A stretch of 64,000 nt of DNA from Perkinsus chesapeaki ATCC PRA-425 (taxonomy: Eukaryota; Protista; Perkinsozoa): contig JAAPAO010000114.1 in the NCBI GenBank assembly GCA_013115145.1, positions 8,385 through 72,384 of the forward strand, read 5' to 3'. Of this stretch, positions 1 to 64,000 are shown one piece after another. Position numbers and translations under genes: made by a program. The number at the start of each line of letters is the position of its first letter. Within the stretch, counting starts at the first letter, position 1. Under the pieces are notes generated by a model, which was not told the DNA's origin, made no database searches, and was given only the letters and a program-made list of their open reading frames with translations.

Positions 1-3000
1 GAGAGGCATCAGGTGACAGCAGCACCGCACTGTTTCCCATTTTGCTATTTTGAAAGTCTGCGGAATATCTCTTCTTAACAGAAGACGGGTACTGTAGCAT
101 CTCAGCTCTCCGAGTGGTTATCTGAAGCCAAGCGGGAGTCTTGTAAACTCCGAGCCTCGTTACAGGACAATCAACAAAAACTGAAGCATTCATGGCTAGC
201 TGCGCAACGTTACGAAGATGGACTTCGGCGAACAACAGATGAACGAGGTGATTCGCGATTCTGAAGTCCGACCGATATTTTCCTCGAAGTACCGATGAGT
301 TAGTCCTGAAATCGAGAGACTTGTCTTGTTTGGCTCTCCGGTCGGTTTCCGGGAATGCAAAGCTCTCCGGAGCTCTCCGCAGCTCAGTGCGCACAGCTCA
401 CTGTTGATCAATGCTCAATGCGTATCTCCATCGGGAAATATTCTGTCTACGTGCTTCAAAATAAATCATCAAGTTGTTCATGAATTTGCCAGCTCTTCGA
501 GCATATTCGTTACGAATGCCTAGTGGAGTTGAAGTCCAACTGTTAAACTATCCCACGCGGAGGGAATCTGGTCTTACTGAGCGCAGCTGGTCGGTGATGC
601 ATTATCAAGCGATTATCAACTCAACTGAAACGACCCAAATCCCTAAGGGATTTGAAAAGGGATTATCCCTTTCTTAAAAACGCTTTAATTGAACAATATG
701 GAATTCCAATTGAGCAACTCAAACCCATATAGACAAGTAGAAACCGCGCACGCCCAAAACACAGCTGACCTCTGTGCAAGCTTTTTCACACTCCGTTCCT
801 GAGAGGGAACTCCACAATATTTGTGCGTATGTATGGGTCACTTTGTGATGCATGATCAGACGCACTACAGAGCGACCTATCGCAATGTCAATCTGACCTC
901 AGCAAGGCCAAGGAGGAGATCAAGCTCTTTGAAAAGTGGAAGGCTGAGAATGTCACAGTTGACAGATCGAAGCTACTCCGACGAATCGAAAGGTAGAATG
1001 GTGTCATTCGCATCTTGCGGTATGCGGCAAGGATCGTATCTTTTGTTAGTTTGGAGACGCAAGTGCAACTGGCACCGAATGGAGATGTTGAAGCACTGGT
1101 GTCGGACCGTGAGGACCTCAAACAGCAATGCTCTGACCTCGTAAGATGTATGGAGTAAGAAACTTGGTCTTCTGAAATCGTCTTGTAAAATTTCAATGTT
1201 ATATGATTGCATTCACAATGTAAATTTTTCCCTGGCTTTGTTTGCGTTCACGGCTTGTCGCCGAGGGGTAGCAATGCTCAGGAAGAATCAGTGTTGTTAC
1301 TGACGAAGCACTTGAGAGAAGTGCAAATACAGAACGAGACGATACTAAAGACACACGTTGAAGATCTGCGGGATGAAAAAATCCGCCAGCGCTGGTAGGA
1401 GCGGAAAACTCTTCTGCCGCCTATTCGACGAACCGCAGGTGTATGCTGGGTTGTAGAATGATAAATTGCGATTGATTGTTCGGCAACGTTCTTGGCTCAA
1501 AAGCGGCTCGGTTCTTCATGAAAATTTCTTGAAATGGAATAATCCCGTGAACTTGATGCGAATTTTATATTGTTCGCGAGTACTTATCGTGTGATGATTG
1601 GTTTGGAGATTATCGTGAAGTCTGTTAACCCACCTGTAGTGCTCGTAATAAGAGTGTAGCCGCGCGCATCTCGTGAATGCGCCGGCCTAACTGCCGGTTA
1701 GATGTGGTACACGTCTCAGCTGGTACATTTTTGGGGTCACCTCGGTCGGGTGTGATGTGCAATACATCACCTCTTCGCTTTTATCGAACACATCTGACCG
1801 AGATAATATGACCTATAACGGTCATGGTCACGAATTATTTAACAAGTGGAATTCACTCCACTTCTGATTGACTGCGTAAGCTTCCTGGCAGGCATTTAAC
1901 CGGTGGGAATCCTAATGATGGGGTTATGAAGGCCGCCCGAGAACTGAGACACTTGCGCGTAAAATCCGAAGCCGACGACAATATAAAAACAGCGCAAAGT
2001 GTAAGGAACAATTTACCCGGAATGAAATGATCATTTCAGAAAAGAATAGACGAACTTGCAACGAAACTCCAGCTGGTAGAAAAGGAGAATGCCAAGTTGA
2101 AAAGAGACCTTGAAGAGCGTGAACTGCATGGTCCACATTTGCTGCCACGGAGCGATCTAGAAGCCAGACTGGAGGAGGCAAGTGAAGTGAAGCAGGAGTG
2201 TATGTTGACTTGTAGCATCACTCGCGAACTGTCGAACCAAAACCCGCTAAACGAATAATGTCGCCAGGCTCAAGAGGATCTACACAAATTGCATTTCTGT
2301 ATAATGAGTTTGTAAACACTAAATTACTTTGATCAATGTCACGGACCGAAGATGATCTGGTAGGTGCATGGCACCAGCTGCCGGTTGTTCGTGGAGAATG
2401 GACAACTGCGGGAACACAATGAACTGTTGCGATCGAAGGCGGGTATTTTGAACACTGATAGATGTGATTAACGATAGATGGTTTAGAAAGCTATTCCACG
2501 GAGTGTCAACGTGAAAAGCTCGCACGCAATGTGGCTGAGCGAGAGCTGAGGAGCGCCAGGAAGAAGTGGGCTGTTAGTGAAGCGACGGGTCAGAGGAAAA
2601 AGACTCTTGAGAAACGTGAGATGGACTTAATCGAGATGATAGAGCGACTTTGACGGTGTAGACCACGAGCAAGCTGCTATTGTAGCGCATAAAAAGTATC
2701 AAGTTGCAGAGGAAAAGTTTCACACACTTGCCAGTCTCGGCACGGAATGTTTAGCCGTAGGACTGGTACGAGTGAGGTTACTCCGAGGGGCGGATGGCGA
2801 AGATGTAAGGCCGCGGCGGCGGCGGCTCGATACACTAACGCGCATATCTTGGGCTACGATATTCATACAAAAGCGAAATAAATGTATACCAGATATGATA
2901 TCATAATTACTATCCACTATCATTGACCAGTCTGTATTCAGGAAACGGTTGATGAAATGATTTATAGCTCAACGATGTTGGCCCAAAGATGGCGAAACCC

Positions 3001-3170
3001 GGAAAGAACAATTTTCAGGCAATTCCTGCGGAGACTAGAATCGTCGCGATCGGCCAAGACGGAGTTCTCCGGTTATTTACCAGCGACATGAGCAGCGCAC
3101 TGCTGGAGATTTCAAAGCACGATCTCAAAGTCATGTATATTGGTACGACAACGACGACGTCTGCGTGAAG
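1..3170 (+). CDS. Multi-exon coiled-coil protein of unknown function, 5' end outside window; boundaries approximate
   Basis: Short GT-AG-bounded open segments on + translate to charged heptad-like peptides: SEAKRESCKLRASLQDNQQKLK (~120-190), LQSDLSQCQSDLSKAKEEIKLFEKWK (~865-945), KRIDELATKLQLVEKENAKLKRDLEERE (~2042-2125), AERELRSARKKW (~2537-2570). Confidence 0.5.
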
Positions 3171-4414
3171 TAAATATCCAATTTTCTAGGAAGCAACTCA
3201 GTGGATTTCGAAACTCCGGTGGACGGGCTATTCCGTCTTATTTTCTCAAACACAGTAACTGCGCAGCTTTGGTATAAAGCGATGAAGCCAACCAGAGTCG
3301 CATGAGTATGACAATTTTCAACACCAGCTGCTGCTGCTTTCGATGCGTTGGCGCTTCGGGAATGCGGCGATCAGTTTTGGATCAGTTGATTCACATGAGT
3401 AGCCTAGAATCTTTGGGACCCCATTCGGCCTTGCATCTCATCGTTCTCGAGTTCCTGCACCCGATAGAGGTAAACGCTTCAGGTTACCCGATTAGTTTGA
3501 ACGGGAAGGATGATAATTATCGTGTGATCTTTAGTCTAGGCAAAAAACCTCAGTTGTGGTTATACGGTAATATAATCGCGACTTGAAGCTCTTGTGAAGT
3601 TCTCCTGTAGTCTATTGGTAAACTAATGGTATGTCTGTTATACAGTTGGTCGGTCTACAGATTGTATAGCAATAAGTTGCTTCCAAATAGTGAAGAATGA
3701 TGATGACTTCATTAAATGTATAAGTTTCACAAAAGCCAAGTCGGTTTTCACTTCACTGCCACTTTCTCAAGATACTACTTGTGCGGTCACATCTTTATTA
3801 TCTCTCTGCGTTTGTCAGTAACTACTTCCAAGTTCGGATGATAGGTGGTTTCTACTAGCCTCTACATTACCGCACTCCGGCCATCCGTGGGATAGTACAT
3901 GGCAGTCGGTCTGTGACATAGCAAAACTCCAATGGTCCCGTTGAGCTTTCTGACAAACAGTAGAGCTTGTAGATCCCATACAAACTTTCCTGTATGACAA
4001 AATGAGTAAATTCTTCTAGAATATGGTTCTCATTAACATTGCAATCCCGCAGACGATTGTAGTAGTGCAACAATCCTCAGGCTGTCCCTCTAGCATTCAC
4101 ATCTATCGCTTTGTTGGCAGCTGTCACGGAAGCCATCGAAACAGCGATCGGTAAATAGTTAGGGGGTAGTCATTGTGACAGTATCTCTGCTGTCAGATAC
4201 GCCAGAGTCGCGAGGAGCGTACTCGGTTGCGCAGTTATCAATGCGCCTGAGTGAATCATTCCCGACTTGGTTTCTGCAGAAAGCGCGGAGCTTCCGTTTG
4301 GAGAGATTTCATAATTACCTTATTGGTAGCTTATCGTTCATGGTTTATTATTATTAAGCTAGGATAATCTGAAAACCGCGCCAAACTCTTTCTTCGGACA
4401 GAAGGAGCCGCGCG

Positions 4415-6441
4415 ATGAGCCTTGGCTTTGTTAAAAACGTAACAATTGTGTCATCCGTGCATCGACCAGCTCGGGTTCGCTATTCACTATAAGTAGCGAA
4501 CCCAAGCTCGCTACTTACAGTAGTCACCCTCGCCTGTTGATACGCTGGCACCTTTTCGGAATCCTACCGCTGATAATTTGCGCCTAATCGCTAATCTTGA
4601 GTCACCAGGCCGTTCGGAAGTCATCGGGGTGCAATGCTGTGCCGATACACAGTATCGAGATAACACTGTCTCACTGTTATCGCGGCTAATGGTTGATGCT
4701 GTCAGCCACATGGAGGCTTCTCACACTGCCTGCTTTGCCTCTCGCACTTGCGCACCTTCGGCCCCGCCTTCTCCCATGTTTGCGGGTAGATACTTTCGGT
4801 GTAATCGCTGCAGGAGGCTCCCACTCGGCGGTGCTCAGTGGATGGCCAGGGAAGCTCTACACATTCGGCGGTAACAACCTCGGGCAACTTGGCTCGGCCG
4901 GGCCTTCTCCCCGACAAGTTATTGCTGTTTCTTGTGGGTGAGTACCAGTACCCTCGCCAAATGGGAGTATTCTGCTAAGATACGGTCAAACCATTGCACT
5001 GCTTAATGACGGTGCAGTTTACGCATGCGGACAGACGCCTTCAGCAGGCTCATCTTCATTTGCTGTTGAAGATCCAACCACATGGTAGGGTCGGGACTCG
5101 AACTTGAGCGTGTAGGCTCCGGAATTGTCCCTCGGGCTCTGCCCCAGTGGGACTGTCTGCATCACTGTGCACGCCCTGGGGGCTTTTATAAGATTTTGTT
5201 GTCCTAGTCAACTTCCTAGTGGACAAAAACTGCATATTGAAGGGTACCCAAGAAGATATCGGTTGAAATACGACTACTTACACTACCTCGTTCGTAACTC
5301 TGTCGAGAGCTTACTTGGAGCTCTCCAGCGATGCCTTTGACCAATTCAATCATGGTTTAACTCGCCGAGTAAGTGCGAAGGTTCACGTGGCTATAAAGTT
5401 CTTCTTGAAGGCATTTATATAATGATACGTTTCGATACTGCCGCTGCTGCTGATTTACTGACGAAAACCATCTTGAACGCTTTCTGTGAGACCCAAGTTC
5501 GGTTAATACGAAAAAAAAGCAAAACCGATGTTGGTGGTATGCCGTATGCGTGATTGTGTCAGGTATCATCGACTAAACCAGTTTTCGAAGGTTGGTCTGA
5601 AATTTAAGGTAGCTCTGGTATCTGCCGGGCTGGACTTCACACTTCTCGCTACCACTGCTGGTAAAGTGTTTGGTCAAGGCTCCAATCCTTTCGGCGCCTT
5701 AGGCCTCGGTGAGCTATCAGCTACCTGTTGCTCAAAGCCAGTTTCACAGGCACGATAGTGTCAACCAATCAACCCGTTACCGAGTGGACGCCAGTAGTCC
5801 TTCCGAAGAATGTCATTGCGATCAACCTGGCAGCTGGGTGTTTCCATAGCGCCATAGTCGACCATCGCGGTTGGCTTTGGGTTGCTGGTAGCGATCTTCA
5901 TGGTCGGTTGGGCATTGAACGAGATCCATCATTTGAGTACGAGAAAGTTGCATTTTACCGGAGAATCTTCGACCTTCCTGCCATTTCTGCAGTAGCTCTT
6001 GGAAGTAGCCATTCTATGGCACTGAGCCAAGATGGCGACGTTTGGGGGTGGGGATCGAACGAGCGCGGCCAGCTGGGGCTGGGTTATGGTGGTGAGAACA
6101 TACGCCCTGTCCGGTTACCCATAAAGAATGCAGTTAGAATCAGTGCCGGTAGAACTCACTCGGCTTACGTCGACCGAGCTGGTTGCCTTTGGACTTGCGG
6201 CGACAACAGGAAAGAACAGTGCGGGTGGGGTTTTGATGGGATGGATACGATTTGCAAATTTGCTTTAATATATTCATCCATAGTTTCGGTTGCTTGTGGA
6301 TGGAGTCACACCATAGCTTTGCGTACCGATGGCGTTGTGCTAGCTTGTGGCAACCACGAGGACGATCGATTAGGTGTGGACGGCATGATTGCATTTGAAT
6401 CCATGATGACTGAAACACGTTACACATTCAGTTCTGAGTGA
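4415..6441 (+). CDS. RCC1/BLIP-II repeat protein (multi-exon; start uncertain)
   Basis: Repeated RCC1 blades: IAAGGSHSAVL...KLYTFGGNNLGQLG, VSAGLDFTLL...GSNPFGALGLG, LAAGCFHSAIVDHRG...GRLG, VALGSSHSMALSQDGDVWGWGSNERGQLGLG, ISAGRTHSAYVD, VACGWSHTIALRTDG. A ~41 nt gtgag..cacag intron near 5709-5749 explains the frame change. Stop at 6439-6441. Confidence 0.82.
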
Positions 6442-6551
6442 TGTCGGATGAATTGTGTTACACAGTGGGCCAGTAATCACTTGAATCAATAAAGAACAGA
6501 GCTTCATAATAAGTCATTTACAACTGCAATCAAATCGCTAAATTCAATCAA

Positions 6552-6763
6552 ATGTGAAGGGCAACATGTTGCGCGCAATGTAAAATAGCAAACGGCGAAG
6601 GAGTCTTCATGTGGTGTGCACGCCGCAAGGTTGTTCAATCACACAAACTGCGCATACGAATCTGTACAATGCGACGGTAGTTGTGTTTGGATAGATGCGT
6701 CGCATGTCGATCACAGTTGTCAGAATTGTTGATTTGCGCCCCACAACTTCCCATTTCGCTTAA
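6552..6763 (+). repeat. Split direct repeat A1 (212 bp)
   Basis: Matches 12314-12525 with 2 mismatches by eye (tacaAtgcg vs tacaGtgcg; cagAattg vs cagCattg). Its last base is the A of the gag ATG. Confidence 0.95.
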
Positions 6764-7926
6764 TGGCAGCAGCTCCCGTCATCAACTTGTCCCCTGGCTT
6801 GAAGGAGATTCTTCGCAAATACTGCGAGGATGAGAATCTGCTTTCCCTTGCGTGTGCAGTTCTACAAGAAGAGCAAGTGGTGCAGGTGCTATCTTTCTCC
6901 ACCCTTTCGGACGCGGACGTGAGCTCGATTCGGAAGAAGATCATCGCTAAGGACGATTCGTTCAAGGGTAAAGAGATTCTGATCAATACCTGCTTGAAGT
7001 CAGCGGTGCGTGACGCTAATTTCCAAGCGGACCTTGCTCAAGCTACTGACAAGATCGTTGCGCAGAAGGACGCTTCCTCGAATCAGAGGGCTGCAGCGGT
7101 GTCGAAGATGCATGAGAGAATAGAGGCCCTCAAGAAGGCGATGGGGGTGAAAGACATGAGGGCCAATATCCTACCTCCTATTTCGGTGTGGAGAAAGCTA
7201 TTGGTGGCTCTTCCTACCTATGTGGACTTCAACACCGACTTGCGTAACACTGATTATGCTGGCTCTATATTACCGGTACACGCCGACCCAGTGGGTATCT
7301 TTCTCCAGGCTTCAGACGACCAGCTGCCGACGGTGGTTCAACAGGTTGTTCCGAAGGACATCGCCGACAGGCGCAGCCGAGAGATGAGCGGGACCGCTTG
7401 GGCGGCCTGCTTTATAAGGTACTCCACCGCCCTTCTCCTAGCCGACATCGAGCAGGGCGAGGGAGCTAAGCTTTCGGCAAACATTGACGTGTTCACCTTA
7501 TGGTCGTATATGATGAGTGTCAATGTGCTAGCGGCGAAGTATGGTTGGTCTCTCGCCTACGACGTCGACTGCGCGTTCAGAAGACTCGTTGAGGCTCGTT
7601 GCTTGGAGGGAGCCGTGCCTTTACGTGAGGCCATCTCCGACACTGCTAGTTTTGCCCAAATCACTGTGGACAAGACTCTCTACGGGCGTCATCCCTCTCA
7701 TGCCCCGGCTAAGTCGGGCGCGGATGCGAAAGGAGAGTCTGCCACGCACTCGAAGAAGGATAGCAAGTCCGGTGCCAAGCGCTCCAGAGCTAACAGATCG
7801 TCTGGTAAGCTTTGTTACGAGTTTCTGGCGACCGGCTCGTGCAAGAGGCCTAATTGTCACTTTCGTCACGAGGATGCTGCTGGTACTCCTGCCGAGAAGA
7901 GACCGAAGGCTGGCCCCAAGAAGTGA
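6763..7926 (+). CDS. gag: Gag-like ORF1 of the YR retrotransposon (387 aa) with C-terminal CCCH zinc finger
   Basis: First ORF directly after A1. Basic C-terminal region followed by CYEFLATGSCKRPNCHFRH (C-x8-C-x4-C-x3-H). Confidence 0.8.
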   Translation: MAAAPVINLSPGLKEILRKYCEDENLLSLACAVLQEEQVVQVLSFSTLSDADVSSIRKKIIAKDDSFKGKEILINTCLKSAVRDANFQADLAQATDKIVAQKDASSNQRAAAVSKMHERIEALKKAMGVKDMRANILPPISVWRKLLVALPTYVDFNTDLRNTDYAGSILPVHADPVGIFLQASDDQLPTVVQQVVPKDIADRRSREMSGTAWAACFIRYSTALLLADIEQGEGAKLSANIDVFTLWSYMMSVNVLAAKYGWSLAYDVDCAFRRLVEARCLEGAVPLREAISDTASFAQITVDKTLYGRHPSHAPAKSGADAKGESATHSKKDSKSGAKRSRANRSSGKLCYEFLATGSCKRPNCHFRHEDAAGTPAEKRPKAGPKK

Positions 7927-8619
7927 GACCTGGGAATCGGAGTGGCCATCGTCCGACGAGGGAAGTAGTCTCTGTCATGCCCTTGTCAGCGTTTGTGTCT
8001 GTGTGGCTGTCATGAGAACAACCTTATTTACTACTGAGAGTTCGTCTTGTTGCGTTGTTACCCGGTGTAGTGGTCAGCATCGGCGCCGTGCCGTGGATCC
8101 TACCAGACCGGGTGGCTCTCCGCGTGCATCGGCGAAAGGCCTGATGACGCTTTCATAGAGAGTACAGGCATCGAGTGGAGGCCATCCGATAAGAAATGTC
8201 GGGCTGTGCCCTACTGCTGCCACGAGTTCGCCCCTGCAGCAACAAGGCTGTCACGCGATTTCTCGATTTGCGCTTCGGACTGAGGAGACAGTGCCGTTGC
8301 GTATTCGGAACGGAGACCAGGAGAGCGGCCGATAGGCGCTCTTGGCCAATGGGCGACGAGCCCGATGTGCGAGCCCAACGGGTCGGTGGTTTCCGCAGGA
8401 TAACCTTAGGGATCAGGAACATGGCTGATCTAATGCATGCGACGCCGAGTGGCGCACAGGTTCCGAGGCTGCCAGTGGCAGCCTGCCACGCGGGACCGCG
8501 TTCTACTTCTTGGCGGCGTGATGACGTCGCACGTTAGCGTACATTGACTACTAAAGTTTCTCTCGGGTTTCTCTCGGTGGATTCCTCCCATGGCCGTGAG
8601 AGGATTTTGTCTGCCTCAG

Positions 8620-10783
8620 GTTCATTCCTGACCGGCTCGATACCCGCGACGTTTGGCCTCATGTAAGTGCCCTGGTAGCCGATGCATTAGCTCGGGCTGA
8701 GGAGGAATGGCAAAAGGAGTCATCCGACCTCACTGACGGCACCGGGATTTTCGGCTCTCTGGACACGAACTTCTACGCGCCGTCTTCCCCGCTTCTGGAA
8801 AGGTTAGCGCGGACTCTGGACCTAGAGGTCGAAGAACTGTTAAGCTCAGAGACCGGCGAGGCTCTAGCTTCATGGCTCAACCTAAGCCGCCAGCAACAGT
8901 CCACGTCGTCGGCATGGTCAGACCATCTCCCAGTCTTGTCGGCCTGTGCTGATAGAATCCGAATTGAGTGGGCAAGGCTTCTTGAGGTGAATCCGCGCCC
9001 CGCTGAGTGCGGTAGTCCGGTACGGCCACTCCTAATGCAAGCCATCATCGCGGAGCTGGGAAATGCAGTTGGCGACGGTTGCAACTTCGATCTCCACTTT
9101 CTAGACTTGGTTGATAAAGGTTTACCGCTCGGTACATCCGGGGAGGTCCCGAGGAGTGGCGTGTGGCCCGCGCGGGAGTACGATGTGAGGGATCGGTTTT
9201 TCCCCATCTCGAAAGATTTATGGAGAGAGAACTACCGTTCTACTGCGGATTACGAGACCGAAGTCCAAGCGGCTATCTCGAAGGAGATAGCTCTCGGGCG
9301 CATGTCGGTGGTGGAACCCAACGAGATTCATAAGATCAAGGCCATCACCCGCCTCGGCTGTGTTCCCAGCTTTGACGCTGAGGGTAACGTCAAAAAAATA
9401 CGAGTGGTCGATGACCTAACCGAATCGGGCTGCAATACGTTGATTCGGAGCAACGTCTCCGAAACGATATTATTGCCGAATATCTCCGCCGCGTGCCGAA
9501 TTGCAGTGATGTGCAAGGTCGCGGACGTAGGGGGAGCCGATCCGCTTTATTGGGTTGAGAGTGACGTCAAGTCGGCGTTTAGGCAATTGAGGCTGTCTGA
9601 CGTCGACTCGTGGTTTTGCTGCAATCGTGTAGGCGAGAGAATCGTGAGGCATTTGGCCTTGCCCTTTGGGGCGGTATCCAGTCCCCTACTTTTCTGTCGT
9701 CTCTCGGGATTGGACTCGATCATCGCGACTGTTATGCTGTGTCTGTGTAGCCTATTCCACAGGCTCGTAACGTACATTGATGATAGAGGGATCCCAGTGA
9801 AACTACGTTTCGCCCTGAAAGTCGCGTTAGTTTCAGTTCTGGTTGATCTTATCTGCGGGATTGAGCCGGCCTTCGAGAAACTGTTTGTGTCTCAGCAACC
9901 TCATTGTTTGGGGTTTGTCCTGAACCTAGTGGAGATGACTCTCACTTTATCCGCTGAAAAGCTTCAGGTGTTCACAGCGAGTCTCGGGGGAGTATCTAAT
10001 CAGGGTGACTCGGTGGCTGTGAAGGACCTTGAAAAACTAGTTGGTCGCTTGGCCTGGGTTTCGGTTCCGTTCAAGAAATTACGGCCCTTCCTAATGCCAT
10101 TCTATGCCTCTCTTCATATCGGTAAATCTAAGTCACTCCGCTCGATTAAAGTGGGAAAGGCTCTAGCTTCTGCGGCCACATTTCTGAGACGGTTTTTCCA
10201 AACCGAAGCTGCTATACCTATGCACAGTCTCCTACCGGATATGGGAGATATGCATCGGACTGTGCTAGTGAGTGACGCCTGTACTAAGAAAATTGGAGGA
10301 TATGTATTACACCAGTTTGGAGAATCTGGTAATCGCATATTGTGGTACCAGGCTGATGTGACAGATCGAGAGCTTTCGGCATTACTAGATAAGCTACTCG
10401 AGAGGGAGAATGCGTCTTCGGCTATTGGCAGCCCTGAGATGTGTCTTTTGGAACTATTAGCCCTAGTGGTCGGCGCTGCTCAAGCTCCTCGGTCAAATCT
10501 GGTTGTTGCCGTGACAGACAATGAAGCGTGCTCACACGTTATCAAGTCGATGCGTAGCAGGTCGACGGCTCTCAGCAAGTTGATGCAATCGCTTATGGTT
10601 ATACGTCCACACTTAGCTGGGCGTAATTTGACGGCAGTCCATGTCGCCGGTGAGAAAAATGTACTTGCAGACTGGATATCTCGTTCCACGGCGAGCGAGG
10701 TGAGACATAGAATGGCCGGCGTACAAGATTGCGAGGAAGTGGACATCCGTGCGACGCTCCATGAATTTAACGAGTCTCTTTGA
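8620..10783 (+). CDS. pol: Reverse transcriptase-RNase H ORF2; frame open from 8600, no ATG until ~9035, predicted to be spliced to gag
   Basis: RT motifs VESDVKSAFRQL, LPFGAVSSPLLF, TYIDD, HCLGFVL. RNase H motifs VSDAC, LLELLAL, VTDNEA, HVAGEKNVLADWISR. In-frame stop at 8597-8599 bounds the frame. Confidence 0.92.
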
Positions 10784-10909
10784 GGAACGTGTTCCTATAA
10801 CGCGACTATCAATCGAGATAAGATGTGTATTTTGTTTCAACGACTGCCATCAGGATGTTGCGCCTATTAGACTCATTAATTAAACGGCACAGTTCTTGCT
10901 TTGTTCCTC

Positions 10910-12133
10910 ATGTTCGTCCCTCTCCCAAACTGTCAAAGCGAGCTGCGCAAGAGGAAATCGGCGGCTCCTGCCCAGACTATGCCAACGGTATGTGCTAGGA
11001 TCCAAAACCGGCTTGATGGATTCTCCTCACGTGAAGAGCGGATCCTTAGTTCGACGTCGATATCGTCCAACAGGCGGAAGAAGACTCGAGGTTCGGCAAA
11101 GCGTGCGGCGGAAGCTTCGCGCTCCGTGACCGAGGCCGACGTCGAAGCTGTGGTGCAAGCTGCGAGAGCGGACGGTACAAAAAGGTCGTATAGCTGCATG
11201 ATCAATCGTTATCTCGATATCATGAAGGCAACTGATAAGGATCCATATCCTTTGACTATCGAAAAGCTCTTGCATTTTGTGGTATGCTTGATTCGAGGTA
11301 ATTACACATTCGAAAGCGTGTCTCGCTACTCGAGGACAGTTAAACTTATAGCGAGACAGGAGAGAGGCGAGGTGCTAGACAAACTATCCGAAGAACGCTA
11401 TAGGTTGGCTCTAAAGGGCGCGTCGAAACTATGCGTGCAGTCGGGCCTCGAGGAACAGAGTCGATCCCCCACTTTCACTCGAGAGGAGGTTGTCTCCATC
11501 TCGTCTGTTTCTTCGCCTGGGAGCGAAATAATCGTATGTGGCTTCATACTCGGCATATGTTGCCTTTTGAGGCTCGGCGAGTTGTTGGAGCTTACCGCTG
11601 ACAACGTTGAGTTCGAGAACGACCTAGCGGCCGGTAGAGTTTTTGTGAAAAGGGGCAAAACCGACCAAGCTGGGGTCGGCGCTAGCATCTACTTCGGTTG
11701 TGTGTGTGACGGCGACCGACCGAATTTGAGCTGCCCAGTTCACCGCTTACACACCTGGATGACTAATTCCGGTGTAAAGGACAGTAGCTCAATACTCTTT
11801 CCGATATCTAGAGCAGATTTCATCGTAGGATTGGAGCAGGTGGCTGCGGTGACTCTCGGGGTACCACGTGTAGGCATGTCTTACACAGGCCACTCGCTAC
11901 GGCGAAGCGCTGCACAGATCCTCTTCCATAGCGGGGTCAGCATCGAGCACATTGTTGAAATGGGACGATGGCGGTCGGCCAAGTCCTTAACTGCCGCCTA
12001 TTTGAGAGGGGGCGTGTATCAGAGGAAGCGCCAAACCTCGTTCACGAAGATACTGATGCGTGACGAGGCAGTACCTTCTTTCTCGGGGAGTTCGGGAGAG
12101 TATGGGAGGAGCCTGGATTCTCACACCAGTTGA
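10910..12133 (+). CDS. Tyrosine recombinase ORF3 (start uncertain: ATG 10910 or spliced entry at 10939)
   Basis: Catalytic set R-K-H-R-W-Y: LLRLGELL, KRGKTDQAG, TGHSLRR, MGRWRS, AAYLR. Preceded by an N-terminal SAM-like binding region (GTKRSYSCMINRY). The stop codon lies inside repeat B1. Confidence 0.92.
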   Translation: MFVPLPNCQSELRKRKSAAPAQTMPTVCARIQNRLDGFSSREERILSSTSISSNRRKKTRGSAKRAAEASRSVTEADVEAVVQAARADGTKRSYSCMINRYLDIMKATDKDPYPLTIEKLLHFVVCLIRGNYTFESVSRYSRTVKLIARQERGEVLDKLSEERYRLALKGASKLCVQSGLEEQSRSPTFTREEVVSISSVSSPGSEIIVCGFILGICCLLRLGELLELTADNVEFENDLAAGRVFVKRGKTDQAGVGASIYFGCVCDGDRPNLSCPVHRLHTWMTNSGVKDSSSILFPISRADFIVGLEQVAAVTLGVPRVGMSYTGHSLRRSAAQILFHSGVSIEHIVEMGRWRSAKSLTAAYLRGGVYQRKRQTSFTKILMRDEAVPSFSGSSGEYGRSLDSHTS

Positions 12134-12316
12134 CGCTAAGCAGGTAGGCTTACCGACTCTGCTCGCGGCCACTTTCTCGTAAAGAGGTGTCCGTGCCTTT
12201 CCGGCTCTTTGCAGATGCTCTGGTGTAGAGCACCCAGCCTCGTGATTGGTGTTTGTGGTGTTAGGCACAAACACACATCACCTCTCCCAAACTCCCGAGC
12301 GGTTCGCGGTTTTATG
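12103..12316 (+). repeat. Split direct repeat B1 (214 bp)
   Basis: Identical by eye to 12543-12756. Shares its terminal ATG (12314-12316) with the start of A2. Confidence 0.95.
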
Positions 12317-12525
12317 TGAAGGGCAACATGTTGCGCGCAATGTAAAATAGCAAACGGCGAAGGAGTCTTCATGTGGTGTGCACGCCGCAAGGTTGTTCAA
12401 TCACACAAACTGCGCATACGAATCTGTACAGTGCGACGGTAGTTGTGTTTGGATAGATGCGTCGCATGTCGATCACAGTTGTCAGCATTGTTGATTTGCG
12501 CCCCACAACTTCCCATTTCGCTTAA
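12314..12525 (+). repeat. Split direct repeat A2 (212 bp)
   Basis: Copy of 6552-6763 with 2 mismatches. Confidence 0.95.
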
Positions 12526-12542
12526 CCCACCCACTTCCGCCC

Positions 12543-12756
12543 TGGGAGGAGCCTGGATTCTCACACCAGTTGACGCTAAGCAGGTAGGCTTACCGACTCT
12601 GCTCGCGGCCACTTTCTCGTAAAGAGGTGTCCGTGCCTTTCCGGCTCTTTGCAGATGCTCTGGTGTAGAGCACCCAGCCTCGTGATTGGTGTTTGTGGTG
12701 TTAGGCACAAACACACATCACCTCTCCCAAACTCCCGAGCGGTTCGCGGTTTTATG
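12543..12756 (+). repeat. Split direct repeat B2 (214 bp), right terminus of element
   Basis: Copy of B1, ending ...gcggttttATG before unique flank agctagtc. Confidence 0.95.
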
Positions 12757-13560
12757 AGCTAGTCAAACTACGGACAGAGTTATGAGTAGAACCTTCAATT
12801 AATACGTTAAACCAACACTGACAGTGTTACACTGTTAGTCGGTTGTTCGACAAACGAGATAGACGCGGTAGATCTTCGTGTCACGTGACAGTCGCATTCT
12901 GGCAATTTCTTCGGGTATCATAGAGGCACCCCTGTGGCGGAGCGTATCAAGCTATTATAGCACAGCAGCTGTCCCCTCAGCGTCTAAATACACAAAGGTA
13001 TTATTTAACGCGTGTAACGCCAATTTCTTAGCAATCCGACGACCCACCATCCGAATAGATTTTCGTCAAGTCATAGTTCTAGCACAACCTAGTTCCTAGC
13101 TTACCAGGGCTGTGAGATACTCTTCATACTTTATTGTACTTTACAACTGGTTCTGCTTCATCCCGGAATCCCACGGCACGTGGGGTGCGGGAGCTTAATC
13201 AACTGAATACAACACGTGAATCTGCCGCCGTCTTATTACCATCTTCCCTCTCTCTGCGCCTTTCCTGCCCTAGCGCCTGGGACACTTCGGTCGCCCTGAC
13301 TGACACAATCCTTCTTGCGCTTCCCAGTTGTACTGCACAACACTTCGCGTTCTTTCATACTCGATACCAAGCTCTTGGTCGTTGAGATCCGAGGAGCCCC
13401 CGAAATCTCCAAAGCTCGCAGCACACTCAATCGTGTGGCATTACCCTTCTCATTCAGTTCTTTGTTGACGGGTGTATGTCAGCTCTGGGAGTTGTGAAGA
13501 CTTGCCGAGACGAGGTACGATCGCTGCTCGTCGCTGGTTATTCACATACTTTCTTTCCAG

Positions 13561-14751
13561 ATTCCTAAAGGCCCAACAGGAGGCATGTGGCGTAGAGCTC
13601 TCTATGACCTTATCGACCACCCAGGAAAATATGCGAGTAGCATTTTCCACAAGTCAAAGGAGGGCTTCACCACTGTGTACGACGGCTTTCCTAAATCAAC
13701 TGTACATCTCCTCGTGCTGCCGGATAGAACTTTGAAGGGCCCTCAGCAGCTTACCAAGTGAGCGGTGGGGAGGCAATAAGCGTCAACCTTCTCTTGCTTG
13801 AACTGTAAACTTGACCTCGAATGTCGTGTACAATTTTGATTCGTATTAGATGTCAAAAATATGTCATCGATCAGTCGGTCCAATTTCCGGGGAAGACTTC
13901 TGTGGAAGGCCTGGTCCTTGAGTTGACATCATATTTTGGGAGCGTGCATGTTCTGACTGTTTCAGTTCTTGATTCGGAGCGAGCGCTGTCACATGAAAGT
14001 TAATATCAGTATTATGGGAAAGGGGTTCTCACCGAACTTCCTGAAGTCCTAAATTATTCTCGTTACTAACGAGTCGTTACCTAAACACATATGGCGCTCT
14101 CTTCTCAATGATGAAATTAATGCTTAAAAATGTAGAGGTATTTTAATTCTATAAGAGGGTCTCTGAGGGAGCCTTGAGGGGTATTAATCAGTCACACCCA
14201 TGTGGAAGTGTTATCAAACTGCCCTGCTCTTCAGAGATGGTGAATTCGGTATTCCATTTTTACGCCGACTTCATGGGTATTGTGATTGGCTGGTCAATGA
14301 GCTCCAGAAGCAAGAACATATCGGTAAACTCGGGTTCAAATGTGGCATTCATGCGGTGCCGAGCTTGGAGCCTTTCCACGTACATATTATATCCGGCGAC
14401 ATGAAGAGTGATCGCATAAAACATAAGAAGCATTGGAACTCTTTCACGACACCTTTCTTTGTGGAGCTTAATGAGGTGGAAAGTATCCTGCAGATTGAAG
14501 GTGGGCTGAACTCATTCCTTATTCGACCAATCAGCTTCGTTTCAGGTAGTCTGCGATCGATTCTGGCACGCGAGTCTCACTTAAAAGACGATTTGGTGTG
14601 CAACATTTGTGGCGAGAATTTCGGTCGATTCTTGAAGTTCAAAGAACACAGAGTTTCCTGTCGGAAAACAAAGTCATCAGCGGCTGGCCAAGTAGCTGTC
14701 AGCCAAAATGAAATTGAGCTGCCGCAAACAAAAAGGCAACGATTATGTTGA
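13561..14751 (+). CDS. APTX: Aprataxin (HIT hydrolase + C-terminal zinc finger); further 5' exons possible upstream
   Basis: Exon 13561-~13757 WRRALYDLIDHP...TTVYDGFPKSTVHLLVLP. Intron to ~14233. Exon with CGIHAVPSLEPFHVHIISGDMKSDRIKHKKHWNSFTTPFF and LVCNICGENFGRFLKFKEH, matching the aprataxin HAxPS-x-x-x-HxHxIS / KHWNSF signature. Confidence 0.88.
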
Positions 14752-15620
14752 ATCCTTACAATATTGTCTCCTTGAGTTGGTTCATAGTGCAAAACAGTTG
14801 CTCTCTATTCTGTCAGCAATCTTCTGTCGAGGACAGACTACCACAATGCCTGGTCTTGTAAGACTTAGTGCCTCGTTAGTGCGGCGAGAAATGCCCGAAC
14901 CACACTGGCAGGCCCACGTACTAACTCCAATCGCTTATTTTGTCTCATAGAGGCTCATGCACATAACCTTTTGCAAATCATTAACCAATAGAATATCTTC
15001 CTGACTAAGACGGACGAAGTTGCTGAGTGTGTATAGGGAAGACCTTGCACGAGGTGCTGAATTTGGAACCTCGATTAACAATCACGAAGAAATACTCAAC
15101 AACTTCGACATTCCCCGAATGCAACTAGTCCCTGATGAGGACCCTCGATAGTCATGTAGCTTTCATCCGTCAGTACGTCAGAACTGGACGGTATTATGTT
15201 AGGCATAGATTCGTTGGCCTTTTCTGACAAGGCTTGTCGTGCTGGCTAATCTCAAATTCTATTGTATTTACTGAACATAACAATGACGATGACTTGACAC
15301 TTTTCTGTATTAGTAAAGACTCGTATTTCTAACCACATACTGCTGCTATACGCTTCATTAAATAAGTTACCGTATATAAAAGCAGGCTGATGCTGAAAGG
15401 TTGAGAAATTCGGTGAAGTACAAGTTACTTCGCTAAATGTTTACACGCTTTTCGTCAAAAAACGTTATAATACGTACTGTTAACCAATACCGTTATAATA
15501 CTTGGGAGTGGATCAACCGACTGAATTGCGACAGGACTACAGGACGATCCGACCAGCATTTAAACGAATCAGGTAGCCACCTCGAGCACTTGATGAGTAC
15601 ACGACCAAGTAACAGCACGA

Positions 15621-16499
15621 CTATATAGCTATGGTTGCAGAGATGTAGTCATAAGGAAAATTGAAGTTGGGCCCGATCGGTGGCTTAACCACGACACGGG
15701 CTGTACCTTTCAATAACCAGTTAGTTATATTGTTCTTGACTGTCGTCAAAGACAAGTCCAATGCTCCACCAACCTTGATGCCAAGCTTCACTGTTTTTTC
15801 CACGTAGACCGATACATTGAAACCAAGATTGTAAGGTTTACCCGCGAAGACATAACTCTTTGAGTTCTCGCCGGGCTGAACATCAATATCCGAAAGCAAC
15901 CTATTGAGACCGTATATCTTGAAATGAGGAATGGCTACAAAGTTCTCCTTAGTGGTGTCACCCAAACCCGAAGACTGAGATAACTCCTCGTCATAGGCTT
16001 TTAAGAAGATCGTGGCAGCTGCTTTCTTCTTATTCCCGTATGAAATGATTTGGGCATCACCACCTGCGTGAACATGCAGTTCTGACTGAGTTTTACCATC
16101 ATAAACAGCAGTCATGCCAATGACGGTATTGTCCCTCGGATCATCAATATCAAAGAAGTCAACTTTGGCATCGATAGTAGTCTTCTCGCCTTGTTCCAGT
16201 GTGCCATGAAAGCAGTAAGGGTAGTCGATGATCGGGTTGGTGGCATTACAAGTAGCTGGATATGCGAATTTGCCAGCCTCATCGACTTGAGCTTGCTGGA
16301 TACCCTTCGGGAAAGAAGCGATGCGTTCCTCGTTTATCGTGATAGACTCAGTCTCGACGTCCTTCAGCATCTCGAACAGCTCCGCCAATGAGTCTTCGCC
16401 CAAGTTGTTATTATCTATGTCGCCTAGTTTTAGACTTAACCCCACCAAAGCAACTGATACAGCAATGAAGCTCTTGAAAAGCTGAGTGTTGAAACTCAT
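15621..16499 (-). CDS. Intronless putative secreted protein (292 aa from ATG 16499), unknown function
   Basis: Long ORF. MSFNTQLFKSFIAVSVALVG is a signal-peptide-like start, followed by an acidic segment and a beta-rich remainder. Confidence 0.65.
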   Translation of the reverse strand: MSFNTQLFKSFIAVSVALVGLSLKLGDIDNNNLGEDSLAELFEMLKDVETESITINEERIASFPKGIQQAQVDEAGKFAYPATCNATNPIIDYPYCFHGTLEQGEKTTIDAKVDFFDIDDPRDNTVIGMTAVYDGKTQSELHVHAGGDAQIISYGNKKKAAATIFLKAYDEELSQSSGLGDTTKENFVAIPHFKIYGLNRLLSDIDVQPGENSKSYVFAGKPYNLGFNVSVYVEKTVKLGIKVGGALDLSLTTVKNNITNWLLKGTARVVVKPPIGPNFNFPYDYISATIAI

Positions 16500-18525
16500 G
16501 AGGATATTCAACCCTGAGAATGAAGCACATGGGACGACAAGTTCGATGAAACGAACGTTCGGACTATGCCGAACAGTATTTGGCTTAACCTCAGCTTTCC
16601 CACCCATGGCGCCTAGTGTGCGCCATCGCACCAACGTGGAACCGTCATGTCACTTAAGAGCTGTAATTCTCGCATTATTCGTAATTGGTGACAAAAGGAT
16701 CCGAAATGTGTTGCATTCAAGACAGTGCGCGCCTCTTAGCGGGATTTTGCAGGGCAGCGAGGTGAAATGCGGCTAACCAAGGGTACAGGATAAGATTCCA
16801 CACATTGCGCTGTCACTACAAATGGTGTCGCATGAAGTGCGCGGCACGTAGGCCGCCGAGGCTCATACGACGCATTATGAGGTCTTGTTGGACCACATGC
16901 TTATCTATATTTGAAGCCGCTGACCTTAATAAGTAGGGAACTGGCTCGCCTCAGCTTGTCTCCCAGTTGCGGCTTACGTTCTTTCTAATTTGGAACCGAA
17001 GAGGAGGTTCTTGTTGCGCACAATGATGAGCAATTGTGAGCCCGAAAGGAGCCGTAAGATGCTGCAGTGTAGTGGGCCTCTACTCATGCTGGCTTGTGCC
17101 AAGGGATTCAGTGGCCGCCGGAGGCTATCTCAGGTCTTGTCAATAAGCGTCATCTGATTGCCCAAGCAAATTACCCTCCGTTGACTGAGCTAATGGTATA
17201 GCAGCTTCTTGGTTCTTCCCACTAGTCGGTCTGAGAACCAGGAGAAACCTCTGAGCCTTCAGCACAAGCTCAAGTACATAGGCAGGAAAATATGACAGTT
17301 TGGGAGGTGTACAACTCACTCACTAGATCGATATTCAGAATAGCATGGGAAGCCGAACTGAACCAAGCTTTCCCCTATGTGCTGCAAATTCTGTAACTAT
17401 ACCTGAATGCTTCAGGGTGAATCACACATTGTGATTCACAATGTGACTCGTAGGGACGACGCTGAAACGATATGGCTTATGCATTTCAGCTCAATCTACA
17501 CTGTGCGTATCGCACAAACAGTCATATGCATGCTTACTACCCCCGGGGTAGTACCCCGATATCCACTGGGGTGACACAAGACAGGTGCTGGATGTCGCAG
17601 CCCGCACACCGGAGTGCGGAGATAGTCATACACAGTCGGACATGTAGAATGAGATAGAAGTACACGTTCGCAACTAGAGATGCCTTATCACTCCTTTACG
17701 ATGAGTGATCAACAGAAACCGCTTCGTGCGGGGGAGGCAAGGGAACACCCCTGTGGCGGACCGTGTTCAAACACACGTAGCAAGTTTGCAGTCTGACTTA
17801 GCGCTTAGGAAAAGAATGTAATCTCCGGGCAGCAAAGATCATTTTTCAACAAATACAAACAATTCAAGGTTGTAGTGCGAAGAACTATTCTTTGCCTGTC
17901 CCAGGATGACTATTTTGATATAGCTTGATCCGATATGGGACGCTTGAGCTGCCTGTTCAGTGGACAGTGTCTACTATCTCAACTTTTGTCGTGTTACTAG
18001 AATAGACGAATCTCTAGCAGGCCTATCAATCAAGTACCAGTTTCAATTTATTAAAAGAATTGTGCTCCTCGGATTCCGTCGAGTAAGTCTCTCTTCACAC
18101 CCGAGAGAGGAGACATATTCCTCCGTTCGCATGAGCTCTGACCCCTCCAGCTTGGAGGCCTTCTACGCCAGAAGTTTAGGCTAGCCATGCAGAGATCATT
18201 GCAACCCTTCGCTGCAAAGTCGTGCAACAAGCAGACTGGTAGTCTCCAGCATACATATAAAAATGAGAATACATATCCATAAAAATACCTCAGCTTCTAT
18301 TCATACCTCTCCCAAAGGTTCCATAATGCTACCCGTTCCGATATCAGGTCGCCCCTCAAAGCCCTGCTGGCCGTTCATGTTCAACGGTTGAACGATGGCC
18401 TTCCTAACCAGCGGAAACTCGCAGGGGACTGTCAATCGGTACACAGGCGGTCTACTGTGCCAAAATACTAGGCCGTGAGGCCTACGCGTTCTGGGGGGAG
18501 GAGCACCCATCGACTGCTCCGGTGT

Positions 18526-18565
<40 letters not shown>

Positions 18566-18772
18566 CCCCCCCCAAGGAGGGGGGAGGAAAAAAAAAAAAG
18601 GGGGGGGGGGAGGGTGTTTTGTTTTGGTGGAAGGAGTGGGGGGGGGCAGCAGGAGTNNNNNNNNNNACACACAAGCCGCGGGGGGCCGGCGGGGGGGGGG
18701 GGGGCCCCCCCCCCCCCGGGGGGGGGGGGGGGGGGCCCCCCCCGCCTCCCCCCCCCCCCCCCCCCCCCCCCC
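18526..18772. other. Assembly gap with low-quality poly-G/poly-C sequence
   Basis: G homopolymers, an N run at ~18657-18666, then C homopolymers. Confidence 0.9.
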
Positions 18773-20054
18773 CGACACAGTATGTGCAGCAAGCTATACA
18801 GAAAGGGGGGCTTACATCATGTAAGTTGTCTTGCCAATGAACGGTGATTCCCCCCATTCTGTGCAGTGATAGCTCTCGTTCAACACAGGCTTAACCTCGA
18901 GGTAACCAGATGGTAATTCCCAAGGTCGAGCATGTAGCCCCAGAGCTAACTTAGCTCTTAGTAAGAACTTAGCTAAGACGCACGTGTAACAGCGCATGTT
19001 TCCAGGCTACTTTAACAGAGGTACTGTGCACAATCCGTAGAAGACTTGAGTCTTGGTGAGTGCAGTTGTGAGCCGAAGCACCATATCGGATTTACCGCTC
19101 CTCCGATGGCTACTATCTGGAAAACAGATTCGAAGCCGTGAAAGCGCTCTCTGAAACAGCCTGTTCCCGCGCCTGAACACATTTTGATTCGGAATCGAGT
19201 GCTTGCGTGCTAAAGTGAGATACTGCTTTCATCGGTTGCTTCATACTGTGAACTTCACAGCATTCAAACCTGAAGCTTATCCGTACAGTGTGGCACTCCT
19301 CAGTTAAGAGTCTTCACACAAAGTTGATGATTCCATTTGGGCTCACTTGCGTCTGTCTGGTAGAACTCTATCCAACATCGGGCCCCCTTCCCACATAGTC
19401 CGGGCTAACAACTAACTAGCACCGTCAGCCGCTGTTGCACTGTGCTAAAATGATTGTGGCATCTTTCCTATGGTTACCGAACAGTGGTCAACTTGGATAA
19501 GATGGTCTCATCACAGGCTCTCTAGAGCTCTACAAACACGGTGTTTGAAACACCGCTAGACTAGCGGCGCTAGTACATGCTCCTACCGCTAGTTCAAGCC
19601 ACAACCTCCGCGCTGAGCTCAACACCCTTGGTCAACTAAGAGGCTTTCTCTTCTTTTCTCAATAATAACAAACACAAAGGGAGAGGGGAGTCAGCGAAGG
19701 CTCCTTGTATGTTCGTTTACTCTCACCTGGATTCAGCTGTGCGCGCGTGCACGAGCGGGTGACGCACAATCAATAACAATAACCTTCATTTACCCTCCAA
19801 CACAGCTGCAGTGACCCGTACAGCGCAAAATAAGCTTGCCGAGCTTCAAAGAGTGATCGACAGTACGAGACCTCAGGAGCTTGCTCCCCAGTAGATGCTG
19901 TAATGTGCATAGATGCCGTCGCAGTGCGACGCGGCTTTTCAATTCCGCTGCTTTCCCGGAGGAATACGAGCGGCATCGTGTGAGGTCGGAGCCAGCCGCT
20001 GGTTACATATCCAGGTCTTGCTTATGCCTTTCTAAGCTAGGTTTCACGCCTTTC

Positions 20055-21528
20055 ATGTTATATACCTCAATAGCCACTCTAGTAATCACCCTCACGGTCG
20101 GCTTCGCATGGAGTCCTCAAGACTGCAAGGGTGACCAATCCAAGAATGACAGGGTTACTCGCATCAAGTGCGCCTTCCATAATAATACTTGGGTTCATCC
20201 CTTGTCAAATATTATGAACAAGGATGTTATACTGGCTGCTATTGGAGCCGGCGGTGGATCGATAGCGTGGTCCGTGAATGCTGAAATTATGCCGGTGAAT
20301 GTTGATCATACAATCTTTGTCCTCATCAGTGGGCTCGGCCTGAAGATCCTCGAGAGCAGCCTCAGTGATTCGTCCTTTATAAGGAGCAACCTGGTCGGCA
20401 CCGTCAACAGTGCTTTCCCCAGCTCACTCACAGGTAACCTGATCAGCCTTGCATCCGGTGGCTACCCTTCTGATCATGGAGTCCTCGGGTTTGTCGAGAT
20501 CGTTGATAACAAGGCTATCGTGCCAAGTCTATGGATGGATGCCGTTACCCACGATAATCTCCCGCTATATAGAGACCTTCAAGAGCATGCGTTCCCTTTC
20601 AGCTCTATTATTTCTAAAGGGAAAGCTCAGAGTAAAACGGTGTATGCTCCTCCTCTCAAGTCCCCATTCCGTTACGCAGTTTTCGGCGACATCGATGCTG
20701 TCCAAACTGACTCTCCTGGTTTGCAAGACGTGATCCAAGATATCCCGGCTCGGCTTGCCCAGTTTCAGGCTAGGAACTTGACGTCGCTATCCATTGCCTA
20801 TACCAATATAGTCGCCGATGCCGTAAGGAACAGTGGAGTTGGGGGCTCCGAGGTGACAAGAGCTTTGTATCAGTTAGATCATCAACTTCATACTATCTGG
20901 TATAATGTGTCCGCTGCTCTCCCGAGCGATGCTACCGTAAGAATGGTCATCTGTTCGGACCATGGGGCCGTCGACGTGAACCATATTAATGTTTACGACA
21001 AGCAGAATGCTAATGGCGACTATCGAAACGTTCTTCATCTTGGTTCTCTCCTTAAGTACATCCCTTCCGTTGAAGGTAGATCATTCGCCCTTCATTTGGC
21101 TGATGGTGTTACTGTGGACGAGGCACGGGAAAGAATCAAGAACGATGCGCCAGATGTTTATGAAAATTTCATGTTATTTACTCCCGATGAGTTGATCGAT
21201 CTGGAGGTCTTCGGACCGAAGGACACCTTGTCGGATTTCGCCAAAGGGCAAATTGGTGATCTCTTGAAGAGATCACCAATTTGCCCGATTTACCGAAGAG
21301 ATTCTCTTCGGTATCACCCCCAACCCAGCCGTCCTCAGCTACTATGTCAATGGACGTGCATGGGGCGCTAACGACAAAGGAAATTCTGGTGGTATGATTT
21401 CAACTGAGATTGGTCTTCCTTTTGCTATTTTAGAAAAAGGAAGAACCATCAATGAACTGAGGGAAGGATACGACAGAGTCCAGAGCAGATCTGAGGATTA
21501 TTTCAATACATATAAGTACAAGAACTGA
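20055..21528 (+). CDS. Secreted alkaline-phosphatase-superfamily (type I phosphodiesterase/nucleotide pyrophosphatase-like) protein, intronless, with one frameshift near 21265 and substituted catalytic residues
   Basis: Signal peptide MLYTSIATLVITLTVGFAWS. Fold motifs FVLISGLG, NSAFPSSLTGNLISLASGGYPSDHGVLGF, VICSDHGAVDV, VEGRSFALH, QIGDLL. The C-terminus continues in another frame (21268-21528: ...KGNSGGMISTEIGLPFAIL...KN*). Confidence 0.72.
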
Positions 21529-22209
21529 TACAACGACCGTCATGCGTACACCATATTATGTAGCCTAGCGGACTTAATGCAGTCTGAGGATTCCTTAGCC
21601 CTCGTGAGTCGATCTGCGCAAGTGCCGCCTGAGAACAAAGTGTTCCCTACTTTTCATGAATAGGGTTCCTATCGTAGTGTTGACGATATCCGCAAAGGTA
21701 TTGCTTCACATTTGGTTATTCATCCGCCTCGGTTGTTGCGTTGCTGTTGTCGTAGAGCTCATAATGTTGGCTCTAAATCACGGCAAAAATGATTCGAGGA
21801 ACTTCTCAAAAGTGAAAATGATGATGATGATGACGATGACGATGACGATGAACTACTATTCCACAACGAAGCACGGCAGCGTTGAAGTTTTACACGCATG
21901 TGGTGATCACATGATGACGAGAAAGGTCACGCTGAATTTAAGCATACGATAATTTTCAATACGATTACCTGCAATTGGGAGCTTCGCTCGAGTAGATTGT
22001 ACACTACAAACACATTTGAATTCTCAAGTATGCAATGCATTACGATCTTAATGAGATAGTGATCATCTTCACTAACCTCTTCTACACGCAGTTTCAGAGC
22101 TGAAGATGCTATACATATGAGGAGGTTAGACTTCCGAAGTACTCTCCGAGAGACACAAATCCAACTCAGGGCGTCAAATAGGCTCTTTTCGAAATACCAA
22201 CTCTCAGAA

Positions 22210-23616
22210 CTTGTGGCTACGACGCATGTATTCTGTATCAGAGAAGCAATTTTTAAGAGCCCAAAGTTGGGTATCTCTGTCTTTCCGACTTTCTGAATCT
22301 TTGCGAATTCACCCTTTAATTACCGGCATGAGGGAACGAAATGATGGAAAATAGTAATGCTGGATCATCGGAGCGAGCATTGAATACCCGCTCCAGTTTG
22401 AAATTTCTGGAGCAAATTCACTAGAAGGAGCATCTCGGATCTTGCATGCGTAACTCGGGGAGCTCGATTGATGTGAATACTGCTGAACACCCACTTTATT
22501 AACTGTACCAACGAAAGGCGAGATGAGAAATTGAGGGAGCTAGATCTATTTTGTGAGTACACCAGAGTCCTCAACAAATGAGAGGCGCGGCCTTGCGGGC
22601 ATTCCTCTGAGAGCAGTCCTCTCTTGAATAAAGTCATCCAGCACGTTGACAGATGATGGTAGGTTAATATATAAAGGCGAATAGATAAAAATTCTCTTCT
22701 TCTGAGAAAACGACACATCCTGCTACATTCCGCAAATCTTTAGGTTTTTGGCTCACCCAGAACCTTCTTAAAGTGAAGTTTCTCATAGGAGCCGATTTCA
22801 ACATACTTGTGTCTATCCACGGACGCAACCATGGCAAGGATCTGAGCTGTTGTCCTACCCTAAATTACAAAAGCATACCTTGAGCAAATTAGACTGAGGA
22901 TGACGAGAAGCGAATGCTAGTAGGATGACGCTACACCCACAAGTCTCTGCTACGGAATCCTCTTTGGGTAAGGTATGGAGATTATATTGCTGTTATATAA
23001 TGACAGTATCATGATGACACTCGATCGATTCTATAAGCTCCGCGGTTACCACTCGTAGATACCACTCGTATCATATCAGCAAACTTTATTACGGAATCAA
23101 TGCTGATTTGAACAAGCTGGGTGTGAATGCCTTGTCCGCGAGCCGTTTGGGAGACGTAGACCTGAAAAATACCTAAAACACTTTGCACAGTGTATGATGA
23201 AGACACCATCAACGTTTAGTGAAAAGTGAATCCGTGAACGAATTCCAGGAAGTGAGGACCTCATGTTTCGATTCACAGAGATCGAGAGCCTAGGTATTTC
23301 TATCAATTAGCCGAAGACAACTTTCTAAGTGATAGCCGTGAATCACGGGTCTTCATCGTCACGGCCCGTGATGATGAAGATGAGCCGGCCAAGCAGTTTG
23401 CCCTTACCTCTCCTAGATACCCGAAAGTTCCTTCCTTTTTCGGGTTTGGCCTGAAAGGGACTCCGATTGGAAGACAAATGAGCGGCGGTGAACATGAGCT
23501 GTGTTATACATCGCTTGCCTCACAGCATCCTCCTCCTTTTTGGTCAGAGTACCATGTATACTGAAGTCGATGAATCCAAGGACAGCCTGATGATTGGTGA
23601 GAGAGTGGATATACAC
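22210..23616 (-). CDS. Multi-exon GNAT-family acetyltransferase-like gene (boundaries approximate)
   Basis: GNAT motif A-like IFQVYVSQTARGQGIHTQLV (~23110-23170) and motif B-like SYEKLHFKKVL (~22765-22800) in GT-AG-bounded exons. Confidence 0.5.
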
Positions 23617-23882
23617 TGAATGCTCCTAAGCTGTGTCTTACTTAAGGACCTTTGCTAGTGTCAACCGCTACATAACAGGGAATCCCTTCCTTGTCATCAC
23701 AGCTTGAAACCATATCACACCCGGTACACTCGTCGCCCTTCACATAGGGGTGATAGAAAATCTTTCCGGTTACCGGTAATACGAGAAGTATCGAGAAGTA
23801 GACCCCAAAGATCCTCATTTATACACTCCGCGTCAAATTCTTATCAACTCGCGTTTTTCAAGGGTTTAAGAACAACTAAGGT

Positions 23883-24284
23883 GTGCTCGTCAACGATTAC
23901 CTCAAGGATATGTTCCCTAGTCAAAGTAAGTATATGCTCCAAGTTTCAGAGCCAAACCCCTTGTCAGAAGTGAGTAATCGAGAATTTTGTGAAAAATCGG
24001 TCCGACACATTCTTAGAAACCGCAGCTTAAAATTCATGGTTTTGTTAGGGAAGTATATTAAGGCAGATCATTCAGACCTAATCACATACACTATTGGAAA
24101 GCTTATCCTTCCTCCACTAAATGATATGAGTCACTATTCGCGCCACTGGTACTCTCCAGAGGGGCCGAGAGGCTCCATCAAGAGTGATCATCCGGCGAGA
24201 TCACTGAGTGATCCAGATCATCGACTTGATCCATCCATTAGGATCCACATACCGGCCATTGGTCGGGGCCCAGGCCGGCGCTAG
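23883..24284 (+). CDS. Unknown ORF or exon cluster
   Basis: 133-aa ORF with plausible composition; no recognisable motif. Confidence 0.25.
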   Translation: MLVNDYLKDMFPSQSKYMLQVSEPNPLSEVSNREFCEKSVRHILRNRSLKFMVLLGKYIKADHSDLITYTIGKLILPPLNDMSHYSRHWYSPEGPRGSIKSDHPARSLSDPDHRLDPSIRIHIPAIGRGPGRR

Positions 24285-26459
24285 ATACGCTCTTGAGAAG
24301 CTGAACCCACTCAGTTTACCGAGCTCAGCCTTGTTCCAGTGGGACTTTCAAGCCGATGTTTCAACCGAATGTCTTCATCGACTCAGGGCGCTGTAGAAAA
24401 GTTTTCACCCCTTCTCAACGAGTAACTCACTTCTCCATTCGTTGGTGCCAATAAACTTACCGTTCCCTGACGTCTAACAAGGTGAATAGGATCTGGCACA
24501 TTAGACTCGCTGGAGGCTTCTGTTCCAATGTAATGATTTGCTAGGCGATTCGCAGTCGTCATCCTCGAGTACTCCTGCTACCAAACGGGGCTTGAGCCCT
24601 CTGGCTTTCTTGCAGACCTCGGACACATGGGCATGCTTCAACAGCTCGAACCTTTTCTTCAGACACTCCTCTTCATTTATTATGACACATAATTTATAAG
24701 CTTATGATATCCGGCAGCCGAATTCCGGCTTGCAACGTCCGTTTGTGTGGAGAACGCATCCGCTCAGTAGGTTTAAGCTCCGAACGCTTCTTCCTTAATT
24801 CAGTGTCGAACCACTGTGGTCCTGCATTCGTCCTGCAAGGATTCTTCGGCGCTTCTTTGGACTTGGTGTTATTGCTGCCACTTGTACCCTGGCAATTAGG
24901 GAATCACCGGTTATGTCTATGAGCGACGTTCATAGAAATAACCGTCGCTCATTAAGTGATGTCTTGTGTCTACTTTCTATGCTACCTAATCTAACCACCA
25001 TCTAATGCAGTGGATGCAAGACCACTGCTTCGATTGGCGCGTATGGATCCTTCTGCAAGGAAGAGGTCTGACACAAGTTTCCCAAGCCTATTAAACGTCG
25101 AGTTTTCACAACTTGTAAATTACAAGTGTGATGTAAGGGATTCCAATGGGGGACTTGCTGACCCAGTGCTATCGCCACTACAGAGCAGTCTTTCCTCGTG
25201 TTACAAAGGGATTTCAGAACAGAATTAGAATGAAGATGCTATAATGATACTGTTCCTAAATTGCGCCACTGTTAGATTCCAGCTTTCGCAACCAAAGTTT
25301 CGCTACTGCAAACAGATATATTATGTATATGTTCATTTCCCATATAAAATAAGAGTGAGTCATGATGATGGCCATTGGCAATTTACCAATCATTGGTGTA
25401 GCAGTATGAATATCTATATATTTGGCCAGCGCGGCACAATGCCCGTTTGCGAGGGATTACAATGCGAAGTCGACTGAAATACACGACAGTGCAATGGACT
25501 GTGTGCATATCGGCAAGCTGACGAAAATTGGTCATTATTATTCGCTATACCCCATTTCCTAATAGAGTCACAAGCTATGACTCACAACAGCTATAGCATG
25601 GCTTTAGATCGCTCTGATCAAAAAACAAGGACCTTGCGTGGTGTTCTACTGCGTATACAAGTTCTATGCATCGGCTTTGCATTAGTCTGACATCCATGTC
25701 ATATAACAGGCTCTGTTAGCAGCCTTTAGAGAGCTTAGTTTTCACAGCATCCTAAACGTCATCCCGTCATCGGGCTAGTGGTTCCTGCTCATCCGGCTCG
25801 CTCTCTCCAGGTTGCTGTTGAGCGGGTTGTTGCTCCCCTTAAATGTAAGGTTGTGTATATTTCCTTGTTGTGTTGTCTCATGAATAAAGCCGCTATTGAA
25901 ATCATTCCTCGCATTTTACTTATCCTCAACTTCTAGAACTGGTTTCAGACTGTTTAACGAGATTATATCTCCGCTGGTATGTTATCAAGCCACTCATCCT
26001 CACGGAACATGTCTTTGTAACTCACCGTCGAACTGAATGTGGTTATTAACTGACATGCTCTCGTCGTTCTCGCACTACTTTCTCGTGCCCATTGACAGTG
26101 ACTAACTCTTGTAAAACGACACACTCTCAAGGAAATCAAAGAAACCATGATTATAATAATTATTAAAAACTCAACGTGTCACTCGACCATAAAATCCAAA
26201 AACCCTCGGCCTATGCCAACTTGACCATCGACAGCCACTTATCTGAACCGGAAATGATCTTGGTACTCGAGAGGCCGGGGAATGTAGAATCCACGAGAAT
26301 TCTCTGAATCTCCCTCAAAATATCTTCACTGAAAGTTACCAAAACGCATGCTATTCTCACTCAACTAAGACTTGGTCTCTTCTTACTCAAAACTTGCCAC
26401 TCACTCGGGGCTAGCAACGAGTTTTCTATCACCGCTTTCACAAAAATTCAGCGTTAGGG

Positions 26460-29400
26460 ATGCTCTTCCCGAGAAAAAGATAGGGCCTGACGAAGCCCCA
26501 ACTGACCAGAAGCTCTAAACTTCTTCTCGAACTTTTCATCGTTATGCTCGACAGACTTGATGTGACCCATCGGCAAATAAACCGACACGAAATGAGATGC
26601 TATCGCACAGCAATTCCCATCCGGAAACGTCGGTGCAAAAACGTTATATCTGACCAGAAAACGCACTGATGACAAATTTCTCCACCGGATTGAAACTCGA
26701 GTTTTTGAGGATTCACTGGCCAGTATTCGATTCAAACTACTAACGGTTACTAAACACCCTCGACACTAACTAAAAGATATCCATCTACCACCGCAATATA
26801 ATGTATCAATTATCTAGAGGTCGATAACTCGCAAAATGCCCAATCCCTTTGGGCATTCTCACTGCCAAGATCTAATATACTGAACGGCTGCTGCTTAGAT
26901 ACAAGCAACAGTTATATCAGTACTTTTAATACCCCTCGTGAACTACTTCAGTCTCCAAAACTGAAAAAGTGCTCCCGCAAAGAGACGAAATCCGCTCACC
27001 GCTATTCAAAAAAATTCATTACAAGTCATTCTTCCTCGCCTCCAATTCCTCGTCGTTTTCCTTAACAACCCTCACATCTCCAACAACCTTCACAAACTCT
27101 CCCAAGTCCACCGAGGAATCGGCCGGCAGAGAGATGACGAAATGAGACTTCGCGTTGGTCAACACGAATGGAATGGAGAATCTGAGCAGCAGCAAGCACA
27201 TAGAGTTACAAAAATATAAAATGACCAATTTAAGAAAAAAAGCAACTAAAAAGCAGCAGGTGTATTTTTTTTCACGATTCGGAGGAATCTTGGAAGACCC
27301 GACACTTAAATGTATACTTTAAATCCAAACCACTGTCAGCAGCTTTAATCTAACTCAGAGACATGACAGCTTCATCTCGAGTTCGCCAAAAAACTGCTTT
27401 TATTTTACTTCCGAGATTACAGTGTCAAATAGCCTCTTTATTGTTGACACTAAGATTGCTACGGAAGATATTACATCTGCATTCTCCTTGACAAGATCAG
27501 GTTAGTAGTATCCCCTCACACACAAAGGAAAGGAGACGAGAAGCATCTTTAGCAATATTCCCGAAAGCACGCTAGAAATAATTTACCACAGAGAAGTATT
27601 AAAAATAGAACAGGGAGATCTGCTAATTTTCCCAAGTCAAGACCAAGCCTGAGCCTGTCATTATATTACAGTAAAATCTGGTCCATAGTAGTATCATTAC
27701 TGCACCGCATGACAGTATCAAATTCATCAACAATAGGAGGACGCTGCAGACCAAACAAAGCCGTACCTGAATGATGATGATCAAGGAGACCCATACAGAG
27801 GACGATAAGATCGCCGGAATTTCCTAAAAAAGAAAATGAATGAGCAACTTGACAACATCATTGATATACGTAATAAATGCTATGCAACTATCTATACGAA
27901 ATATCTATTTCTCAAAAGTAATGATTCTTTATTCAGTCTGTCCTCTTCGACCAGGCCTGTAGAGGCGAGTTATTACAACTTCTTAAGCCCAGTTAAAATT
28001 ATCATATTAATAGAGATTATTTATAATTCTATACTTTAATAATTCTAATATATCATACTATTATTCATTCATAATTTATATAACAATTTACTCACAAAGC
28101 AAACTGCTGTTCTTACGCGGTCCGCTCTGTCGGCTCCTCTTCGGTCCACATGCCGCCACTAAATACTCCACAATAACAGACATATATCCCTTCATAACCT
28201 GAATAAAACCACCAATAACTTCCAGCGGTAGGTCGACAATACCAAAATGTGAGGTGCGAAGATGATGCAAAGCACATCGTGATTCTCTCAAACGATATGC
28301 CAGTTTAAGCATTACACCAATTTATGTACTTCCGATTTTACCGAGAACAGCGATCACCTTCAACTGTCCCCGAAGATTGCTCGGAAGAGAAACTCAGAAG
28401 AACGATCACATCACCGCCGCCGCCGCAGCCATTCGCAGTTCACGACCCAATGTGAACAGATTCCAGTGCATCGAAGGAAACCTACTACGGCCCCAGAACC
28501 TGGGTCCCTACCACAATACTACTATTTCGCTGAATTGCGAAAAGCCATTATTATCATCAGACAATTTATATAACGTGAGAACGATATATCTCATAGTAGG
28601 TAATAATTTACATGTCTCATCACTTTAAGTGCTGTAATGATTATAATACCAAGCATCACATACTTCTTGCTATTACGACTAACAAGAGTAAAATTTTGAA
28701 AAATATTTGTCAAATCCACCATAAGACACCTTTCGATGCCAAACTAATGTTCCCACAGTAACTAAAACTCGACCTTACCTCATCATTAGCCAACTGAAGG
28801 TATCGATCGTACTCTCCATGAGACTTCGTGGCTTCTTCCCGCAAGAATCTGAAATGAAAGACGCCGCACTATTACCAAATCCTGCACCTAGAACACTCAT
28901 AGCTCACTTCTCGGTGTATTGAGATTGATAACCAGGAGTGCTGCTGGGAATAATCACTGGGAAGGTGGTATACCTAACAAACAACCAACACTTGCAACAC
29001 CAGCATTAACAGCAACAACCATATCAGCAGTACAGCAAAGAATACTAATGAAAGCAATTTAATAATGAAAGCTACAAGGTACACATAAAATTGAGACAAC
29101 TCAATTGATCCATAATCGAGGTCGAAAAGTGCACGAAAATTCCTTCACGTTTTCTACATAAGAATACGATCCGAGTCTCCCTAGAATCGAGGCGATTTGA
29201 AAATGTTGAATTTAACTTGTAGAAAAACATCGAAACAGTTAAAGACGTTTAAAAATTGCTACTTATTCAAATCCTTTCTAGGCGGGAATTCCCCAAAGCA
29301 TTCTCCATCCTGGGGCCTCGCTTGAGCTGTTAATGCTGGTCGCTCCAAAGTACCCAAAGTATATCTGAACCGAGAAACGAAATCATCGACCATGTAGCTG

Positions 29401-32400
29401 GCGTGTGAAAACTGGCACGAGAAAAGTTGAAAAAATTTATAAATCAAAAATGGAGTTTACCCGGACTTCTCACACCTCTTGGTGTGGAATAAAACATGAC
29501 GAAATATTATGACAAATACTTCAATCCAAACTACAATACTCTAATCCAAGCTACTTACACCACAACAGAAGTACTCTCGAATATCTTCATAGCGAGGTCA
29601 CCACCATCATCTGCATTCACCGCCACTGAGATAGGTTGGTGCACATTCAACCACTTAGACACGGATTTTAGCGTGGCCTCGTCGATGGCCTAAAACATGC
29701 AACGATGTAATACTTTTTTAGTATTCAAATTACTCACTGGAATGTAACTAAAGAAACTAATGAGCTCGAAATGAATAGAATCATTCGAGTGTCACCAGCG
29801 GTGTGTGCTCGAGATACCAGCGGAAAAACACGACGAAAATTTTAAAGAAAAAGAATCATTTCCGAATCAATGAAATAATCTTACCTCCGGTGTCGTAACA
29901 TCCAAAAAACATTCTCTCCATTGTTCTGAAATATCCTCTGGAGGGGTGAAGCCCATTCTTATAGCCACGCGGGGATTCTCACGGAGTGCCTGAAAGAGCA
30001 AACATTCAGCAGCAGCAGCAGCAGAAATTTATTATTTTAAAAGCATTAGCTTATTGGTTTATTGACTACCAACTAGCAGTTAGTTCGAGACCACTACAAA
30101 TGATTTGGCCTCGTTTCAGCTCAAATACTTATAACACCAACCGACATAACATCATCGTTCACTCACCTTAAACAGATTTATCAATCACACACATCTACTT
30201 AGTTGCAGTTGCTCAACCACGATACTACTATAAATTATAATAATACTACTATAGTATTACTTGTACAGTGAGACTGCTGCTGTGCATACTGGACTGTTCT
30301 AGTGGATATTACTATTACAACATACATTATAATTATTCGGGCTACAAGATACTACGATATTATTACTCTAATATAATACTACTATTCACTCACCTCATAT
30401 CCGTCCAAAAGCGGGCCTTCGCTGGAGTTGTTCAGCAACGCACTACATTCTCCTTTAGCCAATGCTTCCGGCGCACTGTTGTAGACAGGTAAACCGGCGT
30501 ATCTTAGGTTGAAGCTGGAAGATTCCCGCAGAGGTTAAACAAGCTTACATTGACGATACATCTTCCTTGGTAACCTTCGGAACCACCAAATGACGGAGAG
30601 CTGTGCATTGACCCTTATTCTCGATACCTTATAATAGTAAGCAAAACCATTCCCGCTCATTTCGAGAAATACTACACAGACTACAATCTGGTGGCCTTTA
30701 ATTAGCATTCAACTAAATTACTCTTTAGTAATTCACCTACGCTTTTTAACATCACGACATTATAAAAGAGCATATAATAAAATGAATTTGGAATACAAAG
30801 TTAGGATATCTTTATTATTACTGAGAGCTGCATTTCCCAAGCCATTAAAGTATGTCAGCCGATGTGAATTTACCGATGAAATCCGTTGCGACTCCTACTA
30901 CTTGCAATGACATTAGCTTATATTCAAGATCTACCACTATTATAAATTATTCTAAATCGAAATCAATTCTCAACTAAAAATTAGCTAACGATAATAAGAT
31001 ACAAGACATACACCTCCCGACCTCGGAGTTGCAAAAATCCGAGACACTTACAATTGCTGATTCTCGCAGCCTCGGCAACTTTACTGTTAAAGGCAGTCGC
31101 TATCATAGTGTTTGGGCCACCGGTCGACGCCATCATTGAGCCTGATAATTTAGCAATCCAATGATATTCCAATCCGATGAATTCCGTAAGAATCATCCAC
31201 TAGAATTCAGAGCGACCAACTTATTAATGATACATTATTAATGGAAAATCGCTACATACCAACTTTCGGAAGATATAATTAGCTGATAATCGATTTATTA
31301 CTACGGCCCAACGCATCCCTTAAATGTGTAATTATCCGCACAAGCGAAAAGCCAATTTGAGCTGCAACATGAAAAGACGCCCACTCCAACTTTAGCGTGC
31401 AATACCCTACACGATAAATTCGATTTAAAACAACTCACCAACAACTGGTTTAATCTTCTCGGCAATCGCCCTCGATCCAGTGAAGTACATCGGTGATTTG
31501 GGGAAAGTTTGGTAGAGTTCCCGCTGCTCATTTACACCACAGGAGACAAACCTGACAACATCGATACGACGAATGGACTCAAGCAGCGAATGAGGCCAAG
31601 AGACCGTCGTGACTTTGAATGAATGCAAGATAATCCAACGGATCATTGTCACAACAATTGAATTACGCCCAGTTCGATATACCTTCCAAATACTATCCAA
31701 CGAATATTATCAGTAAAATGTTTTACATCACCGAGAATCTCAACAACGATTAAAAATATAAAGCATGTCATTTGACTAGATTCAGCATCAACTTCAGGGG
31801 TAGAGTAAAATGTCTCAAATTAGATGCAAGTTGATAAATGAATTTCCGTCCCAAGTGGCTTACGTGAGATATTTTGGATCAACTTGTTCCTGAATCATCA
31901 TTTGTAATAATAATTGAGCCCATCTAAACATATGCTGTGAAGTGTTACCCCTCGACATTATAACCACTGGGACCTAAACGTAATTATGGATACCAGCAGG
32001 CGATAGTTATACCTACGCGCGCGAAGTTTGAATAAACCGCAAGCTAAGCGGAGTGTGATAAAATCCAACACTATCTATCTTTATAAGATGCCTTTTTAAA
32101 TACACAAGTACACAGTTTGTACTCCCATATATTTCATGGATACTATTATACAACTAGCGACAAATGTTATTACTATAACAAATGCCTCAGCATCACATGT
32201 ACACTCGAAATTTTATCAGGGCTCAGCAGCAGTTTATCAGAACTAATCGAGCCCGCTGCCACAGCCCCGGTCATACCCCAATGATGATCAACTGGCCGAA
32301 TTGGTGCTGCGCAAAAATACCATAGAGACGCGGAATTGAAAAGTGAACGAAGTGCAAAATCGCTATTATTACTGGTACAATACAAGTAAATACAAATTAT

Positions 32401-34400
32401 AAATAATAAAATAGAATTTATCACATGCAACGAACACTTTGAAATTCAATGCTCGATAATCATTTGATTACATTGTAAATAAGTTCGTAAAAGTACACTG
32501 TGAAAACTGAGGTAGCATGCTTTTCATTACCAATATTACTAAAAGATTAAGTCACGAAAACACCAATGGTCGATTACGTTGCTTGAATAAAAACGTATAA
32601 ACCACCACCACCACCGATGCCTACTTACCCCAAGTTCAATATTCCTGATAGACTTCCGGAAAAGATCCAAAAAATTCGTGAAATTGCTGACACAACCAAC
32701 AAACGCAGGATAGCGGCGAATCTTGACATCTGAAAAAACAATTACAGAAAAAAAAACAAAAAAAATTACCTCCTTTTTTTTCGTCGTCGAAAATGGCGTC
32801 ATTAAATTGTCTCTCCACCGCGTTGGCTTCGACCGACTCAACTATCTCCGTCACACCTGCGAGGGGAACAGATGAGTATATCGATTACTGCAAGACGATG
32901 AAATCGAATGTGGATATCAAAGTAGTGTTAATGTGCGGAACTAGAAAACCAAGTTGATTCGTCCAATCAGAAAGAGTTTTCGGAACAAAACAAAAAAAAC
33001 CGAGGCGTGCAGCTGATTGCATAAGAAGGACGAAATAATAAGTTTCATATGATCCAGCATTTCCCGACAACGCAGTGTAAACTCACCGTCTTGTTTTTGA
33101 TAATCGATTGCTTGCGCACCGATGATCGCTCCAGCTCCGGGACCGGACAGGAACTTGGCTTCGATCTGCCGCATAGGCTCACGAAGGTCAACGGGAGGGG
33201 ACTGGGCCGAATCTGATAGAAAAATAGGAAATACGGCGAGTGGCTAATGATAGACCAATTGTGATGAAATGTAAATCAGCACGCAAATCATTACGATAAG
33301 CAATTTCTTACTATCGACGAGTTATTAACTTGAACTAGTAACGGGTTTGCCGAACAGCGAAAGTTTAGTCGATTCACAAATCAACGAGTAAATGGTATCT
33401 TTTTCACCTGTGAGATTCTTGAGGTGCTCTGTCACTTTTTCCATCACTTCCGGCGTCGCCAGTATTTGCTTGCCATTCACCTCATCTACAAAAATGTAGA
33501 CAAGACGGAATTCGAACTGAAGTTAGCTTACTAAAGGCATTCACAGTATCGACGGTTTGACCGTCACGAAGCTGCTCACCGGCGACGATCGTCACTATTG
33601 GATCTTCGGACCTGAAAAATGGACAAGATAACATGTTAGAAGCAAATTGATAATAAAAAACTGATAATTTGATTATTCTGAAAAAAAGCGAACAAATAAA
33701 TGATAAAGACGGAAATAAATAAATGATAAAGACGTGAATAAACAATGACAGACATTAGTAACTAACAAATACGAAACAAAGAAGGAATAACAAACAACTT
33801 GTTACCATAATTCCTTCTTAAAATTCTTAATATAATCGAGTGCTTGTCCTCTAAGTTCATCTTCATTAGCTTCTGGTCTATCCCTTGTAATACAACCAAG
33901 ATAATCATCAGTACCAAACAAATATTTCATATTCACCATGTTTAAGATAAAACCAACAAACAATGCAACGATTTAAAGATAAACAACGCTTATTTAAAAA
34001 AGCGCGCGCCATTGTAATCGATATCTTTATTTGGCGGATGCGATCTCAGATTGATTTTGATATGTGGAAAGACGGTATTACTCGAAATAGCATTTTGAGT
34101 ATATTAGCAATTGACAGATACACTCGGCGAGATTACCTTAATTGCATTATAAAATAAATCCAAGTTGGTGACGGGAAGTGATAAAGACTTTTATAAATTA
34201 CCGTGGGTGAATTAGTCAAAATCATGCCTCTGTTACTATCATTAATATTGATAATTGTGATACAGTACTATCACTTGGCAACAATGCTCACCAAAAGGGC
34301 AATATCTATTCACTGGGAAGGTTTGGGAGAATTTGCCGTCACGGTTTTTTGTGGCAGTTCGCCGACTGCAAAGCTCGTTTGGAGTACATACATAATTTAA
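26460..34400 (-). CDS. Large multi-exon ALDH-superfamily (aldehyde dehydrogenase-like) gene with long C-terminal extension; ends approximate
   Basis: Exons in order on the minus strand: [20 protein letters not shown]; [27 protein letters not shown]; [15 protein letters not shown] (ALDH FTGS); [12 protein letters not shown]; [17 protein letters not shown] (catalytic Cys motif); [12 protein letters not shown]; [14 protein letters not shown]; [18 protein letters not shown]; [12 protein letters not shown]; [17 protein letters not shown]; LFGLQRPP; PFVLTNAK; YLPMGHIKS. Confidence 0.65.
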
Positions 34401-34789
34401 TGGCCTGGATAGTGTTTGGTCCCGGACAAGGCAACTTTGATAGGAACCCGATTTATTTTGGAAATTCTTCCTGGTGAAATTTTCTATGGAAATTTCCTTA
34501 GTGGAATAGAAAGCGGATTAGTGCTTGAAACATCGTTAAATACGCCTCAATAGATTTAGGTCCTTCGATTAGCGAATTACAATTACAACGTCTTATTGCA
34601 TATTTACCGTCGATAACAACATATTACTTTGTCGAAGTAGAATCATCCGATAGTAATGCGCGAGCATTACTTTCCATACCATCTATTCAATCCATCCTTA
34701 TCCGAGCGCAAGGATTTACCATACTTCCTCCCTATCACGGCGGAACCTTCCATAAATCAATAACGTGCTCTTTACGTCGATCTGGAGAG

Positions 34790-37700
34790 GAGTAATGGTG
34801 GCTGACAGAGCAAGCAGGCAGTAGGTGGAAGATTTCAAAGGGTAGATCAATTGGAATATAATTGGTCAATGTTAGACACTTGGTCAATTACATCAAAATT
34901 GTCATTGGTAGTAGGAATGTCTCACTTAGTCAGAATAATCCTCTTCCGTCCCGGAGTAGTAGTATTTGGAAAGTGTGTGTCATTATTTCGATTATAGTGA
35001 ATTATTCACAGTGCTGCAGTGCTACTACTGTAGCGGTGCCACGGAACCGACATACGTTTATGTTGCTTCAGTGTTATTTCTTTATCCTTTTATTATGACC
35101 CTCCTCAGTCAGGCCAATCACGCCTGCCAAAAAGGCGACCTGGAGCAAGCGTAGTAGATGGGGGTGGGCGAGGGGTTGATAATGAATTTGGGCAATGCAG
35201 TTAACAAGGCTGAAATATGATGAAATTGGCGTTTCATAACTATGCGAAGTGCACATCAAATGGTAAACGATAACGACGTAGAGACTCATATATATTGCTC
35301 AAATAGCTGAATGTGTGGAAGTGAGAATACGTATTGTTAACGAGAATGAATTGCAGCTCGAGTGCATCACTGAAAACGCCAATGTGAAGTATGTGTTGCC
35401 GAGCAAAGAAATCAGACGGACATAAATTCGCTTGCATATGCTGAGTATTATGGGGAAAGGCAATCGTGGAAAGAACACTTGCAGACCTTCGTTCGAAAAA
35501 TACGGTATTTATTGTGAAAATTGTTGATGAAAGACCCTGAAAAATTAGGAAAAATTTCCGCAAATTTTAGGTATGATCGTCTGAAGGCAGTGTTTGGAGA
35601 TGATACTAAGAAGGAGGATATCGTGGACGGATTCGGGCAGACACCGCTGTATTATGCAGTGCAGAGGAAACCCGATCAGGAAGCAAAAGAGCTATCAAGA
35701 AGATTAATTGATGAGTATTCGCCGGGCTACCCAATAGCTTTCCGTCACATTTGAGTTTTACTCGCGGTGCCGTAAATTATTAAGATTCATACCACTGAAG
35801 TTACCGCCAAAACAGTGTTTTGGCGGACCTATGGGTTGAATCAGGCGACGCATAAACGAATTATCGGTATCATATTATTTGATATGCCCAAATGAACAAC
35901 TGTCTTCCTCGGTTTGGGAAGTGTCTGTGAGAGATCTTGAATTCGTGGTTGGCTTGAGTGCGAACGAAGTACTGGAGATGAGCATTTAGATATTGATGAT
36001 TCATCTATTAGCGCCTTAATAGGGCTTTGCTGTCGTACGGGCTGAATCTGTAGTCATACTCTCTACCGAACGCTACAAACACACACCATAATTGAGTGTT
36101 ACCTACTTCCACTACCGTCCTCGGTGGGCACTACGACACGCGAATTTCTAATGTGTTCTCTGCGAATGAGGTGTAATTCATGAGTGCAATATGGTAGATT
36201 CAAACGCTGTCAGAGGAAGTGTCGGTATGAGTTGTCGTTATTCAGGTTTGGTCTCAAAGCAAATCATAGAGACCAAATGCAACAGACGCCTTTGTTCTAT
36301 GCGGCATTAGTAGGCAATACTGCAACATGCGAATTGCTACTGGAGAAGGGAGCTCAAGTTGATGCATTGGATACAAATAGGCAAACAGCATTGTAGTATC
36401 AGGAATAAGGAAATGGGGAATCATTCCTTGAGGACAAAAATTTTAGTTTATCTTGCATCTTCATTCTGGGCCGAAATAGATGAATCGGCGGTGATGCAGA
36501 GTTATTCGTATATTGTCGGTTGCTTGTTGAAGTGAATTATTTGTTACTTTTATTGTTCATATCACTATTAGCGGCTGAATGATGATAAGGCGACTTCCCG
36601 ATTCCGAGAGCTGAGCTTCGAATCTAAATTTCAATGACGCTTTGGTATCACTTTTAATCGTATCAACATGATCGCCCAAACTACATCGTTTCCCGGTCAA
36701 TGGTGTAGGAAAACCATTCAATCAATTCAAAAACGATGGTTAAACGGGTTTGTTCTTCAAACGAGGTTTCAGTCACTTAAGATACTTCTCCAAAATTAAA
36801 ATTTGGCAATTGGCAATTTTTTGCGATCTTTAAATTCGGACGAAGTTTTGATTTTGATTTTGAAACTCCATTCTAATTGATTGAGAAAAACTTGAGCTGA
36901 ACCGGGAAATGATGTAAATGCTTTTTGTACTATAGACGTATACGGATTAAATCTAGTAATCGTATATCTTCCGCCGACATCAATCTAAAGGTTGAAAATT
37001 GTTAAAGACGTTTTGGATTTCTGTGTTCCAACATATTAGTAATAATTTAGTTCTAAGTGCTAGTGGGTTCCGAGCTGCGACTCCTGGGTGGAACATTAAG
37101 TAAATAACATCGTTTAATAACGAATTCGTGGGATCTTAATGTATCGTCCGGAAATTGTCAACACCTGGACGAGCTGTCTAGTGAAGTGGAGCATTCTTTT
37201 CTGTAAGGTTTTACGCCGTACGCGAAGGTCAAATTCACTGTACAAGAGCACTGGTGACAGTGCACGGTGCGAAGGCCGATATAGTGGATCATACTGGACA
37301 GGTTAGGGGTGGGTTCGTGGAGGAAATTGAATTAGGGGGTGTAACTCGGCAAATTCGAAATGAATTGCAGATCGCCGAGAACAGAATAACCATATCACAA
37401 ACACCTCTGCGTCGTATATTGAATTGGTCGGCCACTGCCTAGAGGTGCTTCTGGTACTTTGAGAGCCTGATAGAGGCTGCTATTAGCACTGGATTCCCAG
37501 TCCCAGGATTTGCGACGTGAACGCTGCAGCGTGGTTCAAATCCCTCTGAAGTCGTCTGCTTCGGTTTGAGTCCGGATATCATCCAGTTGGCTTGGGCCAC
37601 ATGATTTACTCGTCTCTCCATGCGAGCTCTACCATTATTGTTCCATTTCTGTTGGCATTGCCAACTTGGCAAATTCTCTCACCACTTTACGGGTCACTCA

Positions 37701-40700
37701 TCATCGCAAGTGAGGGGGTGGTTCCCCCCAAATTCTAAGGTACCCTCTTTGTATGACCACCCACCGACCCCCCACGAAACCCAGGATACCCCCATAACCC
37801 TGGGTGGTAGGATATGTCAGTGACATAATGTCGCATTTCATGTGTGGAGGACTTCAGCTCGACAGACTGTTGACACTGTCGACAACAGCGTTTCAATATG
37901 AAATAGAGATTCAAACCCATCATTATTGAAATTCATAATTCATTAGAACTTCTGCCATCACGTTTATGACATGAATCACGAGTACCAGCTTAAGTAATGC
38001 CAGTAGAAGACTTTTATTGGTCAGCTGCCTCAGTAACACGTCGGCTTTACCCCCCCCCCCAGATTTTCACGCGCTAGAAGAGTCTTTGGTCGCAAGACGC
38101 CTCCTAAGTCTGCTCGTGAAATTATCGGAAGCCTTGATTCCGAGCTTTGATTCACAGAAGAAGTATGCTGTTACAATTCGACAGGATTTTTTTGCTGATG
38201 GATCGTGCTTGACCTCGACTTGCTGAGCCGCAGCCAAGGCCCTGTCCACAAAAAGGATAGCATTCGGGTCCGGGGGAGGCTTCGGATCGAGAGGGCATCT
38301 CCCAAATTTACTTCCATCCTTTTCGTGGTCATTGAAGGCGCGATCGACAGTCAACGGCTTGTCGCAGAACTTACAAACTCCTCGAACGTTTGCAACTTTT
38401 GCAGCGCTGCTGGTAGCTGTTGCCTCTTCTGTCGCCTCCTTCAGGTCAGCCGCCGCTTCCTTTTTTCGCTTTGCTCTTAGCTTCAGCTCTTTGCTCACTT
38501 CAACAGATGTGACAGGCTTAGGTGCACCGCCCAAGGGCGCGCCCATAGCTAGAACTTCTGCACGGGGTGCTTCATCAAAATACATATCGTCGTCAGGCTG
38601 CAACGACTGATCCATTTCAGCAATTGCTCCCGCACCGCGAACAGTGGGAGCTACAGCTGACGCCCTGAAGGAATTCAGCTTCTTGATGAAGGTCTTAATA
38701 CAATCCAAGGATATAGGGTGATAAGGCAGAGGCTTACGCCCTGTCAATAGAGCGTCATCGACTTCCTCGAGGGTCTTGCGCAGATATGCACGATACACAA
38801 ATGCAGCACAACCGTGACCGACAGGAGCCTCACTGCTCAAATTGCGGACAACGCCACGGATAGAGTCGGACCAGCGATTGAGCTTGACGCTGTGAGTTGT
38901 AGTGTGTAAGCTCTTGAGCCTACACAATTTGCGCTTTGGTCGGCCACTCTGAGCAGCTGCCTGAAACGCCAACTCGCCTTGGTCTGGGAGAATATCAGCA
39001 GGCGCATCACTCTCTTCTTCCTCAAACTCGAACTCCTCTTCTTCCCCCAGACCCTGACCGTCATCCATAACATCCAAGACAAGGTTCTCTGCGTCGTCTG
39101 CAGCACTTGAGGCATCAGCCTCCTCATCCGAATCGCAGGAATCTTTTTCTTCTTTTTCTTCTAACCACTCCTTGACGACATCGTCGTTCCTCTGAGCATC
39201 CAACATCTTGAGATACTCATACCCGAAGGTAACCCCCTCAGTATTCAGAGTGATGTCGTTAGCGGTGCCTTGGTCAAGCTGTGGCTGTGTAGCCTGATAC
39301 TCACTGGCCGATAGCGGGATGGGTATAGTTCCCAGCTGGCTGCCTGGGTCAAGCTGTGCGAACAAGCGTCGACTCGATAAGACTGCTCTCCAAAGCAGCT
39401 TGCTATCATAGACAGGCCCCGCAGCTCTGAGTTTTTTATGGGGCATACGTCCTCGAAAAAGAAAACTGGAGAAACGATAGACGAACCAAAACAACCAAAT
39501 TCTACGCAACCCCCTAGATTTTCAGGTGCTACAAGCGTCTTTGATGGCAAGACGCCCCTCAAGTCTGCTCGTGAAGCAAATTATCAGAAGCTTCGATCCC
39601 GAGCAATGTTTAGTCACAGAAGAAGTATGTTGTTACAATTCCACAGGACCGGTTGGCCACCACAACCTATGACAATCATGCGATGATTGTATGCACCGCT
39701 ACGCGTCGGCCAACCGTTGCCCCTGACCTCGTCAGAGAATGGGGCTTTCGCGTAGCTGCGATTTGGAGTGCACCGCTGATGACTCGGCGTCTAAACCGAC
39801 GTTACGGAGACAACAGGCACGGGAGATCGATCCAGGGAGGACGCGAGGCTTATTCCAATGAGCCTCATTCGAGATCTCTCAAGAGAGTGAGAAAGCGAGT
39901 TTCTACGAGAACCTATGCCGCTAACCTTTCACGACCCCGGAACCACCAAGTTTGTCATTGATGAAAGCACTGAGAATATTTGTGAACTACTTCCTGAAGC
40001 GGAGAGTCAAGTCAAGTGTTCCAAGCCAGGAGCGAGGGTGTGTCTTCCTCCGAATCTACCGATCACGCTTCCAAGGTCAGCGACGTTCTTTGGCTCGGAT
40101 CGAAGAATAGGACCATGATCTCATTTTTTATTGTGGGATTGACCTCAGAGCTCTACTCCACACATGCATACAAACCAACACAAACACGAGCGACACGCAG
40201 CTCTACATGAACGACAAAAAATCTATCGTCGTGTTTGGATTCAATCCATACTGCGTCGTTTTGTTTCAAAGGACTCGCGCTGAATGGGCTCGATCAACTG
40301 TCACGTTACGTGGCAGTCGAGCTGTCGTGAGTCACGTATGACCTAGAACAGAGCAATCATGTTCCAGCAGGTCTTCAGTAGAAATAGTGTAGTTGGACTG
40401 AATCGATAAAAAAACCAATCGGCTTCGTCGGCGGAAAAAGGCAGCCTAGCCTGGAATCAAGTGAAATAGATGCATCTTCGTGGCCTGCAGTACAGGCTCC
40501 TCATGCCCTCATCCACTTTGCACTCATACCCGGCTTTGGAGAGCCAAGGCCTTGCACGACACCGCTGTAGTACACTGTTATGTTGTGTCTTTATGGATGT
40601 TCGTTTGTATTATTATTCCTGGTTATTCAGCCACCCTTGTTCTACGCTGCTCGAGAGAATCGGGTGGAAATGTGCAAAATGTTGATAGAAGAACTGGGAG

Positions 40701-43304
40701 TCTATGCAGCCCAGCGTGATGCAAAAGGAAAAGACGCAAAGTATTTTGTGAAGGATAATGATATGCTGTAAGATGGGGGAGTTGTTAAGCGCTTGTTTAA
40801 CAAGCAGACGGTCTAGGGATCAATTCCTGGTGGAAAAATAATATTAAACTTTCGTTATTGCTTCAGCTGGACAACTCTGGAGCTCGTCCGGGAGACTTAT
40901 CCGAATTTTGGAATAGACACTTCATTTAAGACCGACACTTGAATGCGATTTTATGAGGTTGAATGATACCGTCAACTTTAATCAGTGCTCTGTACTAACT
41001 CACACTCAACGTTATCTTCCTTAGCCGCGCATATTTAGCCTCGATGGCCGACAAGGCGATAACCAGCAGTATAGCAGAGTCAGGGGCCCCTCCGCGAAAA
41101 AAGTATCGGTTGGTGTACAAGGGAGGAGAGGTAGTTAATGAGCGAAAGGTATCGGGTTCGAACCCTTTGGATGGTATTTTTAGGGAAGTAATAGCGGCAT
41201 ATCTGTGACACCAGAGCAGATGGAACAGTTCGAGAATAAGTATCCTCATATTGCTGTATGGAAGAAGGATGTAAGTCGTGGGTTCGAACCCGGGTGAAGG
41301 CATTTCCATGTTTAATCTGACGAACCTGCGACATTTGCTCTATTATTGGACGTATTTTCTTATACTGTTATACTTGTATGATAGCGATTCAGCCACTCCT
41401 GTGTAACTTATCATAATCCAGTAGGTCATACAGGAACACCAAATGTTCCCTGAAGGAATCCATTTCACATTCAGTTTCACTATAGGAATGCATCTTACAT
41501 TTCATCAATAAGAAACCCGAAGTTTTCACCCTCAACGCGGAGCACATCGCTGTGAAACTGTCTCACTGAGACAAGATGGAGACTTATAGCCTCACCCCTC
41601 CGATCGATTCTTGCCTACTGTAAGAGGTGATAAGATTCTAATGTTGAATTTAAAGAACTCCATACATCTCGGTCATCAACTGCCTGAGAAAGGAAGGATG
41701 TTTCAAAGCAGCGCAATGATTTTGGGAACACGTGAAAGATTTTTACTATGGCTCAGGCGTTGTTGAATTTTCGATTGAAAGTTTTTCCCGAAGGGAAGCA
41801 TGCGCATCACCTGGACAACTCCATATTGCTCTTTCACTATTCTATAACATATTTGCAGGATAACGGACATGGGTTCGAATCCCAAGACGGTTTATTTAGG
41901 CACCTATATCGACACCACCGACTCGGGCGAGCATGACGAAGGTGAATGGTCGATTGCAATCGACTGCGCCGAATTCACCGCCGCCGCAGGCGCGATCAAG
42001 TCGAGGAGGTGCTAAAAAGTGGCAGCAGTTGGCGAAGCAAGTTGTTAGGGAAATTCATAAGTGAGTTGTCGCAATACAGCAGCCGCATTCACTCTGAGAT
42101 CAATCGGTTTTAGTTTCGACGACTCTCGTATATTCTTGAAGCCAGTCGATCCTGTGAAGGATGAATGCCCTGACTACTTCACAGTTGTTACCCATCCTAT
42201 GGACTTCGGCACAGTAAGTTTGGAAAACCTATGCAAAGATTTTATGGAAAGATTTATATCACATCATTCTCCAGTGAGTTATATTGGACTTCTTACATTT
42301 CTTGATGTTCCTACTCAAAGGTTATAGATTCTTTTAATCATCTTGGGCATTACTATGTCGAAGCGTGTCATTGTTGGGTAATCGTTGTCGCCTTTTTGTT
42401 ATCTATGCATCACTGTAAGTGCTATCAAGCACAGTATTACTTCTAATGATATTAGAAGTAGAGGATTTGGGAATCAAATTTCACGTTGTAACATTTCGCA
42501 TTAACACGCTTATTACACCCAAATTGGGTTTGCGGGCTCAGACGCTCCCGGAAGAATTTAGCGCTCGCATCTCTCGCTTCTCCTGCTGCGAGTTTATGTT
42601 GGGTGAAGGTAGCAAAGACTGACATGAAAGGCTCCCAGGTGGAATGCAGTTGTACCTTGGAAAACTCTCGCATCGATTCCGCATTAGCAACATTTTTTGA
42701 TTCGACCGGATGATTCCCCAGTCATTGTTGTTAATGTGACGCTACAATGACCTCTGTTAGCACTATAAGGGCTATTTAAAGGGCTACTTCATTCAGATAC
42801 GAAAGAAGCTCCATAAAGGAGAATATCAAGACGCGTTGTCGTTCTATGAGGACTGTGATTTGGTATTTACGAACTGTGCTTTATACAACTCATCGGAGTC
42901 ATTTGTTATGAAACAATGCAGGAAAATAATGGTAAGCAAAGATATCGGGTCATTGTTGTGGTATAGAAGATAGAATAAAGATAGAGATAATGGCATTGGA
43001 TAACGGCAACCAGGATTGAATTCAAGCGTTAGTAGATTGGATTAGCATTTTTATGCATTTCCGGTCTTACCGTGTAATCGCCAAATCTGTTCTCAGTCAC
43101 GGTTCAACGACTTGCTTGTTCAATTTGAGTTGGTCGGTCACATAGAAGCCGCCCGAGCAGAAAGGAGAAATCAGAAAGATGAAGAAGAGAATAATGACTT
43201 GGGCAATTCGGTGAGTGATATGCTTTGAAAGATTGGTGTAATTGAAAGATATTTTTCAGGTTAATCCAGTGGCAGCAGAACCCAGTGCGGGAACTGTGGC
43301 CTGA
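34790..43304 (+). CDS. Ankyrin-repeat + bromodomain protein (alveolate BDP1-like architecture), multi-exon; start approximate
   Basis: Ankyrin exons DGFGQTPLYYAVQ (~35625), DQMQQTPLFYAALVGNTATCELLLEKGAQVDALD (~36275), HTGQ|PPLFYAARENRVEMCKMLIEE (intron 37302-40630). Bromodomain exons IFLKPVDPVKDECPDYFTVVTHPMDFGT (~42130) and DLVFTNCALYNSS (~42860). Confidence 0.8.
38056..38186. repeat. Diverged direct repeat copy 1 (partner 39510-39648)
   Basis: Shared blocks cccc(t)agattttca, gtctttg..gcaagacgc, aagtctgctcgtgaa, cacagaagaagtatg.tgttacaattc.acagga. Confidence 0.85.
38067..39509 (-). mobile_element. Intronless 480-codon antisense ORF inside a 3.3 kb intron; probably a 5'-truncated transposon-protein fragment
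   Basis: No introns, acidic middle region, C-terminal CKFC...H...C cluster. Bracketed by two diverged ~135 bp copies of the same 3' end. Confidence 0.5.
39510..39648. repeat. Diverged direct repeat copy 2
   Basis: Same blocks as 38056-38186. On the minus strand it is a stop-containing version of the ORF C-terminus (SCGIVTTYFFCD*). Confidence 0.85.
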
Positions 43305-43721
43305 TCGTGAAGTCCGCGTTAATGAAATAATATTTGCTGTAAACCCGTGATCTTTCCATAGGTTTCATTTTGCTCTCAATTCAGGTTATGGCGCATCGAA
43401 CATATCGAACATCGTCCCTGAGAATCCGTAGTGATTTAGCAAGATAATAATAATGATCGACAATATGGCAATATTGTTGATGTTGTTGTTGCTTCCCCTA
43501 AAACGTCCATCCTTTTATAGTTGTAACATTCCCTGCATTGACGACAATAGAAATGAGATGTTGAGTTAGTCTTAAAGTAGTGTGGAATTTTTTTACTCGT
43601 CATTCAAGATTCCAGTTGCCGTTATCTTTTTGCGAACCAATTTCAGAACTTACGTACAACACATTCCATTCACATGATGTGAATGCTCAATCACGCCGAA
43701 TGAAAGTTTATTGCGAAGTAA

Positions 43722-43793
43722 TGCACCGTCCGGGAATTGAACCCGGACCATCTGCTTGGAAGGCAGATATCCTAACCATTAGACCAACGGTGC
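43722..43793 (-). tRNA. trnG: tRNA-Gly(TCC)
   Basis: Minus strand GCACCGTTGGTCTAATGGTTAGGATATCTGCCTTCCAAGCAGATGGTCCGGGTTCAATTCCCGGACGGTGCA. Full cloverleaf: GCACCGT/ACGGTGC acceptor, TCTGC-cttccaa-GCAGA anticodon arm, CCGGG-ttcaatt-CCCGG T arm. Confidence 0.96.
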
Positions 43794-44813
43794 TGCTAAA
43801 AACCGAGACTCTGTCTCTGCATTACAGAACGCTCCGCGCATTCCCTCACGATTATCATGTTCATTCTTTTTCGCTATTTTGTCGTTGATTGCCACCCGTT
43901 AGCCCACAGCAAGATGATCCATCAGATGCGTAGAAATGCTTGTTCAACTCGTATTTAGTACTCTTCTACTGTCTTTCTACGACGTTTTTCTCCCCCGGAA
44001 GGCGGAGCGAAGCATTCTACGTTTCGCATTTTTGTCGACGTCGTCATCTCGCGTCACTCCGCATTCAAAGCTACCATCAATAGCCGATAAGGAATTTTCC
44101 TTTGGCTTTTCACTACGCAATTTTGCAGAAGGGACATCGTCCCACTGCATTGTCGCCGATTTTGCTCAACGTCGCCCCTCAGCTGAGCTGCCTAGGTCTC
44201 TTAGTTATCTTAGAGGATGTGGGTTCAAACCTTGGTGGGGATGTTTATGGTTATGGGATATCAGCCTATCGATTTGATACGCATCGGGCATTCTCGAAAT
44301 GTCGTTAAAACTCTACTCATAACTAAACGTCATGGATTCCCTTTGGTTTTTGATGTTTCCAACTATGTTCAATAATACAGCGTAGTTCAAAAAATCACAT
44401 TTTCCGTGAATATCGTTTTTGAGAGTTGCAGATATATCATTCGGTAGTGTACTGATTCGACATTTGAGCTACATGAGTATTTAATTATAATACATTTGCA
44501 TAATATCGTATTTCTTAAGTATACATTCCATATTCCCTATAGTGCATTCCTTTTGCTACCTTCTCCGTGATGGACCAGCAAGACTTGGTCAATGAAACTA
44601 CAGTTGCGAAAATCTGAATCTCGTCGGTAAGAGGTCTCCGGAATATCTTGGAATCTATTCCAACCAAATATAATAGTATTGATAAGTGTTATCTTCATAA
44701 TATTCGATATTGCTCACCGAGACGTGTATGTCGTGGTCTATTTATATGCAAAGTTAACATTATTTTAGCTCCGCCGTTGTTGTTCTTTCTCACACTCTTG
44801 TGACCCCTTTGAA

Positions 44814-47800
44814 ATGGATTACGGCGTCACTTCAGAGGACGTCGATTATGAGGACACTACTGCGGGGGCGACAGGGGTATCAACTGCCGGACAACCACAA
44901 CAACAACAACCCCCGAGCGGAAATTTTCAACTGCCTCCAGACGATATGCTTGATGAAGATGATGAGGATACACAGCATTCATCATCTGATGTGGAGGAGG
45001 AAAATTCGGTAAAATCGGAGAATGGAGAAGTTGTGGAGACGGCTGAGGTTGAGGTAGAGGAGAGCCGACCTAATGTAGAGAATAATGAACGAAGTGGGAC
45101 TAAAAGGAGGCGAGCAAGTGGGGGAGATGATCCACAAGAGAGGTCTCGGAGATGGTCTGGAGCAAATAGAGCTGGAAGGGAATCGCAAGCACGAGAATAT
45201 CTCCCTTGTAGGTGTTTGGTACCGGACGATATTGCCGGTAATAAGATTTGAGGAGGAGGAGGAGAAATCGGGTATATTAAAATAATTATTAATCAGGTCA
45301 TATAATAGGAGTTCGTGGAACTGGTCTTCATAGACTTCAGAAATTGAGCGGTGCGAATGTTCATGTGTCGAAGCCAAGTGAGACGCCAAAGTCATTAGTT
45401 GACCGGGTTGTCACATTCATTGGTAATAGGGTAACAACAGCAGCAGTAGTAGTAGTGGGATGGTATTGATAGATCATGGTAGCAAAGGTAGCCATTTCAT
45501 CGTGTCCAATAGGGGGTTCAGATTTAGAGTCAGTTCTATATAATGTTATGGGCGCCTTTTATCAATTTTATGGAATACATAGCGATAGAGTGATGACGTT
45601 GTCCTCCTTCTCGTCCTTCCTTCATCAATGGTTTGAAGGCAATCAACGATACGAGCTTTCCCGGAACATGACGGTGATGGTGACACATCAGTTTATTACA
45701 CTGCCTGGTACGCATCATCTGGATGAGTCCGAATCTGAGCCTCCTTGGAAATTAACATTATTACGCATACTTTTGAAGTTACTGAATTTGTTCATCTATC
45801 CGGAAGTTAGACTGCGGAGTACTGCTGCGGGACATTCAGGATCGATAATGTATTATTTAGCTTTATAATAATTGCTAAATTATATTATTTCATATTCACC
45901 TTCACACTTGAGCCTCTCGACGACCGTAACAATTGTATTCCAGGTAATCCTCAACAAGTGGATACCGCTGTAACGAAGTTGCTGGAAATGCTAAGGCGAG
46001 ACAAACCGCAAAGTCGAGGAATATTCGTACTGCTGATACCAGAGGTACGATGATGGGTTTAGCGGAGGTCGCGGGTTCGAACCCTGTTCGCGGCCGCATA
46101 CACCAAGAGTGGTATCTTCGCATTTATCACGTTTTTAATAGAGAGGCGGTAGAATGACTACTTGGTCGATAGTCTATCTACGGTAGATTAGTTGGCTAAC
46201 TTACATTATTATTGGAATATCATTTGGGTGTATTATACATGACATTAAGATATATAAAGGTATTGGTAGGAACTTATATGTAGCTTATTTTGTTTCACAA
46301 CCCATTGTGTGGCCCCGCCTTTTTCTAATATTATTCCTGCTGTGATTCACTACTTCTTACTATTCCTATAGGGCTTATTATTATCCTCGTACGATAGGTA
46401 ATATGCAGCATCTAGGAGAAAGCGCTTATTGGATTCCTTTGGTCTGGCCTGCTCATCTGATGTTCCTCGATAGATTCATCCTCCCTAATTTTGTATTCGT
46501 GGAATCGTGTCGTTGTATGCCCCCATGAAGGGAATGATATATTTCTAGGTTCACATACTCTATACCGTATTTTTCACTAATTAGGTAACTTCATTTGCCT
46601 TCCTCGATAGTAGAGGTCAAAGATTGAGGGCGCTGGAGGGAGAGTACCACTGCGAGGTTACGGTAATAATTACTTAAGGCGGGTTCGATTCCGGGGGGAG
46701 ACATCTATATTGGAATGTTGGTGCATTTCACCTCCATTATGCTTCTATGGGAAAATGTGAATAAATTCCCTCTCTTTGAGGATTCGACTCCAAAGTGGCT
46801 GACGATTGCCTGTTTTGTTGGAATTAAATTGTTGTATAAAATTGTTGTAAATTTTTAATATGAGTTTGAGAAAAAACTGCATCTCGAGTTCATCTTCAAA
46901 GTACTGTAAGTAGAGGTCGAGGTGGGATGCCAGTAGTAGTAAAGAATAGTGATCGACGACGACAACGACGTCATACCTGCCAATATATGATAAATGTTGT
47001 TGTTTGTCGTTGTGAAGCTTATTTGTATATATAACAATAGTATTATTAATGTAATACTGTGTTGTATTGTAGCAGACTAGTGAACACTGTGTCTTTGGCG
47101 GTGTTGTTATCATTAACGAAGACGCCCAGAGATGGAAGTGTCCGATACTATATAAATTATGTCGTCAGATTGCAAAGGCGCCAATCGAGGGTATGCGAGT
47201 AAGGCCTGTCATTATTAAAGGATCGGATGAAGCAACGGCGGCAGTAATCAGTAAGCTGCAGGCAACGGTAATAAGGGGGGAGGAAAGAGGGCTTATAATC
47301 ATTGGATTGGGCTGGATAATATAACGGCTTTGGAATTAGTTAGCAAGCAGGGTGTTGCATAAATGTGATATTATGGTGGCACAGATGGGTGTTATACGAA
47401 TTGAAGTGCAGTCCTATTGACATTGAAAAATATGGACAACAAGCTCGGCAACATTGATCAGAAAGGTGGTGTGTTTTGGATGAAAATATGCATTAATATG
47501 ATTTTAGAATGCAAATATATGGTGTCTTGGGGAGCGGCAAGCTTGAATTCGACGACCTCTTTTGGGAGGAGGGGAAATTCTTTTTTCCGGACTGTTTGTA
47601 GAGATGCCTCGGACCTTTCGGTCAATTCTGGGGAAAAATTATGGCAAAGAAGCTAGAGTGGATTTTAAGTGGGAAAAAATAGGGAAGTTTCGGGCGGGGG
47701 ATAATGATGCGGTTAGTTGACAGTTTTGGGGAAGGGAGAAATGCTCGTCTGCTTTGAAAGCCGCGACGAGATTTAACGACTGTTGAGGGAATTTTTGATT

Positions 47801-50529
47801 GTTTTGGTTACTGTGATGCGCCCCCAAATGTGTGGCGTATAAAAATTATATAAAATAATAAAATTGTGTGTGTTACTATGTGCAAGAAGGTGATGGTATC
47901 GATTTAGGTGGAGAGTATAGTTCGATCGAAGCACATTCCTCTGGAGGAAGCAAGTGCACTTATGGCAGGTGAATTAAATCGATGATGATGGTGCGATCCA
48001 AAATGTGTGTTATTAGATCGAGGAAATGATAGAGGCTCGCAGCCTCCTCCTCCACCTCCACCACCACCACCATCGGTGCCGCCAGTTGATACTAGTGAAG
48101 TGGTTGTGCCGTGGGTCCCAGGATTGGAGAAGATACCAAGGGATCAGGTAAGGAGGGGCTAAGAGGGGTATACGAGAGTTATACAATATAGAGTTATACA
48201 ATATAGAGTTATACAATATAGAGTTATACAATATAGAGTTATACAGTATAGAGTTATACAGTATAGAGTTATACAATATAGAGTTATACTGTACCACTGT
48301 CGGAGGATTTTACGTTATGTGAATTCGCTAAGGGAGATGAGGTCATTTGGGAAAAGCTAGTTTTGTAGGACTTTTGATTTTATTAATATTTATTTTTTGT
48401 TTGTATTCAACCGTGTGATAGAAGTATCTGATGATAATATGACATTATATAATAATAATGATACTTCTGGTACTATAACTATCTAATAATGTAACTTGTA
48501 AGGTTCAGTGGGGAAGTTTACAGTATGTTTATTAAGAAATGGATGTAGTAGGAATCTCTAAAAACTGTATTAATAAATATTCCTCTCTCTCGCACGAAAT
48601 TGTCGACTCTGTCTTTTGCGGGGTTTCTATTCAAAAATTTGGGACAATAAATTAGAAGGAGATATTTCGCTTTTACTTGCTGTCTTTAGGACTCTGGATT
48701 CCCCCTCATGATGGTCATTGATCGACGTTATTCATCATATATTATTGGTAAGAGCGGTAAGTGTGTGACAGAGATAGAGCACTGTAGTGGAGCCAGAATA
48801 CAGTTTGAGAAGGCTGATCAATTTCCACCTAACCCGAAGGTAAGGGTAATGCAGTCCAATAGTAGTATTACGGCGAGTAATTGCCATCATCATTTGAGAA
48901 TTTAGGATTTAATAAAACTTGAAATTTATTAAAGCTTCATTTTTTGTAAGTTGATATCTGGTCGCAATGAGGTGATGGTACTGAGGGGTACGATGGCGGA
49001 GAAATCACGAGGGATGGTAAAGATATTGGAAATGCTGGACTTGAAAGATGATAAGGTAGGGATAGTAGCATATAATTCTCACGCGCCATGAAAATATTTA
49101 GTTCTCGGAGTTGATGATACCGGCTAATAAGACACGGAATGTGATTGGGAGAGGAGGTGACACTATAAACTGGATATGTAAAACTACAGGTAATATAAAG
49201 GGAAATATAAAGGGAAATATAAAGGGAAATATAAAGGGAAATATAAAGGGGAATATAAAGGGAAATATAAAGGGAAATATAAAGGGGAATATAAAGGGAA
49301 ATATAAAGGGGAATATAAAGGGAATGAGGGGGTTTGGATAGGGTTAACAATGCCTACGGTGCTTCCGCTGCTGCTAGGGGGTTATCCTAAACTTTGTGGT
49401 CGTCTCAGGGTGGTGAGATGCTGCTGTTGATGTTGTTGTTTTGTTAGGGTGTAATGTTCAAGTACAGAAGTGCGATACAGGCGAAATGCCGACACGTTTC
49501 GTTACATTTGAAGGGTCACTGGAGGAAAGGGTAATAAGTGACATTACGGGCATGATATTCTAGTCTTACATATCGGAGCGTAGAGGATTATCGAATGCTT
49601 CCAGACTTTCTTATTGGAAACACATTACCACCAATTTCTAGATCAGATAGTGGTGTGATGATGACAGAGATGTCTCAGATATTTTCACCGTTTGACCTAT
49701 GGGCCATTTTATTTCTATTTTGCAAAGGTCTCACAATTCGCGAGTCATTTGCTATATTCATTTGTAAATTTTAAGTCGTATGATAATGAATAAAAGGATA
49801 AAGCTTGTCCCCCTTTCTGTCAGGTTAAAGCAGCTTTAATGGTTTTGGTAGCAATCGAGCTGAGCTTCATGCCCACATCATCATCACCTCCCGAAGAGCC
49901 GGAGTCAAACAGGAGGGAGCATCACCATCCACATCAAGGGGAGGAATGGGACAGAAACTACAGTCCGGGGAATAAAAAGGCAAGACACCAAGCAGATTAT
50001 CAATCTCATGGACGGTCTACGGAAAGCCCCAGGGTAAATAATTTAGTGGCGCGCGGTAAATGGTTGCTGAGTTAGGGTCATCGTGGTGGTGGTTCGCATA
50101 GTTATGAAGCTGTAAGTGAGTCATGGTCGGAGTACCGTAGGAGAGGGTCGCTTGATAATGCCGCGGTCCAGCTGGGCACCGCTGCGGATCGACTCGGTAA
50201 TGAATATGGTAGATATGTATGAAATGTAATTTCCTATCCCAGGTTCAGATGTGGACCACGATGAAGCGTCCTATTTTTCTGTCGTTGTTGGTCGCAATAC
50301 GGTCAATTCGTGGGTCAAGGCTGGATTTTTAGATGAGTTATCGAGGCGGAGCGGAGCTCATATAGAAATTGGCAAAGATGTATGTGATGAAGGATTTTGT
50401 TGGGGGGGACGTACGTTTTTACACAAAGTGTGGATCAGTAATGAACTTCGGTGGGAAAAGTATGTGCTTGAGAAGAATATTCCGCCGACTGGTTATAATG
50501 ATTTAATTCCTCCCTGCTCCAGCACCTAG
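44814..50529 (+). CDS. Multi-KH-domain RNA-binding protein with acidic low-complexity N-terminus (multi-exon; ends approximate)
   Basis: KH motifs: YIIGKSGKCVTEIEHCSGARIQF (~48735); IPANKTRNVIGRGGDTINWICKTT|GCNVQVQK...RFVTFEG (49115-49530); degenerate LDSRGQRLRALEGEYHCE (~46610); GNPQQVDTAVTKLLEML (~45943). Confidence 0.72.
48176..48289. repeat. 15-bp minisatellite (GAGTTATACAATATA) x ~7.6, intronic
   Basis: Direct tandem units visible; lies just after donor cag|gtaagg at ~48148. Confidence 0.95.
49189..49320. repeat. 12-bp minisatellite (GGAAATATAAAG) x 11, intronic
   Basis: Tandem units. The first unit (GGTAATATAAAG) contains the GT donor of the KH-gene intron 49190-~49447. Confidence 0.95.
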
Positions 50530-51423
50530 TAGGATAGTCGTTGATGAGCCCGTTAACTGTGTTGCTGAAGAAGCCTCAGGAAAAACACGAACTACTGATT
50601 GACACGTCGTTGAATTGGTCAGTTGCTGCAAATTATTGGTTATCGAGTTGTTGTTTTGTACTTGATATATATTTAATGGTTTGATTATTATAGTATAATA
50701 CTTCACCAGATGTAAATTATGAGTCAATTATAGTGTTCTACATAAAGAGCTATTTGTACAAGTATAAAATAAAGCCTATATAATACTCCTCCCTTCTGTT
50801 TAGGTTCCTCAAACCATGGATCGTCAACTGCTGTTGAGTGGAACTATTCTTCAGAACTCATTAGCGTGTTTGTACATTCAAGCTAAGCTCTTATCCGGGT
50901 AGTAGTATGGTGGAGGGCATCAGTTTTTATGTCTGATAATAATAATAATCATAATAATAATCCAGTATACATTTAATATGAAGAATATATGTTGGTTGAT
51001 AATGATGATGAGGAGGTAGAAGAAGAAGGGAATTGTCGTACACTGACGGCCTTAGCAACTTCGGATGGTGACCATTTTCTAGAATTCATAAAATGTGCCG
51101 AGTTCAGTTGTTGAAGTTGGGAATTTGACCATTTTAATGCATATTGAAGCATTAACATGTGTTGACATTAACATTGAATCACCGGTATTCACCGCTTATT
51201 AGAGTTCTAGTAGAGAGACCATCACGGCGGTCGCTCGATATTAACAACAATGCCAACCGGCCAAATCCTGTTTTACGATTAGGGTTGTGCAAATTATTCA
51301 TGTTCACTCAACCAGTACATACAGTTTTCGGCACTACATATTGTATCCCTTATGAACCTGAACCGCGACCGTGCACTCGCCGATTGGGTACATTGTTGAC
51401 AGCTTGATATAGTTTTGTTTCTC

Positions 51424-54400
51424 ATGTTTGTCATAGCTCGACGGTTGAGTATTGGACGGATAAGGGGTAGACGGCAGTTATCCACGACGAGTAATAAGAA
51501 GGACCCATACAGTATCATGGGGCTCTCACCAGCAGCGTCACATAAGGAAATTAAGGAAAAGTTCAGAGAGCTTGCGAAAAAGTAATAATTACGGCGACAT
51601 GATCTCTATCTTATTATATAATTGTAAAGCGGTATTTATATTATAAAGCGGTAAGATATTTTTCAACGTCCATCGCTCTTGACCCTTTTCATTGGGTACC
51701 TTTCGGAAACCTCGGCACTGATTACAACGTCCAGTGCATAATCACTGCTCCTGGTAGAATGCTCCATTCGGAATGCTTCTCGCTCCTCCAGATGGCGTCG
51801 TAAATGCTATAATATGTAGCTACGTCGCAGAGAAGGTGGTGTGCCCTACATCACTAACTAGCAAAACTCCTGCAGTTAGATGGAGACCATAGAGATTCTT
51901 CATAGTGTCTTCAATTGTATGGACCCCTGCGCAGGGTCGAAAATGCACAAGGCAAGTTTTCTGAGGGTTAGGGTTGGGTGACTTGGATCTCATCGGAGGG
52001 GTTAGCAAGTAAAAAAGACTCATTTCACGAAGGGAAATAAATCGATAACCTAGATGCCCGAAGAAATGGGCAGATACCACCCCGATCGCAATCCGGATGA
52101 CCCGGAGGCACAGACTCGAATGGCGAGTCTAACTGATGCATACGCGATATTAACGGACCCCAAAAAACGGGCAATGCATGATAGAGAGCAACGGGATACG
52201 CGAAATGGTAGGAGGGAGGTGCATTCGATGGAAGTCTAATGTATGGAGCAGGGTCCAGTGGGAGTACTACAGCAAGTAGCACTGGTGCAGCAAGTAATGC
52301 AGGGGACTGGCATCACGATCCTAGTCAGATGTTCAGCGAATTCTCTAAAGTGATACAGAGGGGTATTCATTCAGAAATGATAGGGAAGATTGGTAGGTAT
52401 TCGGACGACAGGCAAAGTATCGTCAAGCAGGACAGGTTTCACAGCGAGGAGATGATATCACTACCGAGATTGAGGTGGGCATGAAATTGTCAATTTCAAA
52501 TTGACCGTTATTCGGAGCTATCGACTGCCTAACTCAGCGGAGCTATATAATTCCCTTACCAGATACTTTCTTGTAGTACTCAACAAAATGGAACTATTTC
52601 AGTCTTATATACGTATGTTCTAACCTTGATCGGCTATCAGTGTTCGCTTAGTCCAATTGCAGCTGATTATTTGTTCTTCAACAGATAAGGACGTAAGTTA
52701 GCGCTATTAACCTACGTGTTTAGTATTCATTGTAATTTGCGAAGTAGAAGATTAAGCACTGACGACAAGCTTCCGTTTCCTATACCGATATCATCTTAAT
52801 ATGGTTGTTAGGTGTCGTTTATGGAGGCCATGCGAGGAAGCACAAGAACAGTGGCGCTATCATGCCGACAGGGATGTGATACTTGTAATGGTAGTGGTGC
52901 AGCAGCTGGCACGGGATGGACCATGTAGATAGATCGGCGGCCGGTGGCGAATTAACGAATTGAATCAGGTGCCGACAATGCAAAGGAACGGGAACTGTGC
53001 GGGTTGAGAGAGGAATCATGACAATGGGTAATAGTTACTGGGATTCTCTGGCCGATTCAACTTCCTAACTGTAAGTGGTCTTGATAACTCCCAAGAAGAG
53101 ACTAACCCCATGTAAACGAAAATGACAGGTTTCGAATGGTGTGAGTCTCGGGTCCCATGTTGATAGGTATGTTCCTTAGTTAATTACCACCCTGCTTTGC
53201 TCCTAGTTCAACTGTTTTGGACTGCCATGAAATACAGCTTCAACATTTTCCTCAATTCCATGGTCTTGTGAAGTTTAAGGCTTGGTCCTTAACTCTCTCA
53301 TTTTGTCAGGGATGCCGTGTAATACGTGCTCGGGTTCCGGTCAGACTTTGGACCACCCGTGCCGAAGTTGTAGAGGGGAAGGAGCGATGGTTCGTCGAAA
53401 AGATGTAGTTTATCTAGAATATTGGTTAAGATGACGTTAGACATTTCCATTTAAGGTGCTTGTATCTATACCTGCTGGGGCACGGCAGTTTACTGAATTG
53501 CGGTTACCTGGTTTGGGCCACTGTGGATTGCGTGGAGGGAGAAGTGGCGATTTGTTTGTTACTATAAAAGTGAAGGAGCATGATAGGTTCCGGCGAGTTG
53601 ATGAAGATGTAATAACTTGTGGAGAGCTGGATCAGCTTGGCGCTTTTTAACCATCAATTCCTAGTGCAGTAGTTTTTCGACCAGACACTCTCAGTATCTT
53701 ACGGTTTCCTTGCCGATCGGACAAGATAACATGGAGCAAATATTTAATCGTGCTATGTACAGGAAGTCACGATGAGTTCCTGTGACTTCCTATCATCATT
53801 GATGACTCATCAAGAGATGACTCAGTCATCTGTTGTTTTCATACACGTATTCCCCGGCTTCCAATGCGGAGATAAAATGGGAACTGTGATAGGTAACATG
53901 TTCCTAAAGGAAATAGCAAATACTGATGTTACCCTATTACTGATTTGTACTTACTTTGATCAGGTGCATTTAACAGTACCGGTGACGCTCTGCCAAGCGC
54001 TTCTGGGTGGGACAGTAGAAATACCAAGCTTGACGTCAGACAAGGATATAATCAAATTACAGATTCCCCCTAATACCCTGCCTGGTATTTAGAATTTGTT
54101 GAGTCATGGCATGAGCATTTCGGTAACTAATTATCCTGCTCCCTTAGGAAATAGTCGCATAATCCGTGGAAAAGGACCACCCAAGTTGATTGCCGGTAAG
54201 TCGGTAAGCAAGGCGGCTTCTTCGGTCCTCGGTGAGGCAGATAAATCCCTTCAATCGCTCCCGGTTGCGATTTTATCACCACTGTTCCACTGCATAGGTT
54301 GGATGAATGTTTAGTGACATGCTTCCTTACAGGATCCTCAACCGATTCGTCCTCTAATCCAAGAGGGAATTTAGTGCTACACTTTTCGCTGTCACTGCCT

Positions 54401-54529
54401 GAGAGATTGTCTCCACGTCAAGAGGCTATCATAAGAGAGTTCGATGAGATCGAGCAAGAGGCTAGGCATCGGAGATCAAGCGGCGGTCGTACAGAAAATA
54501 CTAGCCAGGTGATATTCATTGCTCCTTGA
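51424..54529 (+). CDS. dnaJ: Type I DnaJ/Hsp40 co-chaperone, probably mitochondrial (Mdj1/DNAJA3-like), multi-exon
   Basis: Arg-rich presequence MFVIARRLSIGRIRGRRQLST. J domain DPYSIMGL...FRELAKK|YHPDRNPDD...AYAILTDPKKRAMHD. Zinc repeats CDTCNGSG and CRQCKGTG. C-terminal GDLFVTIKVKEHDRFRR, TLCQALLGGTVEIPSL, RGNLVLHF. Confidence 0.9.
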
Positions 54530-55579
54530 GTTGTATTGCTTCCAAGCTGCATATTCGGGAATTAGTGCTGTGTGTCTGTGCTGTGCTCTCTACGTTATGT
54601 GGGGTTGTTTTAGGATACTAGTAGAAAGGCTGCAGCCACTGCTGAGTGATGACAGCTTACCGCCGGAAGTCATGTTTCTTGTTCAAGGTTTCTGAACTTG
54701 CCAAGCCTTAATTGCGTTGTCACTAACGGAGCTTGTGACTTCTGGGAAGTCGCTTTCCCGCGGAATCGTTGAGTCTGGATCGGCGTCGCCGGTTCGTCGA
54801 TGCGGTTAGCCGTCAGTCAATCTTGGTCTGTCCAAGATAGTCAGGATGCAGAATCCGCGCCTGCTTTGCCGCGAAGCAGAAGCTAAAGCCGCTGCGGCTT
54901 CCAACCCATTTTATATAGTGAAGTTTATGTTGACAAGGCCGCCTCTCACGGTAGGGTGGATCCCGCATTAGGTAATCCAAAAACCACCAAATCATCTGCG
55001 TATAATGAGGATCCAAATGAGCCATGTTTCATTATTAGATTTAGCATCTGAATTGTCCAATGAAGGAATCAACCCAACCATGCGGCTCGCAGCACCTCGT
55101 GCTCCGGCACCTGAATCACCGCTGAGTTAGCGGCGCTAACTCACCGATTCATACATAACGTAAGTAGTATCTAATATGGTATTGCCACAACAGGAAGGGA
55201 GCCCCAGATTTCGCCTTCCTGGGGCATGTTCCCCTCAGCGAATGAGGCCCTAAATACACAAACGTGTATTTACGGGGCCGGTCGATTGGCATCGGTCACT
55301 TTGACCAAATCGGTCAGACCGATGTGTGTAAACCAACAAACTAACGTTTTTGTTTAATGATATTACATTCATATGCAGAAATGGGTATCTCCATTGGCGA
55401 TGAAGATACCATCACTGATGGTCCATCAGTTGAGGGGCGATGTATCATCCCTACCTTTAGTGGGATCATGAGACATTGAATGGTTGTCGTCAGTATAACT
55501 AATAGTTATTAACTATCAACTATCTATAACTGCCGATGACTCATCGAAATATCCTGGAGATTCCAGTGAACTTCGTGCT

Positions 55580-56150
55580 ATGACCAGAGCGGTTGTTTCC
55601 AAGTTGCCTCCCGAGCTCGCCAAGCAGGTTCTGAACCGCATACGAACTACGTATGCGGCCCTCGAGGGTGGTTCCGTTTGTGAAGTGAGTGATGAAGGGT
55701 ATACTGACTGGGAGTCCTTGCTTCCTCTGGTTAGTGATGACTCGGTTAGCGTTTCTGATATAATCAGGTCGGTGTGCAGGTCAGCTGAAGATTATACCTC
55801 TTTAGAAGGAGTACGACCCCCCAGGCTAACTACGTCCACTACCATGCCCAGCCCAGCGAAGTCCTTTGGTTCTCAAGACCGGTTGTACCAGGTCAGCGAG
55901 TATCCGAGTTTAAGTGACGTCGAAACTCGATGTAAGACAGTCTACTTTGGATCAGGGTTAGCTGCTGAAAGCCCAACCCGGCTCTTCTCTCAAGGAGCTT
56001 ACCGGTGCGGACCCTATTCTTTGTGGCAGAAGTCGACATAAGAAGTCCTATTGTGTATTTGGCTTCAACGAAGCTAACCATGGTATTGATCTATCTACAC
56101 TTGGTGGGGAACTACGAGTACGCCCTTATAGGCCTAAGGGTGATATTGGT
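55580..56150 (+). pseudogene. Possible degenerate gag fragment of an LTR/DIRS-type retroelement
   Basis: Intronless 153-aa ORF followed in another frame by ILCGRSRHRSPI, resembling a decayed CCHC knuckle. An RT-RNaseH relic lies 3 kb downstream on the same strand. Confidence 0.3.
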
Positions 56151-56360
56151 AACAAGTCGAGTCCGCCATCTTTAAGTGGTTCATATGAAGGTCTGCCGAC
56201 GAGTTCTATGTCAAAAAACTAATGTTGGCGCGTGACACGTCATCGCGAGTGAGATGCGGTGACGATCGATGCCAGGCAATATCTCACTATTCTTCTTCAC
56301 ATAGTGAAGACGGTATCAGAGTTATGAAGAATTTGGAGAGTACGATTCCTTCGGAGATCA

Positions 56361-56618
56361 TTATGCATGTTCGATTTTTATTGTCTTAGGGCCATCATCA
56401 GGGTTCACGACTGCCTTAGGGGCATCATCAGGGTTCACGACAGCCTTAGGGGCATCATCAGCGTTCACGACAGTCTTAGGGGCATCATCAGGGTTCACGA
56501 CAGCCTTTGGGACATCATAAGGGTTTTCGACAGCCTTAGGGACATCATTAGGGTTTACGACAGTCTCAATCAGCCAGTCCCAAACTCCGCCAGACTGTAC
56601 TCCATCCGCGGGTGAGGC
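56361..56618 (-). CDS. Terminal exon encoding six 10-aa repeats ([AT]VVNPDDAPK); not in the ORF track
   Basis: 30-bp x 6 repeat at 56385-56564. Minus-strand exon of 86 codons (ASPADGVQSGGVWDWLIE, repeats, TIKIEHA*), preceded by a 43-nt GT-AG intron (56661-56619) and an in-phase exon ending TDGEEKKEEAGGK. Confidence 0.6.
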   Translation of the reverse strand, partial: ASPADGVQSGGVWDWLIETVVNPNDVPKAVENPYDVPKAVVNPDDAPKTVVNADDAPKAVVNPDDAPKAVVNPDDGPKTIKIEHA

Positions 56619-56940
56619 CTAATCGCCCAGATTGAGTGCTACTGAGAGTGCGGCGAGTGACCTTCCCTCCAGCCTCCTCTTTTTTTTCTTCTCCGTCAGT
56701 AATAGTAAGGAAGTAAGGGGTGAAAAGCACAAGTCAGGGAAATTTCGTGGCGCGCAAGAATTTAATGCTACTGGCAGTACCTGCCCTTTCAATTATTACC
56801 TTTGTGCCTAGATGTATGTGCCACAGCTCTGGGTGGATGTAGGGGTATTCTCCATATAGTCTAAGCCTTATTTTAATCTGTTGTCAACACTCAGGCAGCA
56901 GCCTTTGGTGCGACGGTCGCACTGCGACCTCTGTTTTGCG

Positions 56941-57018
56941 GGAGGGTTTAGTGTAGTGGTAGGATATGTGCTTTAAGACCGTTAGGTCGCACGTTCGAAC
57001 CTCGATTATAACTTTTTT
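56941..57018 (+). pseudogene. tRNA-derived pseudogene or SINE head
   Basis: A box TAGTGTAGTGGT, B box CGTTCGAACC, then a T6 run; stems do not pair fully. Confidence 0.55.
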
Positions 57019-57300
57019 CCCTATTAACTTTTAGCAATGCCTTGAGGTGGCTCAAGGAATTACTCGATTCACTACTCTACTAGCTCTAACGATCACTTTT
57101 CATTTACTCATTTACGTATTTTTCCAGAGGAATGTGTACCCAACAGTGCAATTGTGCTGAGATCTTACAATCTCATACAAATGATCTACTCTCTGTTATT
57201 GAATCCGGTTCTTCCACAGTTCCCAGGTATTTTTTACGCTCCTAATCTCAATCATTACTTTACTCTAAGTCTGTGTGTTTTCAGGTGTATTTGCGAATCC

Positions 57301-58230
57301 TAGGGGTGGGCACTAGTTCCGGTCCGGTCGGTCCGGTTGGTCCGGTCCGGTCCGGCATGTCGGACCGGACCGGACTAACTCGATGAGTCCGGTCCGGAAG
57401 TTGCGGGTTCGATCCCCGCGCCTCGCTTTTTTCCATAATTTTTGGTATTTCAACTTGGAAGTTTCAAGCGAGCCCCAATACTCAAAACTCTCATTCAGAG
57501 CCCCCCGTATATAGGAAAAGCATAAAAATCATGGTCTCACGGTCTTTGTTATTGTTGAGTGAATCATTTGCCGGGGCGACTCGCGTGCTCGGAGCACGTT
57601 ACAGTTTATCTCGAGATTTCATGGCCTCCCATACAGAAAGCTCTGGCAACGCACGCAGGAATGCAGGGCTGCCCCCCGATATATGGCTGCCACCGCGACT
57701 GATAAAGGACCCAGAGCCTTTGGACGACTCAATGGTTTCCGAGGAATGCCTCGACGATCTCGCTAGCGATGGGAGCTCCGAGGAGGGCAAGGCCCCCCAC
57801 AGTTCAGCAGAAGGAGAAAGCGACAACCAGCTTGTAGTTGGTCCCTCAAAAGAGAATGGCAGGAAAGGTAGTAGCTTCGGGACTTGACAGATCGGTACGC
57901 GATTTAGGAACAATTCGTGTGTTTGAAATCCATACGAGCACGGCCCGGCGGGCCGGGCCCGCGAACGGAAGTTATGATTTTTATGTTCTCTCACGAACCA
58001 TAGTTGCGGGCCACAACGTGTGCAGTCTATATCATCTTCGTTTTCTATCTCCAGTTCATGTGTTCCTCTATTCAGGTCCTTCTAGATTTGACAAGGAATT
58101 CTCTCATCAGTTCAAGATGGTCACTATTGGAGGAAAGACCAAAGTCGAATGCAAATTCTGTCATCGGCAATTGTCATGGTCCAATGGCAGCTACAAAGCT
58201 CTCGAGCGGCACAAAATTAACCCGTTAATG
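57301..58230 (+). mobile_element. hAT-like DNA transposon 5' fragment
   Basis: TAGGGGTGGGCA terminus, subterminal GGTCC/GGACC repeats (57321-57396), an acidic N-terminal ORF (57531-57887) and a BED-finger-like exon KVECKFCHRQLSWSNGSYKALERH (~58140-58212). No DDE core or second TIR seen. Confidence 0.6.
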
Positions 58231-58998
58231 TTGGGGTTGTACGAAGTACAACTTGCTAAAGGGACTCATGTCTTCTGCCTTACGCATTTTGCACCATCCC
58301 AGTCTTTCTCAAATGTACAAAGAGGTAGTCTTTCGCACGTCCCTAGTAGCAGTTTACTACTTCAGCTTGTCCTTCATTTAAGGTATATTTATCGCGTAAA
58401 AATGACGAAAAACAGGCCCACACGATCATGCTCGAAACATTAGGGTATCGTTGGGAGTACAGGTAGTACCTATGTTCTATTTCTTTTTGTCAAAAGTCAA
58501 TGACTTGACTTTTCTTAGGTTCTTCTTGCAATGCAAAGAGTGACCTTGCCCTTGCAAAGAGTGCGTGCATTTGCAGTGTGCGCGCTATTACATTGACCGA
58601 TATCTCGGTGACTTATATGATCTTTGCGACTGTGATTTTTGTTCATCGATTGTTGAAAAGTGGCGATGAAAACCTCCTACAATTTCATCGCTTCATTATT
58701 TCCTGCGCTTTCTGTCTACTAACATAACGCGAGTCACATTCCTCTATTTTTCATTTTATAACTATCCATCTACAAAATGTACTATACACTATGTATTTTC
58801 ATTTATTCGAGCTACTTCAAACTATTGAAGTTTATTTGAAGTTTCTCAAATATGGCAATATAATTCATAGTAGTACATAAAAATAACAAAATTCTTCATG
58901 ACGTAGCAAAAAAGAACTCAAATCGCAAAATATAATTTGTATAACTTGTTCGAATACTATCATACCTAACATTTCTACTTAAGACTCCTATCCATAAC

Positions 58999-60211
58999 GT
59001 GTTTATTTGTTTGTTTGTGGATGACTACTATTTTGCAGGTCGGTCTGCGTATGAGGTGGTTCATGACTTGGCCCTATGGTTATCCCTGCTTGAAAGATTG
59101 GGACAGTATACTCCTCTCCGTAAATTTTCGGTCACTTGCTCTCAGGATGTTCGTGATGACCTTAAGGCTGAGTTACAGTCACGTCATTTAACGGTTGAGG
59201 TAGAGTCTGAAAGCGATTATTTGGGCATCCATTATAGTTATGATGAAGTCAGTTTTTGGGAGAAAAAAATTTGCAAGAAGGTATTGTACTTGAGTGTCGT
59301 CGAATGTCTCGCCTAAGGGTGGTTCTGAGTGTGGTCAACGAGGTCCTTGGAAAAGGGCATTTTTCTCGTCGGGAAATGTTTAAGCTCACTGGTAACCTCG
59401 GGTTTGATCCCCTATTACAACAACCTGTTGAGAGAGCAATTGCTGATGCAATAAGATCTACCACTGGTGCAGTTGGAGCTTCGTGGGATGATATGGTTTC
59501 CTTGGATAACAACCAGTTCGAGCCCCTCCAGGAACTGTTGAAATGGACTAGAGAGTTGTGTATGACGCTTGAAGAATGTAAACATTATTCTATATTAAAT
59601 GGTGTATCCAATGGTAATCCAATTGTTCTATATGTAGCAACTGATGCAAGCTTGGTTGGCGGCGGTTTTGTCATGAAGGTGGCAGCTGACTGTGTTGCTG
59701 GTGTCTCTCAAAACTTGGTTAATCTTCGACAGGAATGTCTAAGATGGTCTAAGACTCAGCAAAACTGGCATAGTAATAGAAGAGAGCTGTATGTGATCCT
59801 GAAAGCACTGCAGGCTGTTTCTGACTTAGTCGCATCCTGTAAGTCTGTATGTATACGCAAGTGTATTGTATTTAAGGTGTATCTAGCTTGTGACAACAAG
59901 CCCTCTGTTAACTGGTTGGTGAGATCCACAGCGGGTGCCGTATCTCGCTCTAAGGCTTGGGAGCGAAGGGCCCTAAGCCGAGTCGGCTTAGCCGACTAGG
60001 TGCGTGTGCTGATGAGTGTATGGCTGTTCGTGCGGCCATACCAGGTTCTACCATTCAAGTTGATCATGTACAAGGAAAACTTAATAAAGAGGCCGATGAG
60101 CTATCCCGCATATTCGAGCGCGCTTGCTCTTTATGTTCGGGATTCAGCATTACTATAGGTGCAAGTCTTATATCCCATTTCAGCGCGCGCAGGACTGCCT
60201 CACTGAAATAG
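58999..60211 (+). mobile_element. Degenerate RT-RNase H fragment of an LTR- or DIRS-type retroelement
   Basis: LFVDD and DYLGI (RT 3' half); VATDAS, WHSNRRELYVIL, LACDNK, HVQGKLNKEADELSR (RNase H). Split over three frames; RT 5' half and integrase absent. Confidence 0.8.
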
Positions 60212-60399
60212 AATACTATTGAGAAAAATACAGCACGATCTACAAATCCATAGCTCCTCTGTTGTTACTCCACCATGTATATAATATTATAATTATGATA
60301 ACAATCTGTAAAATGCGTCGCGAAGGCCTCACATGGGTGTCGTTTGGATGGACGCTGCGTTTCCAGTTTGTTTAAGAATTTGTGTCTCCTTTGTATGAT

Positions 60400-61576
60400 T
60401 TCCTTGAGTGTTGGAGACACGGTGGTTGTGGCAGGCTTGGAGAACCGGGCCGATTTGAACGGAGTGGTTGGAGAAATTACAAGCGTAATATGCGTCGCCC
60501 GATGCGAGACCTAGCAAAGGTTCTCTATTAATCAGATAAACGACGATGAGCGCTCTGTTGAGATTCGATGGCGAGCCGAAGACAAGCTGAAGGTCGCCCA
60601 GATTAGAGCACGCAATGTGAAGGTCATCGAACAGCGTCCACCTCCCAGTTTTGACAGCCAGGGGATAGACCATGAACAAATATATAAGAGTGAGTTCTCT
60701 GATAGTGACATACTACAATGTCTGTTGACGGCGCTGCCATGGCCGAATGACGTTGGCGCTTCGGCCATACGTAACGTACTGTACGTTACCCTTACTCGAG
60801 TGCGGCGCCACTGAGCCACCATGAGTTCGCGATTAATCGCTCGCGAATCATTACATGGACTACTTTCAGTCTTACAGTCATTGTAATGCAGTGAGCCCAG
60901 AATGCCGACACTGTCGGACCGACGGTGCTCAAGACTGTTCGGTGTATTGGACATATTAAATTTGAAGGACACGCTCCTCAGGTTGCCGAGTGCGAATATT
61001 CGGTTTGCAGAGTTCGACACATCTGAATGGACTTGAGGCTACAGCTCAATCTAAATCGGGCGATGGCAGGTGGAATACACGTATAAGCCACTTTGTTGAA
61101 CTTGAACCCCCTCAGATGGGTGGTTAAGTTACGGTCAAGCGATAAGTGGCTCACGATCGCTGGTAAAAACCTGGAGGTTATTGATGTTAGCGATGAAAAG
61201 TAATTCTCCAGGACCAGAGTTGCGGGCTGGATTTCTCCTGTCAGTGCCCGGCGAGCCAGCAAGGTGTGGGACTATGCTTCAATAAATCCCAGTGATCCCC
61301 GGTGGGCCATCGGCCAAACGATTGTTCGAGAAATGGGCCAAACGAGACTGGTGGGTAAGGTTATGAAATGGTGAGTGTGCTGATATATGAAAGCCGAAAG
61401 GTTGTAATTGGCCAGGCATGATTATCACATTGGCGCGTCTATACGGTACGAGGATGGAACAAGTGACTTCTTACCAATTAACGTCGTAAAGTCTATGCTT
61501 CTCGACCCTGCGATTCGGAGCGAGGCGCTGGAGGCCGCCAAGGAACGCATTGGGAGATTTGATGAGAAACCGTAGG
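60400..61576 (+). CDS. Possible multi-exon gene with SH3/KOW-like beta-barrel segments, unknown function
   Basis: LSVGDTVVVAGLENRADLNGVVGEIT...RSVEIRW...QIRARNVKVI (~60405-60630) and a terminal exon IRYEDGTSDFLP...RFDEKP* (~61440-61576). Confidence 0.3.
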
Positions 61577-64000
61577 GGTTTGGGCGCTTACGTTTCCGGG
61601 AAAGCCATCGAAGTAAAATACCGCTGATCTCAAGCCCTCCTCACTTGCTTGTGACGATCTTGAAATCTCCTCGTTATCGGCTCCTGTGTAGTCGAACTGG
61701 GTTGATTCCATTCTCAGTATTCTTTACAACCCACCTCCCCCATCACCAGAGCCAATCTCCACTCCCATGAGAAAGCGTCGTCGTCGTACGGAACCATCCA
61801 CAGATCAGGACGACTCTAGCCTTTCGTCCATTCTCGACAGTGGCTCATTAGAAGTAAGCATGAGTTGGACCTTTCTGCTGGTATATCGAAGTGTGCTAAT
61901 AAATCAGAGAGATGTTGCGATGATATCACCATAGCGATGCTCTCCGTAAAGTGCGCTGATTAGTAAACCCGCGGCGGTAGTTAAGATGCTGCCAAGAGGT
62001 TCCGAGTCACTCACTCGGAGTGAGATCGGAGTTAGAGTGTATGTCAGGCGTCATCTTCTAGCATCATGGAGGGCACTGCTCTCACTAAGAGTTCCGCTGC
62101 TTCATCGACGCCCGATCGCGCAGCCACCGCATCTTCCAGCAGGTATGTCTTATTTGCGATATACAGTCGATTGTGTCTGGTCAGTGCTTCGCGAACTCCG
62201 CCCAAAATCGAGGCCGAAGATTTCTCACCGACTAAACCGGTCATATACTTCAACAAGATTTTCTGTCAACATGAGGGTGGCGGTCAGGACAAAGGTGGAA
62301 AGTGAGCATTTCCCTCTTAAATAATAATATGCGGTAATTCGACACGGCAGGTGGCTCGATATGATCACTAGGAAGCTCCGTCGACGGAAGCTTGACAGTA
62401 GCTCTGGGCGTACCCTTTCTAATTCGTGTTCATGGATTGCTGAACCATTTCGTAGTGTAACAATTGAAGAAGTGAGTGTACTCGCCACAACTTGGGAACA
62501 ATAACCTAATAACAGGTGGCAGCCACTGGCGTTCATAGCGAAGACTATTTGAACGACCTTCAAGCTGTCAACCAGTATATTAACTCAGGCACCACGGCAA
62601 AGCACCCTGTAGCAATCGAACGTTAAATGTTCGGGGCGAACCGTATCTGTTGTAGTCCATCGACCTTGCCTCTCAAAAATGCTATTCTATTATTGGCCGA
62701 CGACGGGCTGAAGTACCCGGCGAATGTATAATGGATAAAACTACATTGGCTGCTACTTTATTGCGATGTGCTATGACAAGAGATGCATTCGAGACAGTAG
62801 GGCCTAGAGTAGATGGCCTCTAGAATCGAAACAACTGCACCATGCTCAGGTGTTGTCGAACGATGCGCCGGCTGCTCTGGTGTTGGCCCGACCGGCATGT
62901 CATCACGTACCATTTCGGCTGGATAATGTTGATAGTGCGGATGAGGTAAAACATGCTCTACAGATTTGATCCAGGCCTCCTGGCGATGAGTCTTCCGGTG
63001 GCGGTGGTGGCGGTAGTTACGATTTCCTTCTCCTCTCAGGGAGCGTCCTCGAGTAACACGGGAAGCCAGGATTCCATCAAGTAAGTGTGTCTGCGTTGTT
63101 TTGGTACATCCCCCGAGTGATAAGAAGATTGAGATATCACATTGCTTTATAGTATGGCCGTGGACATATAAAAATTGTGAAAAATGCATATACACATAAT
63201 GGTAGGAGGTGAGTATAGCGGCCACTGGTCGAACTAACAAGCCATAGGAAGTATCGGTGTATTGGAACGTGAGATTAATACGTAATTATGATGACTCATA
63301 ATGATAATATCGCGTGGTTGCCGTGATCTATCTGAGATTCAGGTGTCATCGATGTGAACAAGGCGATAACGAGAGGAGCTTGCTTGTCTGCGATAATCCC
63401 GATTGTGGTGATGGTTGGCATTCATTCTGTCTTCCCTATAGCCTGGGAAATGACGTACTTGTTATGAAGGAATTTAGAACAGGAAACTGGTGAGGCCAAT
63501 ACTTGTTCGTTGTCGACTCGTTTATTGCGCGATAATATTGGTAAGATGTTTTTCATGAAGTACTCTTGGGAGTATGAGAAATATTAGTGTTACGTGCCTT
63601 ATACATTCCAATAACTGCGCGCGTTAGAACCTTCGCGCGCCGGTATCTTTGACCGTAAGCATGAAACGGTCAATCGATTTCCGAATCTCTGATTCATTAG
63701 TCAATAAATAACCTTGAATGCACGAAATATTGTATCGCAGTGGGGAGGGCTGTTTGAATATGTGATGATAAGGAAATGGTATAGATCAATTGCGCATGAA
63801 CAGACACAGAAGACATGCAGCAAAATTCAGAAATAGGTAATTCAGGTCGCCAACTACAAATAGTCAGCTGAGCCCAGGCAGCTTCTTCTCCATAAACCAT
63901 AATCTTTCTTTGGGTAAAGCTCAATTAGGTATTGCCCGGAATGTCTGGGAACTCCTGGCCGGATTGCCCCCGAAGAGGCGGAAGCCTGTCGATTGCGAAT

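Follow-up and report, generated by a model that had tools for sequence, protein, structure and literature searches.

Introduction

Retroelements need to produce much Gag and little Pol from one RNA, while keeping a full-length copy as template. Ribosomal frameshifting and readthrough are the textbook answers to this need. A splicing-made Gag-Pol has been shown only for Ogre, a plant Ty3/gypsy element of the Tat lineage, in legumes. In Ogre, two ORFs are separated by a non-coding stretch full of stops, which is an intron, and splicing of a subset of transcripts restores one polyprotein frame, whereas genomic copies keep the intron, so that unspliced RNA is the template (PMC6317226, citing Neumann 2003 and Steinbauerova 2008; PMC3735527). 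In copia and BARE (Ty1/copia), splicing of the element's own transcript likewise changes the relative output of Gag and Pol (PMC3735527). DIRS-1 of Dictyostelium and the described Ngaro/DIRS elements encode RT-RNase H plus a tyrosine recombinase and have neither protease nor DDE integrase, and split direct repeats A1...B1-A2-B2 define Ngaro (PMC3783388). Published descriptions of these elements report overlapping or frameshifted ORFs and no natural intron; the word intron does not occur in PMC3783388 or PMC3266345, and in PMC7192593 introns are only engineered markers.

Here we examined a young Ngaro-type element of the clam parasite Perkinsus chesapeaki (ATCC PRA-425), in which a preliminary description had proposed that an intron removes the gag stop codon and fuses Gag in frame to RT-RNase H. 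The window, that is the whole stretch of DNA analysed, comprises 64,000 nucleotides (assembly GCA_013115145.1, contig JAAPAO010000114.1, positions 8,385 to 72,384 of the forward strand). Our data support the predicted intron by several lines of sequence evidence, yet in the absence of RNA data splicing remains a strong prediction.

Results

A predicted intron overlaps the gag stop codon of an intact Ngaro-type element

The element (hereafter W) occupies window positions 6552-12756, is present as a single copy in the genome, and is organized as follows.

6552-6763 (+), A1 terminal repeat of the split-direct-repeat (Ngaro-type) element; its last base is the A of the gag ATG
6763-7922 (+), exon 1: gag, 386 codons plus the first two bases (AA) of the junction Lys codon, with a C-x8-C-x5-C-x3-H zinc finger near its C-terminus (zf-CCCH, E 0.009, below the Pfam cut-off)
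7923-8619 (+), predicted spliceosomal intron, GT...AG, 697 nt, phase 2, holding the gag TGA stop (7924-7926)
7923-7930 (+), 5' splice site gaa/GTGAGACC, overlapping the gag stop codon (here and below a slash marks the exon-intron boundary)
8046-8126 (+), conserved intronic RNA element: leader TTGCGTTGTT (8050-8059), stem arms CCGGT (8062-8066) and ACCGG (8107-8111), then GGCTCT (8114-8119)
8549-8554 (+), TACTAA, a branch-site-like motif noted by eye 65 nt upstream of the acceptor
8600-8621 (+), 3' splice site gaggattttgtctgcctcag/GT, 7 codons after the RT frame opens
8620-10783 (+), exon 2: third base of the junction Lys codon, then 720 codons of pol (a conserved N-terminal domain with LxDGxG, RT with YIDD, an RNase H-like C-terminal part) and the stop
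10910-12133 (+), tyrosine recombinase ORF with its own ATG at 10910, not part of the fusion
12103-12316 (+), B1 repeat
12314-12525 (+), A2 repeat
12543-12756 (+), B2 repeat, 3' end of the element

The A1 and A2 repeats differ by 2 mismatches in 212 nt (99%), and B1 and B2 are identical over 214 nt, indicating a young and intact element. The recombinase ORF matches Phage_integrase (PF00589, E 9.8e-8, 32.4 bits, above the cut-off of 27.1). The reverse transcriptase matches RVT_1 only at E 0.001-0.005, below the cut-off, but a family profile hits caulimovirus, HIV-1 and Ty3 RT chains at E 3e-4 to 1e-3. No Pfam hit to a methyltransferase (which would mark DIRS), a protease or a DDE integrase was found, and only 126 nt lie between the pol stop and the recombinase ATG.

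The gag ORF (6763-7926, 387 aa) ends ccc aag aag TGA, and the RT frame is open from 8600, with its first in-frame ATG at about 9035, codon 139 after the acceptor. Between 7927 and 8599 (673 nt) there are 8, 7 and 5 stops in the three frames, so that readthrough or a single frameshift is impossible. The preliminary description was correct in its sequence statements apart from an incomplete stop list: the three RT-frame stops that it gave (8156, 8333 and 8597) are real, but are only 3 of 7. The gap is not a nested repeat, as its sequence is unique in the genome. The donor G is at 7923 (GTGAGA), and the acceptor, ttttgtctgcctCAG, ends at 8619. Joining 7922 to 8620 gives AA+G = AAG (Lys), followed by TTC ATT CCT GAC in the RT frame. 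The resulting product of 1107 aa is identical to GenBank protein FOL47_000717, which reads ...AGPKKFIPDRLDTRDVW... and maps as two exons, 6763-7923 and 8621-10780. Such models, however, are ab initio and show only that the sites please a gene finder. In C3492, a degenerate copy of a sibling family, the same annotation invents an 'intron' over a 40-nt indel that the intact copy C9 lacks, and in another sibling, C145, it threads three doubtful mini-exons through the gap.

The splice sites fit those of the host

We next asked whether the two sites resemble host splice sites. From 30 kinase loci we inferred 29 confident host introns, which give the consensus (A/G)A(G/A)/GT(A/G)(A/G)(G/T) for donors and YAG/GT for acceptors. 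On a matrix built from these introns, a small set that we inferred ourselves, the W donor scores 8.4 (host median 6.9), above 99.5% of all GT in the element, and the acceptor scores 6.5, above 97.9% of all AG in the element, with cag/GT being the host consensus. Only 3 in-frame GT...AG pairs exist, of which the proposed pair scores 14.9 and the next best 3.5. Random places in the same window reach 14.9 in 0.6% of trials (P = 0.006), and the same test gave P = 0.0125 for the sibling C29. In contrast, the test was not significant on its own for C145, C9, C622 and the P. marinus element (P 0.10-0.27). The length of 697 nt exceeds that of all 29 host introns sampled (40-505 nt, median about 51) and is about ten times that of the typical host intron.

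Intron position and phase are conserved in three Perkinsus species

If the intron is functional, related elements are expected to keep it. Seven diverged families from P. chesapeaki, P. marinus and P. olseni, with siblings only 35-42% identical to W in RT protein, have a donor over the gag stop (AA/GTRA) and an acceptor in phase 2 just inside the pol frame, as follows.

W: gaa/GTGAGA...ctgcctcag/G, 697 nt
C29: gaa/GTAATG...ttcttgtcag/G, 480 nt
C145: gaa/GTGAGC...tctgtcag/G, 985 nt
C3492/C9: aaa/GTAATG...ctttcttag/G, 1391/1371 nt
C622: aaa/GTAAGA, 171 nt
P. marinus GG681826: gaa/GTGAGC...cttgtctcag/G, 507 nt
P. olseni JABANM010031908: gaa/GTGAGC...tctctttcag/A, 535 nt

Likewise, a P. marinus-like Logan contig shows ttctttttcag/G three codons after the pol frame opens. 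In genomic DNA, gag and pol lie in different relative frames in different families, yet the same two sites always restore the frame, while the intron interiors are not alignable apart from one short motif. Donor conservation alone is weak evidence, because Gag tails are Lys-rich and AAG is 78% of Lys codons in these gags, so AAG-TRA could be inherited, and any stop preceded by G makes a GT. The rule holds for this clade and not for all YR elements in the genome, as the more distant YR families C3311, C457 and C224 do not have GT on the gag stop. A contrast of rates between intron and exons was uninformative, since the only close pair, C9 and C3492, is about 98% identical throughout.

We then examined where pol coding sequence begins. 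Residues invariant across 7 families (LxDGxG at W codons 37-42; W85, L88, R90, Q93 and S96) lie before the first in-frame ATG, which is codon 139 in W, 160 in P. marinus, and 60 in C9, P. olseni and the Logan contig. C29 and C145, however, do have an in-frame ATG before the conserved pol motif, 16 codons after the acceptor, so separate initiation is not excluded there.

None of the 67 RT matches scored in the genome has an open frame above 849 aa, so no processed gag-pol fusions were seen, and the spliced junction (24 nt, up to 2 mismatches) is absent from the genome. Every genomic copy examined keeps the intron, which fits the idea that unspliced RNA is the template. Searches for Logan-derived proteins crossing a junction found none: P. 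marinus pol gave only two GenBank models, the C-terminal part of P. marinus gag gave nothing, and W pol returned only its own gene model. Run SRR12548988, which may be RNA or DNA, holds an unspliced contig of a related element.

The intron carries a conserved leader and a covarying stem-loop

Comparison of the introns revealed an 18-nt exact match between W and the C3492/C9 intron (E 1e-4). The leader TTGYGTTGKT occurs once per element on the + strand, 77-181 nt into each intron, and is followed by a stem. On the four intron sequences the stem shows 92% paired cells, and 8 of 15 pairs have compensatory changes, whereas slid controls gave 29-49% paired. At most 1 of 500 shuffles reached the observed value on four of the five measures; for the count of further standard pair types, 177 of 500 did. 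This covariation rests on 4 sequences aligned to a model built from three of them. The covariance model scores the intronic RNA element of W at 16.9 bits (E 0.04-0.07). A genome-wide search with it found only the seed C29 and a 28-bit hit (E 0.03) in the 3' UTR of a cyclin-L-like host gene, which we treated as chance and left out of the final covariation count. Folding of the whole intron gave z = -2.9 on 20 shuffles, but the 87-nt motif windows gave z from -1.8 to +0.4, not significantly more stable than shuffles; thermodynamic stability alone does not support structure, and the case rests on covariation. ARAGORN found no tRNA or tRNA-like gene in the window or in 8 loci, and Rfam gave only a sub-threshold drz-agam-1 match at 8584-8615 on the minus strand (25 bits against a cut-off of 37, E 0.11), taken as chance.

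Discussion

We consider it probable that the full-length transcript of W has two fates. Unspliced, it would be translated into Gag alone, because the ribosome stops at the TGA, and would also serve as the template for reverse transcription, as inferred from the retention of the intron in genomic copies. In a fraction of transcripts, the host spliceosome would remove 7923-8619, rebuild a Lys codon and fuse Gag in frame to the RT-RNase H-like polyprotein, so that Pol, having no start codon of its own, would be made only as Gag-Pol. Splicing efficiency would then set the Gag:Pol ratio, doing the job that frameshifting or readthrough does in retroviruses. That splicing happens, that it is partial and that it sets this ratio are inferences, as no RNA evidence could be obtained.

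Other readings appear unlikely, though they are not excluded. Perkinsus mRNAs carry a spliced leader (PMC2868825), and trans-splicing at 8619 would explain a strong, conserved acceptor at the start of pol in every family, giving a capped pol mRNA translated from a non-AUG codon or from the ATG at about 9035; alternatively, pol may start by internal initiation on the full-length RNA. The early ATG of C29 and C145 agrees with separate messages, and the recombinase ORF, with its own ATG, shows that the element uses at least one separate initiation. This does not explain, however, a host-like donor sitting exactly on the gag stop in all seven families, nor why the phases always match. Moreover, in W, P. 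marinus, C9, P. olseni and the Logan contig, conserved pol residues precede the first ATG by 20 to about 100 codons, the 22-nt leader probably has no ATG, and three short out-of-frame ATG-stop ORFs follow the acceptor in W.

It is more doubtful still that there is no intron, and that the gap is a non-functional spacer or decay product in an element that no longer makes Pol. The annotation demonstrably bridges frameshifts with invented introns, this family has only one copy in the genome, and no RNA was seen, no RNA run being listed for this stretch. Yet the three ORFs are intact, the terminal repeats are 99-100% identical, a gap with the same boundaries and phase exists in seven families and three species, the splice-site scores are far above chance for W and C29, and the conserved motif and covarying stem indicate that the gap is under constraint. 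Constitutive splicing, in which only Gag-Pol is made from this RNA, Gag arises by proteolysis or not at all, and the template comes from a rare unspliced pool with no regulatory meaning, is likewise improbable. Both splice sites are strong by host standards, and nothing here measures splicing efficiency. However, no protease domain was found in the element, and YR retrotransposons lack one (PMC3783388); the retention of the intron in the copies examined, without a processed fusion among the scored RT matches, suggests that unspliced RNA is available and preferred as template, and in Ogre splicing is partial (PMC6317226).

The intronic element may explain why the intron is so much longer than typical host introns. 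We infer that it is a cis-acting signal present only on unspliced RNA, for packaging or template choice, nuclear export, or control of splicing. A tentative extension is that the leader (UUGYGUUGKU) and stem-loop are recognised, perhaps by the CCCH zinc finger of Gag, to select the unspliced transcript for export, packaging and reverse transcription, and possibly to hold back splicing. Such a signal would also explain why the intron is kept in every copy, and would represent a retrovirus-like logic of a packaging signal inside the intron, evolved independently in tyrosine-recombinase retrotransposons. The motif is a concrete, testable candidate for how a retroelement tells its unspliced RNA from its spliced RNA.

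Finding the Ogre solution in a different order of retroelements, in an alveolate parasite, conserved across three Perkinsus species, would show that it evolved more than once, and would give a tractable case, because P. marinus can be transfected. It matters also for TE annotation pipelines, which assume intron-less elements and would split these into a 'gag' and a 'pol without a start', or call them dead.

The remark in the preliminary description that no Gag-Pol fusion by splicing was known, made there of DIRS/Ngaro elements, needs correcting in that Ogre does this (PMC6317226, PMC3735527); for DIRS/Ngaro elements we found no report of it (PMC3783388, PMC3266345). Compared with DIRS-1 and the described Ngaro/DIRS elements, the Perkinsus clade has a predicted gag-pol intron. 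Retroviruses share the need for much Gag, little Gag-Pol and packaging of only full-length RNA, and in many of them the packaging signal appears to lie downstream of the major donor, so spliced RNAs lack it. In W, the ratio would be set in the nucleus by the spliceosome and not on the ribosome, and a role of the intronic motif in packaging is only a hypothesis. Ogre is an LTR element with protease and DDE integrase in land plants, and its intron, whose splicing is shown experimentally while that of W is not, lies after gag-pro; W instead has split direct repeats and a tyrosine recombinase. In this Perkinsus clade the donor overlaps the gag stop codon itself, and the intron is 171-1391 nt, against an average of 274 bp for the region between the two Ogre ORFs, and carries a conserved RNA motif. 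In copia and BARE, splicing removes pol sequence or creates a stop to give a Gag-only message, and the unspliced RNA encodes Gag-Pol. In the arrangement predicted here the logic is reversed: unspliced RNA would give Gag and spliced RNA would give Gag-Pol.

Organization of the element and of the gag-pol gap

Examination of DNA of Perkinsus chesapeaki, an alveolate parasite of clams, showed that positions 6552-12756 hold a complete tyrosine-recombinase (YR) retrotransposon with the split direct repeats that define Ngaro-type elements. The repeats and the three ORFs that lie inside the element are as follows.

6552-6763, A1 repeat
6763-7926, gag (387 aa), with a C-x8-C-x5-C-x3-H finger
8600-10783, open frame encoding RT with a YIDD motif and an RNase H-like end
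from 10910, tyrosine recombinase ORF with its own ATG
12103-12316, B1 repeat
12314-12525, A2 repeat
12543-12756, B2 repeat

A1 and A2 differ at 2 of 212 bases, whereas B1 and B2 are identical. The family has a single copy in the 41.7-Mb assembly, and the gap between gag and pol is unique sequence. An ORF with RCC1 repeats (5713-6441; RCC1_2 E 2e-26, 91.4 bits, above its cut-off of 22) ends about 110 nt upstream of the element.

A preliminary description had proposed that an intron at 7923-8619 removes the gag stop codon and fuses Gag in frame to RT-RNase H, and we found all its coordinates to be right. Gag ends ccc aag aag TGA, and the 673 nt that follow contain 8, 7 and 5 stops in the three frames, therefore readthrough or one frameshift cannot link the ORFs. 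The G of the last Lys codon plus the TGA gives GTGAGA at 7923, and seven codons into the pol frame lies ttttgtctgcctcag/G, ending at 8619 (a slash marks the predicted splice junction here and below). Removing 7923-8619 (697 nt) rebuilds AAG and continues TTC ATT CCT GAC in the pol frame.

A protein search with the pol piece returned one hit, GenBank FOL47_000717 (1107 aa, 100% identical), which reads ...AGPKKFIPDRLDTRDVW... and maps as exactly the two proposed exons. The deposited model agrees with the preliminary description, but it is weak evidence, as the models are ab initio. In C3492, a degenerate sibling of the element, GenBank model P0004 draws an intron over a 40-nt indel (locus L037 5071-5200, compared with L035) that the intact copy C9 lacks, indicating that ab initio models in this genome can hide frameshifts in dead elements. 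In the sibling C145 the annotation threads three small exons through the gap.

Comparison with host introns

To obtain a yardstick for the proposed splice sites, we searched the genome with Pfam Pkinase, built an HMM from intact kinase domains, located exon pairs in 30 loci (L040-L069) and resolved 37 introns, 29 of them with confidence. Host introns are mostly tiny (mode 41-64 nt, median about 51), with an overall range of 40-505 nt; at 697 nt the predicted intron is longer than every host intron in our sample. The host donor is (A/G)A(G/A)/GT(A/G)(A/G)(G/T), the donors GTAAT(A/G) and GTAGG being as common as GTGAGT, and the acceptor is YAG/GT. On these matrices the donor of the element studied here (designated W), gaa/GTGAGACC, scores 8.4 (host median 6.9), higher than 99.5% of all GT in the element, and the acceptor ...ctgcctcag/GT scores 6.5, higher than 97.9% of all AG. 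Only three GT..AG pairs can join the two frames; the proposed pair totals 14.9, whereas the next totals 3.5. Random donor and acceptor windows of the same size elsewhere in the window reach 14.9 in 0.6% of trials.

Predicted splice sites in related families

The genome holds sibling families whose RT is 35-42% identical in protein, and protein searches led to further ones in P. marinus (GG681826, locus L071) and P. olseni (JABANM010031908, locus L072). In every family where both ORFs are present, a non-coding gap separates gag from pol, and in every case the best in-frame pair uses a donor lying on the gag stop and a phase-2 acceptor just inside the pol frame. Among these copies, C3492 carries gag and RT frameshifts and C145 contains an N-gap.

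Predicted splice sites and intron lengths in W, its sibling families in P. chesapeaki (C numbers) and its relatives in P. marinus and P. olseni. Columns: family; donor; acceptor; intron length (nt).
W; gaa/GTGAGA; ctgcctcag/G; 697
C29; gaa/GTAATG; ttcttgtcag/G; 480
C145; gaa/GTGAGC; tctgtcag/G; 985
C3492 and C9; aaa/GTAATG; ctttcttag/G; 1391 and 1371
C622; aaa/GTAAGA; two candidates tie; 171 (or 228)
P. marinus; gaa/GTGAGC; cttgtctcag/G; 507
P. olseni; gaa/GTGAGC; tctctttcag/A; 535

Furthermore, a Logan contig 98.5% identical to P. marinus DNA, which is unspliced, shows ttctttttcag/G three codons after its pol frame opens. The genomic frame offset between gag and pol differs among families, and even between C9 and C3492, yet the same two sites always restore the frame. 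The chance test is significant for W and C29 (P 0.006 and 0.0125), whereas it gives 0.10-0.27 for the others. The terminal AAG is not strong evidence by itself, since AAG makes up 78% of Lys codons in these gags. In contrast, the more distant YR families C3311, C457 and C224 do not show GT on the stop. In the P. olseni element the pol stop is also overlapped by a host-like donor (gag TAG gtt = GA/GTAGGT, within L072 3270-3370), and GenBank model P0171 fuses pol to the recombinase; however, W, C29, C145 and P. marinus have no GT on the pol stop, so a second fusion intron is not general.

Conserved pol sequence upstream of any ATG, and retention of the predicted intron in genomic copies

We examined whether pol has a start of its own. 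An alignment of the first 130 residues after the acceptor from seven families shows invariant positions, LxDGxG at W codons 37-42, then W85, L88, R90, Q93 and S96. These lie in a domain of roughly 170 residues between the junction and RT (8621-9130; residues 388-555 of FOL47_000717) that is conserved across families but has no Pfam match, and its motif is not the D-T/S-G of aspartic proteases. The first in-frame Met is codon 139 after the acceptor in W and 160 in P. marinus, and codon 60 in C9, P. olseni and the Logan contig. Conserved coding sequence therefore lies upstream of any ATG in five of seven aligned families, which calls for an upstream start, that is, gag. C29 and C145, however, do have a Met at codon 16.

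None of the 67 RT matches scored in the genome has an open frame above 849 aa, and the spliced junction is absent. If the intron is real, reverse transcription uses unspliced RNA, the situation described for Ogre.

A conserved candidate RNA element inside the predicted intron

Comparing the introns revealed an element not noted in the preliminary description. Three matches were obtained: an 18-nt exact match between W and C3492/C9 (E 1e-4), a 31-nt match between P. marinus and P. olseni, and a 16-nt match between W and C145. All lie 77-181 nt after the donor and share TTGYGTTGKT. This motif occurs once on the + strand of W, C9, C29, C3492 and P. olseni, and twice in C145 and P. marinus, where the second copy lies between pol and the recombinase. 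A second copy of the leader motif (TTGCGTTGGT, TTGTGTTGGT, TGCGTTGGT) was noticed in the spacer between the pol stop and the recombinase ORF in C145, P. marinus and P. olseni, at the following positions.

L038 1301-1338 (-), C145
L071 13911-13941 (+), P. marinus
L072 about 3340-3360 (+), P. olseni

W has only GTTGCGCC there (10858-10865). The motif may mark both inter-ORF regions. A weak match (11 bits, E 1.9) of the leader motif, GUGUUUGUGUUGGUU, lies at 40141-40187 (-), outside any recognised element.

A stem follows the leader at once, and its sequence differs between families while pairing is kept: CCGGT with ACCGG in W, CCGAC with GTCGG in C145, CCAC with GTGG in C3492, CACTGGT with ACCAGTG in P. 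marinus, CCCGAT with ATCGGG in P. olseni and CCCTG with CAGGG in C29. After the stem comes GG(N)TCT. A covariance model built from P. marinus, P. olseni and C29 finds W at 8046-8126 with 16.9 bits and E 0.04-0.07. On the four intron sequences, 92% of cells pair and 8 of 15 pairs show compensatory changes, although there are only four sequences, aligned to a model built from three of them. On four of the five measures at most 1 of 500 shuffles reaches the observed value, whereas for the count of further standard pair types 177 of 500 do; slid controls pair at 29-49%. Single-sequence stability is not significant, and the genome-wide scan did not recover W, C145 or C3492 at E up to 1. A 28-bit match to the model (L074 1501-1563 (-), equal to G000:C2183:5065-5127) lies about 250 nt after the stop of a cyclin-L-like host ORF with an RS-rich tail; there is no retroelement homology nearby, so it is probably chance. 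Our working hypothesis is that the RNA element inside the intron may be a signal carried only by unspliced RNA.

Predicted expression of Gag and Gag-Pol

In the absence of RNA data, we consider the existence of the intron likely, but not demonstrated. Most likely, one transcript serves two uses: unspliced, it yields Gag and serves as template, and spliced, it yields Gag-RT-RNase H, while the recombinase is translated separately from its own ATG. Splicing efficiency would set the Gag:Pol ratio; partial splicing and the role of the RNA element are inferences. The main alternative is spliced-leader trans-splicing onto the same acceptor, which explains the acceptor, but not the donor on the stop or the lack of an ATG.

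Surveys of DIRS and Ngaro elements do not mention natural introns (PMC3783388; PMC3266345), and in the DIRS-1 work introns are engineered markers only (PMC7192593). EST work noted retroelement transcripts in P. marinus without detail (PMC2868825). The copia and BARE elements splice to make Gag-only messages, which is the reverse logic (PMC3735527). In contrast, Ogre elements of legumes, which the preliminary description did not take into account, have an intron between gag-pro and RT-RH-INT that is spliced in a subset of transcripts to give the polyprotein (PMC6317226; PMC3735527), the same mechanism as that predicted here, in an unrelated order of retroelements.
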